Source: Acidobacteriota bacterium (GTDB lineage Bacteria; Acidobacteriota; Vicinamibacteria; Vicinamibacterales; UBA2999). Taken from it: a DNA stretch of 64,000 bases. The notes under the pieces are model-generated. The model was not told the DNA's origin, did not search any database, and worked only from the letters and a program-made list of their open reading frames with translations. A program made the translations under genes and the position numbers. How positions within the stretch are numbered: position 1 is the stretch's first letter; each line of letters begins with the position of its first letter. The stretch covers positions 538 through 64,537 of the forward strand of contig JACPTI010000065.1 of the NCBI GenBank assembly GCA_016192845.1, in the 5' to 3' direction. Below, in pieces: positions 1 to 64,000 of the stretch.

Positions 1-589
1 ACAGCGCCTCGGCCGCAGCGATCTGGTCGGCGGTCATATTGATTTGCACGTGCCAGCCGAGGCCCGCCACCCGCTTCGCGAGCGGCTCGATCATGTCGAA
101 CGTGACGACGGCGGTGGCCGGGTCGGTGAGGCTGAACCGGATGCCGCGAATGCCGCCGCCGTGCAGCTCCTTCAGCTCCGCATCGGTGATCGTCGGATGG
201 ATGACGGCGACGCCTCGCGCATTAGGTGCGAGCTGCGCGATCGCATCGACGGTGACGCGATTGTCGGTCGCGTAGTTGCGCGGGGTGACAATGACGACAC
301 GGGTCGTGCCGATCCGTTTCTGTAGAAGCCGGTACTGCGGCACTGCGGCATTGGTCGGGGCCACGCGTTGGCTCGGCGGCATCGGGAAGCGTGCCGGGTC
401 GTAGATGTGCATGTGGCAGTCGCAGGCGCGTGGGGGCGTCTTGAGCTGTGGCGGCGCGGTGCCCGACGAGTTCGGGACGGCGAGCTGGGCGTGCGACGTG
501 CGCGGCCGTGCGGCCAGTCCCGCGCTCAGCGCAGCGACTCCCGCCCGTTCGAGGAAGGTTCGCCGGGTCAGTCCGTCATCGCCGGCCAT
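1..589 (-). CDS. amidohydrolase-family (TIM-barrel metal-dependent hydrolase) protein with Tat-type signal; 3' end runs off the window
   Basis: Own translation of the minus strand; absent from the ORF track because there is no stop in the window. Sequence MAGDDGLTRRTFLERAGVAALSAGLAA...CDCHMHIYDP...RVVIVTPRNY... shows a twin-arginine RRTFLE motif and a DxHxH-type metal motif. ATG at 589-587. Confidence 0.7.
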   Translation of the reverse strand, partial: MAGDDGLTRRTFLERAGVAALSAGLAARPRTSHAQLAVPNSSGTAPPQLKTPPRACDCHMHIYDPARFPMPPSQRVAPTNAAVPQYRLLQKRIGTTRVVIVTPRNYATDNRVTVDAIAQLAPNARGVAVIHPTITDAELKELHGGGIRGIRFSLTDPATAVVTFDMIEPLAKRVAGLGWHVQINMTADQIAAAEAL

Positions 590-637
590 GATGGCGGCCA
601 CATGCTAGCACGCGGGGGGGTGGCCCGCCCGCCGCAT

Positions 638-982
638 TCAGGAGCCGACCGGCTTGCCAGCCGACTGGATGATTTCGTGCATCTCGAACACGCTGGGGCC
701 GGCGAACATCTCCCTGGGCGGCTGCTGCGAGTGCGCCGTCCGGAAGTCCTCGCTCTCGGTCCACGCAATGAAGTCCTCTTTTCGCTCCCAGTACGTGAGC
801 ACGACGTGGTAGTCGGAGCCGCCCATCTGCTGTCCGCGCAGCGTGATCGATTCCGGCCGCAGGATCTCCAGCCGTATGAAGCCGGGATGCCGTTCGACCA
901 GCCCCGCACGTTTCGAGAACCGCGCGGCAAACTCCGCTTCCTGCCCTTTGACCACGGGGACGCGATTCGATACCACCACCAT
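638..982 (-). CDS. antibiotic-biosynthesis-monooxygenase (ABM) domain protein
   Basis: 114-aa ORF with size and ferredoxin-like dimeric alpha-beta pattern (VVVSNRVPV...FIRLEILRP...HVVLTYWERKEDFIAW) typical of the ABM/IsdG-like family. Confidence 0.75.
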   Translation of the reverse strand: MVVVSNRVPVVKGQEAEFAARFSKRAGLVERHPGFIRLEILRPESITLRGQQMGGSDYHVVLTYWERKEDFIAWTESEDFRTAHSQQPPREMFAGPSVFEMHEIIQSAGKPVGS

Positions 983-1396
983 GGAAAGCTCCTGAGGTTG
1001 GCGATTTGCCGACGAGCGTGCCCCGAATCCACCCCCGCGTCAAGTCTGTAGTCGAAGCCTTCTCCCGGGTCCCCGCACCAAGGGGCGCATCAGGATGGCG
1101 CACGCGTGCGCCCGGCGGCACCGCGCCGAGACGGCGGATCCACGGGTGTCGGCGGCTCGTACCAGAGCTCGATGGCCGTACGTTCTGACCATCGCCGTGC
1201 TCCGGAGAAGGGTGAGGCCCGGCGCGTGCTTGTTACGCCGTCGGTTCGTGCGTCGTCAGGGCCACAAACAGTATTGTGCTATGCGCCGTCGCATTCGCGA
1301 GCACGTCGCGCCTCCACAACTAGAAGGAGACCATCAGATACAGCATCGCCACGGCGAGCACGAGGGCAAAGGCGATGTTGGACGAACGCGGCGACC

Positions 1397-1579
1397 TCAG
1401 GCCGATCGATGAGAACGGAAGACGCTCTCAGCGTCTGACGACGAACAAGACGACTCCGACAAACGAGCACAGGCGATTCTCGCCTCGTGCTCCGCGTACT
1501 CAGCGTGAAAATGTCGCGGCGCGTGATCCGCGAAGTACATCTTGATGACGATCCCGTAGAAGCGGCAGATCTCAGGCAT
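1397..1579 (-). pseudogene. DUF4160-family gene, apparently truncated
   Basis: MPEICRFYGIVIKMYFADHAPRHFHAEYAEHEARI matches the conserved DUF4160 N-terminus from ATG 1579. The remaining ~25 aa look unrelated in all three frames, and a hairpin AGACGCT-CTC-AGCGTCT sits at ~1420-1436. Confidence 0.5.
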
Positions 1580-1833
1580 CCGCCGGAACCGACCTGAGAC
1601 TGGGGAAGATCTCCTCCGGCGACTTGCCCGTAAGCCGCAAGTACATCGCATCGGGACAGATGTCGATGTCAGATCCCCACTCGATCACTCCGTGAGACGC
1701 CAGCCGTACCGACTTGAAGAACGTTGGGTCATTCCACGCCTCGAACACACCACGCCCGGCCAAGTCGGAGAGGTCGACTTCTCCTTCGACACCGTCGTCG
1801 TATCGGAGCCAGATTCGGAAGTTCGGGAGTGCT
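1572..1833 (-). pseudogene. DUF2442-family gene lacking a proper start; in-frame TAA upstream
   Basis: STPNFRIWLRYDDGVEGEVDLSDLAGRGVFEAWNDPTFF...IEWGSDIDICPDAMY is DUF2442-like. The only start is TTG at 1763, inside the conserved core. Family-like residues (KGVSIDAG) continue upstream of the TAA at 1834-1836. The stop overlaps the DUF4160 ATG. Confidence 0.5.
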
Positions 1834-1859
1834 TTAACCCGCGTCGATACTGACGCCCT

Positions 1860-4025
1860 TCAGCGCGTCGTCACGACCGTGGAGGCACCCGGCCGGTAGC
1901 GCCGTTCGAGGTTGGCCGCGATCGCCTCGTCGCTGAACCACACGGGCCGGAGCCTGTGCTCCGCGAACAGCCGGATTTGATCGCGGCTGTGCGGCGAGGC
2001 CAGATCGGTCGTCTGCCCGTACGCCAGCACCGACCAGGCCGTGACGGGACGCGTGAAGTGCACGAGCAGGATCCACGCATCGCCGAAGCCGGCAAGCGGC
2101 TCGTCCGGACTGCGGCGGCCGGCGACGCGCGCGCCGTCGGCGGCCTGCTCGAACGCGAGCACACGGAACACGCCGTACCGGCCCGGCGCGCCGTCGCCCG
2201 GCAGGTCGATGTCGCCCATGCGGAACCGATGGACGTCGCCCCACGCGACGCGCTCGCTGTTGTACTGCTGCCGTACGTCAGCCACCGCGCGCTCGAGCGC
2301 CGCGACCGCCGCCGCCCGATCGGCCAGCCCGCGCGGGGTCGTCATCGGCTCCGCCGGGCTCCACGGCGTTGCGAACGGGTCCGGATGCAGCGACAGCCAC
2401 CGGTCGAACAGCACGGCCCCGCGGCTGTCCGCGCGCGCCTGACGGTCCCACGCCGCCAGCGTCTCGACGCCGGCACGAAGCGCCTCCGTTGACGCGTCCA
2501 CCTGCTGCGCGGTCGCACGCAGCTCCGGGATCAGGCGATCGGCCATGCGCATGCGGCTCGAGAACTTGAGCGTCAGCAGGTCGCCAGGCGACAGCACTCC
2601 CGCCGCATCCACCGTCTCGAGCACCGCCTGCGCCCGGAGAGATAGCTCCCCACGCTCGATGTACGACGGATACCGCTCCGGCGTGATCGACGCCCGCAGC
2701 GTCGTCCACCAGGGCGGGTTGTTGGCGTTCTGAATGTAACCCCCGGGCGGATTGAGCAGCGACGGCAGATCGCGCAGCCGGTGCACGCCGCGCCAGAACA
2801 GCCGCCGCGTGTCCGCCGGCACGTCGAGGCTGTAGTCGAAGGCCGGATCCGGCCGCCGCGGCAGCCGCGCGTTCCACGCGTACAGGATGTTGCCCTCGAC
2901 GTCCGCATACGTGTAGTTGGAGGTCATCGTCAGCCGGCGGCCGAGAATGCTGCGGAATGCCTCGAGCGACTCGGCCTGCATCAGCTCGTAAAACCCTTCG
3001 TACTGCCGCCACCACTCGAGGTTCATCGAGCGGACGACGAAGACGCGATCGTCCGTGCGGTAGATGACTGGCCCGAGCGGCGTCTCCTCATACTCACGTG
3101 CGTCGACGAACACTGAGCCGTCCGGCTGCAACACTTCCACCGCCACCCGGCGCCGCTCGAACGAGCGCACGCGGCCGCCGTGCACGAACGCGTCGGTCCG
3201 CCCGGACGCGAGCGGCAGCGCGTAGATGTCCTCGAGATCGGGATCGTTGTTCGTCTGGACGTAGCCGAGCCGATCGTTGAAGCCGGCGCGCAGTACGGGG
3301 ATGCCGACGAGCGTCGATCCGTAGAAGTTCACCCGGCCGGGAATCGTGACGTGCGCCTCCCAGTAGAGCGACGACCACGACAGATGCGGATTGCCGAGCA
3401 GGATCGGCCGGCCGGAGGTCGTCTTCGCCGCCCCGAGCGCCACCGCGTTCGAGCCGGGCGCGTCGGCTGGAAGACCCTCCGCCGGCGCGGGCGCGACGGC
3501 AGCAGGCGCGTACTTCGCGATCAGATCGGCGGGCGGCCGGAGCGCCGCGAGAATCCCGAACATCCGCCCGTACGCGAGCGGATCCGACGCCTCCACGGTC
3601 GGCATCCACGCCGGCAGCGCGTCGCGGCGCTCCGTCACGTACTGATTGACCCCTGCCGCGAACCCCTGCAGCCACCGCCGGAACCGTCTGCCGGTCTCGT
3701 CCGCGAGCGCCCGCCGCGCGGCCGCGCGATTGTCGAGACGCCGCATCGCGAGATCGCTGTCGGCGTGCGCCGCGCCGAAATGGCGCGCCGCCTCCCCGCG
3801 CGCCTGCAGGTAGCGCCGGCCGATCTCGGACGCGTGATCCTCGGCCATCGCGTAGCCGAACGCGAAGCCGGCCGCCTCCTCGTCCTCGGCCAGGATGTGC
3901 GGAATGCCGAACGTGTCGCGGCGGATTTCGGCGCGGTCGGCCGCCGCGCGTGCGCCCAGGAGCGACGGACCGCTCGCGAGCAGGAGCAGGGCCGCCGCGA
4001 CGGCCGCCGCCAGAAGCGGTTTCAT
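1860..4025 (-). CDS. penicillin acylase family protein (Ntn hydrolase; AHL-acylase/PvdQ-like)
   Basis: ORF 1860..4184 trimmed to ATG 4025, which gives the signal peptide MKPLLAAAVAAALLLLASG. Nucleophile context APGSNAVALGAAKTTSGRPILLGNPHLSW. Length is typical of alpha/beta acylase precursors. Confidence 0.85.
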   Translation of the reverse strand: MKPLLAAAVAAALLLLASGPSLLGARAAADRAEIRRDTFGIPHILAEDEEAAGFAFGYAMAEDHASEIGRRYLQARGEAARHFGAAHADSDLAMRRLDNRAAARRALADETGRRFRRWLQGFAAGVNQYVTERRDALPAWMPTVEASDPLAYGRMFGILAALRPPADLIAKYAPAAVAPAPAEGLPADAPGSNAVALGAAKTTSGRPILLGNPHLSWSSLYWEAHVTIPGRVNFYGSTLVGIPVLRAGFNDRLGYVQTNNDPDLEDIYALPLASGRTDAFVHGGRVRSFERRRVAVEVLQPDGSVFVDAREYEETPLGPVIYRTDDRVFVVRSMNLEWWRQYEGFYELMQAESLEAFRSILGRRLTMTSNYTYADVEGNILYAWNARLPRRPDPAFDYSLDVPADTRRLFWRGVHRLRDLPSLLNPPGGYIQNANNPPWWTTLRASITPERYPSYIERGELSLRAQAVLETVDAAGVLSPGDLLTLKFSSRMRMADRLIPELRATAQQVDASTEALRAGVETLAAWDRQARADSRGAVLFDRWLSLHPDPFATPWSPAEPMTTPRGLADRAAAVAALERAVADVRQQYNSERVAWGDVHRFRMGDIDLPGDGAPGRYGVFRVLAFEQAADGARVAGRRSPDEPLAGFGDAWILLVHFTRPVTAWSVLAYGQTTDLASPHSRDQIRLFAEHRLRPVWFSDEAIAANLERRYRPGASTVVTTR

Positions 4026-4186
4026 AACCTGCCGCCCGCCGCTGCGAGAGGTGGTATGTCCTCCGTCAAACCGGCTCCGCTCGTCATGCATCCCGCTGCA
4101 CTCGAGCATCCGCTCTCGCTGCGCACTTACGCCTCCCACGGTTTGCCTCCGGACATACCACCTCTCGCCACGTCGCTGCGGCATGG

Positions 4187-4520
4187 GGCGTGATGCCTCC
4201 GAAGCAAACTGTAGTCAGCGGAAGCGCGCAGCGAGGCACGTTGTTCGCGTTGTGGCCGGATGGGAATCGAGCGGAGCCAGTTTGCGGAGGAGGTATCACG
4301 CCTCATGCCGAGCGGTTATGAAACCGGTTTTAGTCCCACGTGCCAGGTCTAAACCCACCGCCTTTCAGGCGGTCAGCTTTCAGCAGGTCCGATCTGATCG
4401 GCTGCATCGAGCTAACGAGCACGTGGGACTAGCGATGCGCGCGCCGTGGCGCGCGCCTATGAACGACTACCGCGTCGGGCTGCGACACCCGCGCGCGGGG
4501 CGACTTTCAGTCGCGCGCGG
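4187..4520. other. densely structured non-coding region (candidate ncRNA or stacked MITE-like elements)
   Basis: Helix 4187-4200/4289-4302 (14 bp, with one G/T position) is extended by 4204-4211/4278-4285 (8 bp). A perfect 13-bp helix 4331-4343/4419-4431 encloses hairpins 4357-4373 and 4382-4405. Further hairpins lie at 4437-4456 and 4489-4520. The 7-mer CTTTCAG occurs three times (4362, 4377, 4504), at the apex of the 4357-4373 and 4489-4520 hairpins. Confidence 0.3.
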
Positions 4521-4535
4521 AGTCTACCGGAACGT

Positions 4536-5498
4536 TCAACGCCAGTCGTCAATGACAAAGACGCCGGGCCGATTGTAGCCGGCGTCGTTCCCCCTGTGCA
4601 TGGCTACGCCGAGACGGTCGGTACGGAACCCGCGCGCCAGCAGTTGGCGATACGCCTCGTGCCGTGCAGTGTTCACGCCGGCCACGAGCCGCGGCAGCTC
4701 CTCGCGCGACGCCAGCGTGGCGCACGCGTCCAGCAGCCGGTCGAAACGTTCGCCCGCTCGCGGCCCGGGACGCGCCGCGCCGAACTTCACGTAGCACGAG
4801 CCGCTCCCGCCTTCCGTGCCGGCGCCATAATGACAGACGGCGAGCGCCGCGAGCCTGCCGTCATCCCACACGAGCACCGACTCGCCCAACCGGTGGGCCT
4901 CCACGGCCGCCATCTCATGCGTGACGTCCAGTCCGTCGTACACCGCGTCGGTCAGCTCGCGGCAGCGCGCCAGCATCGCCGGCTGCTCCGCCGGCGGAAT
5001 CTCGGACAACCGCGACCACTGCGGCGCACCGTCTGGCGCGGCGACCGGCCGCGACATGATCGCCGTCAGACATCCGGGCCAGAAGCCGAACTTCTGATAG
5101 AGCGACAGGTGCTTCGGACTGTGCGGAAACGTAAAGAGCCCCGCCTGCCGGATGCCCCACGCGGAGAAGCGGTCCATGATCGGCTCCATCAGCCGCGACG
5201 CGACCCCGCGATCCCACAGATCGGGGCGGACGGTGAGCGGCCCGAAGAAGCCGACGCTCCCCCAGTTGGCCGCGAAGTTCGATCCGACGACGTCGCCGCC
5301 GATGTCCGCCGCGAACGCAGCCGATGGGTCCGCGCGCCAGCGCGGGCGCACGTAGGCGATGTCGGCCATGAAGCGTGCCGGATCCGGCGCACCGAGGAAG
5401 GTGCCGAACGCGAGGCGCAGGACGCGATCGGCCGCGTCGAGATCGGCCTCACGGAGCGGACGTACGAGGATTGCGGCGTCGAGGATGCCCTCTGTCAT
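4536..5498 (-). CDS. GNAT-family N-acetyltransferase (two-domain)
   Basis: 320-aa ORF with an acetyl-CoA-binding-type segment (...TVRPDLWDRGVASRLMEPIM...) and a second GNAT-like half. No competing ORF with protein-like composition. Confidence 0.75.
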   Translation of the reverse strand: MTEGILDAAILVRPLREADLDAADRVLRLAFGTFLGAPDPARFMADIAYVRPRWRADPSAAFAADIGGDVVGSNFAANWGSVGFFGPLTVRPDLWDRGVASRLMEPIMDRFSAWGIRQAGLFTFPHSPKHLSLYQKFGFWPGCLTAIMSRPVAAPDGAPQWSRLSEIPPAEQPAMLARCRELTDAVYDGLDVTHEMAAVEAHRLGESVLVWDDGRLAALAVCHYGAGTEGGSGSCYVKFGAARPGPRAGERFDRLLDACATLASREELPRLVAGVNTARHEAYRQLLARGFRTDRLGVAMHRGNDAGYNRPGVFVIDDWR

Positions 5499-5576
5499 CG
5501 CGGCTCGTCCCCCGGCAAGATGACATAGAATCTCGGTCTCCAGCCATCACACATGTCGCAAGCGAGGTCAAAACGT

Positions 5577-6026
5577 ATGACGTGGGTCATGTTCGTCCTG
5601 GGAGCGGTGTTGTCGTGGGGCGCGTACGGCGCGCTCCTCCACATGGGACAGACGCAGCTCGGCAATCCACTGAAGGCCCTTCTCTGCGTCGGCGTCGCGT
5701 ACTTCTTGATTGGCGTGCTCGTCCCGGTGGCGGGCCTGAGCGCGCAGGGCGACCTCGGCGGATTCAACCCCGGCGGACTCGTCACCGCTACCGTGGCCGG
5801 CGCGCTCGGCGCCGCGGGCGCCGCGTGCATCATCTGGTCGTTCCGCGCCGGCGGGCTGCCGGTCTACGTGATGCCGCTCGTTTTCGGCGGCGCGCCGATC
5901 GTCAACGTATTCGTCGCGATGGCGATTCACCCCCCGAAGCAGGCACTGAATCCGCTGCTCTTCGTCGGCTTCGTGCTGGCGTCGGTCGGCGCGGCCATGG
6001 TGCTGTACTACCGGCCGACCGCGTAG
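5577..6026 (+). CDS. small integral membrane protein (about 4 TM), function unknown
   Basis: ORF 5553..6026. I prefer ATG 5577 because GAGG lies 9 nt upstream. Hydrophobic segments: MTWVMFVLGAVLSWGAYG, LLCVGVAYFLIGVLVPVAGL, PIVNVFVAMAI, LLFVGFVLASVGAAMVLY. Confidence 0.55.
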   Translation: MTWVMFVLGAVLSWGAYGALLHMGQTQLGNPLKALLCVGVAYFLIGVLVPVAGLSAQGDLGGFNPGGLVTATVAGALGAAGAACIIWSFRAGGLPVYVMPLVFGGAPIVNVFVAMAIHPPKQALNPLLFVGFVLASVGAAMVLYYRPTA

Positions 6027-7324
6027 AGATTCCGATCGGTCCTGATGTACCAGCGACCGTCGACGAGCGCCGGCGAGGCGAGCGTCCGCTCCCGCATATC
6101 GTTGACGTGCAGCAGCTCGAACGCCGGCCCCGCCTTGAGCACGAACGTCTCCCCCTCGTCGTTCGTAAAGAACACCTTGCCGTCGGCCGCGACCGGCGAG
6201 GCCGAAAAGCCTTCGCGGCGCGCGACGCCGAGCCTCCCCTGGAACAGCGCCTTCCCCGTCTGCGGGTCGAGCGACGTGACGATGCTCGCCATGTCGTTCA
6301 CCATGTAGAGCTGGCTGCCGTAGAGAACCGGCGACGGCACGAACGGTGAGCCCCGCGGGCTCGTCCACGCCAGGTGCGTCCGCGTCACGTCGCCGCTTCC
6401 GCCCGGCCGGATGGCGAGCGTCGGCCCGGCGCGCCCCGACGAGCAGAAGACGAGGCCGTAGCCGACCACCGGCGTCGGAATCACTTCGTACGTCGTGCCG
6501 CCGCAGCGCCACAGCTCGCGCCCCGTCGCCGGATCGTAGGCGTGCACCCACCGCTGGCTGTTGACGATGACTTCGTCGCGGCCGCCGACGCGCACGGCAA
6601 TCGGCGTCCCCCAGCCGACGTTGGCGCTGCGGCGCGTGCGCCACAGCTCCTGGCCGGTCCGCGTGTCGAAGGCGGCGATGAAAGAGCCGTCGTACTGGTC
6701 CTGATACAGGATGATGCGGTCGCGATAGAGCAGCGGCGATCCCGCCGTCCCGTGGTAGGCCTCCATCGGGCCGAGGTCGCGGTGCCAGACGAGCTTTCCG
6801 CTGAAATCGAACGCAAACAGCCCCCGCGGCCCGAACCACACGTAGACGCGCTGCCCGTCGGTGGCGGGGGTGGACGAGGCGTGGCCGTTCTTGTAGTTCG
6901 CGCCGCTATCGGTCCTCCCTGGCGGCGCGGGCGTCTCCCACAACAGCCGCCCGTCGGATCGACGGAACGCCAGCAGCGTCAGCTTCCGCCCGCCCTCGTA
7001 CGCCGTCGTCAGGAAGATGCGGTCGCCCCAGACGATCGGCGACGAGTTGCCCCTGCCGGGCACCGGCGTCTTCCAGAGAATGTTCTCGGTCGGCGACCAC
7101 GCATCCGGATAGCCGCTGCCGCTGGCGAGGCCCTGACCGGACGGCCCCCGCCAGCGCGGCCAGTATTTCGCGCCCTCGCCTTCGTCCGCGACCATGCGGA
7201 CCGCGGGCGCAGGATCCTGCGCTGACACGGGCGGGGTCCGGCTAAAGCCGGACACGACGTGCGGCGGCGCGCCCGCCCCGAGCCACGCGACGGCGATCGC
7301 GAGGAGCAGCAGCCGGCCGATCAT
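6008..7324 (-). CDS. secreted PQQ-like (BamB-like) beta-propeller repeat protein
   Basis: ORF 6008..7549 trimmed to ATG 7324 (signal MIGRLLLLAIAVAWLGAGA). Recurrent blade motifs (...G..LW...). ATGA overlap with the upstream stop at 7321-7323. Clear paralog of 53494..54720. Confidence 0.8.
   Translation of the reverse strand: MIGRLLLLAIAVAWLGAGAPPHVVSGFSRTPPVSAQDPAPAVRMVADEGEGAKYWPRWRGPSGQGLASGSGYPDAWSPTENILWKTPVPGRGNSSPIVWGDRIFLTTAYEGGRKLTLLAFRRSDGRLLWETPAPPGRTDSGANYKNGHASSTPATDGQRVYVWFGPRGLFAFDFSGKLVWHRDLGPMEAYHGTAGSPLLYRDRIILYQDQYDGSFIAAFDTRTGQELWRTRRSANVGWGTPIAVRVGGRDEVIVNSQRWVHAYDPATGRELWRCGGTTYEVIPTPVVGYGLVFCSSGRAGPTLAIRPGGSGDVTRTHLAWTSPRGSPFVPSPVLYGSQLYMVNDMASIVTSLDPQTGKALFQGRLGVARREGFSASPVAADGKVFFTNDEGETFVLKAGPAFELLHVNDMRERTLASPALVDGRWYIRTDRNLYAVGR
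7236..7260. repeat. REP-like palindrome, family G (GTCCGGCTRAAGCCGGAC + RCTACGT tail), inside a CDS
   Basis: GTCCGGCTAAAGCCGGAC-ACGACGT. It is translated on the minus strand as HVVSGFSRTP, just after the signal peptide of the 6008..7324 protein. Confidence 0.7.
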
Positions 7325-8772
7325 CGAAGGTCGTAGGCCGCCATCTCGGCGAGATTGCGGATGAGCAGGACGCCATCGGCCATTGCAGGATGATTCCACG
7401 TCTTGCCGCTGATCGCCGGGAACCGGACGATCTCCTCGTGCCGCTCCGGCGTCGCGCGGACGAGCGCCAGGTCGCCATCCTCGGTCAGCACGACGAGGTG
7501 GCCGCTCGCCAGCAGCACCTGGCCGTACCCGTAGCGGCCCCCTTTCCATCGCAGCTCGCCGGTCGCAGCGTCCACGCAGGCCAGAATCGATTCATCGAGC
7601 CCGTAGATCAACCCTTCGTGCAGGACCGAGCTGGTGAACTGGTTCTTCATGCGGTTGTTGCGCCAGATCTCCCGCACCGAAAAAGGGACGGCACGTGGAG
7701 CGGGTCCGTCTGGACCAGCCGCCCCCGCCGCAATCAGCTCGATCACGGCCGCGCCGGTGCCGTAGCCCGATGAGAGGAACACACGATTCTCACCGAGGAC
7801 CAGCGGCTGTCCCGCGTTGATGTCGAACGCGGTCCTCCAGGGGAACTCCCACAGCAGATCGCCGCGATCGGGCGACAGGCCGACCAGCCGGGTCGCGGCA
7901 AACACGACGAGCTGCCGGACGCCGCCGAGCGTGACGAGCATCGGCGAGGCATATGCCTGCTTGTCGGAGAGCGACGACCAGACGCGCGCGCCCGTTCGGC
8001 GGTCGTACGCGACCACCGAACGGCCGTCCGGTCCGCCCGGGAGCACGACGACCGTCTGGTCGACGATGAGCGGCGATGCCGCCATGCCCCAGTCGAGGTT
8101 GGTCGCGCCGTTCTCCTCGAGGATGTTCGTGCGCCACAGCATGCGGCCGGTCGCCTCGTCGAGCGCCCGCAGCTCGCCGGTCGCGCCCAGCGCGTAGACG
8201 ACCCCGTCGGACCAGGTTGGCGTGGCGCGGGGCCCATCCCCGCCGAGCGATTCGCGGAACAGCGCATTCCAGCTGGTGGTCCACAGCTCGCGGCCGGTCG
8301 TCACCTCGTAGGCAGCGACCACTTCCTGGGGCCCACGCTGTTCGATGGTGAACGCCCGCCCGCGAGCGATGACAAACGACGCGTAGCCGCCCCCAATCGG
8401 CTGCTTCCAGAGCGGCGTGAGCCCGCCGGCCGGCCACTTCGTTCGAATCGCCCGCTGGCGGTAATGGCCGTCGCGGAATGGACCACGGAAGTCGGTCCAG
8501 TACGGAGCCGCCACGGCAGGGGCCGCCTTCGTCGGCGCGGCCTCTGGAGGCGCGGCCTCGGCAGGCGTCGCCTCGGCCTGTTGCCGGCGCTGCGCTTCGC
8601 GGTGGCGCGCCACTTCGGCCGCGTGCGCCTCCGGGTCGATCTCGAAGGTCGGGCGCGGCGTGCCGCCGCCGTCGAGCCGGATGCGAAAGCCGAAAAACAG
8701 GAAGAGGATGGCAACCACGACGATACCGGCCACGATCGTGACGGCCGCGGTTGCGAGGAGTCGCCTCATCAC
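7321..8772 (-). CDS. membrane-anchored PQQ-like beta-propeller repeat protein
   Basis: N-terminal TM (AAVTIVAGIVVVAILFLFFGF), an Ala/Pro/Glu-rich linker, then propeller blades. The start (GTG 8772 or ATG 8769) overlaps the permease stop at 8769-8771. Confidence 0.8.
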   Translation of the reverse strand: MMRRLLATAAVTIVAGIVVVAILFLFFGFRIRLDGGGTPRPTFEIDPEAHAAEVARHREAQRRQQAEATPAEAAPPEAAPTKAAPAVAAPYWTDFRGPFRDGHYRQRAIRTKWPAGGLTPLWKQPIGGGYASFVIARGRAFTIEQRGPQEVVAAYEVTTGRELWTTSWNALFRESLGGDGPRATPTWSDGVVYALGATGELRALDEATGRMLWRTNILEENGATNLDWGMAASPLIVDQTVVVLPGGPDGRSVVAYDRRTGARVWSSLSDKQAYASPMLVTLGGVRQLVVFAATRLVGLSPDRGDLLWEFPWRTAFDINAGQPLVLGENRVFLSSGYGTGAAVIELIAAGAAGPDGPAPRAVPFSVREIWRNNRMKNQFTSSVLHEGLIYGLDESILACVDAATGELRWKGGRYGYGQVLLASGHLVVLTEDGDLALVRATPERHEEIVRFPAISGKTWNHPAMADGVLLIRNLAEMAAYDLR

Positions 8773-11700
8773 TCAGACCTCAAGGCATCGAGGAGCGGCG
8801 CGCGCGTCGCAGCCCGGGTTGCCGCGAGTGACGATAGCAGACCCGTCACGAAGACCGCAAAGACCAGCAGCGCGCCGCCGCTCGTGAGCGGCAGCCGCCC
8901 GCCGCGCTCCGCCACGGCCGGCGCAATCGCGAGCGCCGCGCACAGCGCGCCGGTCGCCAGCCCTGCGCCGAGCAGCAGCGCGTTCTCGGCCGCCGCCATG
9001 AGCACGAAATGCCGCTGCCGGTAGCCGACGGCGCCGAGCAGCGCCAGCTCGCGCCGGCGCTCGAGCGCGTTGCGCAGGAACACCGTCGCCAGCCCGATCG
9101 TCCCGAGCAGCAGGCCGAGTCCGCCGAGCGTGCGGAACGTGGACAGATAGGTGTTTTCGACGCGGTGGAACCGTGCGAGCCGCTCGGCCGTACCTGTTGC
9201 GTCGGCCCCGAAGTCGGCGAGCGCGCTCTCGATCACTCCGGCGACGTCGCCGGCGCGCTCGGGGACGGTCTCGAGCAACAGGAACCGATACCCCTCCTCC
9301 TCCGGGAACAGCTCGAGGAACCGATCCTCGGCCATCAGCAGCTCGCTCTGGAAGATGCTGTCGCGCAGCGCGGCCACCAGCCGCAGTCGGATCTGCCGGT
9401 CGCCCCGGGTGATCACGATGTCGTCGCCGAGCTGCCGGTGGAGGATGTAGGTCATCGAGTTCGCGTCGGCAATCACCGGGACCGCACCGTCCCGCTCCCG
9501 GCGGTGCAGCAGCCGCCACGGGTTGGCGCGTTCCTCATCGGTTGACGCAAGGGAGCTCTGAAACGCGAAGCGAGCCTCGCGGAGGAAGCCGTCGCCCGGC
9601 GCCAGGATGCGCGGGTTCCGCGGCTCGTACAAATTGAGACAGCTCGCGTCGTCGCCCGGCAGCAGCCGGAACGGCTCGATCCGCGTCGACTCGAGATCGA
9701 CCAGATTGAGCGCGTCGCGCCCCTCCACCGAGTTCGGATCGTGGACGATCGGCAGGAGCGTTTCGACCAGGAGCGTGTAGCCGCCAAGCCCCGACTGCCG
9801 GTCGCCGGGGTCGATGCCCGTGTCACGCCGGAACGCATCAACCGCGATGAGGATGAACGTGGCGGATGCGATCACGGCAATCGACAGCACGCTGCGCCCG
9901 GGCCGGTAGGTGGTATTCCGCAGGCCCAGATGCGACACCGGCTGCCAGCCGCGGCCGCCAATCGCCTGTCGCGCCGGACGCCGGAACGCCCCGGCAAAGA
10001 GACCGAGCGCCGCCACGAGCAGCAGCGCACCGGCGCCAAAGAAGGCCCCGCCCGGTGCCACGAGGCCCGCGGCGGAGGCGGCCAGGAGGAGGACGGCGAC
10101 AAGCGCCAGGCCTAAGACGTTCCACGCCCAACGCGTCAACTCCCAACGCCCAAGACGCCAACGCCCAAACCGCGAAGGCCCGACAGTTGGGAGTTGGGAG
10201 TTGAGGGGTTGGGAGTTGTCGATCTGCCCCGCCAGCAGCGTACGCTCCGAGATCTTCCCGAGCCCGCGCAGCGTCCACCAGACGCAGACGAACGCGGCAG
10301 CAATGCCGCCGGACGCCCCCACGGCGAGCGACGCCGGCGAGACGTGCAGCGCGAGCGCGTTCGTCCCCACCGCATCGACCCACCACGTGCGCAGGCCGAT
10401 CATCAGCAGCGCCGCGTATCCCACGGCACCGATTGCGCCAACCGCGCTGCCCGTCACCGCCAGCACCAGTCCTTCCGACAGGAACAGACGCCGCAGGTCC
10501 GCGGACCCGAAGCCGACGGCGCGGAGCAGGCCGACCTCGCGCCCGCGCTGCTCGACCCCGAGCTTGAAGAAGAGCGCCGCCAGCAGCAGCGCCGAGACGA
10601 CGATGAAGAAGCTGAAGTAGAGGAAGTAGGCGCCGAAATCGGTCGCGCCGCGCGACGCCGCGAGCCCTTCGCCGCGGACGTTGCGCACCGCCAGCCCGGT
10701 CTCGAGCGGATCCAGGCCCGACCGCAGGCGCTGCTCGTAGGCCTGCCGCGCCTCCTCCGGCAACTCGCCGGCGGCCGGCGCGATCCGGACGGACGTGAGC
10801 GCGCCGTACCGCGAGCGCCAGAGCCGCTGCCCCGTCTCGAGCGGAATGAACGCCTTCGGCGTCGTCCGGTATTGCTCCCAGTACTCCTCGTCGACGCGAC
10901 GGATGCGGCGCAGGTCGATCGGAAACGGCGGGTTCCAGTCGACGAGCGTCGGCGAATCGGTAATCCCCGGGTACTCGGGCGCAAGATCGGCGTCGCCAGC
11001 TTCAACGGGCACCACGGCGGCGACGCGGAAGTGGGCCGACCGCGTCACGAGACGGCCGGGTTCTTCCCACAGGTGGTACTCCATCGACACGGTGTCGCCG
11101 GGACGAGCGGCAAGCTCGCGCGCCGCCCACTCGTTCAGCACGATAGGCGGCTCTGGGCCGCGCGGCGGCGGCGCCGGCGCCACGGTCGCGAGATCGATCG
11201 CCGTCACGAGCGAGTACGGAATCTCCCGCTCGCCCACACGCAGCGTGTTGGCGAGGTACGTGAGGACTGGAATGGTCTTCATGCCGCGTGCTTCGGCCGC
11301 GGCCGTGGCGGCGCCAGCCTGCGCGTCAGTAAGCAGCCCCGCGTCGGCGCCGAGAGCGAGCAGGCCGCGGTCCTCGAGGACGCGCAGCGTCAGACCCAGA
11401 TCGTCGAGCGTCGCGCGATCGCGGACGAGCCGCTCGAGCGCCACGGCACCCCCGGGGCGGGCGTCGGGCGACTGCGAGAACAGAATCGTGTTGACGCGCC
11501 CCTCGATCTCCAGCTCCTGCTGCAGCTCGTCGAGCGGCACGAACACCGCCCGCACGTCGCCCTGCTGGGCGTCGAGCGAGAACTCACCGAGCTCGGAGGC
11601 GGGAACCGATGCGCGGACGGCGAGCCGGAGCGTGCGCGTCAGGTCGTCTTTGCGGCCATGGAGCGACTCGAGCGGAATCTCCGACGGGCGCTGTACGCGC

Positions 11701-12131
11701 ACGAGCAGCGTGCTCTCCGGGATGGCGCCCAGCTCGGTCGCCAGCGCCAGGCTGAGCAGCGCATCCCTCTCGGCGGGGCCCGCAACGGTCATGCCGTGGA
11801 ACGCCCAGAAGCGTTCGTCGACCCCGTAGACGGACACCTGTCCGGCACGCCGGCCGCTCTCCTGAGCGGTGACGATGCCCGGAAGGATGACGAGCGGCGC
11901 GCCCCGAAGGTCCGCGGCAAGCTGTTCGCGGAAGAAGCCCGACGCGGCAACAATCTGGTCGGTGCGGCCGAGCCGCTCGAGGACGAGGTCACGCAGGCTG
12001 CCGCGAACCGAGTCGCCGACGAGCAACGCGCCGGCCAGCACGGCGACCGCCGTGGCGACGCCGGCCACGACGGCGGCGTTCGTGCGCCAGTAATGGGTCA
12101 GACCGCGAACGACGAGATGGCGGAACGTCAT
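8769..12131 (-). CDS. ABC-transporter-type permease with duplicated FtsX/MacB-like halves; no ATPase gene adjacent
   Basis: 1120-aa ORF. N-terminus FRHLVVRGLTHYWRTNAAVVAGVATAVAVLAGALLVG. Two blocks of FtsX-type TM helices separated by large extracytoplasmic domains. The neighbours are not ABC ATPases. Confidence 0.85.
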   Translation of the reverse strand: MTFRHLVVRGLTHYWRTNAAVVAGVATAVAVLAGALLVGDSVRGSLRDLVLERLGRTDQIVAASGFFREQLAADLRGAPLVILPGIVTAQESGRRAGQVSVYGVDERFWAFHGMTVAGPAERDALLSLALATELGAIPESTLLVRVQRPSEIPLESLHGRKDDLTRTLRLAVRASVPASELGEFSLDAQQGDVRAVFVPLDELQQELEIEGRVNTILFSQSPDARPGGAVALERLVRDRATLDDLGLTLRVLEDRGLLALGADAGLLTDAQAGAATAAAEARGMKTIPVLTYLANTLRVGEREIPYSLVTAIDLATVAPAPPPRGPEPPIVLNEWAARELAARPGDTVSMEYHLWEEPGRLVTRSAHFRVAAVVPVEAGDADLAPEYPGITDSPTLVDWNPPFPIDLRRIRRVDEEYWEQYRTTPKAFIPLETGQRLWRSRYGALTSVRIAPAAGELPEEARQAYEQRLRSGLDPLETGLAVRNVRGEGLAASRGATDFGAYFLYFSFFIVVSALLLAALFFKLGVEQRGREVGLLRAVGFGSADLRRLFLSEGLVLAVTGSAVGAIGAVGYAALLMIGLRTWWVDAVGTNALALHVSPASLAVGASGGIAAAFVCVWWTLRGLGKISERTLLAGQIDNSQPLNSQLPTVGPSRFGRWRLGRWELTRWAWNVLGLALVAVLLLAASAAGLVAPGGAFFGAGALLLVAALGLFAGAFRRPARQAIGGRGWQPVSHLGLRNTTYRPGRSVLSIAVIASATFILIAVDAFRRDTGIDPGDRQSGLGGYTLLVETLLPIVHDPNSVEGRDALNLVDLESTRIEPFRLLPGDDASCLNLYEPRNPRILAPGDGFLREARFAFQSSLASTDEERANPWRLLHRRERDGAVPVIADANSMTYILHRQLGDDIVITRGDRQIRLRLVAALRDSIFQSELLMAEDRFLELFPEEEGYRFLLLETVPERAGDVAGVIESALADFGADATGTAERLARFHRVENTYLSTFRTLGGLGLLLGTIGLATVFLRNALERRRELALLGAVGYRQRHFVLMAAAENALLLGAGLATGALCAALAIAPAVAERGGRLPLTSGGALLVFAVFVTGLLSSLAATRAATRAPLLDALRSE
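10123..10218. repeat. heptamer-word inverted repeat, family B (CAACTCCCAA / TTGGGAGTTG), in frame inside the permease CDS
   Basis: Left arm 10123-10170, spacer, right arm 10186-10218. The 34-nt stretch CAACTCCCAACGCCCAAGACGCCAACGCCCAAAC differs at only 3 positions from its first 33 counterpart bases at 53140-53172. Translated as QIDNSQPLNSQLPTVGPSRFGRWRLGRWELTRWAWN. Confidence 0.8.
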
Positions 12132-12181
12132 ACGCGAGTATCAGCCCCGCCTTCGCATTCTGCTACGGCGAGGCTCGCCAC

Positions 12182-12205
12182 GGCGGTCCGCCATGGCGGA
12201 CCGCC
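12182..12205 (-). terminator. perfect 24-nt palindrome downstream of the lipid-kinase gene
   Basis: GGCGGTCCGCC-AT-GGCGGACCGCC lies 14 nt after the stop at 12219. No U-tract. Confidence 0.3.
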
Positions 12206-12218
12206 TAAACAGCGCTGG

Positions 12219-13151
12219 CTAGTCGGGTCGCCATGCGACCCGACCGTCGGCGAAGGCGGCGGGTACGGCTACGCGCAGCGCACCCGGGCGCGGCCGCGCC
12301 GCGAGCAGCACGCCGCCGACGTACGGCTCGCCGTCCAGGTGATACATCACCGGAGCGGCCGACGTCACCCGAATGTCGACGGCGGCGCGCATCGCCACCT
12401 CGGGCACGCGCGCCATCTGCCCGAGGAACACGCGCGGGACCTGCACGAGCGCCGCCAGCGGCGACCGCGCCGCCACGACCACGACGTCGAGCCGCCCGTC
12501 GGTCAGCCGCGCGGCGGGCGCGATGATGGCGCCGTTCCCGTACTGCCGCGCGTTGGCAATCGCGACGAGCAGCGCGCGAGTCCGGAGCGCGGCGCCGTCG
12601 GCGAATACCGTATGGTAGTCCGGCCTGTACGTGAACAGCTCCCGCGCGGTGACGGCGAGATACCGGACGAAGCCGCGCCGGACCCGGCGTGCGGACGCGA
12701 ACCGGTGCGCCACCCGCGCGTCGAGGCCGATGCCGGCGATGTTGAAGAAAAGCCGGCCGTCGAGCTCCCCGGCGTCGATCCAGCACTCGCGTCCGCCCAG
12801 CGCGACGTCGATCGCCCGCACCGGATCGAACGGAATGCGCAGCTCGCGCGCGAGCCCGTTGCCCGATCCGCTCGGGACGATGCCGAGCGTGACGTTGCGG
12901 AAGGCGAGTGACGAGCCGACCTCGTTGACCGTGCCGTCCCCGCCCCAGGCGATCACCGTCGAGGCCCCCTCGTCAACGGCCGCGGCGGCCAGCTCGCGCG
13001 CGTGGCCGGGGCGCTCGGTGACGAACACCTCCACCTCGAGGCCGCGGCCGGCGATCACCGAGCCGGCCAGTTCGGCACGTTCGCGCGCGGCGCCCTTCCG
13101 GCCGCCCGTTCCGGAGATCGGGTTGATGATGACGGCTACGCGTTTGGCCAC
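12219..13151 (-). CDS. diacylglycerol-kinase-family lipid kinase (YegS/BmrU-like)
   Basis: VAVIINPISGTGG...VIAWGGDGTVNEV...GIVPSGSGNGLAREL motifs. GTG start at 13151. Confidence 0.85.
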   Translation of the reverse strand: MAKRVAVIINPISGTGGRKGAARERAELAGSVIAGRGLEVEVFVTERPGHARELAAAAVDEGASTVIAWGGDGTVNEVGSSLAFRNVTLGIVPSGSGNGLARELRIPFDPVRAIDVALGGRECWIDAGELDGRLFFNIAGIGLDARVAHRFASARRVRRGFVRYLAVTARELFTYRPDYHTVFADGAALRTRALLVAIANARQYGNGAIIAPAARLTDGRLDVVVVAARSPLAALVQVPRVFLGQMARVPEVAMRAAVDIRVTSAAPVMYHLDGEPYVGGVLLAARPRPGALRVAVPAAFADGRVAWRPD

Positions 13152-13153
13152 GT

Positions 13154-13192
13154 CCTTGAGTTCTTGAGTTTTGCGTCTTGCGTTTTGAGTTA
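13154..13192. repeat. degenerate tandem TTGAGTT/TTGCGTC word array
   Basis: CCTTGAGTTCTTGAGTTTTGCGTCTTGCGTTTTGAGTTA fills the 38-nt gap between two genes and supplies the SixA stop codon. Confidence 0.6.
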
Positions 13193-13696
13193 CTTCGCCA
13201 GCCCTCTCAACAGCCTTGGCGGCACGAACCAGGTGAGCGCGCCGGGGCGCCGCGACGTCAGGCTCTCGACGTCGATGCGGCAGACGCCCCCTTTCTTGAA
13301 CGGCAGCGCCCGGCCGGCGCCAATCAGGTGCGCGGCCAGCTCGCCAAGGCCCGGCTCATGGCCGACGAGCGCGATGCGGCGGCGACGCGCCGTGCGGGAC
13401 AGCTGCGCCAGCACCGAGGCCGGCACGTGGCCCGGGGCGAGCGCGTCGAGCACCCGCACCGCCGGCCCGCCGGGCAGCCCGGCCGCCAGCAGCTCCGCGG
13501 TCTGCCTGGCCCGCGCGAGCGGGCTGGTGAAGATCTCGTCGACCCCCACCCCCAGGGTGCGGAGCCCTTCGACGGCTTCCTCGAACCGTGAGACGCCGCG
13601 CGCAGTCAGCGGCCGCTTGTCGTCGTCGGGCCATTCCGCACCACGCTCGGCGGCAATGGCGTGACGGACGAGGTACAGCTCGACAGGATTCGACAT
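13190..13696 (-). CDS. sixA: phosphohistidine phosphatase SixA
   Basis: LYLVRHAIA...RPLTARG...TSPLARARQTAE...VGHEP motifs of the histidine-phosphatase superfamily, at SixA size (168 aa). Confidence 0.8.
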   Translation of the reverse strand: MSNPVELYLVRHAIAAERGAEWPDDDKRPLTARGVSRFEEAVEGLRTLGVGVDEIFTSPLARARQTAELLAAGLPGGPAVRVLDALAPGHVPASVLAQLSRTARRRRIALVGHEPGLGELAAHLIGAGRALPFKKGGVCRIDVESLTSRRPGALTWFVPPRLLRGLAK

Positions 13697-13699
13697 CCG

Positions 13700-14560
13700 C
13701 TAGGCGGCCGGCGACAGCCGCGCCTTTCCGCGCCCGCGTCGCGCCGGGGCCGCCGCCGCGTGCATGCAGATCGCCAGCAGTGCCCTGCGCCGCGCCATGT
13801 AATGACCGTGCAGCTGGCGGCACTCCGTCTCGAGGCGCCGCACGAGACGGTCGAGATCGCTCGAGAGGCGGAGCGTGGGCGCGTTGGCCGAGCCCTGCAG
13901 CGCGCGCACGCGCGCGACGAGTACGTCGAGGTCGTGCATGCGGCCGAGGAGGTCCTGCGCCTCCTTCAGCCGGCGGAGCCGTGCGACCGCCCGGGAGCCC
14001 TCAACATGTCGCACCAGCTCCAGCGCGTACCGCAGCTTCTTGACCGCAATACGTACCTCGTGCAGACGGTCTGGAAGGTAGATGCTGCCCGCGCTTTCAA
14101 TCGCGGAGCGCAGCCGCACCGCGCGCCGCGCCGCGCGGGCCGCGGCGTCGAGGCGGCGTTGGCTGCGCGCGGCGTGGATCGCCTGGCGGCGCAGCGTGTC
14201 GAAGTCGACGCGCTGCACCTCGCGCGCCATCGCGTCGTGCAGCCGGCGCCGCTCCTGCCGGAGCACCTGCTTGAGGCGCGCCACGGCTGCCCGCGGCGCC
14301 TCGCCCGCCAGGCCGCCGAGCGTCTCGAGCGCGACGTCGAGCTCGCGTACCGGGCCGAGCGCGCGCGTGAGCCGCCGCACCTTGCGGCGGAGCCTGCGGC
14401 CGCGGGACCCGGGATGCACGAGCGGCAGGAGTTCGCGCAGGCGGCGCGTCGCGACGCGCGCCCGGTGGACCGCCGCCGGAGCGCCCTCCTGCGCGGCGGG
14501 CAGCGCGCGAGCCAGCGCCCGCACCCGCTGACGGATCAGTCCCTCCGTAGGCGTCGCCAT
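13700..14560 (-). CDS. CHAD domain-containing protein
   Basis: VHRARVATRRLRELL...VRELDV...HEVRIAVKKLRYALE repeats are typical of CHAD helical bundles. Confidence 0.8.
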   Translation of the reverse strand: MATPTEGLIRQRVRALARALPAAQEGAPAAVHRARVATRRLRELLPLVHPGSRGRRLRRKVRRLTRALGPVRELDVALETLGGLAGEAPRAAVARLKQVLRQERRRLHDAMAREVQRVDFDTLRRQAIHAARSQRRLDAAARAARRAVRLRSAIESAGSIYLPDRLHEVRIAVKKLRYALELVRHVEGSRAVARLRRLKEAQDLLGRMHDLDVLVARVRALQGSANAPTLRLSSDLDRLVRRLETECRQLHGHYMARRRALLAICMHAAAAPARRGRGKARLSPAA

Positions 14561-14567
14561 CTGTCCC

Positions 14568-14600
14568 GAGGCCTGGGCTTGGGGCCTGAGGCCTGAGGCC
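14568..14600. repeat. degenerate tandem GGCCTGA/GGGCTTG word array
   Basis: GAGGCCTGGGCTTGGGGCCTGAGGCCTGAGGCC lies in the CHAD/ppx divergent gap and is followed by the AT-rich TACTATATCTATATCT. Confidence 0.55.
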
Positions 14601-14618
14601 TACTATATCTATATCTCT

Positions 14619-16163
14619 GTGCGCATTGCCGCGATCGACATCGGAACGAACTCCGTTCACATGATCGTCGTCCGCGTGCGGGCTGACCTCTCGTTCGAGG
14701 TCGTCGATCGCGAGAAGGTCATGGTCCGGCTCGGCGCCGGCGGCCTCGACGGCCGGGCGCTCACACGGGAGGCGACTGCCGCGGCGCTGCAGGCGCTCGC
14801 GACGTTCAAACGCCTGGCCGACGCGCACCGCGTCGATGAGATCGTTGCCGTCGCCACGAGCGCGGTGCGCGAATCGCGCAACGGCGGCGGGTTCCTCGCC
14901 CGCGTCGAGAAGGAGACCGGCATCCGGCCGATGGTGATCAGCGGCGGCGAAGAGGCGCGACTGATTCACCGGGCCGCTGCGTACGGCGTCGATATCGGCA
15001 GCAGCCGCGCCGTCGTCATCGACATCGGCGGCGGCAGCGTCGAGATCACGCTCGGCACGGCGACATCGATCCAGCTGGCGCGGAGCTTCAAGCTGGGCGT
15101 CATCCGCCTGACGGAGCGGTTCATCCGGAGCGATCCGCCGTCCGGACGCGACGAACGGCGGCTCGAGCGGCACATCCTGAGCGAAATCGATCGGTACTGC
15201 GACCAAGTTGCGGCGATCGGGTTCGACCGCGTGATCGGCACGTCGGGGACGATTCTGAGCCTGGGGATGGTGGCGGCCACGGCAGCCCAGGGCGCACCGC
15301 CCCAGGAGCTCCGGAACCTGCGCGTGGCGGCCAAGCAGATCCGGCGCGTGCGGAAGGAGGTCGGCAGCCGCGATATCGAGCGGCGGCTGACGATCCCTGG
15401 GCTCGATCCGCGGCGAGCGGACCTCGTCGTCGCGGGAGCGGTGCTGCTCGACACGATCCTGGGCCGCCTCGATGCCGACGCGATCACGCTCTGCGACCTG
15501 GCGCTGCGCGAAGGGCTGGTGCTCGACTACGTGCAGCGCCACAGGCGGCACGTGGCGCAGGTCGACCGGATCCCCGACGTGCGGCGCCGCAGCACGATCG
15601 AGCTGGCGGAGCGATGTCACTACGTCGCCGTGCACGCCCAGCACGTGGCGCGGCTGGCGCTGGCGCTGTTCGACCAGACGCGCGCGCTCCACGGGCTCAC
15701 CGACCGCGAGCGCGAGTGGCTCGAGTACGCGGCGCTGATGCACGACCTCGGCGTGCACATCAGCTACCCGCGCCACCACCGGCACTCGTACTACCTGATC
15801 AAGAACGGCGACCTGCGCGGCTTCGAGCCCTACGAGATCGAGGTGATGGCGCTCGTCGCGCGCTACCACCGGCGCGGGACGCCGAAGAAGACGCACGAGG
15901 AGTACGCGCAGCTCCCGGCCCCGCTGCGCCGCAGCGTGCGCGTGCTGGCGTCGATCCTGCGCGTGGCGGAGAGCCTCGATCGCAGCCACGCGCAGGTGGT
16001 CTCTGCCCTCGAGCTGCAGGACCGCGGCACCGACATGCTGCTGCAGCTGCGGGCCTCCGGCGACGCGGAGCTCGAGACCTGGGCGGCCAGCCGGCATCTC
16101 GCCCAGCTCGAGAAACTGGTGCAGCGGCCCGTACGGCTGGCAATCGCGAATCGCGAATCATAA
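14619..16163 (+). CDS. ppx: exopolyphosphatase / Ppx-GppA family phosphatase with C-terminal HD domain
   Basis: MRIAAIDIGTNSVHMIVV..., DIGGGSVE, and an HD region (LMHDLGVHISYPRHHRHSYYLI). GTG start at 14619. Confidence 0.9.
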   Translation: MRIAAIDIGTNSVHMIVVRVRADLSFEVVDREKVMVRLGAGGLDGRALTREATAAALQALATFKRLADAHRVDEIVAVATSAVRESRNGGGFLARVEKETGIRPMVISGGEEARLIHRAAAYGVDIGSSRAVVIDIGGGSVEITLGTATSIQLARSFKLGVIRLTERFIRSDPPSGRDERRLERHILSEIDRYCDQVAAIGFDRVIGTSGTILSLGMVAATAAQGAPPQELRNLRVAAKQIRRVRKEVGSRDIERRLTIPGLDPRRADLVVAGAVLLDTILGRLDADAITLCDLALREGLVLDYVQRHRRHVAQVDRIPDVRRRSTIELAERCHYVAVHAQHVARLALALFDQTRALHGLTDREREWLEYAALMHDLGVHISYPRHHRHSYYLIKNGDLRGFEPYEIEVMALVARYHRRGTPKKTHEEYAQLPAPLRRSVRVLASILRVAESLDRSHAQVVSALELQDRGTDMLLQLRASGDAELETWAASRHLAQLEKLVQRPVRLAIANRES

Positions 16164-16174
16164 ATCGCAAATTG
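16142..16174. repeat. degenerate tandem AATCGCG word array
   Basis: AATCGCGAATCGCGAATCATAAATCGCAAATTG encodes the last residues (AIANRES) and the stop of ppx. Confidence 0.55.
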
Positions 16175-16180
16175 ATTAGA

Positions 16181-16366
16181 ATGGGCCGGATGGGCGAGGC
16201 GCAGTTATGCGTCCTGTGCCGCAGGCGTCCGGTCGACGAGCGCTGGCGGCCCTTCTGCAGCGAGCGGTGCCGGAACGAGGATCTGGCGCGGTGGGCCGAA
16301 GGGCGCTACCGCGTGCCCGGCGACCCTGCGCCCGCCCCCGACCAGGACACCGACGACAGAAGCTGA
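16181..16366 (+). CDS. yacG: DNA gyrase inhibitor YacG (zinc finger)
   Basis: MGRMGEAQLCVLCRRRPVDERWRPFCSERCRNEDLARWAEGRYRV carries the CxxC...FCSxRCxxxDLxxW signature. In frame within track ORF 15614..16366. Confidence 0.7.
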   Translation: MGRMGEAQLCVLCRRRPVDERWRPFCSERCRNEDLARWAEGRYRVPGDPAPAPDQDTDDRS

Positions 16367-16373
16367 CCGCACT

Positions 16374-17660
<1,287 letters not shown>

Positions 17661-17879
17661 CACGGTGCGAGGTGCGAGGGTGCCACGGTACGATGGTGCG
17701 TCCGCCGGTGCGACGATGCGAGGGTGCGGGCGGCTCTCGGGTCCGGGTTCGACGGTGCTTGCCTGCGCCCTGCTGGCGTGCTCGGCCGATGCAGATAATC
17801 CCGCACCGTCGAACGTGCCTGTGAACCCTCGCACCGTCGCACCGTCGGACGCACCATCGCACCCTCGCACCGTCGCACC
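17661..17879. repeat. heptamer-word inverted repeat, family C (GGTGCGA / TCGCACC); the arms flank a signal-peptide coding segment
   Basis: Left arm 17661-17729 starts 1 nt after the gltA stop and contains the ATG at 17716. Right arm 17826-17879 is translated as NPRTVAPSDAPSHPRTVAP. About 95 nt lie between the arms. Confidence 0.8.
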
Positions 17880-18723
17880 TGTGTCTCTGCAGGGCGCCTC
17901 CAAGTTCGACAGCAGCCGCGCGTACGAAGACCTGCGGCGGCAGGTCGGCTTCGGGCCCCGCCCCGCGGGCTCGGCGGCGCTCGCCCAGTGCCGGCAGTAC
18001 ATCCTCGACCAGCTCAAGGCGGCCGGGATCGCCGCCCGGGAACAGGCGTTCGACGCCGACACGCCGGTCGGCCGGATACGGATGGTCAACATCATCGGCA
18101 CGATCCCCGGCAGGCGGCAGGACCGGATTGCGCTCGCCACGCACTACGACACCAAGCTCTTCCGTGAGTCCCGCTTTGTCGGCGCGAGCGACGGCGCCTC
18201 CTCGACCGCCGGCGTGCTTGAGCTGGGGCGGGTGCTCAAGGCGCGGCAGAACGACTACACGATCGAACTGCTCTTTTTCGACGGCGAGGAAGCGTTCGTC
18301 GACTGGTACAAGAACAACGACAACACGTACGGCAGCCGGCACTACGTGCAGGCGGCGCAGAAGGCGGAAACGCTGGGCGGGCTCAAGGCGGTCGTCCTGC
18401 TCGACATGATTGGAGATCGCAACCTGACGATCCGCCGCGATACCAACTCGACGCGCTGGCTGACCGACGTCGTCTGGGCGTCGGCGGCGAAGCTCGGATA
18501 CCGGTCGTCCTTTCTGACCGAAGAAACGACAATCGACGACGACCACATGCCGTTTCTCCGCGCCGGGATCCCGGCGGTCGACATCATCGACCTCGAGTAC
18601 GCGGCGTGGCACACGCCGCAGGACACGCTCGACGCGGTCAGCGCGCGCAGCCTGCAGATTGTGGGTGATGTGGTCCTCGACGCGCTGCCGCAGATCGAGA
18701 AGCGGCTGGCGTCAAGTCGGTGA
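17716..18723 (+). CDS. M28-family peptidase / glutaminyl-peptide cyclotransferase-like lipoprotein
   Basis: ORF 17614..18723 trimmed to ATG 17716 (MRGCGRLSGPGSTVLACALLAC lipobox-like). M28 core: HYDTK...ASDGASSTAGVLEL...LLFFDGEE...LLDMIG...DDHMPF. GTG 17881 is an alternative start. Confidence 0.75.
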   Translation: MRGCGRLSGPGSTVLACALLACSADADNPAPSNVPVNPRTVAPSDAPSHPRTVAPVSLQGASKFDSSRAYEDLRRQVGFGPRPAGSAALAQCRQYILDQLKAAGIAAREQAFDADTPVGRIRMVNIIGTIPGRRQDRIALATHYDTKLFRESRFVGASDGASSTAGVLELGRVLKARQNDYTIELLFFDGEEAFVDWYKNNDNTYGSRHYVQAAQKAETLGGLKAVVLLDMIGDRNLTIRRDTNSTRWLTDVVWASAAKLGYRSSFLTEETTIDDDHMPFLRAGIPAVDIIDLEYAAWHTPQDTLDAVSARSLQIVGDVVLDALPQIEKRLASSR

Positions 18724-18802
18724 CGCAGCGCCATTTATGACGCTTGCGCGGCGCCAGCACCGCCGCCAGCAGGAACAGCAGCGTCGGTCCGCCTGATCGT
18801 CC

Positions 18803-20044
18803 TCACGCGTCCAGCCGCGTGAACGCCCGCGCGTGCTCGATCTCTGCGAGGATCTCCTCGTCTCTGAGGACGGTCCGCGACGCCTTCGCGCGGTTGAAGA
18901 GCCGCTCCACCAGCTCCTCGTCCGCCTCGATGCCGTGCCGCTCCAGCCAGAACAGCACGTTCGACTTGCCAGACATCGGGCCGATCTCGATCTCCTGATG
19001 GCGGCCAACGAGTTTCGCAGGCACTCCCGAGTACACCGCGTCGGTCAGCTCGGGATCGTCCTTGTGGAACGCCTTGATGACGGCGGCGGCGTGGACGCCC
19101 GTGGCGGTGCGGAACGCGTCGCGGCCGAATACGGGGTAGTTGTCGGGAATCGGCTCGCCCGTCGCCTGCGACACCGCGTGCACCAACTCGTCGAGGTGCG
19201 TCAGGTCGCGCTCGAGCCACCCCATCAGCACGAGGTTCACCATCAGCAGGTCGAGCGGCGTATTGCCGACCCGCTCGCCGATGCCGAGGATGGTGCCGTG
19301 GACGCGCGAGGCGCCCGCCTCGAGGGCGGCGAGGCTGTTGATGGTCCCCATGTCGCGGTCGCGGTGACCGTGCCAGTCGATGCCGACCTCCGTCGCGCCC
19401 GTGTCGTCGATCACGCGCCGCGCGTACCGCACGACCGCGCGCGCGCCCGACGGCGTCGCATGGCCCACCGTGTCGGCAATACAGATGCGTGACGCGCCCG
19501 CCCGGACCGCCGTGGCGAACAGCCGCCGCAGCGTCTCGGGATCCGACCGCGTCGTATCTTCGGTGACGTACATCACCCGAAGCCCCTGCCGGACGGCAAA
19601 GCTGACCGCCTCCTCCGTGCAGCGCTGCAGGTGATCGACGGTCCAGTCTTCCGCGTACCGCCGGATCGGGCTCGATCCGATGAAGCAGCAGCACTCGAAC
19701 GGCAGGCCCGTGCGCTGCTGGATCTCGGCAATCGGCCGAATGTCGGACACGACCGTTCGCGCCGCGCACTGCGCTCCGATTCTCAGCCTGGCCTCGACGA
19801 TTTCCCGCGCCAGCCGCTCGGCGTCACGCATGACGTGCGCGCCGGCGCCGGGCAGGCCGATGTCCGTGGCGTCGACGCCGATGGCGTCGAGCAGATGGAG
19901 GATGCGGATCTTCTCGGCAATCGAAGGAGCTCGGACCGACGGCGACTGGAGCCCGTCGCGCAGCGTTTCGTCGCCCAGCATGACGACGGGCGGCTTGGTC
20001 GCGGGGGCGACCTGGTTCCAGTCGTAGATCAGCCCGTCATTCAC
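18803..20044 (-). CDS. LeuA-like HMGL-family synthase (2-isopropylmalate / homocitrate synthase family, short form)
   Basis: LGDETLRDGLQSP, ICIADTVGHATP, WHGHRDRDMG and GIGERVGNTPLD motifs. Confidence 0.85.
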   Translation of the reverse strand: MNDGLIYDWNQVAPATKPPVVMLGDETLRDGLQSPSVRAPSIAEKIRILHLLDAIGVDATDIGLPGAGAHVMRDAERLAREIVEARLRIGAQCAARTVVSDIRPIAEIQQRTGLPFECCCFIGSSPIRRYAEDWTVDHLQRCTEEAVSFAVRQGLRVMYVTEDTTRSDPETLRRLFATAVRAGASRICIADTVGHATPSGARAVVRYARRVIDDTGATEVGIDWHGHRDRDMGTINSLAALEAGASRVHGTILGIGERVGNTPLDLLMVNLVLMGWLERDLTHLDELVHAVSQATGEPIPDNYPVFGRDAFRTATGVHAAAVIKAFHKDDPELTDAVYSGVPAKLVGRHQEIEIGPMSGKSNVLFWLERHGIEADEELVERLFNRAKASRTVLRDEEILAEIEHARAFTRLDA

Positions 20045-20315
20045 CGGCGTCCCTCCTGGCCGCCACGGCCGCGAGGCCGAGGCCCGCCACGAGCACCATC
20101 CCGCCCCAGATCAGGCCCTGCCGCACGGAGCGCGCGACGGCGGGCCGCATCACCTCGTCAATCGCGACGGCGGACGCCCCCGCGGCGAGCGCGGCGCGCT
20201 GCAGCTCCGCGTAGCGCTCGGCGCCCGCCGCGGTCACGCGATCCTGCACGACCGCGAACACGAGCAACGCGGCGGCGACCGACGTCAGCACGATCGCCCG
20301 GACGCGTCGATCCAT
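20037..20315 (-). CDS. small two-TM membrane protein, function unknown
   Basis: 92 aa with hydrophobic N- and C-terminal helices. Overlaps the LeuA-like start by 8 nt. A perfect TATAAT lies 8 nt upstream of its ATG. Confidence 0.5.
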   Translation of the reverse strand: MDRRVRAIVLTSVAAALLVFAVVQDRVTAAGAERYAELQRAALAAGASAVAIDEVMRPAVARSVRQGLIWGGMVLVAGLGLAAVAARRDAGE

Positions 20316-20323
20316 CTGATTCG

Positions 20324-20329
20324 ATTATA
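20324..20329 (-). promoter_or_regulatory. perfect -10 hexamer TATAAT, 8 nt upstream of ATG 20315 (leaderless-type arrangement)
   Basis: The minus strand reads TATAAT-CGAATCAG-ATG. Confidence 0.35.
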
Positions 20330-20358
20330 CGGCTGGCCTCCCACCCCACCTGCACCCC

Positions 20359-20735
20359 ATGAATATCCGCGACGTGATGACGCCCAACCCGTGCTGCGTT
20401 TCGCCGGACGACACGATGGTCGAAGCGACGCCGGACATGTCCACGCGCGAAGCGGCGGAGCTGATGAGCGAACACCAGGTGCGGCGGCTGCCGGTCGTCG
20501 AGAACAACCACCTCGTCGGCGCCGTGACACTAACGCGCCAAACTTTGGTGTTTTCGCACAACTCTGGCGCGTTAGTGTCACTATCGTGACAGTGTCGTTT
20601 CGACCCAGCGCGGCGCTTTGATTGCACGGCCGCCGCGCTGGGTCGCTCGGCGACCTGGCGGTGAAGGAGGGGCGCGACAGCCGCATCGGTGACACGCTGC
20701 AGCACATCTCCGAGGGGGTCAAAGAGCGTGGATAG
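20359..20735 (+). pseudogene. CBS-domain protein gene split by a ~116-nt insertion (frame changes)
   Basis: The 5' part MNIRDVMTPNPCCVSPDDT...EHQVRRLPVVENNHLVGAV is in frame 1 and stops at 20589. The family-typical continuation SLGDLAVKEGRDSRIGDTLQHISEGVKERG resumes at 20643 in another frame and stops at 20733-20735. Confidence 0.6.
20524..20645. mobile_element. double-hairpin (MITE/REP-like) insertion inside the CBS gene
   Basis: Perfect 17-bp inverted repeat GTGACACTAACGCGCCA (20524-20540 / 20565-20581) and perfect 15-bp inverted repeat CGACCCAGCGCGGCG (20601-20615 / 20631-20645). Confidence 0.45.
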
Positions 20736-20780
20736 GCTTTGGGTGTTGGGCTTTGGGCTTCCGGCCCTGGGCTTTGAATC
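20735..20780. repeat. degenerate tandem GGGCTTT word array
   Basis: GGCTTTGGGTGTTGGGCTTTGGGCTTCCGGCCCTGGGCTTTGAATC lies between the CBS remnant and the zinc-ribbon gene stop. Confidence 0.55.
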
Positions 20781-21000
20781 AGCCCTGCCGGGTCAGAAAC
20801 CAGAGCAGCACGAGGGCGAGCAGCAGAATCAGGATCAGCGTCCCGAGCGGGCCCCGTCGGTGCCGCGGGCGCTCGAACAGCGAGCCCTCCTCCGGCGGCT
20901 TGACGCGCGGCGCCGTCGTGGCGTGGCCGCACCGGTAGCAGATGAGCGCCCTGTCGGCGATCGCGGTGCCGCAGTGTCGGCATTTCATGGGCGCCACCAC
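20779..21000 (-). CDS. zinc-ribbon protein with C-terminal TM anchor
   Basis: MKCRHCGTAIADRALICYRCGH (CxxC...CxxC) plus GTLILILLLALVLLWFL. The start may be ATG 20988. Confidence 0.55.
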   Translation of the reverse strand: MVAPMKCRHCGTAIADRALICYRCGHATTAPRVKPPEEGSLFERPRHRRGPLGTLILILLLALVLLWFLTRQG

Positions 21001-21087
21001 TGTACCCCAGCGCGCCCGCCCTCCGGCCGCAGCGACGTTCGATTTCCCGCCGCCGGCCGTTATATGGACAGGAGGTCATCCGCCGAC

Positions 21088-21495
21088 ATGGTGATTGCGA
21101 CGACGCCGCGACTCGTGAACGGCTCGGCGCTGCTCGACCTGACCGGTCGCCTGACCGCGGGGGCAGCGAACGTCGAAGACAGCCGCCTGCGCACGGAGGT
21201 GGCGGAGCTGGCCGCCGCCGGCTGCGCGGAGATTGCGCTGAATCTCGCGGGGCTCATCGCGGTCGACGCGCGAGGGCTCGGCGAGCTCGTGCTGGCGCTC
21301 CGCACGGCACGAGAGCGCGGCGGGCGGCTGACACTCGTGGCGCCGCCGCCTCGCGTGCGGCGAATGCTCGCCATCACAAGGCTCGACACGGTGTTCGACG
21401 TCTGCAGCACGGAAACCGAGTTCCGCGCCCGCAGCGGCACGCCGAGGCCGGTCGACGCCTGTGTTGTCGTGGGCGCGCAAGCAGCGTACGCGTAG
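21088..21495 (+). CDS. STAS-domain protein (anti-sigma-factor antagonist family)
   Basis: C-terminal part of ORF 20689..21495: LLDLTGRL...IALNLAGLIAVDARGLGELV...GGRLTLVAPPPRVRRMLAITRLDTVF. AGGAGG at 21070-21075 precedes ATG 21088. ATG 21064 is an alternative start. Confidence 0.7.
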   Translation: MVIATTPRLVNGSALLDLTGRLTAGAANVEDSRLRTEVAELAAAGCAEIALNLAGLIAVDARGLGELVLALRTARERGGRLTLVAPPPRVRRMLAITRLDTVFDVCSTETEFRARSGTPRPVDACVVVGAQAAYA

Positions 21496-21583
21496 TACGA
21501 CGTTCGGGTCGTTGGGACGTTCGGTTCGTTCGGGACGTTCGGTTCGGAGCGTTCGAACGATTCGCACGACCCGAACGACTACG
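21493..21583. repeat. heptamer-word hairpin, family D (CGTTCGG / CCGAACG), between convergent genes
   Basis: GTAGTACGACGTTCGGGTCGT ... central CGTTCGAACG palindrome ... ACGACCCGAACGACTACGAC. It overlaps both stop codons (21493-21495 and 21579-21581). Confidence 0.75.
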
Positions 21584-22529
21584 ACCGCTTCCGGATTTCC
21601 TGGGCGATCTTCGCCAGCTCGATGAGAATCCGCTCGAGCTCCGCCTGGTACTGCTCGTCGGTCATCGAGCTCCGGCGCGCCTTCAACTCCTCGAACTGCT
21701 TCTCGAGCGCGAGGCGCTGCCGATCGAGCGCGACGAGCGCCGGATCGCCGCCGGCCGCGCCAGGCTCAGCATCGAGATAGACGGTCCGGGCAACCGCGCC
21801 GTCCTCGCCCGGCACGTCCGCTTCGCGTCCCTGCCCGTCGCCGTTGTCGTCGAGGACCGGCCGCTCGGTCGCCAGCTGTCCGCGCTGCTCGTAGTGCCGC
21901 TTCACCCCGGCGCTTGCGGCCGCGAACGCCTCCCATACCGAGATGCGGCCGTTCTTGTCGAAGTCGCTCGAGCGGTCGGCCAGGGCGCGCGTGAAGTACT
22001 CGGGAAACACCGTGGCAAACCGCTGGGCTGCCGAGTCGGTGGCGGTGATGACGATGCGCCCGGAGCGCGAGAGTTGCTCCAGGAAGGGAAAGCTCGATGC
22101 GGTGGTGTTCACGAGAACGAGGCGGCCGGGCAGCCCGTCGAGCATCGATTTCCACTCGGCGGCGCTGAGATCGGGGCCGACGAGGTTGAACTTCGCGTCC
22201 GTGCCGTCGAAGGTTCCGTGCCCGAGGAAGACGACCATCAGCGTGTCGTCGCGGGTCAGCCGCTTCCGCAGGTCGGCGAAGAGACGCCTGACGTTTGCGG
22301 CCGTCGCGCGGGAGCTGCCCCCGCTTTCCTCGTCGAGGACGACGACGTTCGCGTCGGCAAAGGCAAAGCCGGCGGTCAGGAACGCGGCGAGCTCCGACCG
22401 CCACTTCTGCTGCTGCGTGGCGTACCGCTCGCCGCCCGACACGCCAGAAATGACCACGGCGTACCGCTCGTCGGCGACGGCAGCCGTTGCAATCGCCACG
22501 AACAGCAGCGCAAGGACGACCCGCCTCAT
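21579..22529 (-). CDS. secreted legumain/caspase-fold (peptidase C13-like) protein lacking the expected catalytic Cys
   Basis: ORF 21579..24077 trimmed to ATG 22529 (MRRVVLALLFVAIATAAVA signal). MVVFLGHG His motif. The position about 40 aa later, where C13 enzymes have ACESGS, reads NTTASS. ATGA overlap with the upstream stop. Confidence 0.65.
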   Translation of the reverse strand: MRRVVLALLFVAIATAAVADERYAVVISGVSGGERYATQQQKWRSELAAFLTAGFAFADANVVVLDEESGGSSRATAANVRRLFADLRKRLTRDDTLMVVFLGHGTFDGTDAKFNLVGPDLSAAEWKSMLDGLPGRLVLVNTTASSFPFLEQLSRSGRIVITATDSAAQRFATVFPEYFTRALADRSSDFDKNGRISVWEAFAAASAGVKRHYEQRGQLATERPVLDDNGDGQGREADVPGEDGAVARTVYLDAEPGAAGGDPALVALDRQRLALEKQFEELKARRSSMTDEQYQAELERILIELAKIAQEIRKRS

Positions 22530-24793
22530 CGCAGTCCCCATTGCCGCCGCAGCGTCCACTCGGCGGCGAGCAGCCCGACGAGCGCGACGAAGATCCAGGC
22601 GTTGTGCCACAGCTCCTCGAGCCGCGGCGCGCTCGGCGCGGCTGCCGCCGATTTCAGCAGCGACGACAGCATCGACGCCTGGCTGGCCGACACGTACGCC
22701 CCGCCGCTCGCGAGCGCGACACGCCGCAGCACCTCCTCGTTGAGCCGGGGGTCGGCCATCTCCAGGTCGGCGCCGCCCACGAGCACGGCCCGGGCGGCGC
22801 GGCCAAGCGGTGCCCCCTCCCGCGTCGCCGTGGCGCTCACGCGGTAGATGCCCGGCTCGTCGAAGCGCAGCTCGCCCGTGTAACGCCCCGTCTGCGGGTC
22901 GGCGAGCCTGGCAACCACCTCCTCGGTCGTGCCGCCGGGGCGCGCGATGGAGAGCCGCACGTCGGCGTCGACGATCGGTGCGAACGCGTCGCTGCGGACG
23001 TCCACCGTCATCGCCGCGCCCATGCCCGGCGCAAGCCCGGAAAGCGGCGCCACGTCCACGGGATCGGGCGCCGAGGCGGATACCCACCGGACCGCCTGGC
23101 GCCAGAAGAGCTCGTGGGTGCGATCGGTGGACGGCAGTTGCATCCGCCAGCGCCATGACGCCTCGCCGGTAAACACCATCGAGCGGCCCTGTCCGTAGCG
23201 CTGGACAGCCACGAGCGGCCGCGGGCCGTCGGGAGCATGGACGAGCGCCAGCGCCTGCGCGCCCGGGCGGAGCGCACCCAGCGCGGCCACGCCCACCAGC
23301 GGCGGTACGGCGCGCCAGCGTTGCTCCAGAGTGTCTGCGGCGTCGATCCGCATCACCGGGTGCACCTGGCCTTCGTCCGTGAGGCTCACCGCCAGCCGCG
23401 ACTCGACGCGACTCGACGCGCGCATGACGCCGCTGCCGCGCTCGGTGAGGCCGACCGGCAGCACCGGTTCGAGAGGGGTCCCGGCAAACCCCTGCTGGAC
23501 GAACGACTTCGCGCCGAGCACGAGCAGGCCGCCGCCGCGATCGTCCACAAACGTCGCCAGCATGTCGAGCTGCGCCCGCGACAGCGCATCCGCCTCGACA
23601 TTGGCCAGGATGATCGCGTCGTACTCGTAGAGCGCGGAGCGCTCCTGCGGGAATCCGGTGGTCAGGCGCGCCGCGCGGCGTTCGGTCGCCTGCACGTAGT
23701 AGGTGGAGGACCCGCGCGCGTCTCGGCCCTTCCGGACGACGGAGTCGACCTCGATGCCCGGGTCGCCGGCGAGCGCGCGCTTGATGAACGCGTGTTCGAA
23801 GCCGGGCGCCCCTTCGATCATCAGCACGCGGCGGCGACGGCCCGGCGGCTCCACAAGCACGCTGCGGCGGTTGTTCTCGAGCGCAAGCTCGCCCGCCGCC
23901 GACGGAATCTCCACCGTGTAGAGCGTCGGGGTTTCCCGCGACGGCGACACCGTAAACACCGCGCGCACGGGGCCGCCGCCAGCTTCCGGCGTGACGTGGC
24001 GCAGGTCGATCGGCCGGCCGTTCTCCAGCACGCGCAGATCGAACGGCGCCGCGCTCGCACCCGCATTGGCACCCCACCGCGCAGGCGTGCGCGGTGGGGA
24101 CCCCGCATTGCCACGACTGATAGCGGTGACTGTGATGTCGATGGACGAATCCGCATGCGCCATCTCGCCGGCCGAGACATCGAGCACCTCGAAGTCGGCC
24201 GGCGGCTGCGGAGCGCCCACGCCGATGGCGTACACGGGAACGGCGGCCGCATCGGCGGCGGCCGCCGGCTCCTCGGTCCCGGTGTCGCCGCCGTCCGAGA
24301 TCACCACGACGGCGGCCACGCGCCGCTGCCGGTAGCGCTCACGCACGGCGCGGAGTGCGCCCGACAGATCGCTCCGCCGCGCGTCGGCGGCGAGCGTTCT
24401 CGTCTCCGTCACCGGCTCGAGCGCGTCGCCGAACGACCAGAGCTCGCTGCGGAAGCGGCGGTCGAGCGCAGGCCGGACGTAGCCTTCGAGCAGGTCGCGC
24501 GCGACGACGATGCGGCTCGCGCCGTCCATGTCGGCAAGCCGCATGCTTCGCGAGACGTCGATGAGCACGGGGACGACGGCATCGGTGGCGACATCCGGCG
24601 GCACGACGCGAACCGGGCGCAGGAGGCAGGCGACGAGCACGAGGAGCACGAGCGCCCGCAGGCCGGCCAGCACGGCACGCCGCCGCGGCGACAGCGGCAC
24701 GATGGCGCCGGCGTAGAACCCCCACGCGACCGCCACGATGGCGGCGGCCAGCAGGAGGAGCGCCCACCAGGGATACGAGATGGCGAACTGCAT
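22526..24793 (-). CDS. membrane protein: N-terminal double TM + vWA-like + class-I glutamine-amidotransferase-like fold + C-terminal TM
   Basis: MQFAISYPWWALLLLAAAIVAV..., VLIDVSRSM...VVVISDGGDTG (vWA MIDAS-like), YDAIILANVEADALS...GGGLLVLG (GATase1-like), C-terminal WIFVALVGLLAAEW. Confidence 0.75.
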   Translation of the reverse strand: MQFAISYPWWALLLLAAAIVAVAWGFYAGAIVPLSPRRRAVLAGLRALVLLVLVACLLRPVRVVPPDVATDAVVPVLIDVSRSMRLADMDGASRIVVARDLLEGYVRPALDRRFRSELWSFGDALEPVTETRTLAADARRSDLSGALRAVRERYRQRRVAAVVVISDGGDTGTEEPAAAADAAAVPVYAIGVGAPQPPADFEVLDVSAGEMAHADSSIDITVTAISRGNAGSPPRTPARWGANAGASAAPFDLRVLENGRPIDLRHVTPEAGGGPVRAVFTVSPSRETPTLYTVEIPSAAGELALENNRRSVLVEPPGRRRRVLMIEGAPGFEHAFIKRALAGDPGIEVDSVVRKGRDARGSSTYYVQATERRAARLTTGFPQERSALYEYDAIILANVEADALSRAQLDMLATFVDDRGGGLLVLGAKSFVQQGFAGTPLEPVLPVGLTERGSGVMRASSRVESRLAVSLTDEGQVHPVMRIDAADTLEQRWRAVPPLVGVAALGALRPGAQALALVHAPDGPRPLVAVQRYGQGRSMVFTGEASWRWRMQLPSTDRTHELFWRQAVRWVSASAPDPVDVAPLSGLAPGMGAAMTVDVRSDAFAPIVDADVRLSIARPGGTTEEVVARLADPQTGRYTGELRFDEPGIYRVSATATREGAPLGRAARAVLVGGADLEMADPRLNEEVLRRVALASGGAYVSASQASMLSSLLKSAAAAPSAPRLEELWHNAWIFVALVGLLAAEWTLRRQWGLR
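24060..24110. repeat. REP-like palindrome family A (CACCCCAYCGCGC..GCGCGRTGGGGACCCCG) with 9-bp flanking direct repeat, in frame in a CDS
   Basis: CCCGCATTG (24060-24068), then the 33-nt palindromic core GCACCCCACCGCGCAGGCGTGCGCGGTGGGGAC, then CCCGCATTG (24102-24110). Period is 42 nt = 14 codons. Translated as GNAG-SPPRTPARWGANAG. Confidence 0.8.
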
Positions 24794-24801
24794 ATCGTTC
24801 G

Positions 24802-27800
24802 CTACCTCTTCTCTCCCGCCGCGAGTGCGCGGTAATAGCGCTCAACCAGCCGGCGGTACTGCTCCGGCACCGCCTGACTTCGCCCCGCGTTGAGCCGGTC
24901 GCGCGACTGCTGCTCGCGCACCCGGTCGGCGGCCGTCCGCTCCAGGCGCTCGAGCGCGGCAGCGAGCTGGACCTTCAGCTCGTCCCACTTCGCGAAATCC
25001 TGCTTCCACGGCTCCGTGCCCGGCGCCGAGCGGCCGGGATTGAATCCTTCGACGTCCGGCACGACGCCGAACTCGTGCAGCTCGTTCAACAGCTCGCGGG
25101 CGTCCTGCCACCCGCCTGTGGCGTCGATGTTCTGGCCGCCGCGGCCCCCTTCGGCGCCCTGGCCGCCCTGACGCCCGCCGCGGCCGCGCGCGCTCTGGCC
25201 GGCGTTCTGGTCGCCTGCCCGATCGCGCATCTCGCCGAGCTGCCGGTCGAGCCGCGCCAGCTCCTCGCGCAGCTGCCGCAGCCGCGACAGCTCCTCGCTG
25301 GCCTGATCGGACTCGCCGCTTTCGGCGCCCGCAGCGGCGAGGCGATCGGCAAGCCGCTCGAGTCCCCGCGCGATCCCCTCGCTCTCGCGCGGCGTGAGCG
25401 GTTCGCCGGGTCCGGAAGGACCTGGCCTGCGCGCCTGCGGCTCCTGCCCCCTCGCCCCTGACTCCTGTCCTCGTCCCTCGGCCACCTGGCGCTCGGCGCG
25501 GGCCGCATCGCGCATCCGCTGGACGGTCCGCGAGCGGTCGAGCTCCTTGACCGCTTCATCGAGCGCATTCTGCTGGAGCGCGTTTGTGTCAGAACCGCCG
25601 TCGGCGAGCTGGCGCACCGACCGATCGAGCCGCTCGGCGCGCTCGGCGAGCCGCTCCTGTTCGGCCGCGCGGCGCCGCGCGCGGTCGGCGCGGTCGCCCC
25701 CCTCGCGGCCGCCGGCGGCGTCCTGCCCGAGGCGGCGCTGGGCGTCGGCCAGTTGCTGCGACTCAAGCTGCAGCTCGCCAAGGGCGCGGCGGCGGTCGTC
25801 GGGCTGGCTGCCGCGCATCCGCTGCTCCACGTCGCGCAGCCGTTCGGCCGCGCGGCTGCCGCGGGCGCTCGCCTGCTGCGGGTTGTCGCGCCGGAGCTCG
25901 CTGGCGGCGCCCTGCATGTCCTCGGCCGCCTGCTGCAGCTCGCGGCTGGCCTGCTGGCGATCGCTCGGCGATCCGCCGGCGCCCCGCCCGCCACTGCTCT
26001 GCTGCGCGCGCTGCGGCCCCTGTTGGCGGCCCTGCTGCTGTCCCTGCTGGAGCTCGCGCGCCAGCTCCTCGGCCTGCCGCCGCAGCTCGGTCTGTTCGCG
26101 CGTCAACCGCTCGAGCTCGCGGCGGATCTCCTCCTGCGACGCCGTCTCACGCTTCCGCGCGAGCTCCTGCTGGCTGCGGTTGAGCGCATCCTGCCGCCGC
26201 GCCAGCTCCTGGATCCGATCGGCCACCTCGTCCTGATTGTTCTCTTCGTTGCGCGACTCCCGGCTCGCCGGGGTCTCGTAGTTGGTCTGCTGCTGCTTGG
26301 CGAGCTCACGATCGAAGAGCGACGAGAGGTCCTGCTGCTGCCGGTTCGAGCCGCGCCCGCCAGTGCCGCTCGCCTGCTGCTGCACCTGCCGCTGGCGGAT
26401 TTCCGCCTGCGCGCGCAACAGCTCGTTCAGGGCGGTCATCTCGTGCGGCAGCGCGTCGGTCGTCCTGAGCGCTTGGAGCTGCTCATGGGCGCTCCCCATC
26501 GCCTGGACGGCCCTGCCAATGGCTTCGACCATCGCGTCGGGGTTCGCCGAGCCGCGGCCGCTGGGCAGCCGGCGCCGCAGATTCCCCGCGCGCTGCATCT
26601 GCGCGTGCAGCGCCGATGTCCGGCCGCGCAGATCGCTCTGCGCCCGAGCGACGGTCCGGATGTCGTCAGGCGACCGCGCGCCCGACTCGCGCCCGCGGCG
26701 ATCCAGGTTCCATGTGGCGGTGATGATGTCCTTCTGCCCCTGGATCAGCTCTTCGAGCGACTGCTCGTCGCCGCTGCCGGCGCCCATCCCCTGGCTCTCG
26801 GCGGCCACGAACTCCTCCTCGAACGGGGTCACCTCGAGGAAGAAGATGTCGCTCCGCGCCTCGCTCGAGTGCTTGCCGCGACTGACGTCGCGCGCACGCG
26901 CATAGTACGTCACGAAATCGCCAGGACGGACCGTGAGATCCTCGAGATACAGCGTGCGGCTGCCCGTCACCGCCGTGCCAGAGCCCCTGCGGTCGAACGG
27001 CACCACTTTTTCGGGCCCGCCCCGGACCGCGTACACGAGGTCGAGCGCCGCGACCCCGAAATCGTCATCGGCGCTTGCTTCAATCGACACTTCCTCGACC
27101 GAGGTCACCTGCCGGTCGCTCGCAGGACGGACGATTCGCACGTCCGGTGGCCGGTCCTGCAGCGTGCGGATGAAATATTCCGTCTCGCCCGGGTTCGTCA
27201 GGCCGTCGGTGTCGGCCAGCGCCACGCGATACGAGCCGTCTTCCGCGATCGTCAGCTCGCCCACCATCGCGCCGCCGCGGCCCGCGAGCGGGATCGGCTG
27301 CCCGCCGGTGAGGTTGAGCGCCGCGGAGCGGACGGGCTTGTCCGTGTGGACGGTGATCTGGACGCGCGTGCCCGCCGGCCCATAGATGTCGCCGCCGTCC
27401 TTCTCCGAGCGCGGCGCCATGCCGAAACCGGATGGATACTCGTAGCGCAGATCGATGCGCTCCACGCGGGGCGGCCGGAGCACCGTGACGGCGTACGCGC
27501 GGGTCGAGGTGCCGGCTGCGGCGACGAGGTACTGGAAATCGTCCCCAATCGCCTCGATGGTGACCGCAAACCCCTCGGGCGCGGCGTCCATCCTCCGGTC
27601 GCGCCACGCCTCGCCGTCACGCACGCGGAGGACCGGCACGATTGACGCGCCGGCCGACGTCCGGGCAGTCACGCGCAGCGACTCGCCGGCACGCACCCTG
27701 GCGTCGCCGGGCGACACTTCGAGCGCGAGCCGTTCCGGGAACAGATAAACGCCGGCCGTGCGCGCCGCCGCGCCCGCCGGCCCGGCGGAAAAGCCCACGC

Positions 27801-28275
27801 CGGTCAGCAGCGCGAGCGACGCCGCCGCGGCGGCGAGCGCCGTGCGTTTCAACGCGCGCCGGCTGATGATGGCGTCGAGGTCGAGGCGCCGCGCGCGCTC
27901 GGCGGCGTCGCTGACGACGGCCGCAGCCATCGCTTCGGCGCCCGGGCCGGGCTGGCCGACGGCCGTGACGAGGGCGTCCTCCAGCTCCGGACAGCGCTCC
28001 TCGATGAAGCGCGCGATTTGCAGGTCGCGCGGCGCGCGGCGTACCGGCGCCATCGCGCGGAACAGCACGCCAAGCACCAGGAGACCGGCGGTGGCCCACA
28101 ACGCCACCAGCGCCTCCTCCTCGGGCCGGACCAACCGGTGCGTGAACAGGGCAAGCGCGAGCACGGCGGCCGCCATGGCCGACCCGGTCGCCCAGGCGCG
28201 CAGTGCGGTGATCGCCCGCCATCGGTTTCGCACCCGGGCGACCAGCGCCGACAGCTCCAGGTGGCGCTCGCCCAT
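24802..28275 (-). CDS. large two-TM protein with long Q/R/E/A-rich coiled-coil-like region (DUF4175-like)
   Basis: ORF 24802..28344 trimmed to ATG 28275, which overlaps the upstream TGA at 28275-28277. N-terminal TMs: ATGSAMAAAVLALALF and LWATAGLLVLGVLF. Several hundred residues of QQ/RR/EE/A low complexity. Confidence 0.75.
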   Translation of the reverse strand: MGERHLELSALVARVRNRWRAITALRAWATGSAMAAAVLALALFTHRLVRPEEEALVALWATAGLLVLGVLFRAMAPVRRAPRDLQIARFIEERCPELEDALVTAVGQPGPGAEAMAAAVVSDAAERARRLDLDAIISRRALKRTALAAAAASLALLTGVGFSAGPAGAAARTAGVYLFPERLALEVSPGDARVRAGESLRVTARTSAGASIVPVLRVRDGEAWRDRRMDAAPEGFAVTIEAIGDDFQYLVAAAGTSTRAYAVTVLRPPRVERIDLRYEYPSGFGMAPRSEKDGGDIYGPAGTRVQITVHTDKPVRSAALNLTGGQPIPLAGRGGAMVGELTIAEDGSYRVALADTDGLTNPGETEYFIRTLQDRPPDVRIVRPASDRQVTSVEEVSIEASADDDFGVAALDLVYAVRGGPEKVVPFDRRGSGTAVTGSRTLYLEDLTVRPGDFVTYYARARDVSRGKHSSEARSDIFFLEVTPFEEEFVAAESQGMGAGSGDEQSLEELIQGQKDIITATWNLDRRGRESGARSPDDIRTVARAQSDLRGRTSALHAQMQRAGNLRRRLPSGRGSANPDAMVEAIGRAVQAMGSAHEQLQALRTTDALPHEMTALNELLRAQAEIRQRQVQQQASGTGGRGSNRQQQDLSSLFDRELAKQQQTNYETPASRESRNEENNQDEVADRIQELARRQDALNRSQQELARKRETASQEEIRRELERLTREQTELRRQAEELARELQQGQQQGRQQGPQRAQQSSGGRGAGGSPSDRQQASRELQQAAEDMQGAASELRRDNPQQASARGSRAAERLRDVEQRMRGSQPDDRRRALGELQLESQQLADAQRRLGQDAAGGREGGDRADRARRRAAEQERLAERAERLDRSVRQLADGGSDTNALQQNALDEAVKELDRSRTVQRMRDAARAERQVAEGRGQESGARGQEPQARRPGPSGPGEPLTPRESEGIARGLERLADRLAAAGAESGESDQASEELSRLRQLREELARLDRQLGEMRDRAGDQNAGQSARGRGGRQGGQGAEGGRGGQNIDATGGWQDARELLNELHEFGVVPDVEGFNPGRSAPGTEPWKQDFAKWDELKVQLAAALERLERTAADRVREQQSRDRLNAGRSQAVPEQYRRLVERYYRALAAGEKR

Positions 28276-30233
28276 CACCCGAGCCTCCTGCCCAGCAGGC
28301 CCTCGGCCGCCAGACTGACCACGAGCAGCAGCAGACCGTACCACCAGAGCCCCTGGGCATCTTCATCGCGGCGCGCTTCGGTCTGCGCTGCCCGAGCGGC
28401 GCTTGCCTGCAGCCGCGAGATGCCCGCCTGGAACGCCTCCACCGGCATCCGCCGCGGATCCGACTCGCGCGGGTCGGTGTTTACCGCGACGCGCCGGCTA
28501 CGCGGCTGGTTCTGCGCCAGCTGCACGACGCCCGGCGCAGTTCCGGCGGCGCCCGGCAGCTCCCCGACCAGGTACTCGGACCGCGTGGTGTGCGGTGCGG
28601 CGAGGTAGCGGATCGTTTCGTGCACGAACGGCACGAACGCCGGCTGCAGCGGAAAGTCGTTCCACCGGTGATTGAGATCCGATCCGAACACGAGCACGCG
28701 GCCGGCATCCGTTCGCTCCTCGACGAGCGCCGGCGTGCCGTCGGTATAGCGGGCCAGGATCCCGGCGCCCTCGGGCGCCTCGACGAGTGCCGCGCGCGTG
28801 AATCTGACGTGGCCGAGCGTCCCGACGCCGCCGAACGGACGGAAGACCGGGTGGCGGCCGTCGGCCGGCGCGAAACTCAACGCCGCCTCCCGCACGCGCC
28901 ACGAGGTCGACACGATCCCGGCGAGCGCCTGCGTGAAGATCGCGGGATCGACGTCGGGGCCGGCCGTGACCAGCAGCCCGCCGCCGGACCGCACGAAGCG
29001 CGCCAGCCGCTCGCGCCCGCGCTCGTCGAGCCCCTGCGTCCCGGCGACGACAAGCACGTCGACGTCGCCGAGCGCCTCGGGGCCGAACGCGGAGAAAGAC
29101 GAGGCGCGGATGGCGCGAAACCGGAACCCCCCGGCGCCCTCGGAGACGGCCAGGGCGCGCTCGAGATAGAGCGCCTCGGACGGATGGCCTGACGCGGTCA
29201 GCGCCAGCACCGCGACGGCGCTCCCGCCGTCGAGCACCGCATAGCGCGCGTTGTCCGCGAGGAAGCCGTCGCGGTCGCTGATCGAGGCGACGAGCGCGCC
29301 GCCAGACGGGCCGTCGAGCGCGAGTCGCGCTTCGGCGCTGCCGCCCGGCGCGAGCGTCACCGGCACCGCGCCCAGTCGGCGCTGCTGCACCCCAACGCGC
29401 AAAGTCCGCGCGACGCCCACCCCATCGCGCTGGCGCGATGGGGACCCCGGGTGGGGGACCCCGCGCTGCTCCGCCTGGAACACCACCTGGTCGGCCGCGG
29501 GACGCGAGGAGAAATTCTGCACGACCGCAATGGCCTCGCCCGCTTCGACGCGAAGCGATGTGATCGCGAGGTTTGCGTCAGGACCGTCGACCTCCTCCAC
29601 GCCCACCGCGACGCCCTCGGGGATCGCCGCTTCGGTAGCCGCATCCCATCCGCTCTCCTGCAGATCCGTCACGACGACGATCCGGCCGCCGCGACCGGCC
29701 AACTCTTCCCCGGCGCGCTGCAGCGCCGCGCGGTATCGGGTGGCGCCCGCACCCGGCGTGAGCTGCGCAATGGCGGCCAGCGCGCCCGCGCGGTCGGCGA
29801 AGAGCGGGGCGATGACGTCGGCGGCCTGCGCGAAGGCGAGCACGGCCACCTCGTGCGTGGCGGGCGCGGAGCGAACGACCTCGGCGGCTCGCTCGCGCGC
29901 CCGCTCGAACTGCCCCGCCGCGGAGAGGCTGGCGGAGGTGTCGATGAGCACGACGGTGGCGGCCCCGGACGAAGCGGCAGCGCCAGCGAGGTAGGGGCGC
30001 GCGAAGGCGCACGCCAGCAGCACGAGCGCCGTCACCCGAAGCGCCAGCAGGAGCAGCTCGCGCAGGCGGCGCCGCCGCGACTCCTCCACGGGCGCCTGCC
30101 GGAGGTACCGCATCGCCGCGAACTCGATCACCGGCTCCGCGCGGCGGTAGAAGAGATGGATGGCGATGGGAATCGCCGCCGCGGCGGCGCCAATCAGGAA
30201 GAGCGGCGAGAGAAACGACACCCCGAACATCAC
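28275..30233 (-). CDS. BatA-type N-terminal double-TM domain + vWA domain protein
   Basis: MMFGVSFLSPLFLIGAAAAAIPIAIHLFYRR..., RELLLLALRVTALVLLACAFARP, VVLIDTSASL (MIDAS DxSxS). Confidence 0.8.
   Translation of the reverse strand: MMFGVSFLSPLFLIGAAAAAIPIAIHLFYRRAEPVIEFAAMRYLRQAPVEESRRRRLRELLLLALRVTALVLLACAFARPYLAGAAASSGAATVVLIDTSASLSAAGQFERARERAAEVVRSAPATHEVAVLAFAQAADVIAPLFADRAGALAAIAQLTPGAGATRYRAALQRAGEELAGRGGRIVVVTDLQESGWDAATEAAIPEGVAVGVEEVDGPDANLAITSLRVEAGEAIAVVQNFSSRPAADQVVFQAEQRGVPHPGSPSRQRDGVGVARTLRVGVQQRRLGAVPVTLAPGGSAEARLALDGPSGGALVASISDRDGFLADNARYAVLDGGSAVAVLALTASGHPSEALYLERALAVSEGAGGFRFRAIRASSFSAFGPEALGDVDVLVVAGTQGLDERGRERLARFVRSGGGLLVTAGPDVDPAIFTQALAGIVSTSWRVREAALSFAPADGRHPVFRPFGGVGTLGHVRFTRAALVEAPEGAGILARYTDGTPALVEERTDAGRVLVFGSDLNHRWNDFPLQPAFVPFVHETIRYLAAPHTTRSEYLVGELPGAAGTAPGVVQLAQNQPRSRRVAVNTDPRESDPRRMPVEAFQAGISRLQASAARAAQTEARRDEDAQGLWWYGLLLLVVSLAAEGLLGRRLG
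29388..29463. repeat. REP-like family A composite copy, in frame in the BatA/vWA CDS
   Basis: CACCCCAACGCGC..., then the hairpin CCCCATCGCG-CTGG-CGCGATGGGG (29420-29443), followed by GGGGACCCCG twice (29440-29449, 29454-29463). Translated as EQRGVPHPGSPSRQRDGVGVARTLRVGV. Confidence 0.7.
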
Positions 30234-31140
30234 GACCTCTTCACGCGCGTCGACAGGTACGCCATCAACGCGAACTCGAGCGGCGTCGACGTGTCGATCA
30301 GCTGGTAGTCGATGCCGGCCGACCCGAGCTCCCGCCTGTAGCCGTCGATGGCGCCCTCGAGCGCGCGCAGATACTCCTCGCGCACGATCGACGGCACCGC
30401 CATGAGCTCGTCGCCGAGCTCGACGTCGCGGAACCGCGCAGCGCGCTCGAACGGGAACGTCCGCTCGGCGGGATCGAGCAGGTGGAACACGATCACGTCG
30501 CTCCCGCGGAACCGGAAGTGCCGAAGCCCCTCGACCACCTGCGCCGGATCGTCGAGCAGATCGGAAACCAGGATCACGATGCCCCGCTTGCCGATCGCGT
30601 CGGCCATCAGGTGCAGCGGCTTCGAGACGTCGGTCTTCCGGCCGAGCGTGATCCGATCGAGCGTCACCAGAATGGACCGCAGGTGGCTCGGACGCGCGCT
30701 CGGCGGCAGCATCGTCACGATCGCTTCGTCGAAGGTGGTGAGCGCCACCGCGTCGCGCTGCCGGTTCATCAGATACGCGAGCGACGCCGCCAGCATCGAC
30801 CCGTAGCGGAGCTTGGTGACGCCGCGCGACCCGTATCCCATCGATGTGCTGATGTCCAGCAGCAGATGACAGTCGACGTTGGTCTCTTCCTCGAACTTCT
30901 TGACGTAGTACCGGTCGCTGCGCGCGTAGACCTTCCAGTCGATGGTCGACAGGTCGTCGCCGGGCAGGTACTGGCGGTACTCGGCGAACTCGACGCTGAA
31001 CCCCTTGAAGGGGCTGCGATGGAGGCCGGCGAGGAACCCTTCGACGACCGTCCGGGCCTTCAGCTCCAGGGTGCCAAGGCGGGCGAGAATCGCCGGGTCC
31101 AGGAACCGCAGTTCGGCGCCGCGCCTCGGAGCCTCCGAAG

Positions 31141-31144
<4 letters not shown>
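30230..31144 (-). CDS. DUF58 domain protein (vWA-like, MoxR partner)
   Basis: ORF 30230..31375 trimmed to ATG 31144 (ATGA overlap with the MoxR stop). HRSPFKGFSVEFAEYRQYLPGDDLSTIDWKVYARSDRYYVKKFEEE is the family signature. Confidence 0.85.
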
Positions 31145-32151
<1,007 letters not shown>

Positions 32152-32152
32152 C

Positions 32153-32980
32153 CTAATGCGTCAGGCTGTAGATAATTTCGTTGATGAACATGCGATAGGC
32201 CTCGGCGGTGTACTTGATGTAGCCGGGGTACTCCTCCGCATTCGACCACTCGACGCCGTCGCCCATGTCCGTGTTCCAGTTCGCGAGCACCATCGGCCGC
32301 CCGCGGTCGTCCAGAATGGCGCGCAGGCGCGCGACGAACCCACCCTTCTCCCAGGTCCGGCCTGCAAAGAACGACCCAAGTCCGGCCACCTGCGGATAGG
32401 CGTTGATCGTGTAGAAAGACGAAAAGACCGGATGGGGCGGCTCCAGGTCGACGATCTCGCGGTCGGGGAACACCCGCCGCATCTCTTTCGCGAAGTTGTC
32501 CCACTCATACGGGCCGTGAAAATCGTCGAAAGTGGCCGTGCCGCCCCGGAACAGGAATTCGCGAAGGATCGGGACCTCCTCCTCCTTGAGGCGCAGGTTC
32601 CCCGGCTCGACGAAATAGATCCAGGCGTAGTCCCAGAGCTTCGGGTCCTCGAGCGTGAGCACGATCGGATCGTTCACCTCGATCACCGTCGCGGTCCGCA
32701 GACGGCGTGAGAGGTTCTGCTCGGCGGCGGGCGCGTCGATCGCCCAGGGCTCGCCCCAGTAGTCAAGGCGGTACCGGTTGTCGACGGTAAAGGCGGTGTA
32801 GCGAATGCGCACGAAGGTCCACTGCAGCCCGGCAAAGCGCTGATCCTGCAACTGCGGCACTTGCGCGATCGCCTGGGCGAGCCGCAGCGGCTCGAGCAGC
32901 AGCAGCCCGGCCAGCACCGCGCTCACGTGCAGAGCGGATGCCGCAACGCGGACCCGCCACCCGCGCGCAGCCCGCGTCAC
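32153..32980 (-). CDS. DUF4159 domain protein
   Basis: C-terminal part of ORF 32153..34060: FTFVRIRY...DYWGEPWAIDAPAAEQNL...YAWIYFVEPG...FLFRGGTATFDDFHG...VLANWNTDMGDGVEW. Start proposed at GTG 32980 (GTGA overlap with the upstream stop); start uncertain. Confidence 0.7.
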   Translation of the reverse strand: MTRAARGWRVRVAASALHVSAVLAGLLLLEPLRLAQAIAQVPQLQDQRFAGLQWTFVRIRYTAFTVDNRYRLDYWGEPWAIDAPAAEQNLSRRLRTATVIEVNDPIVLTLEDPKLWDYAWIYFVEPGNLRLKEEEVPILREFLFRGGTATFDDFHGPYEWDNFAKEMRRVFPDREIVDLEPPHPVFSSFYTINAYPQVAGLGSFFAGRTWEKGGFVARLRAILDDRGRPMVLANWNTDMGDGVEWSNAEEYPGYIKYTAEAYRMFINEIIYSLTH

Positions 32981-35532
32981 CGCGCACCTCCCGCGGCCGC
33001 CGGCTGCTCGCCGATGATCTTCAGGAGCAGATCCTGCGCGCGCTCGAAGGCCGGCGCGATCTCGAGCGCCGCGAGCGCCTCGCGCTTCGCGTCGCCGAAC
33101 TGCCCGGCCAGCAGATACGCCTCGGCAAGATCGGTGTGGGCGACCGCCTTGTCCGATGGTCCGGCCGCAAGCGCCGCCCGCAGCGCGCGGACCGCCCGCA
33201 CCGCGTCCTTCCGCTGCAGCGCGTGGCGGCCGGCGATCGACTGCGCCTGCACGTCGAACGGATCGAGCTCGGCGACGCGCTCGTACGCCGCCGCCGTGCG
33301 GGCCGCGTCGCCGAGCGGCGCGATGAGCGCCGCCAGCCGCCGCGCCGCCTCGACGTCGTTCGAATCGACCTTCACGACCGCCTCGAGCGCCGCAATCGCG
33401 CGCGTGGTGTCGCCCTGTTTGGTGGCGATCGCGGCAATCAGCGCGTTGGGATTGGCGTCGCCGCCGGCGCCCGGCAGGAGCCTGGACGCACGCTCGAGCA
33501 CTTGGATGGCGGCGGGCAGGTCGCCCGCCTCGTACAGCGCCTGGCCGAGCGCCATCTGCACGCCGAAGCTGCCGGGATTGTCGGCCGCGAGCGCCTTCAG
33601 TCGATCGACGCCGGCCTTCGGCGGGATCTGCGGCGACTTCAACGCACGCCGCACGTCGGCGTACCGCCGCTCCAGCCACGCATCGAAGGTCTTTTGCACC
33701 TCGTCGAGCGTCGTAGTGAACGCCTCCTTGAACGCGGCATCGGTCTCGAGCCCCTTGCCGTACGCGCGCAGCAGACGCCAGAACGCCTGTTCGCCGTGGG
33801 TCTCGAGGAGATGCTCCACGACGAGCGACGACTGGTGGTACACGAGCGAGATCATGCGCGGGTCGCTGAAGCCCTCCTGAATGTCGCGCAGCTTCAGGAG
33901 CTTGCCGGTCTCGAGCGCCTGCGCGAAGGGGACCTCCATCTCCCGGCCCCAGTCCGGCCGCGCCTGGCGTTCCTCGTAGACCGACATGCCCTCGGAGAGC
34001 CACCGCGGCACGCGGTTGTTCGACATCTGCAGGCTGATGACGTGCGCCATCTCGTGCCACAGCGTCGCCGCCCAGCTGAACTCGCCGGGCTGCCGCGCGC
34101 GCGGCGAGTCGAGCGTGACGACGCGGCCGAAGCAGGCGCCGAGCGCGCCGATGAAGCCGGGCAGCCCGATCGTGCGGACCGCGAAATCGTCGTGCTTCGG
34201 GAACATCTCGACGAGGATCGGCCCCGCCGGCTTGAACTGGTAGCGCTTGGAGAGCGTCTCGAGCGCCCGGCGCGCGAGCGGCACGACGTGCTCGCGCATC
34301 ACGCCCGCCTCCTCCGGGTGCAGCCGCACGGTGAGATCGCCGTCACGAATCGTCTCGAACTTGTCCACCGTATCGAGCATCGCGAGCTGGTTGTAGACGA
34401 CGACGTCGTACGGGTCGGCCTTGAAGGCCGTCTCGAGCGCCTGCCGCGCGTCCTTTTCGTCGCCCGTGCGCAGCAGATGGCCGCCAAGGTCCGCATAGGC
34501 CTTCGTGTTCGCCTTGTCGACGGCGAGCGCGCGGCGCGTCAGGTCGACCGCCTCGTCGAAGCGGTAGTTGCGCGCCGCGTGATCGCCGGCGACCCGATAC
34601 ACGTCGCCATAGGCCGGATTCAGCTTGAGCACGCCGTCGACGAGCGACTGGAACTCGGCGGTCCGCCCCTCGAGGAACGCAATCGCCGCCTCGAGCGACC
34701 GCGCCTCGAGGCCGTTGGGATTGACCTCGAGCGCCTTCTGAATCGAGGCGCGCGCCTCGGCGCGCTCGCGGTTGTCGAGCGCGATCTCGGCGATGAGCAG
34801 ATGGGCGGGGACGTAGTTCGGGTTGACCTTGAGCGCCGCCTCGACGGCCGATCGCGCCGCCGGCGGGTTCTCCTCGATCGTGGCGCGGGCCAGGCCGATG
34901 TGGGCGGGCACGTAGTCGCCAGCGGCCTTGAGCGCCGCCTGATACGACTTCAGCGCGTCGGCGCGGTTGTACTTCTCGAGGAAGAGGTCGCCCCACGCGG
35001 TGTTGATGACCGGATCGTCGGGCGCCCGCGAGCTGGCGGCGCGGAAGAAGCTGTTGGCGTCCTGGAAGCGCCCGAGCGCGCGGGCGGCAAGGCCGAGGCG
35101 TATCAGGTCGGCGGGGGTGTCTTCGGGGCCCCGCGTCAGCACCAGCTGGAGCGTGCGGGAGCCGTCGGCCCGACGGCCGAGGTAGAGCTGCAGCTGCCCG
35201 AGCTCCAGCGCGGCGTCGCCGGCGGGGTTGGCCGCCGCGCGGCCCGTCAGCAGCTTTTCGGCCTCGGCGTACCGGCCGCGCGCGATATGCGCCCGCGCGC
35301 GCAGCACGATCGACCGCTCGTCGGTGGCCGCCGACAGCAGCTTCTCGACCTCGTCGTACTGCCCGGCGTTGAGCGCGCGGGTGGCGAGCCCCGCCGGCGA
35401 GGTATCTGCGGCCGGCGTCTGCCCGGACGAGGAGGCACTGACGGCAACGAGCAGCGCCATGCAGACGGCGACCAACCGCTGCCACGGCAGCAGCACAGCC
35501 GGCGGAGTCCGCCCGTCGCGCACGTGTGTCAT
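32977..35532 (-). CDS. secreted TPR-repeat protein with embedded HExxH (MA-clan) peptidase-like module
   Basis: 851 aa with a signal/anchor (LVAVCMALLVAVSASSS). Multiple TPR-like repeats on both sides of ATLWHEMAHVISLQ...WLSEGMSVYEE. Confidence 0.8.
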   Translation of the reverse strand: MTHVRDGRTPPAVLLPWQRLVAVCMALLVAVSASSSGQTPAADTSPAGLATRALNAGQYDEVEKLLSAATDERSIVLRARAHIARGRYAEAEKLLTGRAAANPAGDAALELGQLQLYLGRRADGSRTLQLVLTRGPEDTPADLIRLGLAARALGRFQDANSFFRAASSRAPDDPVINTAWGDLFLEKYNRADALKSYQAALKAAGDYVPAHIGLARATIEENPPAARSAVEAALKVNPNYVPAHLLIAEIALDNRERAEARASIQKALEVNPNGLEARSLEAAIAFLEGRTAEFQSLVDGVLKLNPAYGDVYRVAGDHAARNYRFDEAVDLTRRALAVDKANTKAYADLGGHLLRTGDEKDARQALETAFKADPYDVVVYNQLAMLDTVDKFETIRDGDLTVRLHPEEAGVMREHVVPLARRALETLSKRYQFKPAGPILVEMFPKHDDFAVRTIGLPGFIGALGACFGRVVTLDSPRARQPGEFSWAATLWHEMAHVISLQMSNNRVPRWLSEGMSVYEERQARPDWGREMEVPFAQALETGKLLKLRDIQEGFSDPRMISLVYHQSSLVVEHLLETHGEQAFWRLLRAYGKGLETDAAFKEAFTTTLDEVQKTFDAWLERRYADVRRALKSPQIPPKAGVDRLKALAADNPGSFGVQMALGQALYEAGDLPAAIQVLERASRLLPGAGGDANPNALIAAIATKQGDTTRAIAALEAVVKVDSNDVEAARRLAALIAPLGDAARTAAAYERVAELDPFDVQAQSIAGRHALQRKDAVRAVRALRAALAAGPSDKAVAHTDLAEAYLLAGQFGDAKREALAALEIAPAFERAQDLLLKIIGEQPAAAGGAR

Positions 35533-35588
35533 TTCACGTCTCAGTGTTTGACGTTGTGTCGTAAGTATAGTTCACGTTCCGGCACGGC

Positions 35589-36122
35589 TCAGGTGCAAGG
35601 GGGATGCCGCAACGCCCCGTCTTCGACCCGGATTCGCGCGCGCAGGAGCAGGCTGAACAGCACGATCGTCGCGGGGCCGGCCACGCGCGCGCCGACGAGC
35701 AGCGCCATACCGAGCAGCTCGCCCACGACGGCGATGTAATTCGGGTGCCGCACGAGCGCGTACGGGCCGTGCGTGACGAGCGGCGCACCCGGCAGCACCA
35801 GCACGCGGTACGTCCAGCGCGGCCCGAGCACCGCGATCGCCCAGAGCTTCAGCAGCTTCGACGCGCCGAGCACCACGACACCCGCGACGGTCGTGCGCCC
35901 CGGATCGGGCCCGAAGAGCGCGCCCTCCAGTGCCATCACCACGAACGCCCCGGGGTACGCCCACCGCATCGTCCTGTAGACGTCGCCCGACGGCTCGAGT
36001 GCACCCTGTGCGCGCAGCCGCGCCTCGTGGCGGCGCGACACGCCCAGCTCCGCGCCCATCAGCAGGAGGACGGCAAGGAGCGATGTGGATGCGACGAGGA
36101 GCGGAGCCGGCATGCGCGTCAC
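35589..36122 (-). CDS. isoprenylcysteine carboxyl methyltransferase (ICMT/PEMT) family membrane methyltransferase
   Basis: THGPYALVRHPNYIAVVGELLGMALL motif, 4-5 TM. GTGA overlap with the upstream stop (alternative ATG at 36113). Confidence 0.75.
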   Translation of the reverse strand: MTRMPAPLLVASTSLLAVLLLMGAELGVSRRHEARLRAQGALEPSGDVYRTMRWAYPGAFVVMALEGALFGPDPGRTTVAGVVVLGASKLLKLWAIAVLGPRWTYRVLVLPGAPLVTHGPYALVRHPNYIAVVGELLGMALLVGARVAGPATIVLFSLLLRARIRVEDGALRHPPCT

Positions 36123-37255
36123 GGATTATGCGCGAGGTGTACGTCGCCCGCGGCGCGGATCAGGACGCGAAAGGGAGCCGGCCAGCGCGTGGCAAGTGCC
36201 GCCGCGACCTGCACACCGCGGGGTGAGGCGACGAGTGACCGCAGCGCGCGGTTGAGCCGCCGCTTGGCGCGGAACTCCCGTCGACACGCGCTCTGCAGCT
36301 CCAGGTGCGCGGCGCGACCCGTCGCCAGCTCGACGAGCGCGGCTTCCGCCGCCAGCTCGCCGCCCCGGAGGGCGAAGCGCACGCCGTCGCCGGTGATCGG
36401 ATCAATAAATCCGGCGGCGTCGCCGGCAAGCAGGAGTCCCCCGCATCCGGCAGCCGTGGCGTCGACGGCCAGCGGGCCGAGCGCGACGATCGGCGACACA
36501 CGGCGGGCGCGCCGGAAACGATCGCGCAAGACCGGGTCGGCGCCGCTGGCGGCCGCCACGATGGCCGCGCAGGCGTCCCTGTGCCCGCGAAAGGCGTGCC
36601 GCACGACACAGACGTTCGACAGGCCCTCGCCAAGGGGGGCGATGCCGACGTATCCGTCGATACGGACATGCATCTCGCCGTGCGCCGTGAGGCCGTCGAT
36701 ATCGGTGAAGTACGCGCCGAACGCCCACCGCTTCGGCCACCGGGCAAAGCGCGTCAGTCCGAGCGCCGCGCCCAGCCGCGACCCGCGCCCGTCGGCGGCG
36801 ATGACGAGCCGCGCGCGCAACTCGGACTGACCTGCGGCCGAGCGGATGCGCACGCCGGCCACGCGGCTCTCGGCGTCCGTCACCGGCGCAAGGGCGCGGA
36901 CGCCGGGCGTGAAGTCGGCGCCGGCGTCGACGGCGGCGTCGAGCAGCAGGAGATCGAGCACGCGACGCTCGATGGCCGCGCCGACGCGACCGTCCGGGTA
37001 ATCGGCGGCGACTGCGGCGCCGCCGGGACCCGTGACGCGCATGCCCGCAATCGGCCGGGACCGCCCGCGCACCGCGGCACCGACGCCGAGGCGGTCGATG
37101 ATCGCGAGCGCGCCAGGATTGATCGTGTCGCCGCAGAGCTTCGCGCGCGGAAACCACGCGCGATCGACGAGCCGGACGCGCGCGCCGGCCCGCGCCAGCG
37201 CGAGCGCGGCCACGCTGCCGGCCGGACCCGCGCCGACGACGAGCACATCAATCAA
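36119..37255 (-). CDS. FAD-dependent oxidoreductase, geranylgeranyl-reductase family
   Basis: IDVLVVGAGPAGSVAALALARAGARVRLVDR dinucleotide-binding fold, LCGDTINPG, GDAAGFIDPITGDG. TTG start at 37255. Confidence 0.8.
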   Translation of the reverse strand: MIDVLVVGAGPAGSVAALALARAGARVRLVDRAWFPRAKLCGDTINPGALAIIDRLGVGAAVRGRSRPIAGMRVTGPGGAAVAADYPDGRVGAAIERRVLDLLLLDAAVDAGADFTPGVRALAPVTDAESRVAGVRIRSAAGQSELRARLVIAADGRGSRLGAALGLTRFARWPKRWAFGAYFTDIDGLTAHGEMHVRIDGYVGIAPLGEGLSNVCVVRHAFRGHRDACAAIVAAASGADPVLRDRFRRARRVSPIVALGPLAVDATAAGCGGLLLAGDAAGFIDPITGDGVRFALRGGELAAEAALVELATGRAAHLELQSACRREFRAKRRLNRALRSLVASPRGVQVAAALATRWPAPFRVLIRAAGDVHLAHNP

Positions 37256-37262
37256 TGCAGCC

Positions 37263-38546
37263 TCAGATAACCCGCCCCAGTACCAACACGCTGTTCTTCG
37301 ATCCGAAGCCGAGGCAGTTGCACAGCGCCGCCTCGACGTCGGCCCGCCGCGCCTCGTTCGGAATGAAATCCATGTCGCATGCCGGATCCTGGTCGTCCAG
37401 GTTGATGGTCGGCGGCAGCATGCCCCGGCTGAGCGCCAGCGCGGTGGTCACGACGCCCGCCGCGCCGCTGGCACCCTGCGGGTGCCCGATCATCGATTTG
37501 GTCGAGGAACCGGGAACCCGGTCCGCCAGCGCGCCGAACACGCGCCGCACGCAGCGCGATTCGACGACGTCGTTCAGCTGCGTCGAGGTGCCGTGGTAGT
37601 TGATGTAGCCGATTTCTTCCGTGCGGCGGTGCGCCTTGGCGAGCGCGGTCTCGATGCAGCGGACGATCTCCCCGCCATCCGGGTCCATCTGCACCCGGTG
37701 GTACGCGTCGCACGTCGACGTATACCCTTCGACGCGCGCGTACCGGCGGGCGCCGCGCGCCACAGCGCGGTCCTCGCGCTCGAGGACGACCATCCAGGCG
37801 CCCTCGCCGAGGACGAAGCCGTCGCGCCCGCGATCGAAGGGGCGCGACGCCTCGGCCGGCCGGTCGTTGTAGTGCGTGGAGACGACGCGCATGCGGGAGA
37901 AGCCGAAGATCATGCCGGGCAGCACGCACCCTTCGGCGCCGCCGGAGAGCAGCACGTCGTACTCGCCGGACCGGATGAGGGACGCGGCGTAGCCGATCGC
38001 ATCCGTCGAGCTGGTGCAGCCGCACGACAGCACGTGGCTGAGGCCGCGCAACCGCAGCGCGATCGAGATCTCGCTCGACACCATCCCGCAGATGCCGATG
38101 GCGATCGCGTACGGCGTGACGTGACGGCCGCCGCTCGTGAAGAAATCCTCGTACTGCCTCTCGCCGACGTCGATCCCGCCGCCGCCGCTGCCGATGATGA
38201 CGCCGGCGTTCGGCTCGCCCGCCGCCAGGCCGGCGTCGCGCCACGCCTCGCGCGCCGCGATCACGCCGAACAGCGCCGCCCGGGAGTAGCGTTTCGGGTC
38301 GGCGCGGCCGTCGCCGTTCTCGCCGTCGAGCGCCGGCGCCTCGTCTATCGACACGGGTGGCACCCATGCGGCGACGCGGCAGGGGTACGACGACACGTCG
38401 AATTGTGTGATGGCTTTCGAGCCGCTGCGGCCGCGGCTGACGTAATCCCAGTACCGCTCGCGGCCGACGCCGAACGGCGAGACCACGCCCATGCCGGTGA
38501 TGACGACATTCGGGAGCCCGTTGGCTGGCATAGGCGGCCTCTCCAC
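37263..38546 (-). CDS. beta-ketoacyl-ACP synthase I/II-type condensing enzyme (FabF-like), outside any fab operon
   Basis: VVITGMGVVSPFG, active-site Cys in SCGCTSSTDA, His in YHGTSTQLND and MIGHPQGASGAAG. The start may be the second ATG at 38531. Confidence 0.85.
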   Translation of the reverse strand: MERPPMPANGLPNVVITGMGVVSPFGVGRERYWDYVSRGRSGSKAITQFDVSSYPCRVAAWVPPVSIDEAPALDGENGDGRADPKRYSRAALFGVIAAREAWRDAGLAAGEPNAGVIIGSGGGGIDVGERQYEDFFTSGGRHVTPYAIAIGICGMVSSEISIALRLRGLSHVLSCGCTSSTDAIGYAASLIRSGEYDVLLSGGAEGCVLPGMIFGFSRMRVVSTHYNDRPAEASRPFDRGRDGFVLGEGAWMVVLEREDRAVARGARRYARVEGYTSTCDAYHRVQMDPDGGEIVRCIETALAKAHRRTEEIGYINYHGTSTQLNDVVESRCVRRVFGALADRVPGSSTKSMIGHPQGASGAAGVVTTALALSRGMLPPTINLDDQDPACDMDFIPNEARRADVEAALCNCLGFGSKNSVLVLGRVI

Positions 38547-38564
38547 TGACTATATTATTGGCCC

Positions 38565-39266
38565 GTGCGCGCCACCGCAGCGGGCCCCGCGCGCCTCTTC
38601 AGCTGGATCGGCGGGCTCCTCTTCGTCCTCTCGCTTGTCTATTTCGTCTTCGTCTACCTCACGGCGTTCGGCGCCGCTGCCGGCGGGGGCCGGGCCGCCC
38701 CGGCTGTGGTGTGGGACGTCGCGCTGTTCACGCTGTTCGCGCTGCATCACAGCATCTTCGCGCGTGCACCGATCCGCGCGTGGGTCGGGCGGATCATGGC
38801 GCCGGAGGTCGAGCGGTCGGTCTACGTCTGGCTCGCCAGCGCGCTCTTCCTCGTCGTCTGCGCGTGGTGGCGGCCCGTGCCGGGGGTCGCGTGGAGCGCC
38901 GGCGGGATCAGCGCGTGGCTGCTCAGCGCCGTCCAGGTCGTGGCGCTCTGGCTCGTCATCCGCAGCGCAGCGGTGCTCGACGTCTGGGAACTGGCAGGCG
39001 TGACCAGGGTGCCCACTCCGCCTGCCGAGTTCAAGACCAGGGGCCCCTACGGATGGGTGCGGCATCCAATTTACGCCGGGTGGTTTCTCTTCGTATTCGC
39101 CGCGACGCCAATGACGATGACGCGGCTGGTGTTCGCGATCGCCAGCTGCGCCTACCTGCTCATCGCGATTCCGCTGGAGGAACGCACGATGCGCGCCGCG
39201 TCGCACGGCGGGTACGAGCGCTATATGGCGCAGGTGCGATGGCGGCTGGTGCCGGGCGTGTATTGA
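38565..39266 (+). CDS. ICMT/PEMT-like membrane methyltransferase-family protein
   Basis: FKTRGPYGWVRHPIYAGWFLFVFA motif with multiple TM helices. Divergent from the KAS gene with a gap of at most 33 nt. Confidence 0.7.
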   Translation: MRATAAGPARLFSWIGGLLFVLSLVYFVFVYLTAFGAAAGGGRAAPAVVWDVALFTLFALHHSIFARAPIRAWVGRIMAPEVERSVYVWLASALFLVVCAWWRPVPGVAWSAGGISAWLLSAVQVVALWLVIRSAAVLDVWELAGVTRVPTPPAEFKTRGPYGWVRHPIYAGWFLFVFAATPMTMTRLVFAIASCAYLLIAIPLEERTMRAASHGGYERYMAQVRWRLVPGVY

Positions 39267-39270
39267 GGCC

Positions 39271-39290
39271 GCGGGGGCTGAAGCCCCCGC
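39271..39290. terminator. GC hairpin between convergent genes
   Basis: GCGGGGGC-TGAA-GCCCCCGC lies between the stops at 39264-39266 and 39292-39294. Confidence 0.45.
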
Positions 39291-39291
39291 G

Positions 39292-39597
39292 CTACTCCTC
39301 CTCCTCGTCCTTCGGCAGCCCTTCGAATTCCTCGAGAAAGATCAGCCCCCGATGCGATGGGATTTCGAAGCGCTTGCCGCAGACCTTGCACGTGACGTCG
39401 TTGTCGACGCGGATGAGGTGGTCTTTCACCTTGGCGAACAGCGCTCGATCGCGCTCATCGGCGCCCGACGGGACGTGCGCCTTCTTCGTCCGCCGCATCC
39501 ACTGGATCGAGTAGTCGCTGGTGCGCCGGCACCGGGGGCACTGCAGCCGTGCGGGACGCTGCTCCGGCTTTTCCGTAAAGAACCGCCGCTCATCCAC
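39292..39597 (-). CDS. zinc-ribbon protein (two CxxC pairs), function unknown
   Basis: ORF 39292..39741 trimmed to GTG 39597, because the upstream part is repeat-encoded. LQCPRCRR...TCKVCGKRF, with an acidic tail DEEEE. Confidence 0.55.
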   Translation of the reverse strand: MDERRFFTEKPEQRPARLQCPRCRRTSDYSIQWMRRTKKAHVPSGADERDRALFAKVKDHLIRVDNDVTCKVCGKRFEIPSHRGLIFLEEFEGLPKDEEEE

Positions 39598-39610
39598 GTG
39601 TGGATTATGA

Positions 39611-39747
39611 CAGTGCTTGGTCCCTTGCGCTCGGTGCCTGGTCCGTGCTTGGTGCTCGGTGCTTCGAGCGTACCTGGTCCGTGGTGCGGCAAAGGCCCGC
39701 CCGGACCACGCACCAACGGCCGACCAGGCACCAGGCATCAAGCACTG
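39611..39747. repeat. heptamer-word inverted repeat (GGTGCTT/GGTCCGT words vs AAGCACC/ACGGACC-type words) upstream of lon
   Basis: Outer perfect 9-bp pair CAGTGCTTG (39611-39619) / CAAGCACTG (39739-39747). The arms are built from reverse-complementary word sets; the inner pairing is imperfect. Confidence 0.7.
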
Positions 39748-39767
39748 CTAAACTGGCCGTGAGCCTT

Positions 39768-42161
<2,394 letters not shown>

Positions 42162-42162
42162 C

Positions 42163-43335
42163 GTGGCAGCGGCGATCGTCTTCTACGTGTCCGGCCACGG
42201 GTTCGGCCACGCCTCACGCGTCATCGAGGTCATCAACGCGATCCTCGCCCGGCGACCCGACACGCGGATCGGCGTCCGCACGTCGGCGCCGCGCTGGCTC
42301 TTCGATCTGACGGTCAAGGGGAAGGTGGCGTTCAGCACCCTCGAGTGCGACACCGGGGTCGTCCAGTCGGACGCGCTGACGCTGGACGAGGCGGACACGA
42401 TCCGCCGCGCCGCGGCGTTCCACAGCGATCTGGTGACGCGCGCCGCGAGCGAGACGCGCGTGCTGCGCGAGCTCGGCGCCGGGCTGATCGTCGGCGACAT
42501 CCCGCCGCTCGCCTTCGCGATCGGCGGCGCCGCCGGCGTCCCGTCGATTGCGCTCGGCAACTTCACCTGGGACTGGATCTACAGCGACTATCCGCGCGTG
42601 CGGCTGGCGCCGTCGCTGCTGCCGACGATTCGCGGCGCGTACGCCAAGGCGTCGATGGCGCTGCGCCTGCCGATGTCGGCGGGCTTCGAGAGCTTCTCCA
42701 ACATCAGGGACATCCCGTTCATCGCGCGGCACGCGACGCGCCCGCGCGAAGAGGTCTGCAAGGTGCTCAAGCTGCCGGCCGACAAGCCGCTCGTGCTGAT
42801 GTCGTTCGGCGGCTACGGGCTGCCGGGGCTCGACACGGATCTGCTGGCGAAATTCAAGAAGTACACCGTCATCAACGCGACGAGCAAGCCCGTCGGGCGG
42901 ACGCGCAAGGAGGTGCCGCTGGCCGAGCGCCACGGTTCGCTCGTCACCGTGAACGAGGAAGCGATGTACGACGCCGGCGTCCGCTACGAGGACCTGGTCC
43001 GCGCCTCCGACGCGGTCGTCACCAAGCCCGGCTACGGCATCATCGCCGAGGCGATTGCCAACGAGGCGGCGGTCCTCTACACGTCGCGCGGCCACTTCCC
43101 CGAGTACGACATCCTGGTCGAGGAGATGCCGAAGTACCTGCGCACCGCCTTCATCAGCCAGGAGGATCTCTTCGCGGGCAAGTGGGAGCCGCACCTGGAC
43201 AAGCTGCTGGCGCAGCTGCGGCCGAAGACCAAGAAGCCCGACACCGACGGCGCCGACGTGGTTGCCGATCTGCTGCTCAAGGCCTTGGATAAACCACCCA
43301 AGAAGCCCCGCGGACGGCCGAAGGTGAAGATCTGA
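42163..43335 (+). CDS. GT-B-like glycosyltransferase-family protein with C-terminal AT-hook-like tail
   Basis: [17 protein letters not shown] and [13 protein letters not shown] motifs. Tail [17 protein letters not shown] start 1 nt after the lon stop. Confidence 0.7.
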
Positions 43336-43400
43336 ACAACTCGTTCGGATCGTTCGAGGCATTCGGATCGTTCGAATCGTTATCCGAACGTTCGAACGAC
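43336..43400. repeat. heptamer-word array, family D (CGTTCGG/CGAACG), between convergent genes
   Basis: ACAACTCGTTCGGATCGTTCGAGGCATTCGGATCGTTCGAATCGTTATCCGAACGTTCGAACGAC. Confidence 0.7.
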
Positions 43401-43406
43401 TGATTT

Positions 43407-44099
43407 TCAGTCTTTGATACAGGTCACCACCGACCAGAGCCGCGGCCAATTCACCTTCTGAACCGCTAACACGCGCAGTCCTGCGGCGTCGAGCACCGGA
43501 AATAGTTCCAAGTCGGCCTTGAACCCGACCCGCATCGTCAGCGGTGACAGCGCGCGCTCGATCCGCGCGACCAGCGGGTTGGCGCTCCGGAAGTGATTCA
43601 GGATGACGATCCGGCCGCCCGGCCGGCAGACGCGCCGCATCTCCCGCGCCGCCTGCACCGGATCGGGCACAACGCTGATGACGTACGGCGCGTAGACCCG
43701 GTCGAAGGCGCCATCCGCGAAGGTGAGCCTGGCCGCGTCGGCCGCCAGCAGCCGGAGGTGCGTGAGGCCCTCGCGGGCTAGTCGGGTCCGCGCCCGCGCC
43801 AGCATCGACGCGGAGAGATCGATGGCGGTCACCCGGCAGTGGCGCGGGTACAACGGCGCGTTCAGCCCGGTCCCGGTACCGACCTCCAGCACGTGGTCGC
43901 CGGGTCGGATGCCGAGCGCGCCGATCGCCGCGACGCGGCCCGACTGTAGAGGCGCGGCGAAGAGCAGATCGTAGACGGGAGACAAGGCGGCGTAAACGCG
44001 CCCGACGCCGGCGTTCTCGATCGGCCGCGAGAGCGGCCGGGCGCCGACGGGTGGGGCGTAATAGCCGCGCTCGCGGAGGGAAAGCGCCATCTCGCGCAC
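43407..44099 (-). CDS. class I SAM-dependent methyltransferase, bacterial phospholipid N-methyltransferase (PmtA)-like
   Basis: VLEVGTGTGLN SAM motif, 230 aa. Close paralog of 44204..44893. GTG start. Confidence 0.75.
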   Translation of the reverse strand: MREMALSLRERGYYAPPVGARPLSRPIENAGVGRVYAALSPVYDLLFAAPLQSGRVAAIGALGIRPGDHVLEVGTGTGLNAPLYPRHCRVTAIDLSASMLARARTRLAREGLTHLRLLAADAARLTFADGAFDRVYAPYVISVVPDPVQAAREMRRVCRPGGRIVILNHFRSANPLVARIERALSPLTMRVGFKADLELFPVLDAAGLRVLAVQKVNWPRLWSVVTCIKD

Positions 44100-44135
44100 T
44101 CACGTCGCAACGGGCGTGCCGGAGGGTTCGGCCGG

Positions 44136-44201
44136 GTCCGGCTGAAGCCGGACACTACGTACGCCGCGAAGGATTCAAACGACCCGAACGATCCGAACGA
44201 G
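44136..44201. repeat. family G REP-like palindrome followed by a family D word array
   Basis: GTCCGGCTGAAGCCGGAC-ACTACGT (44136-44160), then GGATTCAAACGACCCGAACGATCCGAACGAG (44171-44201). Confidence 0.7.
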
Positions 44202-44203
44202 TG

Positions 44204-44893
44204 TCAGTCTTTCCCGCAGATGACGAGCGACCACAGCCGCGGGATGCTGACCTTCTCGATCGACACCGGCCGCAGATCGGCCTGCACCAGGAACCCCGGA
44301 AGATCGAGATCCGACTTAAACCCGATGTGGACGGTGAGCGGCGAGAGCGCCCGGTCGAGGCGAGAGAACACGGGGTTGGCGCTGCGGAAGTGGTTCAGGA
44401 TGACGATCTTCCCGCCGGGCCGACAGACTCGCCGCATCTCGCCGACAACCTTGATCGGATCGGGCACGCAGTTGACGAGGTACGGCGCGTAGACGATATC
44501 GAAGGAGTCGTCCGCGAACTGCAGCGCCGCCGCGTCCATCTGCATCAGGCGGACGTGGGTCAGCGCCTTTTGCCGGATCCGCACCCGCGCCTTCTCCAGC
44601 ATCGACGCCGAGAAATCGATACCGGTGACGTGGCAGTAGCGGGGATAGAGCGAGGCGTTGATGCCGGTTCCGACGCCGACTTCCAGCACGCGATCGCCGG
44701 GACGGATGCCAACCCGATCGAGGGCGTACAGCCGGCCGGGGTGCAGGATCGGACCGAAGATCCAGTCGTAGACGGTGGCCAGCTTATCGTAGACACCTTC
44801 GACGAAGTCGTTCTCGATCGCAATGACCGACAGTGCCTGGCTGCCCAGATCCGTCCGGAATTTGTCGTTTTCACGCTCGAAGAGCGATATCAC
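44204..44893 (-). CDS. class I SAM-dependent methyltransferase, PmtA-like (tandem paralog)
   Basis: VLEVGVGTGIN, DIVYAPYLVNCVPDP, RRVCRPGGKIVILNHFRSANP; colinear with the downstream paralog. GTG start preceded by GGAGAG. Confidence 0.75.
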   Translation of the reverse strand: MISLFERENDKFRTDLGSQALSVIAIENDFVEGVYDKLATVYDWIFGPILHPGRLYALDRVGIRPGDRVLEVGVGTGINASLYPRYCHVTGIDFSASMLEKARVRIRQKALTHVRLMQMDAAALQFADDSFDIVYAPYLVNCVPDPIKVVGEMRRVCRPGGKIVILNHFRSANPVFSRLDRALSPLTVHIGFKSDLDLPGFLVQADLRPVSIEKVSIPRLWSLVICGKD

Positions 44894-44913
44894 CTGTCTC
44901 TCCGCCGCAAGGG

Positions 44914-44978
44914 CACCCCATCGCGCAGGGCCGGGGTCCCCACGGCGCCCGCGCCGTGGGGTGGTAGACGCGATGGGG
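44914..44978. repeat. nested REP-like family A hairpins in the leader of the PmtA-like gene
   Basis: Outer CACCCCATCGCG (44914-44925) pairs with CGCGATGGGG (44969-44978). Inner hairpin CCCCACGGCGC/GCGCCGTGGGG at 44938-44961. Confidence 0.65.
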
Positions 44979-45048
44979 CCCCGCTGAAGTGCTGGGAAAT
45001 CGAAGGTTGCGGTACCCGGGTCCCGGACCGTGCCTCGACCGCCCCGGC

Positions 45049-45077
45049 ACTATACAACGACACGGGGCAAAGCCCAA
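45049..45077 (-). promoter_or_regulatory. candidate sigma70-type promoter (TTGGGC-17 nt-TATAGT) for the PmtA-like genes
   Basis: On the minus strand, -35 at 45077-45072 and -10 at 45054-45049 with an exact 17-nt spacer, about 155 nt upstream of GTG 44893. Confidence 0.35.
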
Positions 45078-45113
45078 GTGACATGTCCGCGGGCAGGAGA
45101 CCGAGCCGCGCCC

Positions 45114-46991
45114 CTACCGCAACCCGCTGAGCACGTCGATGGCGGCCTGGATCCGGCCCGAGGGCGCCGCCACGTGCACGCCTTGCACGGCCCCTCTCAG
45201 CGCGCGGCCGACTTCGCGCGCAATGGCTACCCCTTCGGCGGCCGCCGCTTCCGGCGTGCCGACGCCCCGCATCCGCTCGAGGACTGCCTCGGGCACCTGG
45301 ACGCCGGGCACCTCGTTCGCCATGAACTCCGCATTCAGCACGCTTTCGAACGGCCACAGGCCGACGATGATCGGCACGCCTGCGGAGGCGACCCGCCGGT
45401 GGAACCGCTCGAAGGTCGCGACGTCGAACACCGGCTTGGTGACGGCGAACTCGGCGCCCGCCTCGACCTTGTACTCGAACCGGCGGACTTCCTGGTCCAG
45501 GTCTTCGGCGCCGGGATTCACCTGGACGCCGACGTGAAACGCGGTCGGCCCGCCGATCGGCTGTCCTCCGATATCGAATCCGTGGTTGAGCCGCGCGACG
45601 ACGTTCGTCAGGCCGATGGAGTCGACGTCGAAGACGGCGGTCGCATCCGGGTAATCGCCGACCGAGCGGACGTCGCCGGTCACGATCATCAGGTTGCGCA
45701 CGCCCATGGCGTGGGCGCCCAGCAGGTCCGACTGCATGCCGAGGAGGTTCCTGTCGCGGCATGAGTACTGGAGGACGGTTTCGACGCACGCCTTCTGCTG
45801 AAGGAGCACCGCCAGCGAGAGCGCGCTCATGCGGGCGCCCCGCGGCCCGTCGGGCACCAGCACGACGTCGATGCCGTTTCGCTTCAACGCGCTCGCCTGC
45901 TCGATGACGCCGTCGCTCGCAAACCCTTTCGGCGGGGTCAGCTGGACGATCGTGGCGAATCGGCCGTCGGCGAGCGTGCGGGCGAGCTGCGACCGCTCGG
46001 CGCAGGGCACGACGGCCACGGTCGGAGCCGTTGGCCGCACCCGCGGGTCCGAACGGACCCGCCCCACGGCCGTCTGCGCGTCGACCCGCGCCCGTGCCGC
46101 CGCACGCGCCGCCTCGGGCGCGTACTTCTTCACCGCGATCCTGATCTGCCGGATGTGCTCGGGCGTGGTGCCGCAGCAGCCGCCCACGAGCCGCACGCCC
46201 TGGCTCATGAAGCGGCGCGCGTACGACGCCATGTACTCCGGCGACGACAGGTAGATGTTGCGCCCCTCGATGTCGCGCGGGCGGCCGGCGTTCGGCTGCG
46301 CCGAAAACCGCGCGCGCGTCACCGCCGCCATCCGTTCAATCGTCTCGAGCATCGGAGCCGGGCCGATGCTGCAGTTCACGCCGATCACGTCGGCGTACGG
46401 GGCGAGCGCGGGCGCGAACTGTTCAGGGGGCGCGCCGTCGAGCGTGTTGCCGTCCTCCTCAATCGTCATCTGGGCGACGATCGGCAGCGCGCAGACGCTC
46501 CGGATGGCGGCAATGGCCGCGCGCAGCTCGTTCACGTCGCGGAACGTCTCGAGGATGAAGAGGTCGACGCCGCCGGCCGCGAGCGCCTCCGCCTGCTCGC
46601 GGAAGAACGCCTCCGCCTCGTCGGTCCCGGTCTTGCCCCACGGCTCGATCCGGATGCCGAGCGGGCCGATCGCACCCGCGACGTACACCTCGTCGCCGGC
46701 CACGCTCCGAGCCAGCCGCACGCCTTCGATGTTGATCTCGCGCAGGCGATCGGCGAGGCCGAAGCCGCGGAGCTTCACGCGGTTGGCACCGAACGTGTTG
46801 GTCTCGATGACGTCGGCGCCGGCGCGGACATACTCCTGATGCACCTCCGCGACCCGGCCCGGATCGGTGAGATTCAGCGCGTCGAAGCACCGGTTGATGA
46901 AGACGCCCTTCGCATAGAGCATCGTCCCCATCGCCCCGTCGCACACGAGCACACGTTTGTCGATGGCCTCGAGAAACGGCTTCATGAGCAA
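45114..46991 (-). CDS. bifunctional homocysteine S-methyltransferase / 5,10-methylenetetrahydrofolate reductase (YitJ-like)
   Basis: N-terminal Hcy-binding domain (VCDGAMGTMLYAKGV...ETNTFGAN...GGCCGTTPEHI) fused to a MetF-like C-terminal half. Confidence 0.85.
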   Translation of the reverse strand: MLMKPFLEAIDKRVLVCDGAMGTMLYAKGVFINRCFDALNLTDPGRVAEVHQEYVRAGADVIETNTFGANRVKLRGFGLADRLREINIEGVRLARSVAGDEVYVAGAIGPLGIRIEPWGKTGTDEAEAFFREQAEALAAGGVDLFILETFRDVNELRAAIAAIRSVCALPIVAQMTIEEDGNTLDGAPPEQFAPALAPYADVIGVNCSIGPAPMLETIERMAAVTRARFSAQPNAGRPRDIEGRNIYLSSPEYMASYARRFMSQGVRLVGGCCGTTPEHIRQIRIAVKKYAPEAARAAARARVDAQTAVGRVRSDPRVRPTAPTVAVVPCAERSQLARTLADGRFATIVQLTPPKGFASDGVIEQASALKRNGIDVVLVPDGPRGARMSALSLAVLLQQKACVETVLQYSCRDRNLLGMQSDLLGAHAMGVRNLMIVTGDVRSVGDYPDATAVFDVDSIGLTNVVARLNHGFDIGGQPIGGPTAFHVGVQVNPGAEDLDQEVRRFEYKVEAGAEFAVTKPVFDVATFERFHRRVASAGVPIIVGLWPFESVLNAEFMANEVPGVQVPEAVLERMRGVGTPEAAAAEGVAIAREVGRALRGAVQGVHVAAPSGRIQAAIDVLSGLR

Positions 46992-46998
46992 AACTGCA

Positions 46999-47688
46999 TT
47001 ATCTCACGCCCTGTTGCTCGATCTTTTGGTAGGCGAGCGTCGCCGCGTCCAGGAGCAGGTACGAGCGGTTGATGCGATCGATGCAGACCGAGCGCACGCC
47101 CTCGCGCTCGATTTCGACGAACCGGTGGTGGTGGCCGCAGAGATGCAGGCGGGGCCGAAGCACGGCGAGCAGCTCGTTGATGGCCGGCTTCCCCGCCTCG
47201 CGGCGGCGCGGCGCCGCGCCCGGACGTGCGGGGTCGGCGATGATGAAGGGGCGCGGCGCTTCATGCGTCATCAGGAGGTCGACCGGCGCGAGGCGCGTGC
47301 ACCGCTCGACCTCCTCGCGCACGAAGTGGCGCCGCTTGTCGTCCTTCGGCGTGTGCGGCAGCGCGGCCGCCGGCGTGTCGTACCAGGTCGGCGCGTACGT
47401 GCCGCCAAGCCCGGCCACGGTCAGCCCGCCGACGTCCACGGCGGTCCCGTTAAGGATGTAGTGCAGGTTCGGCGGCGCCGCGCGGCCCAACTCCCATTCT
47501 GCGATGCGATCGAAGTTCTCGTTGTTGCCCTTGATCCAGTAGAGCGGCGCCGGCGGATCGGGATACGCGCCGGTGCTGCTCGCGACGTCGCCGACGCAGA
47601 TCCAGTACGGCACGTCCGGATGCCGTCGCATCGCGCGATAGAGTGCCTCGAAGTTCCCGTGAATGTCGCCGGCGGCGCCGATCAGCAC
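46999..47688 (-). CDS. metallophosphoesterase-family protein
   Basis: GDIHGN, GDV, GNNE and GHHH motifs in canonical order. GTG start. Confidence 0.75.
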   Translation of the reverse strand: MLIGAAGDIHGNFEALYRAMRRHPDVPYWICVGDVASSTGAYPDPPAPLYWIKGNNENFDRIAEWELGRAAPPNLHYILNGTAVDVGGLTVAGLGGTYAPTWYDTPAAALPHTPKDDKRRHFVREEVERCTRLAPVDLLMTHEAPRPFIIADPARPGAAPRRREAGKPAINELLAVLRPRLHLCGHHHRFVEIEREGVRSVCIDRINRSYLLLDAATLAYQKIEQQGVR

Positions 47689-47722
47689 ATCCCTAGTTTA
47701 AGGCGTCACCGGTCATCAGTGT

Positions 47723-47754
47723 TTGCGAGCGATGACAAGTGTGGCTATACTTGT
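47723..47754 (+). promoter_or_regulatory. candidate promoter (TTGCGA-17 nt-TATACT) with overlapping inverted repeat ACAAGT/ACTTGT
   Basis: -35 at 47723-47728 and -10 at 47746-47751. Inverted repeat at 47735-47740 / 47749-47754, as expected for an autoregulated antitoxin operator. Confidence 0.4.
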
Positions 47755-47770
47755 AGCTAGAATCATCACG

Positions 47771-47998
47771 ATGCAGTTTGCCACCGTCGCAGAGGTTAGG
47801 AACGGGTTGTCGCGCTATCTGGCCCGCGCACGGAAGAGACGCGAGCCCATCGTCGTGACGCACCACGGAAAACCGTACGCGCTCATTCAGCCGCTTTCCG
47901 AGAGCGACCTCGAGATGCTGGACTGGAAAGGGCTGGCGGAAAGGCGACTGCGCGATGCCTGGGAGGGAGAAGACGATGCCCTCTACGACGACCTATAA
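47771..47998 (+). CDS. type II antitoxin, Phd/YefM family
   Basis: MQFATVAEVRNGLSRYLARARKRREPIVVTHHGKPYALIQPL. Overlaps the toxin start by 23 nt. Confidence 0.75.
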   Translation: MQFATVAEVRNGLSRYLARARKRREPIVVTHHGKPYALIQPLSESDLEMLDWKGLAERRLRDAWEGEDDALYDDL

Positions 47999-48365
47999 GC
48001 GCGGGACGGTGATCGTCGTCGAGGTGGCATTCTCGGACCTTTCGGGTTCGAAGCGGCGGCCGGCGCTCGTTGTCAGCGACGAGGGCTTCCACAGAACGCT
48101 TCCCGATCTCATCGTGTGCCCAATCAGTAGCCAGCCACGCTACTTCCAGAAACCTGGACCGGGCGATTGCCCCGTCGGAGGCTGGCGCACGGCCGGGCTC
48201 CGACGTCCGAGCACCGTTCGCATCTCGAAGCTCCTGGCCATCGACAAGGACATCGTCCGGCGAACGCTGGGCGTGCTGCCAGCGCAGGATCTCACGGTAG
48301 TAGAGACAAGCCTTCAGAAGGCACTCGGGCTCGCGCCCGAGCCACGCCGCGGTCGCGGGCGATGA
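47976..48365 (+). CDS. mazF: type II toxin, PemK/MazF-family endoribonuclease
   Basis: YKRGTVIVVEVAFSDLSGSKRRPALVVS...LIVCPISS...STVRISKLLAIDKDIV. ATG 47976 is preceded by GGGAGGGAGA. Confidence 0.75.
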   Translation: MPSTTTYKRGTVIVVEVAFSDLSGSKRRPALVVSDEGFHRTLPDLIVCPISSQPRYFQKPGPGDCPVGGWRTAGLRRPSTVRISKLLAIDKDIVRRTLGVLPAQDLTVVETSLQKALGLAPEPRRGRGR

Positions 48366-48651
48366 CGGCCACCGGCCGGCTCTGGTAGACGTCAGCCGGC
48401 CTGACGATTCCGGCGGCTCTCGTTCATTTATGTCGCCCGCGTCCGACGTCGAGAATCAACGTGATCGTCAACTGGCTCCAGATCCTCACGAAGGACCGAC
48501 AGTTTCGTCACGGCGATGAATGTCAGGGCTGGGCGCCAGGGCCATCTCGCGTGGGTCTTGGCCCCCGACAACGCCGTCGAAATTACCGTGATTGTCGCCA
48601 ACGTCCTCGGTGATCAGTTCGTGGTACTTTGCCAATATCAGGCGTATTCCC

Positions 48652-48942
48652 ATGCCGACGATTACCGTGAGACTGGACCGCACGCGCGCTGCTCGTCTTG
48701 CGCGATGGGCACGGCGTGGGAAAGTTCCCAAGTCCGAGGTGATCCGTGCCGTCATAGATCGTGCGGGTCCGATCGATACCGGAGACGACCTGATCAAAAG
48801 GGTGCAGGGCCGCCGCCGCGACCCGTCATGGCGCCGCGCGCGGCCAAGTTCATCGCGCACCCTGTTTCCGGCGTCGATGGCCTCTTCCGTCTCGAAGGCC
48901 CCGTTCACCACGGCTAAAGCCGGACGCTACATGGCATTTTGA
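48652..48942 (+). CDS. ribbon-helix-helix (CopG-family) protein; C-terminal part doubtful
   Basis: MPTITVRLDRTRAARLARWARRGKVPKSEVIRAVIDRA is a typical RHH N-terminus. The remaining ~50 aa are not family-like and overlap the nuoI 3' end. No partner toxin recognised. Confidence 0.45.
   Translation: MPTITVRLDRTRAARLARWARRGKVPKSEVIRAVIDRAGPIDTGDDLIKRVQGRRRDPSWRRARPSSSRTLFPASMASSVSKAPFTTAKAGRYMAF
48909..48932. repeat. family G REP-like palindrome (partial) at the nuoI stop
   Basis: CACGGCTAAAGCCGGAC-GCTACAT. The tail supplies the last codon and the stop of nuoI. Confidence 0.6.
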
Positions 48943-49379
48943 AGTGCGGCGGGCGGCTTCGCGCCGGGCGGCGGCACGAGCAGGTCTTCTTTGTCCCAGA
49001 TGAAGTCGTCCTTGCTGTAGACCGCGAGCTCGTAGTCTTTGCCCATGAAGATCGCCGACACGGGGCAGGCTTCCTCGCAGTAGCCGCAGAAGATGCAGCG
49101 CGTCTTGTGAATCTGATAGACCTTCGCGTAGCGCGGCCCGGCGAGCATGGTGCCGTCGTTCTCCGCCGCTTCGAGGTAGATCGCGTCCGCCGGGCACGCC
49201 ACCGAGCAGAGCCCGCACGCGACGCACTTCTCCAGCCCGTTCTCGTCGCGCATCAGCACCTGCTTGCCGCGGTACTTCGGGAACATCGGCACCTTCTCGT
49301 CCGGGTAGTTCACGGCCACCTTCTTCCTGAACATGTGCCGGAACGTGGTCGCGAGCCCGACGAGAAACGGTCGAATCAT
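48927..49379 (-). CDS. nuoI: NADH-quinone oxidoreductase subunit I (2x[4Fe-4S] ferredoxin-type), isolated from other nuo genes
   Basis: CVACGLCSVACP and CIFCGYCEEACP clusters. The N-terminus FRHMFRKKVAVNYPDEK is typical of NuoI. Confidence 0.85.
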   Translation of the reverse strand: MIRPFLVGLATTFRHMFRKKVAVNYPDEKVPMFPKYRGKQVLMRDENGLEKCVACGLCSVACPADAIYLEAAENDGTMLAGPRYAKVYQIHKTRCIFCGYCEEACPVSAIFMGKDYELAVYSKDDFIWDKEDLLVPPPGAKPPAALQNAM

Positions 49380-49392
49380 AGGGCGATCATAC

Positions 49393-49540
49393 TAGCCGGT
49401 AGGTGGTAGCCGGTAGCCGGTAGGTGGTAGCCGGTAGGTGGTAGCCGGCAGCCGAACCAGGAACCGCTACCGGCTACCGGCTACCACCTACCGGCTACCG
49501 GCTACCACCTACCGGCTACCGGCTACCGGCTAGCGGCTAC
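49393..49540. repeat. long heptamer-word inverted repeat, family E (GGTAGCC/GGTAGGT vs GGCTACC/ACCTACC), filling the nuoI/lytS divergent gap
   Basis: Left arm 49393-49453 (9 consecutive 7-nt units), spacer GAACCAGGAACCG, right arm 49467-49540 (10 complementary 7-nt units plus a 4-nt partial unit), ending 1 nt before ATG 49542. Confidence 0.85.
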
Positions 49541-49541
49541 A

Positions 49542-50873
49542 ATGGCTGACGTGCTCGAGGAGCCAACAGCTCTCCCGGCCGACCAGTTCCTGCTGACCAC
49601 CCTCATCGTCAAGCTGGCCGTCATGGCCGTGCTGGCGACGATGCTCGCGCGGTTTCGGCAGTTCCGGCACATCCTGATCTTCGAGCGCCGCGGCTGGGGC
49701 GACCGCCTCGTGTTCGCGCTCGCGATCGGCGTGCCGCTGATGGCGGGGGTCGGCGCGCGGCTGCTGCTCAACTACAACGCTGCGGACCTCACGCTCGAAG
49801 GCGCGTTCCTGGCCGGCCTGATTGCGGGTCCGTACGCCGGCGCCACCGTCGGGCTGCTGGTCGCGCTGCCGGCGCTGGCGGCCGGGGAGTTCATCGCGCT
49901 GCCGTTCGCGATTGGATGCGGCTTCGCCGGCGGCGGCCTGCGCGAGGTGTGCCCGAAAGAGGCGATCTGGCAGTTCACGCCGTTCGTCTTCGTCGATCTC
50001 CGCCGGCACGTGTGGCACGCCGTCCGCCGGCTCGAGCCGAACTGGCAGCTCGTGCTGCTGGCGGCGCCGGTGGCGCTCGAGCTGCTCCGCCAGACGCTCG
50101 GCCTTCGCTTCGGCGCGCACCGGCTGTTCTACCTCGACCCGGTATCGCCCTGGATGACCGCGCTCGTCGTGCTGGCGACCGTGCTGGCCGTGGCCACGCC
50201 CATCAAGATCTGGAACAGCGCGCGGATCGAGCACCGGCTGCAGGAGCAGGAGAAGCTCCTGATGGCGGCGAAGATCGAAGCGCTCAAGAGCCAGATCAAT
50301 CCCCACTTCCTCTTCAACACGCTGGCGTCCATCTCGTCGCTCATCCGCTCGCAGCCCGAGACCGCGCGTACGCTCATCATCAGGCTCTCGGGGCTGCTGC
50401 GGCGCCTGATCCGCAGCCACCAGCACTTCGTCACGCTGCGCGAGGAGCTCGACGCGATCGACGAGTATCTCGATATCGAAGCGGTCCGGTTCGGGTCGAA
50501 GCTGCAGGTGCGCAAGGAGATCAGCCCCGATACGATGGACGTCATCGTCCCGAGCATGATCCTGCAGCCGCTCGTCGAAAATTCGATCAAGCACGGGCTG
50601 ACCCGCAAGGTGGGCGACGGATCGATCGTCATCCGCAGCTGGCGCGAGCACCGGCGGGCGGTCATCGAGGTCGAAGACGACGGCGTCGGGTTCCGGGTGG
50701 ACCGCCTCGACGAGCGCATGACCGACGGCATCGGCCTGGCCAACGTGCGCGAGCGGCTGCACGTCATCTACGGCGCCGCCTGCCGGCTCACGCTCGACAG
50801 CGAGCCGGGCGTCGGCACCCGCGCCCGCATCGAGATTCCGGAGCTCCTCGCGGCGGAACAGATCACGGCATGA
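49542..50873 (+). CDS. LytS/YehU-type sensor histidine kinase (5TM-LYT + His_kinase + HATPase)
   Basis: QINPHFLFNTLASISSLI H-box region, N-terminal multi-TM sensor, C-terminal GIGLANVRERL ATPase motif. Confidence 0.85.
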   Translation: MADVLEEPTALPADQFLLTTLIVKLAVMAVLATMLARFRQFRHILIFERRGWGDRLVFALAIGVPLMAGVGARLLLNYNAADLTLEGAFLAGLIAGPYAGATVGLLVALPALAAGEFIALPFAIGCGFAGGGLREVCPKEAIWQFTPFVFVDLRRHVWHAVRRLEPNWQLVLLAAPVALELLRQTLGLRFGAHRLFYLDPVSPWMTALVVLATVLAVATPIKIWNSARIEHRLQEQEKLLMAAKIEALKSQINPHFLFNTLASISSLIRSQPETARTLIIRLSGLLRRLIRSHQHFVTLREELDAIDEYLDIEAVRFGSKLQVRKEISPDTMDVIVPSMILQPLVENSIKHGLTRKVGDGSIVIRSWREHRRAVIEVEDDGVGFRVDRLDERMTDGIGLANVRERLHVIYGAACRLTLDSEPGVGTRARIEIPELLAAEQITA

Positions 50874-51652
50874 GCGACCCGCTGCGCGTGATGGTCGTCG
50901 ACGACGAGCAGCTCGCACGTGACGAGCTGTGCTACCAGCTCGAGCGGCTCGGCGACGTGCAGGTGGTGGCGCAGGCGGGCAACGGCTTCGAGGCGCTGAC
51001 GGCTGCCGAACGCTACGATCCGGATCTCGTGTTCCTCGACATCCAGATGCCGGGGTTGAGCGGCTTCGAGGTGGCGCGGCGGCTGCTCGAGCGCGAACGC
51101 GAGACGCCGGCGCTCGTGTTCGTCACCGCCTTCGACCAGTACGCCATCGAGGCGTTCGAGGTGAACGCGGTCGACTACCTGCTCAAGCCGGTGGACGTCG
51201 GACGCCTGGAACAGGCGCTGGCGCGCGCCCGGCGGCGGTTGAGCTTGGAGCGGCCGGCGCCCCTGAACGACCAGCTGGAACGCATCGTCAAGATGATGGC
51301 GAACCGCCAGGTCCGGCGCGACCAGGTCGCCATCAAGGTCGGGGAACGGTTTCTGCTGGTACGGGCCGACGAGATCATCTATGCCTCCCTGGCCGACGAG
51401 TCGATTAACATAGTGACAGGGCAGGTGTCGGGGACGTCCAATTACAGGACACTGGACGAACTGCAGGCGCGCCTCGACCCGGAGGTGTTCTGGCGCGTCC
51501 ACCGCTCGCACCTGGTCAACATCAACAAGATCAAGGAGATAGTCCCTTGGTTCAGCAGGAACTACATCCTTCGGATGAAGGACGCGAAGGGAACGGAGAT
51601 ACCGGTCAGCCGGGCGCAGACCAAACGGCTCCGGGAGTACCTGAAGCTCTGA
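50870..51652 (+). CDS. LytTR-family response regulator
   Basis: VMVVDDEQLARDEL...DLVFLDIQMPGLSG receiver domain plus C-terminal LytTR domain (FWRVHRSHLVNINKI). ATGA overlap with the kinase stop. Confidence 0.9.
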   Translation: MSDPLRVMVVDDEQLARDELCYQLERLGDVQVVAQAGNGFEALTAAERYDPDLVFLDIQMPGLSGFEVARRLLERERETPALVFVTAFDQYAIEAFEVNAVDYLLKPVDVGRLEQALARARRRLSLERPAPLNDQLERIVKMMANRQVRRDQVAIKVGERFLLVRADEIIYASLADESINIVTGQVSGTSNYRTLDELQARLDPEVFWRVHRSHLVNINKIKEIVPWFSRNYILRMKDAKGTEIPVSRAQTKRLREYLKL

Positions 51653-51717
51653 CGCTTGCCGAGCCCCCCGGGGAACCGGTGCTCGTGGCGGCCGCCGAGA
51701 CGGGGTTCACCCCCGAC

Positions 51718-52281
51718 ATGCGGCTCACGATCGACGACCGCCGGGCGGCCATCATCCGCCGCCTGACCCTCCTCAAGGACGAGGCGGTCGCCTGGGTCAA
51801 GACGCTCGCCTCGGCCGCGGTCTACGCCACGCTCATCGTGACGTTCGGATTCCAGGTGGCGCGCGTCGAAGGCCAGAGCATGGCGCCGACGCTGGCCGAT
51901 CAGGACCGCCTCATCGTCAACAAGCTGGCCTACCGGATGGGCGAACCGCGGCGCGGCGATATCGTCATGCTTTATTACCCGCTGAACCCGGACAAGTCGT
52001 TCGTCAAGCGGGTCATCGCCGAGGAAGGCGACCAGGTGCGCATCGTCGACGGCCGCGTGTTCGTCAACGACGTGCCGATGCAGGACGACTTCGTGCCGCC
52101 CGAGTACCGCAGCCACGACGACTTCGGCCCGTCGGTGATTCCCGAGGGGTACTACTTCGTCATGGGGGATCACCGGAACAACAGCTCCGACAGCCGGCAC
52201 TGGGGGTTCGTGCCGAAGAAGTACATCATTGGGAAGGTCCAGCTGCGCTGGTGGCCGATCCCGAACGCGCATTTCTTCTGA
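51718..52281 (+). CDS. lepB: signal peptidase I
   Basis: VEGQSMAPTL (Ser), KRVIAEEGD (Lys), VMGDHRNNSSDSRHWGFVP boxes. ATG 51718; GTG 51679 is an alternative start. Confidence 0.85.
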   Translation: MRLTIDDRRAAIIRRLTLLKDEAVAWVKTLASAAVYATLIVTFGFQVARVEGQSMAPTLADQDRLIVNKLAYRMGEPRRGDIVMLYYPLNPDKSFVKRVIAEEGDQVRIVDGRVFVNDVPMQDDFVPPEYRSHDDFGPSVIPEGYYFVMGDHRNNSSDSRHWGFVPKKYIIGKVQLRWWPIPNAHFF

Positions 52282-53174
52282 CAGATCGATACACCCAGGT
52301 CGTCCGGGTCCTCTACCGCGTCCTCGTCTTCAACCTCGCGGTCGCCGGCGTCAAGATCGTCCTCGGGTACCTGACGGGGGCGGTCTCGATTCTTTCCGAA
52401 GGATTCCACTCGCTGACCGATTCCGCCTCGAACGTGGTGGCGCTGGTCGGCGTGTCGATCGCGCGGCGCCCGCCCGACGAGGAGCATCCCTACGGCCATC
52501 GCAAGTACGAGACGATGGCCTCGCTCGGCATTCTCGTGTTTCTGGTCGTCGTGCTCGTGCAGGTGCTGGCGGCCGCGTACGACCGCCTCGTTTCTGGCAC
52601 GGTGCCGCGTGTGTTTCCCGAAGGGATCGGCGTCATGGCCGTGACGCTGGTCGTGAACGTGCTGGTCGTCGTCTACGAGATGCGCGCGGCGCGGCAGCTC
52701 AACAGCGAGGTGCTGCAGGCGGACGCGATGCACACTCGCAGCGACGTGCTGACGTCGGCCACCGTGCTCGCCGCCCTGTTCGGCGTCTGGTGGGGCTACG
52801 CGTGGCTCGATCCGCTCGCGGCGCTCGTCGTGGCGGTGTTCATCGGCCGCGCCGGATGGTACATCGCCCATGAGGCGTCGCGCATCCTGAGCGATCAGAC
52901 TGTCATCGCCGAAGACGACGTGCGGGCCGTCGTGCGGTCCGTGCCGGAGGTCCTCGGCTGCCACCGCATCAGGACGCGCGGCTCGGCCGACCATGTCTTC
53001 ATGGACCTGCACGTCTGGCTCGACGGCCGCACGCCGCTCGAGGCGGCGCACAGCACCTCACACGCAGTGAAGGACCGGCTGATGAAGCGGTTCCCGCATC
53101 TCGCCGACGTCGTCATCCATATCGAACCGCCGCCTTCGACAACTCCCAACTCCCAAGACGCCAACTCCCAATAA
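52251..53174 (+). CDS. cation diffusion facilitator (CDF) family transporter
   Basis: SILSEGFHSLTDSASN, HPYGHRKYE, and six TM helices. The C-terminal STTPNSQDANSQ is repeat-encoded. Start uncertain (GTG 52251 overlaps lepB). Confidence 0.8.
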   Translation: MADPERAFLLTDRYTQVVRVLYRVLVFNLAVAGVKIVLGYLTGAVSILSEGFHSLTDSASNVVALVGVSIARRPPDEEHPYGHRKYETMASLGILVFLVVVLVQVLAAAYDRLVSGTVPRVFPEGIGVMAVTLVVNVLVVVYEMRAARQLNSEVLQADAMHTRSDVLTSATVLAALFGVWWGYAWLDPLAALVVAVFIGRAGWYIAHEASRILSDQTVIAEDDVRAVVRSVPEVLGCHRIRTRGSADHVFMDLHVWLDGRTPLEAAHSTSHAVKDRLMKRFPHLADVVIHIEPPPSTTPNSQDANSQ

Positions 53175-53277
53175 CCCTTTCACCTCCCAACTCCCAAGAC
53201 GACACCTCCAAGACGGCGCGCAGCTCAGCCGACGAGTTGGGAGTTTGGGATTTGGGAGTTGCGGAGTTGGGAGTTGG
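53140..53277. repeat. heptamer-word inverted repeat, family B (CAACTCCCAA / TTGGGAGTTG)
   Basis: Left arm 53140-53213 encodes the CDF C-terminus and stop. Right arm 53234-53277. Shares a nearly identical stretch of about 33 nt with 10137-10170. Confidence 0.8.
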
Positions 53278-53477
53278 TCCCCCGCTTGCTCCATGTGCAG
53301 TGCTATGGCACGCCCTGACCTCGTCCACGGTGAATCGATCGGGAGCCTGCTGCAGGGGGTTCTGGCGGATCTACGGATGCTCGTCCGCGAGGAGATCGCG
53401 CTGGCCCGCGTCGAAATTCGCGAGCAGGCGGGCCGCGCACGGGCGGCCGCCGTGAAGGACCCGAACATAGGCGCGCG

Positions 53478-53483
53478 TATAAT
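53478..53483 (+). promoter_or_regulatory. perfect TATAAT 10 nt upstream of GTG 53494 (leaderless-type arrangement)
   Basis: CGCGCG-TATAAT-CGCGCG palindromic context. No convincing -35. Confidence 0.3.
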
Positions 53484-53493
53484 CGCGCGTGTT

Positions 53494-54720
53494 GTGGGCC
53501 GTCGACTCGCCCTCTCGCTGCTCCTCGCGCTGATTGGCTTCGCGGTTCACGCAGAAGACTGGCCCGAGTTCCGCGGCCCCACGGGCCAGGGACACTCGAG
53601 CGAGCGCGGTCTGCCGCTGGAATGGAGCGAGTCGCGGAACCTGATGTGGAAGACACCGGTCCCGGGTCTCGGCTGGTCGTCTCCAGTCGTCGCAGGCGGC
53701 CGTGTCTGGCTCACATCGGCGGTCCGGGAACGCGACAGCGCGTCGCTTCGCGCGCTGGCCTACGATATCGACACCGGACACGAGGCGGTGAACGTCGAGG
53801 TCTTCCGCATCAGAAATGCGGTCCTCCTGAACGCCAAGAACAGTCACGCCTCGCCGACGCCCATCATCGACGGCGACCGTGTGTACCTGCACTTCGGCGC
53901 CGACGGCACGGCGGCGCTCACGACCGGGGGCGAAATCGTCTGGAAGGCGCGTTTCCCCTATGTGTCGCAGCACGGCAGCGGGGGATCTCCCGTGGTGTAC
54001 GACGACCTGTTGATTTTCAACTGCGACGGCTGGGATGCGGCGTTCGTCATCGCGCTGGACACGCGGACCGGGAAGGTTCGCTGGAAAACGCCGCGCCGCT
54101 ACCCCGCGGACCAGGCGTACTCGACCCCGCTTGTCATTCGCGTCGGCGATCGGGACCAGGTCATCAGCGTCGGCGCGTATCGCGCGGCCGCGTACGATCC
54201 GCGGTCGGGCAGAGAGATCTGGCGGGTCGGCTACCGCGACGGCTTCTCCAACGTCCCGCGTCCGGTCTTTGGTCACGGGCTTGTCTACATCGCCACCGGG
54301 TTCCAGCAACCATCCCTGATTGCGGTGCGCGCCGACGGCACAGGCGACGTCACCAGGACGCACGTGGCCTGGACGCAGCAGCGGGCAGTGCCGCTGACGC
54401 CCTCACCGCTGCTTGTGGACGATGTGCTCTACACTGTCAGCGACATCGGCATCGCAGCCGCTCTGGACGCGAAGACGGGAGCGGCGCACTGGCTCCAGCG
54501 GCTCGGCGGAAATTACTCCGCGTCGCCGGTGTTCGCCGACGGGCGCATCTATTTTCTAAGCGAAGAAGGTATGACGACCGTGATCGTGCCGGGCCCAGAG
54601 TTTCGCGTCCTGGCAAGAAACCAGCTCGACGGGACGACCCTCGCTTCGATGGCGGTTTCGGGCGGGTCGATCTTCATTCGCTCCGATCGCCACCTGTACC
54701 GGATCGGCACGCCGAAGTAA
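53494..54720 (+). CDS. secreted PQQ-like (BamB-like) beta-propeller repeat protein
   Basis: ORF 53245..54720 trimmed to GTG 53494, giving the signal MGRRLALSLLLALIGFAVHA before EDWPEFRGP. Colinear paralog of 6008..7324. Confidence 0.8.
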   Translation: MGRRLALSLLLALIGFAVHAEDWPEFRGPTGQGHSSERGLPLEWSESRNLMWKTPVPGLGWSSPVVAGGRVWLTSAVRERDSASLRALAYDIDTGHEAVNVEVFRIRNAVLLNAKNSHASPTPIIDGDRVYLHFGADGTAALTTGGEIVWKARFPYVSQHGSGGSPVVYDDLLIFNCDGWDAAFVIALDTRTGKVRWKTPRRYPADQAYSTPLVIRVGDRDQVISVGAYRAAAYDPRSGREIWRVGYRDGFSNVPRPVFGHGLVYIATGFQQPSLIAVRADGTGDVTRTHVAWTQQRAVPLTPSPLLVDDVLYTVSDIGIAAALDAKTGAAHWLQRLGGNYSASPVFADGRIYFLSEEGMTTVIVPGPEFRVLARNQLDGTTLASMAVSGGSIFIRSDRHLYRIGTPK

Positions 54721-54766
54721 TCGACGTCTACCGACGTTTCGAACGATCCGAACGCCGATAGACGCC
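54721..54766. repeat. family D word hairpin overlapping the moaC 3' end
   Basis: TCGACGTCTACCGACGTTTCGAACGATCCGAACGCCGATAGACGCC, translated on the minus strand as ...[12 protein letters not shown]-stop. Confidence 0.65.
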
Positions 54767-55249
54767 GGAACGTCCGCCCCGCTTCTCGACCAGGCAGATG
54801 TCGCCAATGACCATTTCCTTGTCGACGGCCTTGACCATGTCGTAGACGGTCAAGGCCGCCACCGCCACGGCGACGAGCGCCTCCATCTCGACGCCGGTCT
54901 GCGCGCTCGTGCGCGCCCGCGCCACGATCCGGTAGCCGCGTCTGGTGGGCGTCAGCTCCACGCCCACGTGCGTGAGCGGAAGCGGATGACACAGTGGAAT
55001 GATTGCCGCCGTCTGCTTGGCCGCCATGATGCCGGCCAGCCGGGCCGCTTGCAGCGGATCGCCCTTGGCGACCGCGCCGCGGCGAATGAGGCGCAGGGCA
55101 GCAGGCGCCAACGTGATCTCGCCGCGCGCCACCGCCTCGCGGTTTGTCACGGGCTTATCGCCGACGTCGACCATCCGAACACGCCCGCGGGGATCAACGT
55201 GCGAAAGTGCGATGGTGCGATGGTGCGACGGTGCGCGCCGCTTACCCAC
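54728..55249 (-). CDS. moaC: cyclic pyranopterin monophosphate synthase MoaC
   Basis: [15 protein letters not shown]...[12 protein letters not shown]...[24 protein letters not shown] start 55249. N-terminal [12 protein letters not shown] is repeat-encoded. Confidence 0.85.
55199..55237. repeat. family C word array (GTGCGATGGTGCGA) inside the moaC 5' end
   Basis: GTGCGAAAGTGCGATGGTGCGATGGTGCGACGGTGCGCG. Confidence 0.7.
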
Positions 55250-55928
55250 CGGCCTCGTCTCCCTGTGCGAGATAGAACGACAGGCTTTCGAGCGAGACGG
55301 TCAGATCGACGCTCTTCAGCTTCACCTCCGGCGGCACCTTCAGCGCGCCCGGTGAAAAGTTCAGGATGGCCTTGATGCCCGCCTCGACGACCTGGTCGAC
55401 GACGGGCTGCGCGTGCGGCGCGGGGACGGCAATCACGGCGATATCGTAACGTTCGCGCCGTGCCATCCGCTTCAGATCGCGGACGTCGTAAATCGGGACG
55501 CCGCAGCGCGACTCGTGCCCGATCTTCTCGTTGGCGGTGTCGAAGAGCGCCGCGATGTCGAACCCTTCCTGCCGGAACCCGGGGTAGTCCGCCAGCGCGA
55601 GGCCGAGATTGCCCGCTCCCATAATGACCACACGCAGCCGCCGGTCGAGGCCGAGGATCTGCCGCAGGTGCCGCCGCAGCTCCTTGACGTAATAGCCGAC
55701 GCCGCGCACGCCGAATTCGCCGAAGTACGCGAGATCCTTGCGGATCTGCGCTGCGTTGAGACGAAACTGCTCGGCCAGCGCCTGCGACGAGATCGTCTGG
55801 ACGCCGGCCGCATCGAGTTCGTTGAGGCACCGAAGGTAGACCGACAAACGGTTGGTGGTGAGCTCGGAGACCTGTTCGGGGATCTGCCTGCGCTTGTTCG
55901 GACGATTCACAAGCTCCAATGCTACCAT
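55242..55928 (-). CDS. rex: redox-sensing transcriptional repressor Rex
   Basis: [20 protein letters not shown] winged helix, [23 protein letters not shown] Rossmann motif. ATG 55928 or GTG 55910. Confidence 0.85.
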
Positions 55929-55936
55929 CTCGCGCC

Positions 55937-57919
<1,983 letters not shown>

Positions 57920-57923
57920 GCTT

Positions 57924-59033
57924 GTGAGGCCTCCTCGCGCGCTGGCGGCGGCCGTCCTGGTACTCGTCGCGAGCGGCGATGCTCTGACGCAGGGCCCCGT
58001 CCGTCGGGTGACGACGGTGGCGGCGTTCCGCGAGTACCCCAGCTACTTTCACCTGCAGAACGTGCTGGTGCATGGCGAGTTCATCGAAAGCGGCACGCAG
58101 ATCGTGCTGCGCGGCGGAGAGCGCGACGTTCCGGTCGTGCTGAACGACGCGACCGCCACTCCGGGTCTGGTGGAAGTGCGCGGTCAGCTGATCGACGTCG
58201 GCCGGCTCGAGCCGGGCGATGCGCGCCTTGCCGGCTATCCCCCCGCGCGGGAGTTCGATCCGTGGCCGCGGCCCGGCGAGGAGCTGGGGCTGCACGTGAC
58301 GAACGTCACTGCCGCGCAGCTCGCGACGTCGCCGTCGGTGCGCGCGCTGGCGCTGCAGCCGTGGCGATTCGAGGGACAGAAAGTCACGATCGTCGGACAG
58401 TTCCGGGGGCGCAATCTCTTCGGCGACCTGCCGAGCGCGCCCGCGAAGAGCCGCTACGACTTCGTGCTGCGATCGGCGGACGCGGCCGTCTGGGTGACGG
58501 AGCTGCGGCCGCGCGGGCGCGACTTCGAGCTGTCGGTCGATGCCCGCGTCGACACCGGGCGATGGCTGCAGGTGAGCGGCACGGTGTCGCTCGAGCGCGG
58601 GCTGGTCACGGTGACGGGGACAGCCCTCGCGGCGACGGAGGCACCCGAGGCGCCGCAGGTGGAAGAGGAGGCGCCGCCGCCGGCGCCGCCCGCCGAGCCC
58701 GGAGAGATCGTCTTCAGCTCGCCGACCGAAGGCGAGGTCGACGTGCCCGCTGTCAGCCGCGTCCGCGTGCAGTTTTCGCGCGGGATCAATCCGGCGTCGC
58801 TGACCGACCGCGTCCGGGTGGCCTACGTCGGCGCCGCCCCGGGCGGCGACGGCCTGCCACCGCCGCGATTCACCTTTGCGTACGACGCGGCGACGCGCGC
58901 GCTCGAGATCCGCTTCGCCACCCCGCTGGAGGCGTTCCGCACCGTCCACGTCGAGCTGCTCGACGGCATCCGGACGTTTGACGGCGCGCCCGTTCGCCCC
59001 TGGACGCTGACGTTCTCGGTCGCCGGCAACTGA
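57924..59033 (+). CDS. secreted protein with C-terminal SbsA-type Ig-like domain, function unknown
   Basis: Signal MRPPRALAAAVLVLVASGDA, a Pro/Glu/Ala linker, then FSSPTEGEVDVP...VRVQFSRGINPASL, typical of Big-like domains. Confidence 0.65.
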   Translation: MRPPRALAAAVLVLVASGDALTQGPVRRVTTVAAFREYPSYFHLQNVLVHGEFIESGTQIVLRGGERDVPVVLNDATATPGLVEVRGQLIDVGRLEPGDARLAGYPPAREFDPWPRPGEELGLHVTNVTAAQLATSPSVRALALQPWRFEGQKVTIVGQFRGRNLFGDLPSAPAKSRYDFVLRSADAAVWVTELRPRGRDFELSVDARVDTGRWLQVSGTVSLERGLVTVTGTALAATEAPEAPQVEEEAPPPAPPAEPGEIVFSSPTEGEVDVPAVSRVRVQFSRGINPASLTDRVRVAYVGAAPGGDGLPPPRFTFAYDAATRALEIRFATPLEAFRTVHVELLDGIRTFDGAPVRPWTLTFSVAGN

Positions 59034-59044
59034 ATTCAGCCAGA

Positions 59045-59096
59045 CCTACGTAGCTTCCGGCTTTAGCCGGATCCAGTGTCCCGGCTTCAGCCGGAC
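59045..59096. repeat. two family G REP-like palindromes
   Basis: ACGTAGC-TTCCGGCTTTAGCCGGAT in reverse orientation, and GTCCCGGCTTCAGCCGGAC. The second contains the plsC stop at 59087-59089. Confidence 0.7.
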
Positions 59097-59830
59097 TGTG
59101 TGTCCCAGAGCGATCCCTGACGCCGGAGATCTTCGACCGCCGCGCGCACCCGCTCGATCAGCTCGTCCCGGTCGTCGAGCGTCAGCCCAGCGGTCGGGAT
59201 CGGCGCGCCAATCCGCACGCTGACGCGCACCGGCCGGACGAAGGCACTCCCCTTCCGCATAGCCGCCCGTCCGCCCTGGACGGCGACTGGGACGATCGGC
59301 ACCTGCGCCTGGATCGCCATGATGAACCCCCCCTTCTTGAACGGCAGGAGTTCTCCGGTACGGCTGCGGGTTCCCTCCGGGAAGATGAGGAACGAGTTGC
59401 CGGCCCGGAGCGACTGGGTGCCCCTGCCGATCGACCCCATGGCCTTCTCGCGGTCACTTCGCTCGATCGGCACAAAGCCTCCGGCGTCGAAGACGATTCC
59501 CATGATCGGGAATTTGTGCAGCTCCGCCTTGTAGAGGATGTGCAACTGCCGGTGGAGGGCGCGGAAGAGCACCGGCGGGTCGACGTTGCTCTCGTGGTTG
59601 GAGCAGAAGATGACCGCGGTCGGCGGCACGTGCTCCCGGCCGACGACGCGGTAGCGGATGCCCGCGAGCGCCAGCGCCAGCCAGACGCCCGCATGTCCCA
59701 GAGTGTACAGGCCGCGCTTCCACCGGAGCACGACCGCGATGAAGAACCCGAGCGGTCCCGCCACGGCGATATAGGCCAGGATCGCCACGTAGGTGACGAC
59801 AGAGCGGAGGGCAACGAGGGTTTCGCGCAT
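59087..59830 (-). CDS. plsC: 1-acyl-sn-glycerol-3-phosphate acyltransferase
   Basis: FCSNHESNVDP (HX4D), FPEGTRS, VPIVPVAV motifs. Confidence 0.85.
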   Translation of the reverse strand: MRETLVALRSVVTYVAILAYIAVAGPLGFFIAVVLRWKRGLYTLGHAGVWLALALAGIRYRVVGREHVPPTAVIFCSNHESNVDPPVLFRALHRQLHILYKAELHKFPIMGIVFDAGGFVPIERSDREKAMGSIGRGTQSLRAGNSFLIFPEGTRSRTGELLPFKKGGFIMAIQAQVPIVPVAVQGGRAAMRKGSAFVRPVRVSVRIGAPIPTAGLTLDDRDELIERVRAAVEDLRRQGSLWDTQSG

Positions 59831-59974
59831 CGAACTTTACGAGTTGACGGATTTACGAATTGAACGGGGCGATGTGAAATTCGTCAATTCGTAATACGTA
59901 GAGGCGTCAATGTACAAAAAAATCGCCCGGGGGACGCGCCCCCCGGGCGGGCGAAGCAGGCTGATGGGTGAAGC

Positions 59975-60568
59975 TTACGAGGCGCGGGCGGCCCGCCGCG
60001 GGGCGGCGATGACGGTCGCCTTGACGGCCTTGGCCACCTTGGCGCGTGCGGAGGCGCGGGCCATGTTGCGCGCCTTCACCATGAAGCACCTTTCGAGCGC
60101 GCGGTCGACCTTCTCCTCGACCTCCGCCGACTTCTCGCGCACGACCTCCGACACCTCCGACACGATGAGCGCCCGGGCGCGGTCGAGCATCCGCTTCTCG
60201 CGGAACGACAGGCTCTTCGACTTGCTCAGGAAGGTGAGGCTCTTGAGCACGTCGGCCATGTCGTAGATGGAGCCGGTCCGCATCTTGTCGGAATTGTCCT
60301 TGAAGCGCCCTTTCCAGTTCTGATGGTTGTCGATCTTGCCGTCGCTCAGGAGCGTGAACAGCCGCACGACTTCCTCGTCACTGATGGCCTTGCGCAGACC
60401 GACGCCCTCGACGTTGGACACCGGCACCAGAACCGTCGTGTCGTTCGAGACAATGCGCAGGTGAAAGAAGCCGCAGGTGGTACCCAGAATGGTTTTCTCT
60501 TCGATCCGTTCAACGATACCGAGCCCGTGATTCGGGTAGATGACCTTGTCGCCGACCTGGAATGTCAC
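59975..60568 (-). CDS. carD: CarD/CdnL-family transcriptional regulator with basic Ala/Lys/Arg-rich C-terminal tail
   Basis: ORF trimmed to GTG 60568, preceded by GGGGGA. FQVGDKVIYPNHGLGIVERIEEK...RMLDRARALI. Tail ARNMARASARAKVAKAVKATVIAAPRRAARAS. Confidence 0.8.
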   Translation of the reverse strand: MTFQVGDKVIYPNHGLGIVERIEEKTILGTTCGFFHLRIVSNDTTVLVPVSNVEGVGLRKAISDEEVVRLFTLLSDGKIDNHQNWKGRFKDNSDKMRTGSIYDMADVLKSLTFLSKSKSLSFREKRMLDRARALIVSEVSEVVREKSAEVEEKVDRALERCFMVKARNMARASARAKVAKAVKATVIAAPRRAARAS

Positions 60569-60627
60569 GTTTCCCCCGTTGGAAGGTTGGTGGTAGGACC
60601 GGTCTCGCTCCGGGAACAGCACCCACA

Positions 60628-60657
60628 AGTATAGCGCACGGGGAGGGCCCCGATCAA
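60628..60657 (-). promoter_or_regulatory. candidate promoter TTGATC-18 nt-TATACT for carD
   Basis: On the minus strand, -35 at 60657-60652 and -10 at 60633-60628, about 55 nt upstream of GTG 60568. Confidence 0.35.
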
Positions 60658-60812
60658 CGAAAATTGGCCAAAAAACGGCCGTTTTGTGCAGTTCGCCCCG
60701 CCTGTTGGCCCATTGCCCGCTCGGTTCCGGACAGTTGGAAACCGACGAGCTGTGACGGTAACTCGTTGGAGATCCGACCAGTTGCGGGACGGCCCATCGG
60801 CAACCTTGAGTC

Positions 60813-60901
60813 GGGTCGTATAGGGGGTCAGACCCCCGTACGACCCGTCACCGGGGTCTGACCCCGTCTACACCCGTCACCGGGGCCTGCCCCCTGTCTA
60901 C
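60813..60901. repeat. hairpin plus two tandem ~30-nt direct repeats immediately upstream of ATG 60911
   Basis: GGGTCGTA..GGGGG-TCAGA-CCCCC..TACGACCC (60813-60846). Direct repeats ACCCGTCACCGGGGTCTGACCCCGTCTAC (60843-60871) and ACCCGTCACCGGGGCCTGCCCCCTGTCTAC (60872-60901). Confidence 0.7.
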
Positions 60902-60910
60902 AATCGACGG

Positions 60911-61429
60911 ATGCCCCATCTCATGGTCACCTCGGCGCTGGCGCTCGGGCTTGCCGTGCAGAGCGCCCGCGCCCCGTTCGTGGCGACGCCGCCCGACGTC
61001 GTGAATCGGATGCTGGCGCTGGCGCGGGTGAGCGCCACCGACGTGGTGTACGACCTGGGGTGCGGCGACGGCCGGATTGTCATCGCGGCAGCCCGCACGT
61101 ACGGCGCACGGGGCGTCGGCGTCGACATCGACCCGGCGCGCATCGAGGAGGCACGGCAGAACGCCCGCCGCGCGGGTGTCGAGCACCTGGTGACGTTCCG
61201 CGTCGAGGACGCGCGCGAGACCGACGTCTCCGAGGCGACGGTGGTCACGCTCTACCTCGTGTCCGCGCTGAACGTGCAGCTGCGCCCCCGCCTCATCACG
61301 CAACTCCGCCGCGGCGCGCGCATCATCTCGCACAACTTTCCGATGGGGGACTGGGAGCCGGATCGGGTGGACGTCTTCAGGAGCGCCGACGGCCAGTCGC
61401 GGACGCTGTATCTGTGGGAAATCGACTGA
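60911..61429 (+). CDS. class I SAM-dependent methyltransferase with N-terminal signal/anchor
   Basis: VVYDLGCGDGRIVIAAA SAM motif, GVGVDID, 172 aa. Confidence 0.75.
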   Translation: MPHLMVTSALALGLAVQSARAPFVATPPDVVNRMLALARVSATDVVYDLGCGDGRIVIAAARTYGARGVGVDIDPARIEEARQNARRAGVEHLVTFRVEDARETDVSEATVVTLYLVSALNVQLRPRLITQLRRGARIISHNFPMGDWEPDRVDVFRSADGQSRTLYLWEID

Positions 61430-61433
61430 GGCG

Positions 61434-62450
61434 TCACGCTCTCGCGAGCGCGAGCTCGACGATCTCCTCGATCAGCTGCGTGTAGGTGCGCCCCGACTTC
61501 CGCGCGGCCATGGCGAACTCGGCGCGTGAGGCCAGCCACGGGTTCGGATTCACCTCGATGACGTGCACGCGGCCGTCCGGCTGCAACCGCATATCGACGC
61601 GGCCGTAGTCGCGCAGCTCGAGCGCCTGATACGCAGCAAGAGCCGTCTGATACAACTGCTGGACCGTCTCGTCGGCCAGGTCCGTGGCGACAGCGGATTT
61701 CGTGTCGCGGTACGCGCGGGTACCCTTCCCCCACTTCACCTCCGCCGCGGCAATCCGGGGAATCCCTTGCGGCAGCTTGGACAGATCGAGCTCGATGATG
61801 GGCAGCGCCTCGGGCTTGTCATTCCCGATGATGCCGACGTACATCTCCCGCCCCTCGATGTACTCCTCGATGAGCACCGGCGAGTCGAAATGCGTGTGCA
61901 GCCAGTCCATCCGCTCCATCAGCTCACGAATGGAGTTGACGACCGCGCTGAACTCGATGCCGATCGACCCGTCTTCCCGCGCCGGCTTCACGATGACCGG
62001 GAACTGGAGGTCGTGCGAGAAGTCGAGCCTTCCCCGGTAGCACTTGGCAAACGTCGGCGTGTGGATGCCGTGGAACGCGAAGATCTTCTTCGCCGTCGCC
62101 TTGTCCTGCGCCAGCATCAGGCCGTGCGCCCCTGAACCTGTGTACTTCTTCCCCACCAGGTCCAGGAACGCCGCAATTTTGAAATCGGCGGTGTCGTCGT
62201 CGGCAAACGAGTCGGCGAGATTGAACACGAGATCGCAGTCGACGCGGGCGAGCCCGAGCAAGCTCTTCTGCGTCCCGTCCAGCTCGTACATCACCGGCTC
62301 GTGTCCGAGCTTCGTCAGCGCCTCGGCGACCTCCTCCTCCACCTCTTTCTTGTCGAGAGTGCGGACGACGGGCGCGCGGTCGCCGGCCTGCTCCTCGCTC
62401 TCGTCGACGAGGACGCGATCGTAGAGTACGACGATCTTCAGCTTGCCCAT
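61434..62450 (-). CDS. ATP-grasp ligase, D-alanine--D-alanine ligase family
   Basis: FPVIVKPAREDGSIGI, LIEEYIEGREMYV, DYGRVDMRL...VIEVNPNP motifs. Confidence 0.8.
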   Translation of the reverse strand: MGKLKIVVLYDRVLVDESEEQAGDRAPVVRTLDKKEVEEEVAEALTKLGHEPVMYELDGTQKSLLGLARVDCDLVFNLADSFADDDTADFKIAAFLDLVGKKYTGSGAHGLMLAQDKATAKKIFAFHGIHTPTFAKCYRGRLDFSHDLQFPVIVKPAREDGSIGIEFSAVVNSIRELMERMDWLHTHFDSPVLIEEYIEGREMYVGIIGNDKPEALPIIELDLSKLPQGIPRIAAAEVKWGKGTRAYRDTKSAVATDLADETVQQLYQTALAAYQALELRDYGRVDMRLQPDGRVHVIEVNPNPWLASRAEFAMAARKSGRTYTQLIEEIVELALARA

Positions 62451-62460
62451 GCCTGAATCA

Positions 62461-62598
62461 GCCGGTAGCTCGTAGCCGGTAGCTGGAGCTGGTAGCCGGT
62501 GCCGCTAGCCGGTAGTATCAACTACAAATTACAGACTACCAACTACCAACTGCTACTACCAACTGCTACCACCTACCGGCTACCAGCTACCAGCTAGG
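62461..62598. repeat. heptamer-word inverted repeat, family E variant (GGTAGCC/GGTAGCT vs CTACCAA/CTACCAG)
   Basis: Left arm 62461-62516, AT-rich spacer ATCAACTACAAATTACAGA, right arm 62536-62598, which covers the stop at 62594-62596. Confidence 0.8.
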
Positions 62599-62884
62599 TT
62601 TCGAATCGCCCCCGCGTGAGAAAATTCATCGCGAGCGTCGTCGCCAGCGCCGTGATCTCCACGAGATAGCGCGCTTCCTCGCCCCGCTCGCCCCATAGCT
62701 TCATCCGCTCGCACGTGCGGCAGATCGAGTCGATCAACCCGCGGACGATCGCGCGCGGCACCCCCGTATACAGCTGCCGGACGTACCCTTCGACCGGGGA
62801 CCCTTCGACGCGCAGTCCGAGCTCGCTGACTTTTTTCCCGAGGACGCCGCGGATTTCCGGGTCGAGCGACTCGAACTTGGCCAC
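62594..62884 (-). CDS. hypothetical protein (96 aa)
   Basis: ORF 62594..62971 trimmed to GTG 62884, because the upstream part is repeat-encoded. Protein-like composition (AKFESLDPEIRGVLGKKVSELGLRVEGSPVEGYVRQLY...). No family recognised. Confidence 0.5.
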   Translation of the reverse strand: MAKFESLDPEIRGVLGKKVSELGLRVEGSPVEGYVRQLYTGVPRAIVRGLIDSICRTCERMKLWGERGEEARYLVEITALATTLAMNFLTRGRFET

Positions 62885-62890
62885 GGAGCG

Positions 62891-62896
62891 ATTATA
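62891..62896 (-). promoter_or_regulatory. perfect TATAAT 6 nt upstream of GTG 62884 (leaderless-type arrangement)
   Basis: The minus strand reads TATAAT-CGCTCC-GTG. Confidence 0.35.
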
Positions 62897-62940
62897 GGGA
62901 GGGTGCGACGATGCGATGATGCGAGGGTGCGATGGTGCGC
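62897..62940. repeat. family C word array (GGTGCGA variants)
   Basis: GGGAGGGTGCGACGATGCGATGATGCGAGGGTGCGATGGTGCGC. Confidence 0.7.
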
Positions 62941-63123
62941 ATAATGCATGTCGCGACACACATGCCGACACCCACGCCGCCCGAACCTGAGCGCATCTCG
63001 ACGCCGCCGGTCCCGCGCCAGGAGCAGCCGGCCGACTCCGAGCGCGAACGCGCGGAGCCGGCGCGGGAGCAGGCGCCGCGCCCGGAGGACGACAAGCGCA
63101 TCGAGCGGTATCGCGAACGCTAG
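62932..63123 (+). CDS. possible small Pro/Glu/Arg-rich protein
   Basis: 63-aa ORF with only 9 A/T-ending codons by my count, like the confident genes here. Disordered composition. The true start may be ATG 62944 or 62959. No family recognised. Confidence 0.3.
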   Translation: MVRIMHVATHMPTPTPPEPERISTPPVPRQEQPADSERERAEPAREQAPRPEDDKRIERYRER

Positions 63124-63326
63124 GGCTCGCGGCAGCTGCCGGCGTCGGTGCGCCGGCGAGACCGATCCCAGTCGCCCCGCGCCTGGTCGCGGTTGGGATT
63201 GCGGTAATGGGTGGCGGCGTGCTCCTGAACGATTTCCGACCCTATCTCGTCCAGGACTTCACGCCGTATTTGCTGGTCCCTCTTCAGTTCCCTGCTTCCA
63301 CCACGTCGGCGATCTGTGATGCGCAT
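63120..63326 (-). CDS. possible small hypothetical protein
   Basis: 68-aa ORF with mixed charged composition (ELKRDQQIRREVLDEIGSEIVQEHAATHY). Weaker third-position G/C bias than neighbouring genes. No family recognised. Confidence 0.3.
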   Translation of the reverse strand: MRITDRRRGGSRELKRDQQIRREVLDEIGSEIVQEHAATHYRNPNRDQARGDWDRSRRRTDAGSCREP

Positions 63327-63357
63327 GAGGTGGCGAGGTCCAAGAGGCGTGCCACTC

Positions 63358-64000
<643 letters not shown>

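Follow-up and report, generated by a model that had tools for sequence, protein, structure and literature searches.

A structured intergenic spacer in an acidobacterial genome is probably composed of two adjoining non-autonomous mobile repeats

Two minus-strand genes in the genome of an Acidobacteriota bacterium are separated by a spacer rich in long helices, and the question raised by this locus is whether the helices belong to a large structured RNA or to mobile DNA. The window analyzed here is a stretch of 64,000 nucleotides from contig JACPTI010000065.1. A first-pass annotation made from the letters alone had described about 330 nt of the spacer as a candidate large structured RNA or, alternatively, as stacked MITEs. 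The spacer (510 nt, positions 4026-4535 of the window) was found to be filled end to end by two dispersed repeat families, and it very probably consists of two adjoining non-autonomous mobile repeats: element B, a PATE derived from an IS200-group insertion sequence, and element A, an inverted pair of long hairpins (Table 1).

Results

Structure of the spacer

All of the helices listed in the first-pass annotation were present, both in the sequence and in the output of a repeat finder. The 14-bp and 8-bp helices around a 3x3 internal loop lie within a pair of 33-nt arms that are 85 % complementary, the 13-bp helix is perfect, the hairpins with the apices ACCGCC-TTTCA-GGCGGT and GCGAC-TTTCA-GTCGC and the one between them occur as described, the heptamer CTTTCAG occurs three times, at 4362, 4377, and 4504, and both flanking genes were confirmed by Pfam matches. 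The annotated stretch of ~330 nt is indeed structured, but its extent had been set too short: there is an additional hairpin (4037-4073/4139-4175), and the whole spacer is involved. The near ends of both flanking genes lie inside the repeats, the acylase ATG in a terminal repeat of A and the GNAT stop codon in the last four bases of B; insertion at this site replaced the stop codon of the GNAT gene and left the protein unchanged. The folding of the spacer DNA exceeds chance and is far better than that of shuffled sequence, with predicted single-stranded DNA folds of -67.6 kcal/mol for positions 4329-4539 (z = -6.9; 0 of 200 shuffles as good) and -93.3 kcal/mol for positions 4012-4329 (z = -8.3; 0 of 100 shuffles as good).

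Table 1. Coordinates of elements A and B, their predicted parts, and the flanking genes (window positions; pair numbers are those of the repeat finder)
Feature	Coordinates	Strand	Remarks
Penicillin-amidase family gene	1860-4025	-	Pfam
Element A	about 4012-4328		Inverted (head-to-head) pair of related ~130-nt long-hairpin units plus terminal inverted repeats
A, left terminal inverted repeat	4014-4029		Partner 4314-4329; pair I5, 16 nt, 94 % complementary; contains acylase ATG (4023-4025)
Unit A1, long hairpin	4037-4175	-	Arms 4037-4073/4139-4175; pair I2, 37 nt, 81 %; core opposite to that of A2
Unit A2	4179-4310	+	Unit (a) of the first-pass annotation; outer stem 4179-4211/4278-4310 (pair I3)
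A, right terminal inverted repeat	4314-4329		Adjoins TTTAG target of B
TTTAG target of B	4329-4333	+	Flanking DNA outside B; cleavage tetranucleotide C_L = TTAG, 4330-4333
13-bp helix, left arm	4331-4343	+	Partner 4419-4431; I8, 100 %; left tip pairs with internal complement; PATE-specific
Element B	4334-4539	+	Putative PATE, non-autonomous, IS200/IS605 family; top strand is window plus strand; units (b) to (d) of the first-pass annotation
Putative left guide G_L, AAAC	4351-4354	+	Complementary to TTAG under IS608 rule
Left subterminal hairpin IP_L	4355-4376	+	Core ACCGCC-TTTCA-GGCGGT, 4357-4373; putative transposase-binding hairpin
Internal hairpin	4382-4405	+	Group II intron site in two other copies
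13-bp tip helix, right arm	4419-4431	+	Repeat finder; covariation
G+C-rich hairpin, unit (c)	4437-4456	+	I20; arms 4437-4445/4448-4456; hairpin kept in other genomes with wholly different sequence
Internal complement of right tip, GAACGACTACCGC	4462-4474	+	Partner GCGGTAGTCGTTC deleted in window copy
Hairpin, unit (d), apex GCGAC-TTTCA-GTCGC	4489-4520	+	I23; arms 4489-4497/4512-4520; part of parent-derived right end
Putative right guide G_R, GAGT	4520-4523	+	GA[G/A]T pairs with end TCAA
IP_R left-arm remnant	4524-4529	+	Loop and right arm lost
Right cleavage tetranucleotide C_R, TCAA	4536-4539	+	Last bases of B; 4536-4538 double as GNAT TGA stop (minus strand)
GNAT gene	4536-5498	-	Pfam

Copies and distribution of element B

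Full-length copies of B measure ~219-220 nt without the target, too short for a transposase. A BLAST search of the 4.5-Mb draft genome (G000) returned 33 pieces, many of which stopped at contig ends and all but 2 of which were 97.8-100 % identical, and the draft is estimated to hold about 20-25 copies; it is the identity of 98-100 % among copies that suggests recent activity. The summed contig depth over B in four metagenome runs was ~100-250 times that of the flanking genes. Of 301 genomes sampled from the order, 16 (among them G000) contained a match to B; the 100 % complete genome G001 of the same genus contained none. A scan of the species collection for the left-end pattern gave 74 stretches, of which 72 carry the label of an Acidobacteriota lineage. 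Among contigs from the four DNA runs, no joint bypassed either B or A of the window in full; all that appeared were variants with internal deletions and loose ends that match other copies.

Two other genomic copies of B carry a group II intron, with 30 extra nt before the intron, between the equivalents of positions 4389 and 4390, and metagenome contigs have loose ends at 4389. An origin of B from a group II intron, which was considered for a domain-V/VI-like fold at a contig end and for the two interrupted copies, was rejected, the intron being cargo inserted into B.

Target site and guide sequences of element B

The left-end sites in the genome read TTTAG in 19 of 20 cases and TTGAG in the other. 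Four copies, C16, C26, and C82 in G000 and L064 in G037, split the REP hairpin GTCCG[G/C]C-TTTAG-[G/C]CGGAC exactly after TTTAG; both REP halves are present around C82 and L064, with nothing duplicated, and 65 intact TTTAG-loop REPs represent unfilled look-alike sites. No orthologous empty site was found for the window copy and three other B loci in three same-genus genomes, in which synteny breaks or the region is rearranged, and the boundary of B is defined by the REP look-alike sites and by copies with unrelated flanks. The TTTAG target accounts for the copies that interrupt REP loops and for those at TAA stop codons; TAA, read as its reverse complement, is part of the target, which explains why many B copies are found at the ends of genes.

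The guide rule was taken from PMC3201880, its fourth pairing being our reading and not a quotation. A left guide, AA[N]C, stands in register and fits TTAG in 32 of 34 left ends, the left cleavage site in this count being fixed by the search pattern. At the right, 34 of 43 ends fit the rule and 9 break it, and there are four co-varying pairs of cleavage site and guide: TCAA/GA[G/A]T, TCAG/GAAC, TTAG/AAAC, and TAAG/TAAC. The right guide tetranucleotide of IS608 that pairs with TCAA is GAAT.

Parent elements of B

Among 21 left ends for which a first search pattern detected no right end downstream, 6 run into a tnpA gene, which is intact in 4, frameshifted in 1, and truncated in 1 (L127, L147, L156, L159, L162, and L163); their right ends match that of B, and the L156 open reading frame was identified as Pfam Y1_Tnp (E = 1e-44). 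The first ~55 nt and last ~60 nt of B are homologous to the ends of these ~620-bp Y1 (HUH)-transposase elements from other Acidobacteriota. The core and loop of IP_L recur at both ends of the tnpA-bearing parents, which carry GCCGAC-TTTCA-GTCGG at the place of unit (d); the parents do not have the tip-complement helices or the G+C-rich hairpin of B.

The subterminal hairpins of B lie on one strand, with the same core and loop orientation near both ends, and its tips, TCCCACGTGCC... and ...GGTAGTCGTTCAA, are not mutual inverted copies. The term stacked MITEs was right in essence: both halves of the spacer are dispersed multi-copy repeats, but B, having neither terminal inverted repeats nor target-site duplications, is no classical MITE. 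Target-site duplications had been proposed as a check and were absent from the B copies; none would be expected for an IS200-type derivative. From the homology of its ends, B is a single non-autonomous derivative of an IS200-type insertion sequence, and what had been annotated as three separate units are parts of it. The copy in the window is decayed, with the right-end hairpin lost through a deletion at IP_R (consensus ...GAGTCTACCGCCTTTCAGGCGGTAGTCGTTCAA; window ...GAGTCTACCGGAACGTTCAA), and it is probably immobile.

Helices added to element B

Each tip of B has an internal complement. The left-tip complement matches at 12-13 of 13 positions in B, whereas the best match in the parents reaches only 8-10 of 13; the right-tip complement matches at 13 of 13 positions in a full-length copy, and its stem columns, 153-167/242-255, covary. 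Covariation was also seen in column 9:98 of the 13-bp tip helix (CG in 18, AU in 8, and GC in 6) and in column 33:41 of IP_L (ACCGCC/GGCGGT versus ACCGGC/GCCGGT), and over the 33 copies both sides had changed in 11 of the 51 predicted pairs of B.

Covariation cannot separate single-stranded DNA from RNA, and a mobile B might have PATE-specific helices that also act after transcription, by stabilizing, terminating, or processing read-through mRNA or as a small RNA. Such a function would explain the compensatory upkeep of helices that are absent from the parent insertion sequence and that are kept, with covariation or with complete sequence turnover, across genome-specific subfamilies, and it would suit the position of many copies at gene ends and the excess of G-U over A-C cells (97 versus 3) in the top-strand structure. 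We nevertheless hold it to be rather unlikely, since the G-U excess falls mostly in a few columns, the helices were predicted on that same strand, top-strand single-stranded DNA would give the same signal, and the only terminator-like site in positions 3900-4700 lies in A and not in B.

In subfamilies that come from different acidobacterial families, compensatory changes have preserved the added helices. An unlikely proposition is that the added tip-pairing stretches and hairpins of B constitute a functional innovation and that A, likewise, represents a new class of hairpin element served by an undiscovered enzyme. A self-folding strand might then present or mask both cleavage sites and so let the element spread even where cognate transposase is scarce or absent, perhaps with a borrowed host REP enzyme; alternatively, B might be transcribed into a structured RNA that acts at gene ends, having been placed there by the TTTAG target.

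Element A

Element A matches its own opposite strand at 67 %, and unit A1 aligns with A2-type units as the reverse complement. The inner 8-bp stem of A2 is GCAAACTG/CAGTTTGC (4204-4211/4278-4285), and its conserved core includes GAGCGGAGCC. Copies were found at eight other loci in the same genome (C38, 88 %; C60, 93 %; C101, 89 %; C123, 93 %; C48, 95 %; C43, twice at ~73 %; and C2, 73 %), and the homology of copies with the window A extends to ~4012; the left ends in C38, C60, and C101 have GGTTTCATAAC in common. The family occurs in Vicinamibacterales; of 41 genomes searched, 5 had a match, namely G000 and 4 relatives, and the copy number is low, at 1-10 per genome. A pattern scan of the species collection yielded 20 true units among 26 stretches returned, the other 6 being unrelated, which agrees with a rough estimate of ~14 chance matches. 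The units occur singly, in inverted pairs, and in truncated form; some have themselves been hit by another repeat, and a second REP was found inside A.

In an alignment of 19 units, both sides had changed in 18 of the 37 predicted pairs, and the inner stem and core were invariant; the hairpin of A is maintained by selection. The single G-T position in the stem of A2 had been said to pair only on the plus strand, and this pattern holds family-wide. A has long inverted arms; its variable outer stem around an inner stem that does not vary sets it apart from a classical MITE. No transposon with A arms was detected in five genomes scanned, no transposase lies between a unit in G014 and a solo A arm 2.1 kb away from it, and no target duplication was evident at the A copies inspected. 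The inverted-arm architecture and the covariation of a REPIN are present in A, but the repeats flanking both RAYT genes of G000 are different sequences, and no A copy was found on the two contigs that carry these genes. A is a second, low-copy dispersed family that resembles REPIN or ERIC elements.

The A units could instead be small multi-copy structured RNA genes or protein-binding sites that are conserved in Vicinamibacterales and not mobile. The invariant inner stem and core beside a co-varying outer stem, the confinement of G-U pairs to one strand, the low copy number, and the failure to find a parent transposon are consistent with this proposal; it is made quite improbable by the patchy distribution, by the single, paired, truncated, and repeat-interrupted states of the units, and by the finding that none has an Rfam match.

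Source of the transposase for B

A search with the L156 TnpA found nothing in the B-bearing genomes G000, G007, G201 (100 % complete), and G314; the sole match was in G037, a 47-residue C-terminal piece of a TnpA of this type at the start of a contig. The G000 assembly is 92 % complete and its repeats are poorly assembled. Y1 genes are represented in G000 by two RAYT-like genes only; REPs of the form GTCCGGC-TTTAG-CCGGAC flank the one on C134. An IS110-family recombinase was sought as a partner in G000 with no match, and TnpB was rejected as a partner after a single sub-threshold domain match in G000 (19 bits versus a cut-off of 26.3).

Mobilization of B by a domesticated Y1 enzyme of the host (RAYT), and not by an IS200 TnpA, would fit the lack of a tnpA in these four genomes, the presence of two RAYT-like genes in G000, the 98-100 % identity of the B copies, and the resemblance of the C134 REPs to the ACCGCC-TTTCA-GGCGGT hairpin of B in their stem and C-TT(C/T)A-G loop. 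It is highly improbable, however, because B shares homologous ends and the guide code with true IS200-type elements, because neither RAYT gene of G000 has a CTTTCAG-type hairpin nearby, and because insertion sequences are often lost from draft assemblies, as the tnpA fragment at a contig start in G037 illustrates.

A single large RNA

The reading of the ~330 nt, or of the whole spacer, as one locus-specific large structured non-coding RNA, which very stable predicted folds and covarying helices might suggest, can be dismissed almost entirely: the Rfam search proposed in the first-pass annotation gave only noise for the window region (four matches at E up to 10, the best being c4-a1b1 at 18.5 bits versus a gathering threshold of 46.7) and nothing better for full-length copies, the stretch joins members of two unrelated repeat families that each occur alone elsewhere, copies of both halves lie at other sites in the genome and in unrelated contexts, an outcome that the annotation itself had set against an RNA, and the spacer is absent from same-genus genomes.

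Discussion

The spacer is not a new large RNA, and a false lead is thereby removed. By analogy with the known mechanism of the IS200/IS605 family, a TnpA supplied in trans would bind both top-strand hairpins of B while they are single-stranded, as on the lagging-strand template, and would cleave 3' of the left TTAG and 3' of the right TCAA; the single-stranded circle so released could then be pasted 3' of another TTTAG, the possible sites including the single-stranded loops of host REP hairpins. From sequence alone, an IS200-type miniature element of Acidobacteriota has here been dissected with unusual completeness; the top-ranked literature matches listed included no paper on such elements in this phylum, which does not prove that none exists. 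Natural variation alone, in the form of the four co-varying guide and cleavage pairs, carries the IS608 recognition code over to a distant branch. The repeats are nested in layers, with a group II intron in B, B in REP loops, and a second REP in A. Short-read assemblies of this lineage are broken by these repeats, whose hairpins are also liable to be misread as RNA genes.

Comparison with known systems

PATEs of the IS200/IS605 family were defined in Haloquadratum walsbyi (PMC3119063), and one has also been described in Halanaerobium (PMC7290912). Like these PATEs, B encodes no protein, lacks terminal inverted repeats and target duplications, has near-terminal palindromes resembling those of a tnpA-bearing element, forms a homogeneous family within a genome (>90 % identical), and is itself a target for insertion by other mobile elements. 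It differs from the H. walsbyi PATEs described there in its parent, a tnpA-only IS200-group element of Acidobacteriota and not one of IS605/IS1341 type, and in its added internal complements to both tips and its modular C-TTTCA-G hairpins.

The studied models of single-strand transposition in the IS200/IS605 family are IS608 and ISDra2 (PMC3201880 and PMC5027513). B shares with both the insertion 3' of a fixed 4- to 5-nt word left outside the element and the top-strand subterminal hairpins. The left cleavage site lies ~21 nt 5' of the hairpin in B and 19 nt in IS608, and the right cleavage site lies ~8 nt 3' of the hairpin in B and 10 nt in IS608; according to PMC3201880, the right cleavage site of IS608 is TCAA, as it is in B, and in both elements guide tetranucleotides pair with the cleavage sites. 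B differs from IS608 as described there in its target (TTTAG versus TTAC) and hairpin sequences, in being known here from sequence alone, and in that no transposase gene was found in the element or the assembly.

REP and REPIN elements with RAYT transposases are treated in PMC3116915, PMC3337134, and PMC3733652. A is like REPINs in having two inverted arms around a spacer, in forming a ~130-nt hairpin, and in being a dispersed intergenic family, and the host REPs targeted by B are like REPs in having a GT[A/G]G tag with a palindrome and in flanking a Y1 gene. The arms of A, unlike those of REPINs, are not copies of RAYT-flanking REPs, and A has a large conserved asymmetric core, with no link to a RAYT found. 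Bacterial repeats of the ERIC/IRU and similar kinds are imperfect palindromes of ~120-130 bp. SMR-A elements are small mobile repeats of ~110 bp in Haloquadratum (PMC3119063). A is like ERIC/IRU and SMR-A elements in its size, its long imperfect palindrome, the lack of a known transposase and of an evident target duplication, and its association with other mobile elements, and it is distinguished from them by its arrangement as an inverted pair of units with extra terminal repeats.

Two dispersed repeat families in the spacer

All of the helices named by the first-pass annotation between the acylase and GNAT genes were present in the window sequence and were recovered by a repeat finder, as were three occurrences of the word CTTTCAG; the observation is thus real. 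The repeat finder also returned a hairpin with 37-nt arms that was absent from the earlier list. When folded as single-stranded DNA, positions 4012-4329 and 4329-4539 gave -93.3 kcal/mol (z -8.3) and -67.6 kcal/mol (z -6.9), respectively, and no shuffle equalled either value. A search against the draft genome of the window organism, G000 (4.5 Mb, 153 contigs, 67.8 % G+C, 92 % complete), resolved the spacer into two independent repeat families, element A (about 4012-4328) and element B (4334-4539). Of the two earlier proposals, stacked MITEs were right in spirit, whereas a large RNA was unsupported, since the spacer consists of two dispersed repeat families and Rfam scans of the spacer region and of full-length B copies gave nothing near threshold.

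Window positions 4329-4529 of B matched 33 places in G000, with identities of 97.8-100 % in all but two. Many of these matches ended at contig ends, as expected for a repeat that breaks short-read assembly. Window positions 4026-4327 of A matched eight other loci at 73-95 %, with an opposite-strand self-match of 67 %. In four metagenome runs holding G000, summed contig depth, which is not copy number, was approximately 6-15x that of the flanking genes for A and 100-250x for B. The near identity of the B copies argues for a recent spread.

Coordinates of features in the window and of intron-bearing B pieces
Feature	Position	Strand	Detail
Penicillin-amidase-family (acylase) gene	1860-4025	minus	ORF flanking spacer
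GNAT gene	4536-5498	minus	ORF flanking spacer
Terminal inverted repeat of A	4014-4029/4314-4329		16 nt
Unit A1	4037-4175		reversed
Hairpin, 37-nt arms	4037-4073/4139-4175		repeat finder
Unit A2	4179-4310
Long interrupted helix	4179-4211/4278-4310		sequence, repeat finder
Perfect 13-bp helix	4331-4343/4419-4431		sequence, repeat finder
Hairpins	4357-4373, 4382-4405, 4437-4456, 4489-4520		sequence, repeat finder
Left cleavage site of B	4330-4333		TTAG
Left guide	4351-4354		AAAC
Left hairpin	4355-4376
Right guide	4520-4523		GAGT
Right cleavage site	4536-4539		TCAA
Intron-bearing B pieces	G000:C137:18664-18785, C148:1-164, C53:29761-30025, C30:37775-38009
Related intron-bearing piece	L057:930-2811

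Anatomy and conserved structure of element B

Alignment of the B copies together with their unrelated flanks gave a consensus that begins TTTAG-TCCCACGTGCC and ends GGCGGTAGTCGTTCAA, about 224 nt counting TTTAG; compared with the window copy, it extends further on the right. The two ends are not inverted repeats of each other, and the aligned copies showed no flanking duplication. The window copy reads ...GAGTCTACCG-GAACGTTCAA and other copies read ...GAGTCTACCGCCTTTCAGGCGGTAGTCGTTCAA, so the former lacks the loop and right arm of the last hairpin. Deletion variants were also found, the minimal form being 57 nt. The predicted fold of the full-length consensus has three parts: a domain shut by pairing of the left tip with an internal complement, a G+C hairpin, and a domain shut by pairing of the right tip with a second internal complement.

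An alignment of 33 full-length copies, drawn from roughly a dozen genomes, showed changes on both sides in 11 of the 51 consensus pairs; the tip helix, for example, had C-G (18), A-U (8), and G-C (6). The left hairpin varied between ACCGCC/GGCGGT and ACCGGC/GCCGGT, the right-tip helix varied between GAACGAC/GTCGTTC and GAAGAAAC/GTTTCTTC, and the G+C hairpin was swapped for different sequences that kept the ability to form a hairpin. This covariation, by which DNA and RNA are indistinguishable, shows that a single strand folds. The 97 G-U cells against 3 A-C cells for the top strand are only a hint that this is the folding strand, as a few columns, in helices predicted on the top strand, account for most of them.

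Transposase-bearing relatives and the guide code

A scan for the left-end pattern in one genome per prokaryotic species gave 74 stretches, of which 72 carried the labels of acidobacterial lineages. By the initial pattern, 21 left ends had no downstream right end, and 6 of these ran into an ORF with the hallmarks of an IS200 transposase. The tnpA gene was intact in four (L147, L156, L159, and L163), frameshifted in L127, and truncated in L162; the L156 ORF matched Pfam Y1_Tnp with an E value of 1e-44. These elements, of approximately 615-620 bp, end in GCGAC-TTTCA-GTCGC ... CTACCG[G/C]C-TTT(C)A-G[C/G]CGGTAG ... TTCAA, the same arrangement as in B. Element B thus amounts to an IS200-group element reduced to its left and right ends, fused, with some B-specific sequence between them. 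Both tip-complement stretches of B were without counterpart in these parents (best match 8-10 of 13 positions versus 12-13 of 13 in B).

For IS608, PMC3201880 describes four bases 5' of each hairpin that read the cleavage sites by base pairing, the left site being TTAC, 19 nt 5' of the left hairpin, and the right site TCAA, 10 nt 3' of the right hairpin; guide base 1 pairs with site base 2, and guide base 2 with site base 1. Our own reading of TTAC/AAAG is that guide base 4 pairs with site base 4. The right guide of IS608 is GAAT. Guides were extracted from 49 distinct elements as the four bases two positions 5' of the six-base hairpin core. The left guide AA[N]C fitted TTAG in 32 of 34 left ends, the left site itself being set by the search pattern, and 34 of 43 right ends obeyed the guide rule. 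Four right pairs changed together: TCAA with GA[G/A]T, TCAG with GAAC, TTAG with AAAC, and TAAG with TAAC. In the TCAG and TTAG types, two copies with different flanks fixed the right end independently. Some of the nine exceptions were short deletion variants without a guide. In the window copy, the right hairpin between guide and cleavage site is broken, making this copy probably a fossil.

Searches with the L156 transposase gave no match in G000 or in the other B-bearing genomes G007, G201 (100 % complete), and G314; in genome G037 the sole match was a C-terminal piece of 47 residues where a contig begins. The transposase source for B is either unassembled or foreign. Less probably, a borrowed host RAYT has moved B. 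The two Pfam Y1 hits in G000 were both RAYT-like genes, flanked by their own REPs, and no B-type hairpin was seen near either. The second of these genes (G000:C80:47968-48879) has a different palindromic repeat, of the GGGGTCAGACCCCGGTGA type, on both sides. As partners of B, an IS110 recombinase and TnpB were rejected, with no IS110 match and only a sub-threshold TnpB-domain match in G000.

Target site of element B

TTTAG preceded 19 of 20 left ends in G000, and TTGAG preceded the other. The REP hairpin GT[A/G]GCGTCCG[G/C]C-TTNAG-[G/C]CGGAC has 178 copies in this genome, 65 with a TTTAG loop, and copies lie on both sides of the RAYT-like Y1 gene on contig C134 (G000:C134:3858-4476). The GT[A/G]G tag was seen on 89 of the 178 copies, which are spread genome-wide (e.g., G000:C16:84368-84400), often as inverted doublets. 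In the copies on contigs C16, C26, and C82 and in L064 of G037, B lies exactly between the REP-loop TTTAG and the REP right arm, with nothing duplicated; CCGGACC directly follows three further right ends. Because B splits REPs in this way, intact REPs act as look-alike empty sites, and the comparison places TTTAG in the target and leaves TCCCACG...GTTCAA as the element proper. TTTAG is rare in the G+C-rich G000, with 412 occurrences on both strands versus approximately 2,000 expected by rough base-composition arithmetic, and REP loops supply about one-sixth of them.

Contig C141 of G000 (about 12,825-12,845, minus strand) contains 19 nt identical to TTTAG and the opening 14 nt of the B left end, inside a protein-coding frame (...LTFSPTCQEV...) and without the rest of the element. 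Chance would not account for a match of this length.

History of the locus and neighboring repeats

Excision of B (4334-4539) in silico joins ...GGTTTTAG to CGCCAGTCG.... The GNAT gene would then end ...Asp-Asp-Trp-Arg-TAA, with the stop within CTAAA, the reverse complement of TTTAG (minus strand; window 4329-4333); with B it ends ...Asp-Asp-Trp-Arg-TGA, the stop coming from the terminal TTCAA of B (window 4536-4541). Since the last residue is Arg in both cases and the orthologue in G001, of the same genus, ends at the identical codon position, the insertion left the protein unchanged. A preference for genes with a TAA stop follows from the target word. The locus is rearranged within the genus: G003 (L060:2160-2440) lacks the whole spacer and most of the GNAT gene, and G001 (L059:1300-1560) lacks the acylase gene.

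Two other B copies are broken at the equivalent of 4389/4390 by 30 nt and, directly after them, a group II intron whose assembled sequence is limited to ~70 nt at its start and ~124 nt at its end. These match both ends of an intron in the relative G031 (Rfam group-II-D1D4-6, 177 bits) that contains a 479-residue ORF. The 30-nt leader, absent from intron-free copies, includes a small hairpin, and approximately 16-28 nt of it are conserved in other genomes, where they precede the related intron.

Several REP and B copies have next to them a ~55-nt repeat full of CGGAAC/CGAAC words (G000:C148:170-230 and many relatives). Tens of matches to this repeat were seen in 13 of 24 genomes of the same family and in 3 of 16 genomes of other families. 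The acidobacterial repeats described here were also present in stretches L086, L089, L164, L175, L209, and L216, whose records are labelled Bifidobacteriaceae, Gemmatimonadaceae, Candidatus Kuenenia, beta proteobacterium, and Gammaproteobacteria; mislabelling or mis-binning of contigs seems a likelier source of the non-acidobacterial labels than transfer.

Element A

Element A is an inverted pair of related units, A1 and A2, bounded by a further inverted repeat; units were found single, paired, or truncated. It was present in 5 of 41 genomes (G000 and 40 relatives), at 71-77 % identity. When the species collection was scanned with a pattern for A, 26 stretches matched, 20 of them true units and 6 unrelated chance matches; the true units came from records labelled Vicinamibacterales or Acidobacteria, plus one Gammaproteobacteria and one Bifidobacteriaceae. 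Of the 37 pairs predicted for 19 aligned units, 18 had double changes; the core GAGCGGAGCC and the inner stem GCAAACCG/CGGTTTGC were invariant, and G-U pairs fell on the strand reading GCAAACCGTAG, a family-wide pattern into which the G4195/T4294 pair singled out by the first-pass annotation fits.

Four independent copies of A units carry a second type of REP, always at the same site. This ~35-nt palindrome, GGGGTCCCCACGGCGC...GCGCCGTGGGGTGCC, was seen at G000:C60:~440-485 and C48:~2745-2795 and in L216 and L231, and its family also occurs at window 24060-24110. The left terminal repeat of A (window 4012-4029) contains the acylase start codon and the opening four or five codons of the gene (ATG AAA CCG CTT CTG), in a segment common to other A copies, and A may have supplied the present start of the gene.

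Comparison with known elements

Neither a transposon with A arms nor a clear target duplication was found for A in the five genomes scanned, and A fits best among the REPIN- or ERIC-like long-hairpin repeats, a known general kind. Element B likewise belongs to a known kind, the palindrome-associated transposable elements (PATEs) of the IS200/IS605 family. It matches the PATE definition given in PMC3119063: near-terminal palindromes, no terminal inverted repeats or target duplications, and a length too short for a transposase. In addition, its insertion 3' of TTTAG is the behavior that PMC5027513 describes for the IS200/IS605 family, whose left end always inserts 3' of a tetra- or pentanucleotide that is also required for further transposition.

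Follow-up and report, generated by a model that had tools for sequence, protein, structure and literature searches.

In a 64,000-nt stretch of DNA from an Acidobacteriota genome (here called the window), a 33-nt palindrome sits between two perfect 9-nt direct repeats, spaced 42 nt apart and in frame within a coding sequence. This arrangement had been noticed in a first-pass annotation and agrees with the exact sequence at positions 24060 to 24110 (CCCGCATTG GCACCCCACCGCGCAGGCGTGCGCGGTGGGGAC CCCGCATTG). It raises the question of whether the repeats are a target-site duplication (TSD) left by a very small mobile element, as the annotation had considered, or belong to the inserted DNA itself.

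An in-frame insertion in a BatB-like gene

The source assembly is a 4.5-Mb Vicinamibacterales (Acidobacteriota) MAG of 153 contigs that is 92% complete; the host organism is a free-living soil or groundwater acidobacterium. At the center of the palindrome lies a hairpin with a 12-bp stem and a 4-nt loop (DNA fold, -21.5 kcal/mol; z, -2.9), and the minus-strand open reading frame (ORF) is translated across it as ...ISRG NAGSPPRTPARWGANAGA SAAPF.... The 755-aa ORF remains intact, and Pfam identifies a GATase1_like domain (4.7e-10) together with weak VWA and YtkA matches.

Comparison with 13 orthologues (736 to 743 aa) reveals the empty site SRG|SAAPF in every one of them, with exactly 18 codons missing in the codon alignment, corresponding to residues 229 to 246. 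The inserted DNA spans 24056 to 24109 or 24057 to 24110, according to whether the host Gly codon is GGC or GGG. Since the orthologues lack 54 nt rather than 42, and contain neither GNAG nor GANAG, both 9-mers lie within the insert, and the 9-nt repeat therefore does not read as duplicated host sequence; the junction between host and insert has only 1 nt in common. The duplicated GNAG/GANAG previously proposed to surround a new peptide is likewise part of what was inserted.

The insertion is also missing at this site from 116 of 119 metagenome homologues, and unrelated insertions of 4 and 13 residues occur in the same loop in homologues P0119 and P0116. Neither a full dimer nor the 12-nt remnant alone (see below) was found as an intermediate allele of the host gene among the homologues, and the closest relative is only about 85% identical at the protein level. 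In the AF2 model (mean pLDDT, 79.6), residues 230 to 245 have pLDDT values below 50 and are located between strands 218-227 and 251-257, which places the 18 added residues in a predicted disordered surface loop, within a beta-hairpin loop of the BatB-like protein.

Table 1. Positions of the features discussed, numbered within the window
Feature	Position	Strand	Basis or remark
Host gene, 755 aa, BatB / GATase1-like / VWA-type membrane protein	22526..24793	-	ORF, Pfam, orthologues, AF2 model
In-frame insertion, 54 nt = 18 codons	24056..24110	+	codon alignment with 13 orthologues
Apparent hairpin-less remnant, 12 nt: head GCA + CCCG + spacer CATTG	24057..24068	+	array-linker-like layout
Left 9-mer	24060..24068		inside the 12-nt remnant
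Complete 42-nt unit	24069..24110	+	flank logo; three other 42-nt insertions with 28-nt hairpins
Head GCA of the unit	24069..24071
Hairpin CCCCACCGCGCA GGCG TGCGCGGTGGGG	24072..24099	+	family's commonest variant
Tail ACCCCG of the unit	24100..24105
Right 9-mer	24102..24110		inside the complete 42-nt unit
Spacer CATTG of the unit	24106..24110
BatA-like gene	28275..30233	-
Second intragenic copy, 84-nt (28-codon) composite	29379..29470	+	in frame in the BatA-like gene
8-nt repeat GCGCTGCT flanking the composite	29379..29386 and 29463..29470		host derived
Third copy, CCCCACGGCGC subfamily, 24-nt hairpin	44938..44961	-	genome-wide hairpin scan

The repeat family and its intragenic copies

The palindrome belongs to a selfish hairpin repeat family that is REP-like and specific to this lineage. 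That it is dispersed, as had been suspected, is borne out by the palindrome consensus of the first-pass annotation, which has 92 sites per strand genome-wide compared to 0 for a reversed control. We observe 98 exact copies in the genome, about 190 to 250 near-exact ones (249 at no more than one error per arm), and 196 copies with perfect stems of at least 9 bp. The perfect-stem copies fall into subfamilies (CCCCACCGCGC, 58 copies; CCCCATCGCGC, 42; CCCCAACGCGC, 36; CCCCACGGCGC, 20; CCCCAGCGCGC, 15), the stem variants of which (CCCCA[C/T/A/G]CGCGC and CCCCACGGCGC) are compensatory. With its short, stable, G+C-rich hairpin, high copy number, mostly extragenic location, and compensatory stems, the family is a REP family in the broad sense; a search of the whole window with Rfam 15 covariance models gave 0 matches at the gathering score.

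Conservation extends beyond the palindrome. Each unit reads as a head SCA, a hairpin CCCCAYCGCGC-loop-GCGCGRTGGGG, and a tail RCCCCG, i.e., 3 nt of head, a G+C hairpin of 24 to 30 nt capped by CCCC/GGGG, and the tail followed by approximately 5 variable spacer bases. Because head, tail, and spacer add to the hairpin, the unit length is hairpin plus 14 to 15 nt, and units measure 38 to 46 bp. In a logo of 233 copies, the 5' flank has C at -2 in 198 and A at -1 in 172, and the 3' flank has CCC at +2 to +4 in at least 225 and G at +6 in 198, so that the conserved flanks differ between the two sides; the tail is conserved in about 85 to 98% of copies. The palindrome reported earlier is real, and the element it belongs to (SCA, hairpin, and RCCCCG) is wider than the 33 nt assigned to it, and for this reason the first four bases of the right 9-mer, CCCG, are part of the element's conserved tail.

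The distribution of the family is patchy inside one taxonomic family, with 92, 22, 20, 8, 6, 4, and 2 pattern matches per genome; some sister genera have fewer copies than this MAG, and none of the genomes outside that taxonomic family searched with the same pattern carries it. It is a previously undescribed REP family of an uncultured acidobacterial order.

Long, high-GC3 ORFs contain only 18 of the 249 copies. Ortholog comparison confirmed 8 of the 18 and Pfam another 4, so that at least 12 real genes, including TamB-like, HrcA, Lhr, EutA, AcrB, and XDH genes, carry translated copies. The eight ortholog-compared sites comprise six with clean empty sites, the target, and C37:49558, where the insertion falls in a region variable among orthologues and its boundaries are ambiguous; seven sites, the target included, could therefore be compared codon by codon with empty orthologous sites. 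Insertion lengths at the six other sites are 42, 42, 42, 39, 39, and 84 nt. The insertions of exactly 42 nt (TamB-like C1:16894, C137:11041, and HrcA C82:39047) have 28-nt hairpins, and the 39-nt insertions are two copies with shorter hairpins. The 84-nt insertion, in the BatA-like gene, is a composite: an outer CCCCAACGCGC-type hairpin carries an inner unit nested in its 3' arm. Six orthologues lack its 28 codons and have a single GAG CAG CNC at the site.

At four of the six sites, we observe host-derived junction repeats, of 6, 5, 4, and 8 nt (CGGCGG, GCCGG, AGGA, and AGCAGCGC, respectively); values of 1 nt and 0 nt occur as well. Insertion-time duplication or microhomology is hence a real property of the family. 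IS200/IS605-type single-strand transposition inserts 3' of a fixed tetra- or pentanucleotide. Three of the junction repeats overlap the tail CG(S), a candidate common cleavage motif, and AGGA does not. We also tried a fixed 4-nt TSD with fixed ends (3+7 or 6+4), for which no single boundary pair fits every site, and a constant hairpin+14 rule, which fits the 28-nt and 25-nt hairpins and fails for the EutA 24-nt copy (hairpin+15) and the outer composite unit (hairpin+16/17).

Origin of the 9-nt repeat

The best reading of the sequence is that the 9-nt direct repeat represents tail plus spacer (CCCG + CATTG) of two successive units. The target would then hold a 12-nt remnant (GCA-CCCG-CATTG) of one tandem unit, followed by a complete 42-nt unit (GCA-hairpin-ACCCCG-CATTG), which we regard as the probable explanation; what resembled a TSD flanking a 33-nt element becomes ordinary REP tandem periodicity, and a false lead is removed. 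The left 9-mer lies within the 12 nt and, with a second head motif GCA before it, resembles tail plus spacer of a neighboring unit that has lost its hairpin; the CCCG of this apparent remnant has one C fewer than the canonical tail.

Tandem arrays of the family show the same layout, with 14- to 15-nt linkers of the form ACCCCG-N5/6-SCA that are identical within one array, and all five close pairs of perfect copies (at most 40 nt apart) are in direct orientation. Two further loci, C52:48174 and C80:13818, resemble the target in the order head-CCC(C)G-spacer-head-hairpin-tail-spacer. A similar hairpin-less remnant occurs at C137: 12 nt (...GTC CCA CC CGGCGT), equal to the unit minus hairpin and AC, are all that the sister genome G001 retains where the present genome has a 42-nt unit, and nothing is inserted in G002, G003, G007, and G023. 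These 42-nt and 12-nt alleles in sister genomes suggest that the family leaves footprints of 4 codons and may in this way contribute small indels to protein loops.

Genome-wide, flanking repeats of at least 6 nt accompany 30 copies, 18 of which have them spaced at hairpin+14/15, and repeats of at least 9 nt would be expected by chance at about 0.1 to 0.8 family copies (control bins of at least 9 nt summed). Flank identity at period hairpin+14 is raised at positions -7 to -5 (0.35 to 0.42 versus 0.24 to 0.29; z, 3.5 to 5.7). This signal is real but partial, and appears at that period only, so that most copies show no recognizable duplication; among solo copies, only about 5% have a tail-like CCCG at linker distance.

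The order of events may have been insertion, then tandem duplication or a second insertion, and then loss of one hairpin. The element would have entered the BatB-like gene after this lineage had diverged from its closest sequenced relative species. Hairpin loss would most likely proceed by replication slippage between the stem-opening CCCC and the tail CCCC, removing 29 to 30 nt, and in a gene only the in-frame 30-nt version would survive.

A true TSD would be permitted if the 12 extra nucleotides were an older, unrelated 4-codon indel (NAGA) in an indel-tolerant loop, and if a 33-nt GCA-hairpin-AC later entered it through a 9-bp staggered cut, thereby duplicating CCCGCATTG. The perfect repeat directly adjoins the head, the loop does accept indels (those in P0119 and P0116), and four other copies carry host-derived junction repeats of 4 to 8 nt. 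We nevertheless consider this unlikely: an extra event is required whose product coincidentally resembles the head and tail of the element itself (GCA-CCCG), the right 9-mer begins within the conserved tail, the element would be hairpin+5 versus hairpin+14/15 (repeat included) at every other site, and junction repeats elsewhere range from 0 to 8 nt and are never a fixed 9.

Quite improbable, in our assessment, is a one-step copy, in which a 54-nt stretch (spacer, unit, and spacer) was taken from an array or a remnant-plus-unit locus by template switching or microhomology-mediated repair and not by element-specific transposition. Both 9-mers do lie within the insert, tandem arrays are present in the genome, and the tail and spacer ACCCCGCATTG are common to three other copies (C5:34265, C12:28384, and C95:22346); a one-step 54-nt copy from a donor array would yield an identical sequence and is indistinguishable from the proposed stepwise path. 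However, the 92%-complete assembly contains neither a donor for the full 54-mer nor even a second GCATTGGCACCCC, and the near-uniform sizes of the other insertions (exactly one unit of 42 nt for the three 28-nt-hairpin copies, 39 nt for the two with shorter hairpins) argue for a defined mobile unit and not for randomly copied segments. Finally, although the genome is a MAG of 153 contigs, an assembly error or a coincidental palindrome and repeat can practically be dismissed, given an in-frame insert in the middle of a 65-kb contig, 18 exact occurrences of the 28-mer hairpin in the genome, 0 matches to the palindrome in 100 window shuffles, and clean empty sites for six of the seven other intragenic copies checked.

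Spread of the family and comparison with known repeats

No link between the family and a RAYT was detected. The two PF01797 (Y1_Tnp) genes of this genome, at C80:48253 and C134:4050, have repeats of other families on their flanks (GGGGTCAGACCCC and GTCCGGCnnnGCCGGAC), and the 600 nt to each side of both ORFs contain no family copy; as the assembly is 92% complete, a further such gene may be missing from it. Of 31 Y1 loci scanned in this genome and its relatives, one has a family-like match, about 760 nt away and inside another region. Across this genome and 40 relatives, other repeats occupy the flanks and PF01797 presence does not track REP abundance; the relative with 20 family copies gives no Y1_Tnp match. 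A parent IS with the same ends was sought by pairing half-sites at 200 to 5,000 nt, which returned nothing IS-like and none bounding a transposase. Neither the PF01797 nor the paired-end searches found a mobilizing enzyme.

Spread might involve a single-stranded hairpin intermediate that is cut and joined by a putative enzyme. A unit-length intermediate joining at microhomologies would explain both the near-constant added length (hairpin+14/15) and junction repeats that vary in length (0 to 8 nt) and position. We tentatively raise the possibility, doubtful as it is, of a new minimal mobile element, consisting of a hairpin and a linker of approximately 14 nt, RAYT-free, with a unit-length (circular or tandem) single-stranded intermediate joining at short microhomologies and with slippage-driven hairpin loss leaving 12-nt (4-codon) footprints. 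If true, the family would continually supply Vicinamibacterales proteins with in-frame loop insertions and small indels.

Taken as a whole, the target adds a well-documented case to a phenomenon already known, though some of its details are unusual. The family lacks a linked RAYT and has, at four sites, host-derived junction repeats, which are not predicted by the standard REP/IS200 model. Intragenic REPs with GTAG/CGTC tags have already been described (Di Nocera, De Gregorio & Rocco 2013, BMC Genomics 14:522, PMC3733652). Like these, the present repeats are short, G+C-rich, high-copy hairpins that lie mainly outside genes, a minority being translated in frame (singles, dimers, and groups), and like the CGTC superfamily they have no dedicated transposase. 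In contrast, they carry an unpaired SCA at the 5' side and RCCCCG at the 3' side with neither tag on either strand, their host is an acidobacterium, and neighboring units are direct tandems where PMC3733652 describes predominantly head-to-head dimers; flanking duplications are not mentioned there. Size, copy number, an asymmetric conserved flank, compensatory stem variants, and a lineage-restricted vertical distribution are shared with the REP/REPIN-RAYT system (Nunvar et al. 2010, PMC2817692; Bertels & Rainey 2011, PMC3116915). Unlike that system, there is no RAYT flanked by cognate REPs in this 92%-complete assembly, and inverted doublets are absent among perfect copies, nested composites occurring in their place. 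IS200/IS605-type transposition generates no target duplication (PMC2817692), which differs from the host-derived 4- to 8-nt junction repeats at four of six sites here.

The Rickettsia palindromic elements (RPE; Ogata et al. 2000, Science 290:347, as summarized in PMC3184786 and PMC3733652) are found in frame in many unrelated genes, and by these accounts they are, as here, selfish palindromes tolerated in surface loops, with host proteins that stay functional. RPE reach about 146 bp and reside in an obligate intracellular alphaproteobacterium (PMC3184786), in contrast to 38- to 46-bp units in a free-living acidobacterium. With MITEs such as Correia/nemis and RUP (Delihas 2011, PMC3184786), the family shares stem arms interpretable as a pair of adjoining 12-bp terminal inverted repeats, and direct repeats of host origin beside some copies. 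It differs from them in that the paired half-site search gave no autonomous IS sharing its ends, described MITEs are several times larger, and the junction repeats vary in length (0, 1, 4, 5, 6, and 8 nt).

Repeat family and host protein

The palindrome is real: it is an element of the REP kind, new and specific to its lineage, that sits in frame in a tolerant loop. Positions 24060-24110 read CCCGCATTG-GCACCCCACCGCGCAGGCGTGCGCGGTGGGGAC-CCCGCATTG, just as the first-pass annotation had reported, and the core folded as single-stranded DNA returns the same 12-bp stem, with a 4-nt loop (-21.5 kcal/mol, z -2.9). Shuffling the window 100 times never produced the 28-mer by chance, and Rfam has no match anywhere in the window. 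The host gene encodes a BatB-type membrane protein (GATase1-like/VWA), translated across the element as ...ISRG-NAGSPPRTPARWGANAGA-SAAPFDL.... Residues 230-245 show pLDDT <50 and lie between strands 218-227 and 251-257 in the AlphaFold2 model (mean pLDDT 79.6), and the inserted residues are therefore predicted to form a disordered beta-hairpin loop.

A search with the annotated consensus of the 4.5-Mb, 153-contig assembly of the window's genome recovered 92 sites per strand versus 0 for the reversed control; independent scans gave 98 copies that match the pattern exactly, 249 when one error per arm is allowed, and 196 whose stems are perfect over at least 9 bp. Subfamilies vary at stem position 6 with a compensating change on the opposite arm (CCCCACCGCGC, 58; CCCCATCGCGC, 42; CCCCAACGCGC, 36; CCCCACGGCGC, 20; CCCCAGCGCGC, 15), and the target hairpin is the commonest variant (18 exact copies). 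The flanks are asymmetric, so copies can be oriented: of 233 copies, 198 have C at -2 and 172 have A at -1 on the 5' side; on the 3' side, which reads RCCCCG, each of the positions +2 to +4 is C in at least 225 and +6 is G in 198. This defines SCA-hairpin-RCCCCG as the conserved unit. The right-hand 9-mer begins with four bases (CCCG) that belong to the element, and the unit is wider than the annotated 33 nt.

Among 40 relatives scanned, the family is patchy within one taxonomic family (22, 20, 8, 6, 4, and 2 hits) and absent outside it; judged from the source names of homologues, the host lineage is Vicinamibacterales, Acidobacteriota, and the nearest species is G001, “Acidobacteria bacterium RIFCSPLOWO2_12_FULL_68_19.” A larger composite, AACGCGCAAAGTCCGCGCGACGCCA-hairpin-ACCCCGSGTTGGGG-RCCCCGC, recurs at about 15 loci similar to that on C12 and seems to have been amplified as one unit after a single nesting event.

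Coordinates of the target element, related copies, and candidate transposase genes (C, contigs of the window's genome, G000)
Feature	Location	Strand	Description	Junction repeat
Host ORF	22526..24793	minus	755 aa; palindrome inside
Inserted DNA	24056-24109 or 24057-24110		54 nt; ends set by host Gly codon	1 nt
Target hairpin	24072-24099
BatA-like gene (28275..30233, minus)	29379-29470		84-nt composite	AGCAGCGC (8 nt)
Third copy in window	44938-44961	minus	CCCCACGGCGC subfamily, 24-nt hairpin
TamB-like	C1:16894		42-nt insertion	CGGCGG (6 nt)
TamB/BamA-like	C137:11041		42-nt insertion	GCCGG (5 nt)
HrcA	C82:39047		42-nt insertion	AGGA (4 nt)
EutA	C134:14792		39-nt insertion	1 nt
Lhr	C12:2023		39-nt insertion	0 nt
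Direct arrays, two/three units	C54:30535-30636; C19:21156-21227; C122:23692-23764
Larger composite	C12:28310-28440
RAYT-like gene	C80:47971-48879		bracketed by GGGGTCAGACCCCGGTGACG (39 core copies)
RAYT-like gene	C134:3918-4745		bracketed by GTAGCGTCCGGCnnnGCCGGAC (185)

Empty sites and origin of the 9-nt repeat

Empty sites, which the annotation had proposed seeking, were found in 13/13 orthologues (protein identity from 85% down to about 50%), each reading ...(S/N)RG|SAAPF... and lacking exactly 18 codons. Likewise, 116 of 119 metagenome homologues show no insertion there; of the exceptions, one is a residue shorter at the loop, and P0116 and P0119 carry unrelated insertions of 13 and 4 residues at the same position. 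The loop therefore tolerates indels and is a general hot spot for them.

Both 9-mers fall within the inserted DNA and the true host/insert junction has only 1 nt in common, so the 9-mer does not duplicate the orthologous target. The suggested target-site-duplication-like reading is thus not supported: the 9-nt repeat is best read as an internal periodicity of the repeat unit. Split by unit, the insert reads GCA-CCCG-CATTG followed by GCA-hairpin-ACCCCG-CATTG, where a complete 42-nt unit makes up the right part and the left 12 nt join the head GCA to the tail end CCCG, then the same spacer. The left part is a unit without its hairpin, as several results support. Tandem arrays have linkers of 14-15 nt (ACCCCG-N5/6-SCA), identical inside each array; linker ACCCCGCGACGGCA occurs three times in that on C54. 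Family-wide, 12 flanking repeats of at least 8 nt were observed versus about 1 expected, and spacing is hairpin +14 or +15 in 18/30 copies with repeats of at least 6 nt. Two solo copies are arranged as in the target, C52:48174 (CTA-CCCG-CTAGG-GCA-hairpin-AC-CCCG-CTAGG) and C80:13818 (GCA-CCCCG-CTCG-GCA-hairpin-G-CCCCG-CTCG). Finally, the C137 site holds a unit in the window's genome, nothing in four more distant genomes, and in G001 (L045, contig G001:C36) 12 nt, ...GTC CCA CC CGGCGT, encoding GGTS. This equals the 42-nt unit minus hairpin and AC (30 nt) and resembles the footprint of a lost hairpin. On C54, the whole array lies nested within the 3' arm of a further hairpin.

Palindromes are unstable, and the hairpin could have been lost by slippage between the stem-opening CCCC and the tail CCCC, which would delete 29-30 nt and keep the frame only with 30. 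The insert may have arisen as a tandem dimer that then lost a hairpin or by one-step copying of a remnant-plus-unit, two routes that would give the same sequence; the 92% complete assembly contains no 54-nt donor.

Junction repeats at other intragenic copies

Long ORFs with coding-type GC3 contain 18 of the 249 copies, and for four of these Pfam supports genuine domains on either side of the copy: AcrB, xanthine-dehydrogenase MoCoBD, EutA, and TctA/B. Codon alignments with orthologues yielded six further clean filled/empty pairs. Inspection of flanks for direct repeats, as the annotation had advised, gave a divided answer: 4-8 nt at 4/6 sites and 0-1 nt at 2/6, where repeats of at least 4 nt are expected at 2.7% of random sites (P about 8e-6). 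The HrcA and composite repeats are host-derived, because their bases occur once in orthologues. Lengths and positions vary, and a single fixed pair of element boundaries was rejected, as none suits every site. Genome-wide, flank identity at period hairpin+14 is only modestly raised (0.35-0.42 versus 0.24-0.29 at -7..-5; z 3.5-5.7). Repeats at four sites, their variability, and the modest genome-wide signal indicate that short duplication or microhomology often, but not always, accompanies insertion. The composite adds 28 codons in frame to a gene of the same operon as the target, and six orthologues lack it. The host-derived 8-nt repeat GCGCTGCT flanks it on both sides, and its inner unit sits within the 3' arm of an outer hairpin of the CCCCAACGCGC type, one nested in the other.

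Mobilizing enzymes and known systems

Searching for RAYT or IS200/IS605 candidates, again as suggested, recovered two PF01797 (Y1_Tnp) genes in the window's genome, neither linked to the family: both are flanked by other repeats, GGGGTCAGACCCC (39 copies) and GTCCGGC-N-GCCGGAC (185 copies). Y1_Tnp presence and family abundance do not go together across the 41 genomes searched (G021, with 20 exact copies, gave no Y1_Tnp hit), and 0/31 Y1 loci examined are flanked by the family. Within these genomes, the window's own being a 92% complete assembly, RAYT was accordingly rejected as the mobilizer. A search of the window's genome for an IS with ends like those of the family gave none.

Only two aspects are unusual: the junction repeats at the level of the family, and the 12-nt remnants. 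DDE-type MITEs have target-site duplications of fixed length, whereas the junction repeats here vary; IS200/IS605-type elements make none (PMC2817692). Intragenic REPs, single and in dimers or groups, are known for the GTAG and CGTC superfamilies, the latter also without a dedicated transposase (PMC3733652). The present family carries neither tag and is not linked to a RAYT; its neighbors are direct, not inverted, and junction repeats are present. Among in-frame palindromic insertions, the classic example is that of the Rickettsia RPEs, as cited in PMC3184786.

In G004, a relative without the exact family pattern, CCCCGTCGCGTGTTGCCGATGGGG occurs four times in the 500 nt upstream of a RAYT-like Y1_Tnp gene (L075, contig G004:C17), and these copies may represent a distantly related family to which a transposase is linked.

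Follow-up and report, generated by a model that had tools for sequence, protein, structure and literature searches.

The 148-nt hairpin at positions 49393-49540 of the window, the 64,000-nt stretch of Vicinamibacterales DNA analysed here, consists of two complementary arrays of 7-nt tandem repeats, and probably represents a young, hypervariable inverted pair of heptanucleotide simple-sequence repeats (SSR), one of a lineage-wide population, made up of slippage DNA that is close to neutral and modulatory at most. Hundreds of such arrays are present across the lineage. Our best reading of the focal array type is a hypervariable palindromic heptanucleotide repeat, new for the phylum Acidobacteriota and of a kind already known; no description of heptamer repeats in Acidobacteria was found in the literature searched.

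TRF, splitting of the sequence into heptamers, an inverted-repeat search and secondary-structure folds agree that the element is real and that, as originally predicted, it is a hairpin of tiled heptamers filling a divergent gap. The left arm (49393-49454), also recovered as direct-repeat family D2, comprises 8.9 tandem heptamers of the forms TAGCCGG and TAGGTGG, the final unit being degenerate (CAGCCGA). The right arm (49466-49540) holds 10.7 heptamers (GCTACCG, GCTACCA and CCTACCG) that complement the left arm in TRF, in inverted-repeat pairs I1-I16 and in the folds, and its last partial unit, CTAC, overlaps a TACAAT hexamer. Both arms are reported by TRF at period 7 and also at period 21, with 93% matches on the left and 94% on the right. 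They enclose the spacer AACCAGGAACC (49455-49465), which is 11-13 nt long and can be read as two degenerate right-arm words; the position of the loop moves with the pairing register. Neither these parts nor the other arrays described below have a strand assignment. The nine-heptamer left arm of the original prediction was right in its heptamer tiling and wrong in its first unit, which in the phase then used is ACTAGCC and not GGTAGCC.

The arms pair best over 53 nt, with 96% complementarity, and 16 alternative registers, each offset by multiples of 7 nt, are available. Folding of both strands, which had been proposed as a check, gave about -135 kcal/mol with z-scores of -11 to -13: as RNA, the plus strand folds at -137.7 kcal/mol (z = -13.2) and the minus strand at -131.5 kcal/mol (z = -11.5), while the DNA fold of the element reaches -77.4 kcal/mol (z = -13.3), none of 200 shuffles being as good. 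The minimum free energy (MFE) structure makes up just 1-6% of the ensemble, which fits the earlier description of the hairpin as slippery. Rfam 15 covariance models returned no match at gathering score anywhere in the window, and a tRNA scan returned none either.

The genes on either side bear the names nuoI and lytS correctly at the family level. On the minus strand, 48927-49379 encodes a NuoI-like 2x[4Fe-4S] protein of 150 aa (ATG at 49377-49379; Pfam Fer4 families), which passes the NCBIfam NuoI subfamily model TIGR01971 with 144 bits against a cutoff of 113. On the plus strand, a LytS-type sensor histidine kinase (49551-50873; Pfam His_kinase PF06580 and HATPase_c) is followed by a LytTR-family response regulator (50870-51652; Pfam Response_reg and LytTR) that overlaps the kinase stop codon. 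The hexamer TATGAT (ATCATA on the plus strand) lies at 49386-49391 on the minus strand, 6 nt upstream of the NuoI-like ATG, and TACAAT lies at 49538-49543 on the plus strand, 7 nt upstream of GTG 49551. Both hexamers are conserved: of 78 orthologous loci, 68 have TANNNT at a distance of 5-9 nt upstream of the NuoI-like start codon (TATGAT in 31, TATCAT in 20), and TACAAT, TAGAAT or TAAAAT is found 5-9 nt upstream of the aligned kinase start in 51 of 81 loci, window included. They look like the -10 boxes of leaderless genes and presumably serve as promoters of this type for the NuoI-like gene and the kinase operon. No consensus sigma-70 promoter with -35 and -10 elements was found in 48800-50000, and inspection by eye of the window and of its array-free closest relative revealed no good -35 hexamer 16-18 nt from either -10 box.

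The conservation pattern also bears on the kinase start. ATG 49542 is in frame with the kinase, yet it falls within the -10-like hexamer, and the ATG of TACAATG is absent in two orthologous loci (L022, which reads TACAATC, and L003) and out of frame in a third (L004), while the start at GTG 49551 belongs to a GTG/ATG/TTG-CTC-GAG sequence that is conserved among orthologs. The true kinase start is therefore probably GTG 49551 and not ATG 49542. The right arm does end 1 nt before ATG 49542, as had been stated, but this does not hold for the conserved start, and the apparent lack of room for a free ribosome-binding site would be accounted for by leaderless transcription from hexamers 6-7 nt upstream of both starts. 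From motif conservation, we infer that both divergent genes, the NuoI-like gene and lytS-lytTR, are probably leaderless, and that the array lies upstream of both presumed transcription starts and outside either mRNA. Across the lineage, TANNNT shows a peak 6-8 nt upstream of starts (23, 14 and 17 occurrences per 1000 candidate starts, the background being about 3), which agrees with the leaderless share of 9.7-19.4% reported for Acidobacteria (PMC3160421).

This arrangement makes it very improbable that the element acts on lytS or nuoI at the RNA level, as the terminator, processing site or translation occluder envisaged earlier. Its RNA hairpin is very stable on both strands and its right arm stops 1 nt short of ATG 49542, and similar arrays found directly after stop codons elsewhere might terminate transcription there. 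At the focal site, however, the element stands between two 5' ends, with a hexamer between the array and each start codon, so that transcripts should begin downstream of the array. Moreover, a scan for U-tract terminators detected no terminator-like site in 48800-50000, the closest relative lacks the element, and hairpin arrays are equally frequent in divergent gaps, which need no terminator. The absence of a U-tract also sets the element apart from an ordinary rho-independent terminator, in which a U-tract follows a GC-rich stem downstream of a gene 3' end.

We compared the gap across 80 orthologous loci (81 with the window). The source genome belongs to the Vicinamibacterales (Acidobacteriota) and is that of a soil acidobacterium; a look-up of the exact NuoI-like protein for other strains of the same species returned no record, and an exact search of metagenome contigs with the 20-nt left flank returned no match. 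The divergent NuoI-like/kinase synteny is conserved in most of the 80 loci, and their gaps conform to the consensus CAT-N6-8-[ATCATA]-(0 to about 190 nt)-[TACAAT]-N6-8-GTG, the focal array sitting exactly between the TATGAT and TACAAT hexamers. The comparison with related genomes suggested in the original prediction revealed both absence and replacement. The closest relative (L001), with a 95% identical kinase, has no array and just 7 nt at its position, about 30 other species also have no insert at this gap, and about 27 of the 80 loci carry word arrays there, with differing words. Where the insert is missing, the two -10 boxes are some 7-10 bp apart. The junction reads ATCATAA-CCCGGG-TACAAT in the closest relative and ATCATAC-[array]-TACAAT in the window, with no target-site duplication. 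Older arrays at this gap (L013/L015, L030/L032) are only loosely complementary.

The same comparison led us to reject the array as a LytTR operator. The usual targets of LytTR proteins are 9-bp direct repeats at a spacing of about 12 bp, and the 21-nt periodicity of both arms (93-94% matches), upstream of an operon encoding a LytS-type kinase and a LytTR regulator, could be taken for phased sites in an autoregulatory circuit. Yet the block containing both genes (49534-53134) is 92.6% identical at the nucleotide level to that of the closest relative, which lacks the array, other orthologs have unrelated words or none, and the focal words occur at many unrelated genes, leaving this explanation extremely improbable.

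Unit-number changes are directly visible in the focal word family at other sites. Two metagenome contigs (L081 and L098), 99.5% identical over 10.4 kb, differ by indels of 21 nt, 7 nt and about 9 nt, all inside GGTAGC[CT] arrays. The window and its closest relative are 84-93% identical in aligned, mostly coding blocks, and every intergenic array differs between them. Short tandem repeats can be mis-assembled, but the chance that the element is an assembly artefact is next to negligible: a typical read is longer than either arm (62-75 nt); nearly identical contigs that come from different samples show no disagreement beyond indels of whole units; and the same class of array recurs in independent metagenomes and in dozens of assemblies made independently of one another, some of them with contigs of megabase scale (L003, L006 and L022).

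The scan for period-7 arrays that had been called for was run on 1.49 Mb of related DNA, with arrays of at least 3.5 copies, and determined that they are over-represented, intergenic and paired in about half of the cases. Period 7 dominates, with 199 arrays against 25 at period 6, 41 at period 8 and 57 at period 9. Between 151 and 195 period-7 arrays are intergenic, against 19 to 63 in coding sequence, in DNA of which about 84% is coding, and 101 of 195 intergenic arrays have a complementary partner within 250 nt; many others are single, with no partner arm. Some species show no array in 21 kb, for example L003, L012, L017 and L041-L044. Arrays are about equally frequent in all gap types: a hairpin pair is present in 5.7% of tandem gaps, 6.4% of convergent gaps and about 7-8% of divergent ones. 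Array boundaries lie close to gene signals: 39% of those facing a gene 3' end are within 10 nt of the stop codon, and for 25% of those that face a 5' end the motif TANNNT-N5-8-start lies no more than 60 nt away, compared with 1.9% of random windows. The words are AT-richer (51% GC) than their surroundings and strand-asymmetric. We rejected the notion that the arrays supply stop codons in all three frames, through the TAG present in every GGTAGCC unit; words with a stop codon make up 37% against 27%, a slight enrichment that the AT-richness of the words explains.

Within the window, a short-period array is present in about 14 of some 30 gaps of at least 40 nt, and about nine of these are hairpin pairs; the design does recur with other words, but its occurrence in most intergenic gaps was overstated. 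A second hairpin of the focal word family (AGCCGGT ... CTACCA/CTACCGG) lies at 62460-62596 and begins 10 nt beyond the start codon of a gene for a D-Ala-D-Ala-ligase-like protein. Further hairpin arrays are found at 39629-39745 (GGTGCCT/GGTGCTC ... ACCAGGC), between lon and a small minus-strand gene (GTG at 39595-39597, with CATAAT 6 nt upstream); at 53140-53277 (CAACTCC ... GAGTTGG), downstream of a CDF transporter gene; at 63358-63450 (GGTAGGC/AGTAGGC ... CTGCCTA), ending at the stop codon of the minus-strand gene 63449-63991; and at 10124-10221 (ACGCCCA/CAACTCC ... TTGGGAG), in frame within a continuous FtsX-permease ORF of 1120 codons. A pair built of 8-nt words (GGTGCGA-N ... TCGCACC-N) at 17662-17880 has 56-nt arms with 89% complementarity. 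In the closest relative, the lon-upstream gap contains a hairpin array of unrelated words (GGCTTC.../GAAGCC) and the point matching 53140-53277 contains GGGATCC arrays; the lepB-CDF gap likewise holds a hairpin array in many species, with differing words. The TTGGGAG arrays of the window could form G4, and GGAACC appears in three of eight loops of the focal word family, which we judged not meaningful.

These observations suggest a course of events for the focal array as slippage DNA. It would have grown by replication slippage in the sole unconstrained DNA of the gap, probably from a CGG(C/G)TAC seed adjoining the -10 box: array-free relatives carry such sequences there (CCGGGTACAAT, CCGGCTACAAT or GCGGCTACAAT), and the final units of the window's array read CTAGCGG-CTAC-AAT. 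The complementarity of the arms could derive from a short palindromic seed or from an inverted duplication. A templated inverted duplication, hinted at by an ABAABA pattern of variant words, was dropped when permutations showed no significant mirroring of word order (48 observed against 46.3 ± 3.6, P = 0.28); mirrored order was not significant for most other elements either. The array would then be tolerated in the upstream DNA of both promoters because these appear to need little beyond the -10 box. Any effect would be exerted at the DNA level, two back-to-back overlapping promoters having been moved about 145 bp apart, possibly with cruciform extrusion under the negative supercoiling generated by divergent transcription. 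A DNA-level spacer or cruciform would be the most likely function, if there is any.

Purely local seeding would not predict the distribution of words. Of array pairs from a single genome, 5.6% share the same canonical heptamer, compared with 1.4% of pairs from different genomes and 0.15% in the case of random heptamers. The GGTAGCC/GGTAGGT run was found in several genomic contexts at 27 metagenome loci, among which four pairs are near-identical copies of one site, and seven contigs of the Ga0156279 assembly carry the focal word family. Such sharing of words would be compatible with dispersal by copying or with particular words being selected. A non-autonomous mobile element resembling a MITE or REPIN, mobilised by a transposase in trans and later reshaped by slippage, would account for the clean presence or absence relative to the closest relative, for the reappearance of the word family 13 kb away and in several metagenome contexts, often several times per assembly, and for within-genome word sharing at 37 times the random expectation; the words even contain GTAG, the tag of RAYT-mobilised REPs (PMC3733652). 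This origin nevertheless appears improbable. There is no full-length consensus, terminal motif or target-site duplication, and copies share the 7-nt word only; each site has its own arm lengths, loop and order of words; 151 arrays comprise 79 canonical words, and many arrays have no partner arm; one array (L083) grades into another word family in a single run; no transposase or Y1/RAYT domain was found among some 40 window proteins scanned; and REPs have 5-13 bp stems with one fixed sequence per family. The REP/RAYT assignment prompted by GTAG was thus rejected for want of a conserved unit.

The persistence of hairpins whose words turn over raises the possibility of selection for structure. 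Hairpin arrays kept at the lepB-CDF and lon-upstream gaps with changed words could reflect selection for a hairpin of any sequence, and it is conceivable, though unlikely, that selection maintains the arrays as structural DNA, the role of which would be that of sequence-independent spacers, cruciform or curved, insulating transcription units. At the focal site, such a spacer might uncouple the overlapping divergent promoters and absorb transcription-driven supercoiling; elsewhere it might bind a nucleoid-associated protein. In its favor, complementary arms persist while words change at lepB-CDF, upstream of lon (in both window and closest relative) and in the focal gap (about 27 of 80 loci), about half of intergenic heptamer arrays are paired, the words are compositionally distinct and asymmetric, and separating -10 boxes that otherwise lie 7-10 bp apart would alter promoter interplay. 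Conversely, the insert is missing from the closest relative and from about 30 other species, which do well all the same, older arrays have only loose complementarity, arrays show no preference for gap type, one lies in frame inside a gene, and free space is filled up to stop codons and -10 boxes, as expected of unconstrained expansion. It seems quite unlikely that the lineage has an active process of its own by which about half of the intergenic gaps acquire palindromic heptamer satellites, the hairpins being a sequence-independent, self-renewing punctuation. The mechanism would in that case be slippage coupled to arm-to-arm template switching, or a dedicated enzyme, and the hairpins would serve as insulators or bidirectional terminators between -10-only, often leaderless units; active seeding with palindrome upkeep would explain why structure persists at a gap while words turn over.

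Extrapolation from the 15 arrays of the 64-kb window suggests that hypervariable, hairpin-forming heptamer arrays could number in the order of one thousand per Vicinamibacterales genome. The order is known mostly from metagenome assemblies (nearly all ortholog records are MAGs), and short-read assemblies are likely to break at such arrays, which give rise to indels between strains and might serve to tell strains apart. They also cause annotation errors, here a wrong start codon and an apparently missing ribosome-binding site and elsewhere ORFs called straight through them. They further illustrate that promoters of this type appear to need little sequence beyond the -10 box on its upstream side, and offer a natural system in which to study the origin and persistence of palindromic satellites in bacteria with compact genomes. 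For the focal locus the practical message is modest: lytS-lytTR and the NuoI-like gene are probably leaderless, and the hairpin probably lies outside their RNA-level regulation.

The original claim that the element falls outside described repeat classes stands for REP/BIME, CRISPR and classical MITE, and fails for over-represented intergenic heptanucleotide repeats, inverted pairs included, which have been described in Xanthomonas (PMC4692102). CRISPR arrays have 23-50 nt repeats with unique spacers of similar length, whereas the units here are 7 nt long and contiguous; MITEs have a fixed length, terminal inverted repeats and a target-site duplication, whereas copy lengths are variable here and the L001 junction lacks a duplication. 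The REP/BIME/REPIN elements mobilised by RAYT transposases (PMC3733652, PMC3116915) are likewise intergenic, hairpin-forming, abundant and often located just after genes, with GTAG shared by the focal word. They are, however, fixed units of 20-40 nt with 5-13 bp stems, one consensus per family and the GTAG/CGTC tag outside the stem, while in the focal class the arms are 60-75 nt of tandem words, copy number varies by steps of 7 nt and the consensus ends with the 7-nt word, which is all that the copies at 49393, 62460 and the 27 metagenome loci have in common.

Several heptamer systems are closer in design. The heptanucleotide repeats of cyanobacteria are STRRs. Such LSSRs or STRRs consist of at least three head-to-tail copies of a 7-nt unit, as do both focal arms (8.9 and 10.7 copies); their period-7 excess and intergenic concentration are found in the 1.49-Mb census, and their unit-number polymorphism is seen for the focal word family at other loci (L081/L098). 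In cyanobacteria (Mazel 1990 and Mrazek 2007, as cited in PMC4692102 and PMC4679880), 7 nt is the over-represented unit length, the arrays are intergenic, a genome has several families of words, and slippage during replication has been proposed as the cause, but paired complementary arrays are reported as few in Nostoc, compared to about half in the Vicinamibacterales. The TAACTGA direct repeats of marine Beggiatoaceae (MacGregor 2015, PMC4679880) are also intergenic heptamer arrays with interspersed variant words, often ending 1 nt upstream of the annotated start; they differ in having one dominant word in 2-6 copies, a single inverted repeat in the genome, and a forward orientation upstream of start codons, with a proposed role in translation. 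The GGGAATC repeats of Xanthomonas campestris and X. axonopodis (Rehm et al. 2015, PMC4692102) share with the present arrays both intergenic tandem heptamers and inverted pairs. Two convergent nearby arrays capable of stem-loop or cruciform formation occur in 70-75 cases per Xanthomonas genome, and repeat length and sequence vary strongly between close species, the single or inverted-pair type tending to be kept (PMC4692102). The focal element has the same disposition, with opposite-strand arrays close together and able to form a stem-loop or cruciform. The Xanthomonas repeats, however, use essentially one G-rich word (GGGNATC) with G-quadruplex potential, which is inapplicable to the focal words GGTAGCC and GGTAGGT, as these contain no run of three G; the Vicinamibacterales arrays, in another host phylum, use many words (79 among 151 arrays) and abut the -10 boxes of apparently leaderless genes.

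Analysis with TRF resolved the predicted hairpin of tiled 7-nt words at 49393-49540, located between a NuoI-like gene and a LytS-type histidine kinase gene, into a left arm with 8.9 copies of TAGCCGG (49393-49454) and a right arm with 10.7 copies of GCTACCG (49466-49540), both presenting a 21-nt higher-order period (93-94% identity). The arms pair over 53 nt with 96% complementarity. The region folds into RNA structures of -137.7 kcal/mol on the plus strand (z = -13.2) and -131.5 kcal/mol on the minus strand (z = -11.5), and into a DNA structure of -77.4 kcal/mol (z = -13.3), and no shuffled version was as stable as the RNA or DNA folds. Fifteen registers offset by multiples of 7 nt exist besides the best pairing, making 16, and the minimum free energy structure represents only 1-6% of the ensemble, so that the hairpin is slippery, as originally proposed. 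A test for mirrored word order between the arms was negative. In structure, this is a palindromic repeat of heptanucleotides; the tiling in the original prediction stands, but its first unit, in the phase chosen there, reads ACTAGCC.

The minus-strand NuoI-like gene (48927-49379) encodes a 150-aa protein with two 4Fe-4S motifs that passed the NuoI subfamily model, and the plus-strand kinase gene (PF06580 plus HATPase_c) is followed by genes for a LytTR response regulator (50870-51652), signal peptidase I and a CDF transporter. Querying species-representative genomes with the kinase yielded 80 loci (66-95% kinase identity), nearly all labeled Vicinamibacterales, Acidobacteria or Acidobacteriota, with a few labeled otherwise, and most preserving the divergent NuoI-like/kinase order. 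Placed side by side, these loci define the gap consensus CAT-N6-8-[ATCATA or ATGATA]-(variable insert)-[TACAAT, TAGAAT or TAAAAT]-N6-8-GTG. Of 78 loci, 68 have a TANNNT hexamer 5-9 nt before the NuoI-like ATG; for the aligned kinase start, the count at this distance is 51 of 81 (window included). In the window, -10-like hexamers stand 6-7 nt from both start codons (49377-49391 and 49538-49553). The ATG at 49542 is the tail of TACAATG, and a matching ATG is absent in two orthologous loci (L003 and L022, which reads TACAATC) and out of frame in another (L004). The kinase probably starts at GTG 49551, a conserved position, rather than at ATG 49542.

Over the 1.49 Mb comprising the window and the 80 loci, TANNNT is most frequent at 6-8 nt before candidate starts (23, 14 and 17 per 1000); the background is ~3 per 1000, with ~1 per 1000 inside genes, and the signature is present in ~22% of genes. 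This upstream signature is the basis for calling genes leaderless, with estimates of 9.7-19.4% in Acidobacteria (PMC3160421). From the conserved hexamers, we infer that the NuoI-like and kinase genes are both leaderless. The missing ribosome-binding site, originally ascribed to lack of room, would then be expected, and the array would lie upstream of both transcription starts, leaving no basis for a translation occluder, processing site or terminator here; the suggested RNA-level roles are not supported. Searches for Rfam families and tRNAs returned no match, and scans for -35/-10 consensus promoters and U-tract terminators detected none near the focal gap. The window harbors a gene for a CarD-family RNA-polymerase-binding protein (59975-60628), which may be consistent with promoters in which the -35 element is weak or lacking and the -10 element does most of the work. 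At 60824-60910, a 29-nt unit is repeated 2.7 times, with a small hairpin (GGGGTCTGACCCC) in each copy; the last copy ends TCTACAAT-CGACGG-ATG, so that a -10-like box and the probable leaderless start of a methyltransferase gene (60911) form part of the repeat.

The insert between the conserved hexamers differs widely across species. The closest relative, L001 (95% kinase identity; aligned blocks 84-93% identical to the window in nucleotides), lacks the array, its gap being only ATCATAA-CCCGGG-TACAAT, and L002 (92% kinase identity) carries one CCAACCA-type array. The gap spans 18-45 nt in ~30 species and contains arrays of other words in ~27, mostly as hairpin pairs (CAACTCC/TTGGGAG, GGCAGTA/CTGCCTA, GGCTTTG/AAAGCC, AAGGCCT, CAGGTGA and others). 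Sister species with a common array (L013/L015, L030/L032, L050/L054, L056/L065) have already diverged in unit number and sequence. Since the insert is not conserved across species, the window's array is young, and its near-perfect units agree with this. At the outer end of the right arm, the units CTAGCGG-CTAC merge into the -10 box and resemble the sequence at that box in array-free relatives (CCGGGTACAAT, CCGGCTACAAT, GCGGCTACAAT), a hint of local seeding, though no more than a hint given a rough chance of ~0.02 for such a match. Adjoining the NuoI-like gene, ~1.2-1.7 kb of the window (47690-48930), including a Phd-family antitoxin (47723-47998) and a PemK/MazF toxin (47955-48365), are absent from L001 (9329-9544).

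From such a seed, the array may have grown by slippage. Two metagenome contigs with GGTAGCC/GGTAGGT arrays (L081 and L098), 99.5% identical over 10.4 kb, differ by only three indels (21, 7 and ~9 nt), each within a GGTAGC[CT] array at a different site, revealing whole-unit polymorphism within the same word family at other loci. In a third such contig (L083, 15-110), one unbroken array passes from (TAGCCGG)5 through TAGGTGG to GAGTTGG/CAGTTGG, and GGTAGCC thereby shades into GGGAGTT/GGCAGTT words; this change along its length points to one or two substitutions linking the GGTAGCC family to the TTGGGAG one. Metagenomes contain the 23-nt run GGTAGCCGGTAGCCGGTAGGTGG at 27 loci beside several different genes; nearly all of these loci are 64-70% GC, and four pairs of them are near-identical copies of one site. 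Some are hairpins and others single arrays, and several begin within a TAG stop codon or right after a -10-like box.

Turnover extends beyond the focal gap. All intergenic arrays differ between the window and L001, while flanking genes align. A second hot spot is the lepB-CDF gap, which runs from the stop of the signal peptidase I gene to the start of the CDF transporter gene and harbors hairpins in many species with complementary arms and varying words (AAAATGC, AATTCAG, ACAAGTT, TCAGTTA and others; ~12750-12980 in L019, L022, L026, L030, L032, L033, L040, L049, L056, L057, L072, L077 and L079), several with an A-rich left and a T-rich right arm; in the window and L001 the two genes overlap, leaving no gap. 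At 39292-39760, a small conserved minus-strand gene (~100 aa, CxxC pairs) diverges from lon, with CATAAT 6 nt upstream of its GTG (39595-39597); the intervening gap is filled by a hairpin array in the window, contains a hairpin of unrelated words in L001 and has none in L003. A 1.6-kb segment (53134-54740) carrying a PQQ/BamB-like beta-propeller gene (53245-54720) is absent from L001 (13593-13706), and its left edge falls at heptamer arrays in each of the two genomes (CAACTCC words in the window and GGGATCC words in L001). Also absent from L001 is an 80-nt GC-rich nested palindrome (44911-44990; CCCCATCGCG...CGCGATGGGG around CCCCACGGCGC...GCGCCGTGGGG), a hairpin insertion without tandem words. 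A CAACTCC/TTGGGAG hairpin array (10124-10221) lies in frame within a continuous 1120-codon ORF, a duplicated MacB/ADOP-like permease with an FtsX domain on either side of the array, which would encode a ~33-aa linker or have fused two genes.

A census of arrays with 3.5 or more copies in the window and 80 loci identified 199 of period 7, versus 25, 41 and 57 of periods 6, 8 and 9, with at least 12-fold intergenic enrichment of period-7 arrays; of 195, 101 are accompanied by a complementary array no more than 250 nt away. The design does recur in the window, as predicted, but in nearer to half of its gaps than in most. Hairpin pairs occur in 5.7% of tandem, 6.4% of convergent and, focal gap excluded, ~7% of divergent gaps, and the arrays lack the gap-type preference expected of a dedicated terminator or promoter element. 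Among boundaries facing a 3' end, 39% are no farther than 10 nt from the stop codon; among those facing a 5' end, 25% have TANNNT-N5-8-start in the next 60 nt (1.9% in random windows), with a median distance to the hexamer of 6 nt. The arrays take up whatever space is free. Density ranges across species from 0 to 5 per 10 kb, and 151 arrays comprise 79 canonical heptamers, AT-richer than the surrounding DNA. This vocabulary is non-random, since words are identical in 5.6% of within-genome pairs (1.4% between genomes) versus 0.15% of random heptamer pairs. This within-genome sharing and the negative mirrored-order test leave some room for two less likely readings: selection may favor a hairpin irrespective of its sequence, or arrays may spread through dispersal by copying.

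Slippage is the proposed route of growth. Leaderless transcription of both genes would leave the focal hairpin without an RNA role, and the array would be tolerated because only the -10 box would matter. At the DNA level, it might set two overlapping promoters ~145 bp apart or extrude a cruciform during divergent transcription. Taken alone, the focal locus gives no indication of a new mechanism; the lineage-wide arrays merit descriptive study.

The focal element lacks the defining features of REP/REPIN, MITE, CRISPR and intrinsic terminators, and presents those of intergenic heptamer repeats. Cyanobacterial STRRs are another heptanucleotide case. Beggiatoaceae have theirs, with TAACTGA as the repeat (PMC4679880), and Chloroflexus has GATAGRA satellites (PMC6749651). 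A search of the literature outside subscription journals found no account of such arrays for Acidobacteria. Heptameric repeats are documented as over-represented in the intergenic DNA of bacteria, and Xanthomonas genomes each contain 70-75 inverted GGGAATC array pairs that change fast in length and sequence between species (PMC4692102). The arrays described here are new for their phylum and unusually rich in vocabulary, and belong to a kind that is itself known, though poorly understood.
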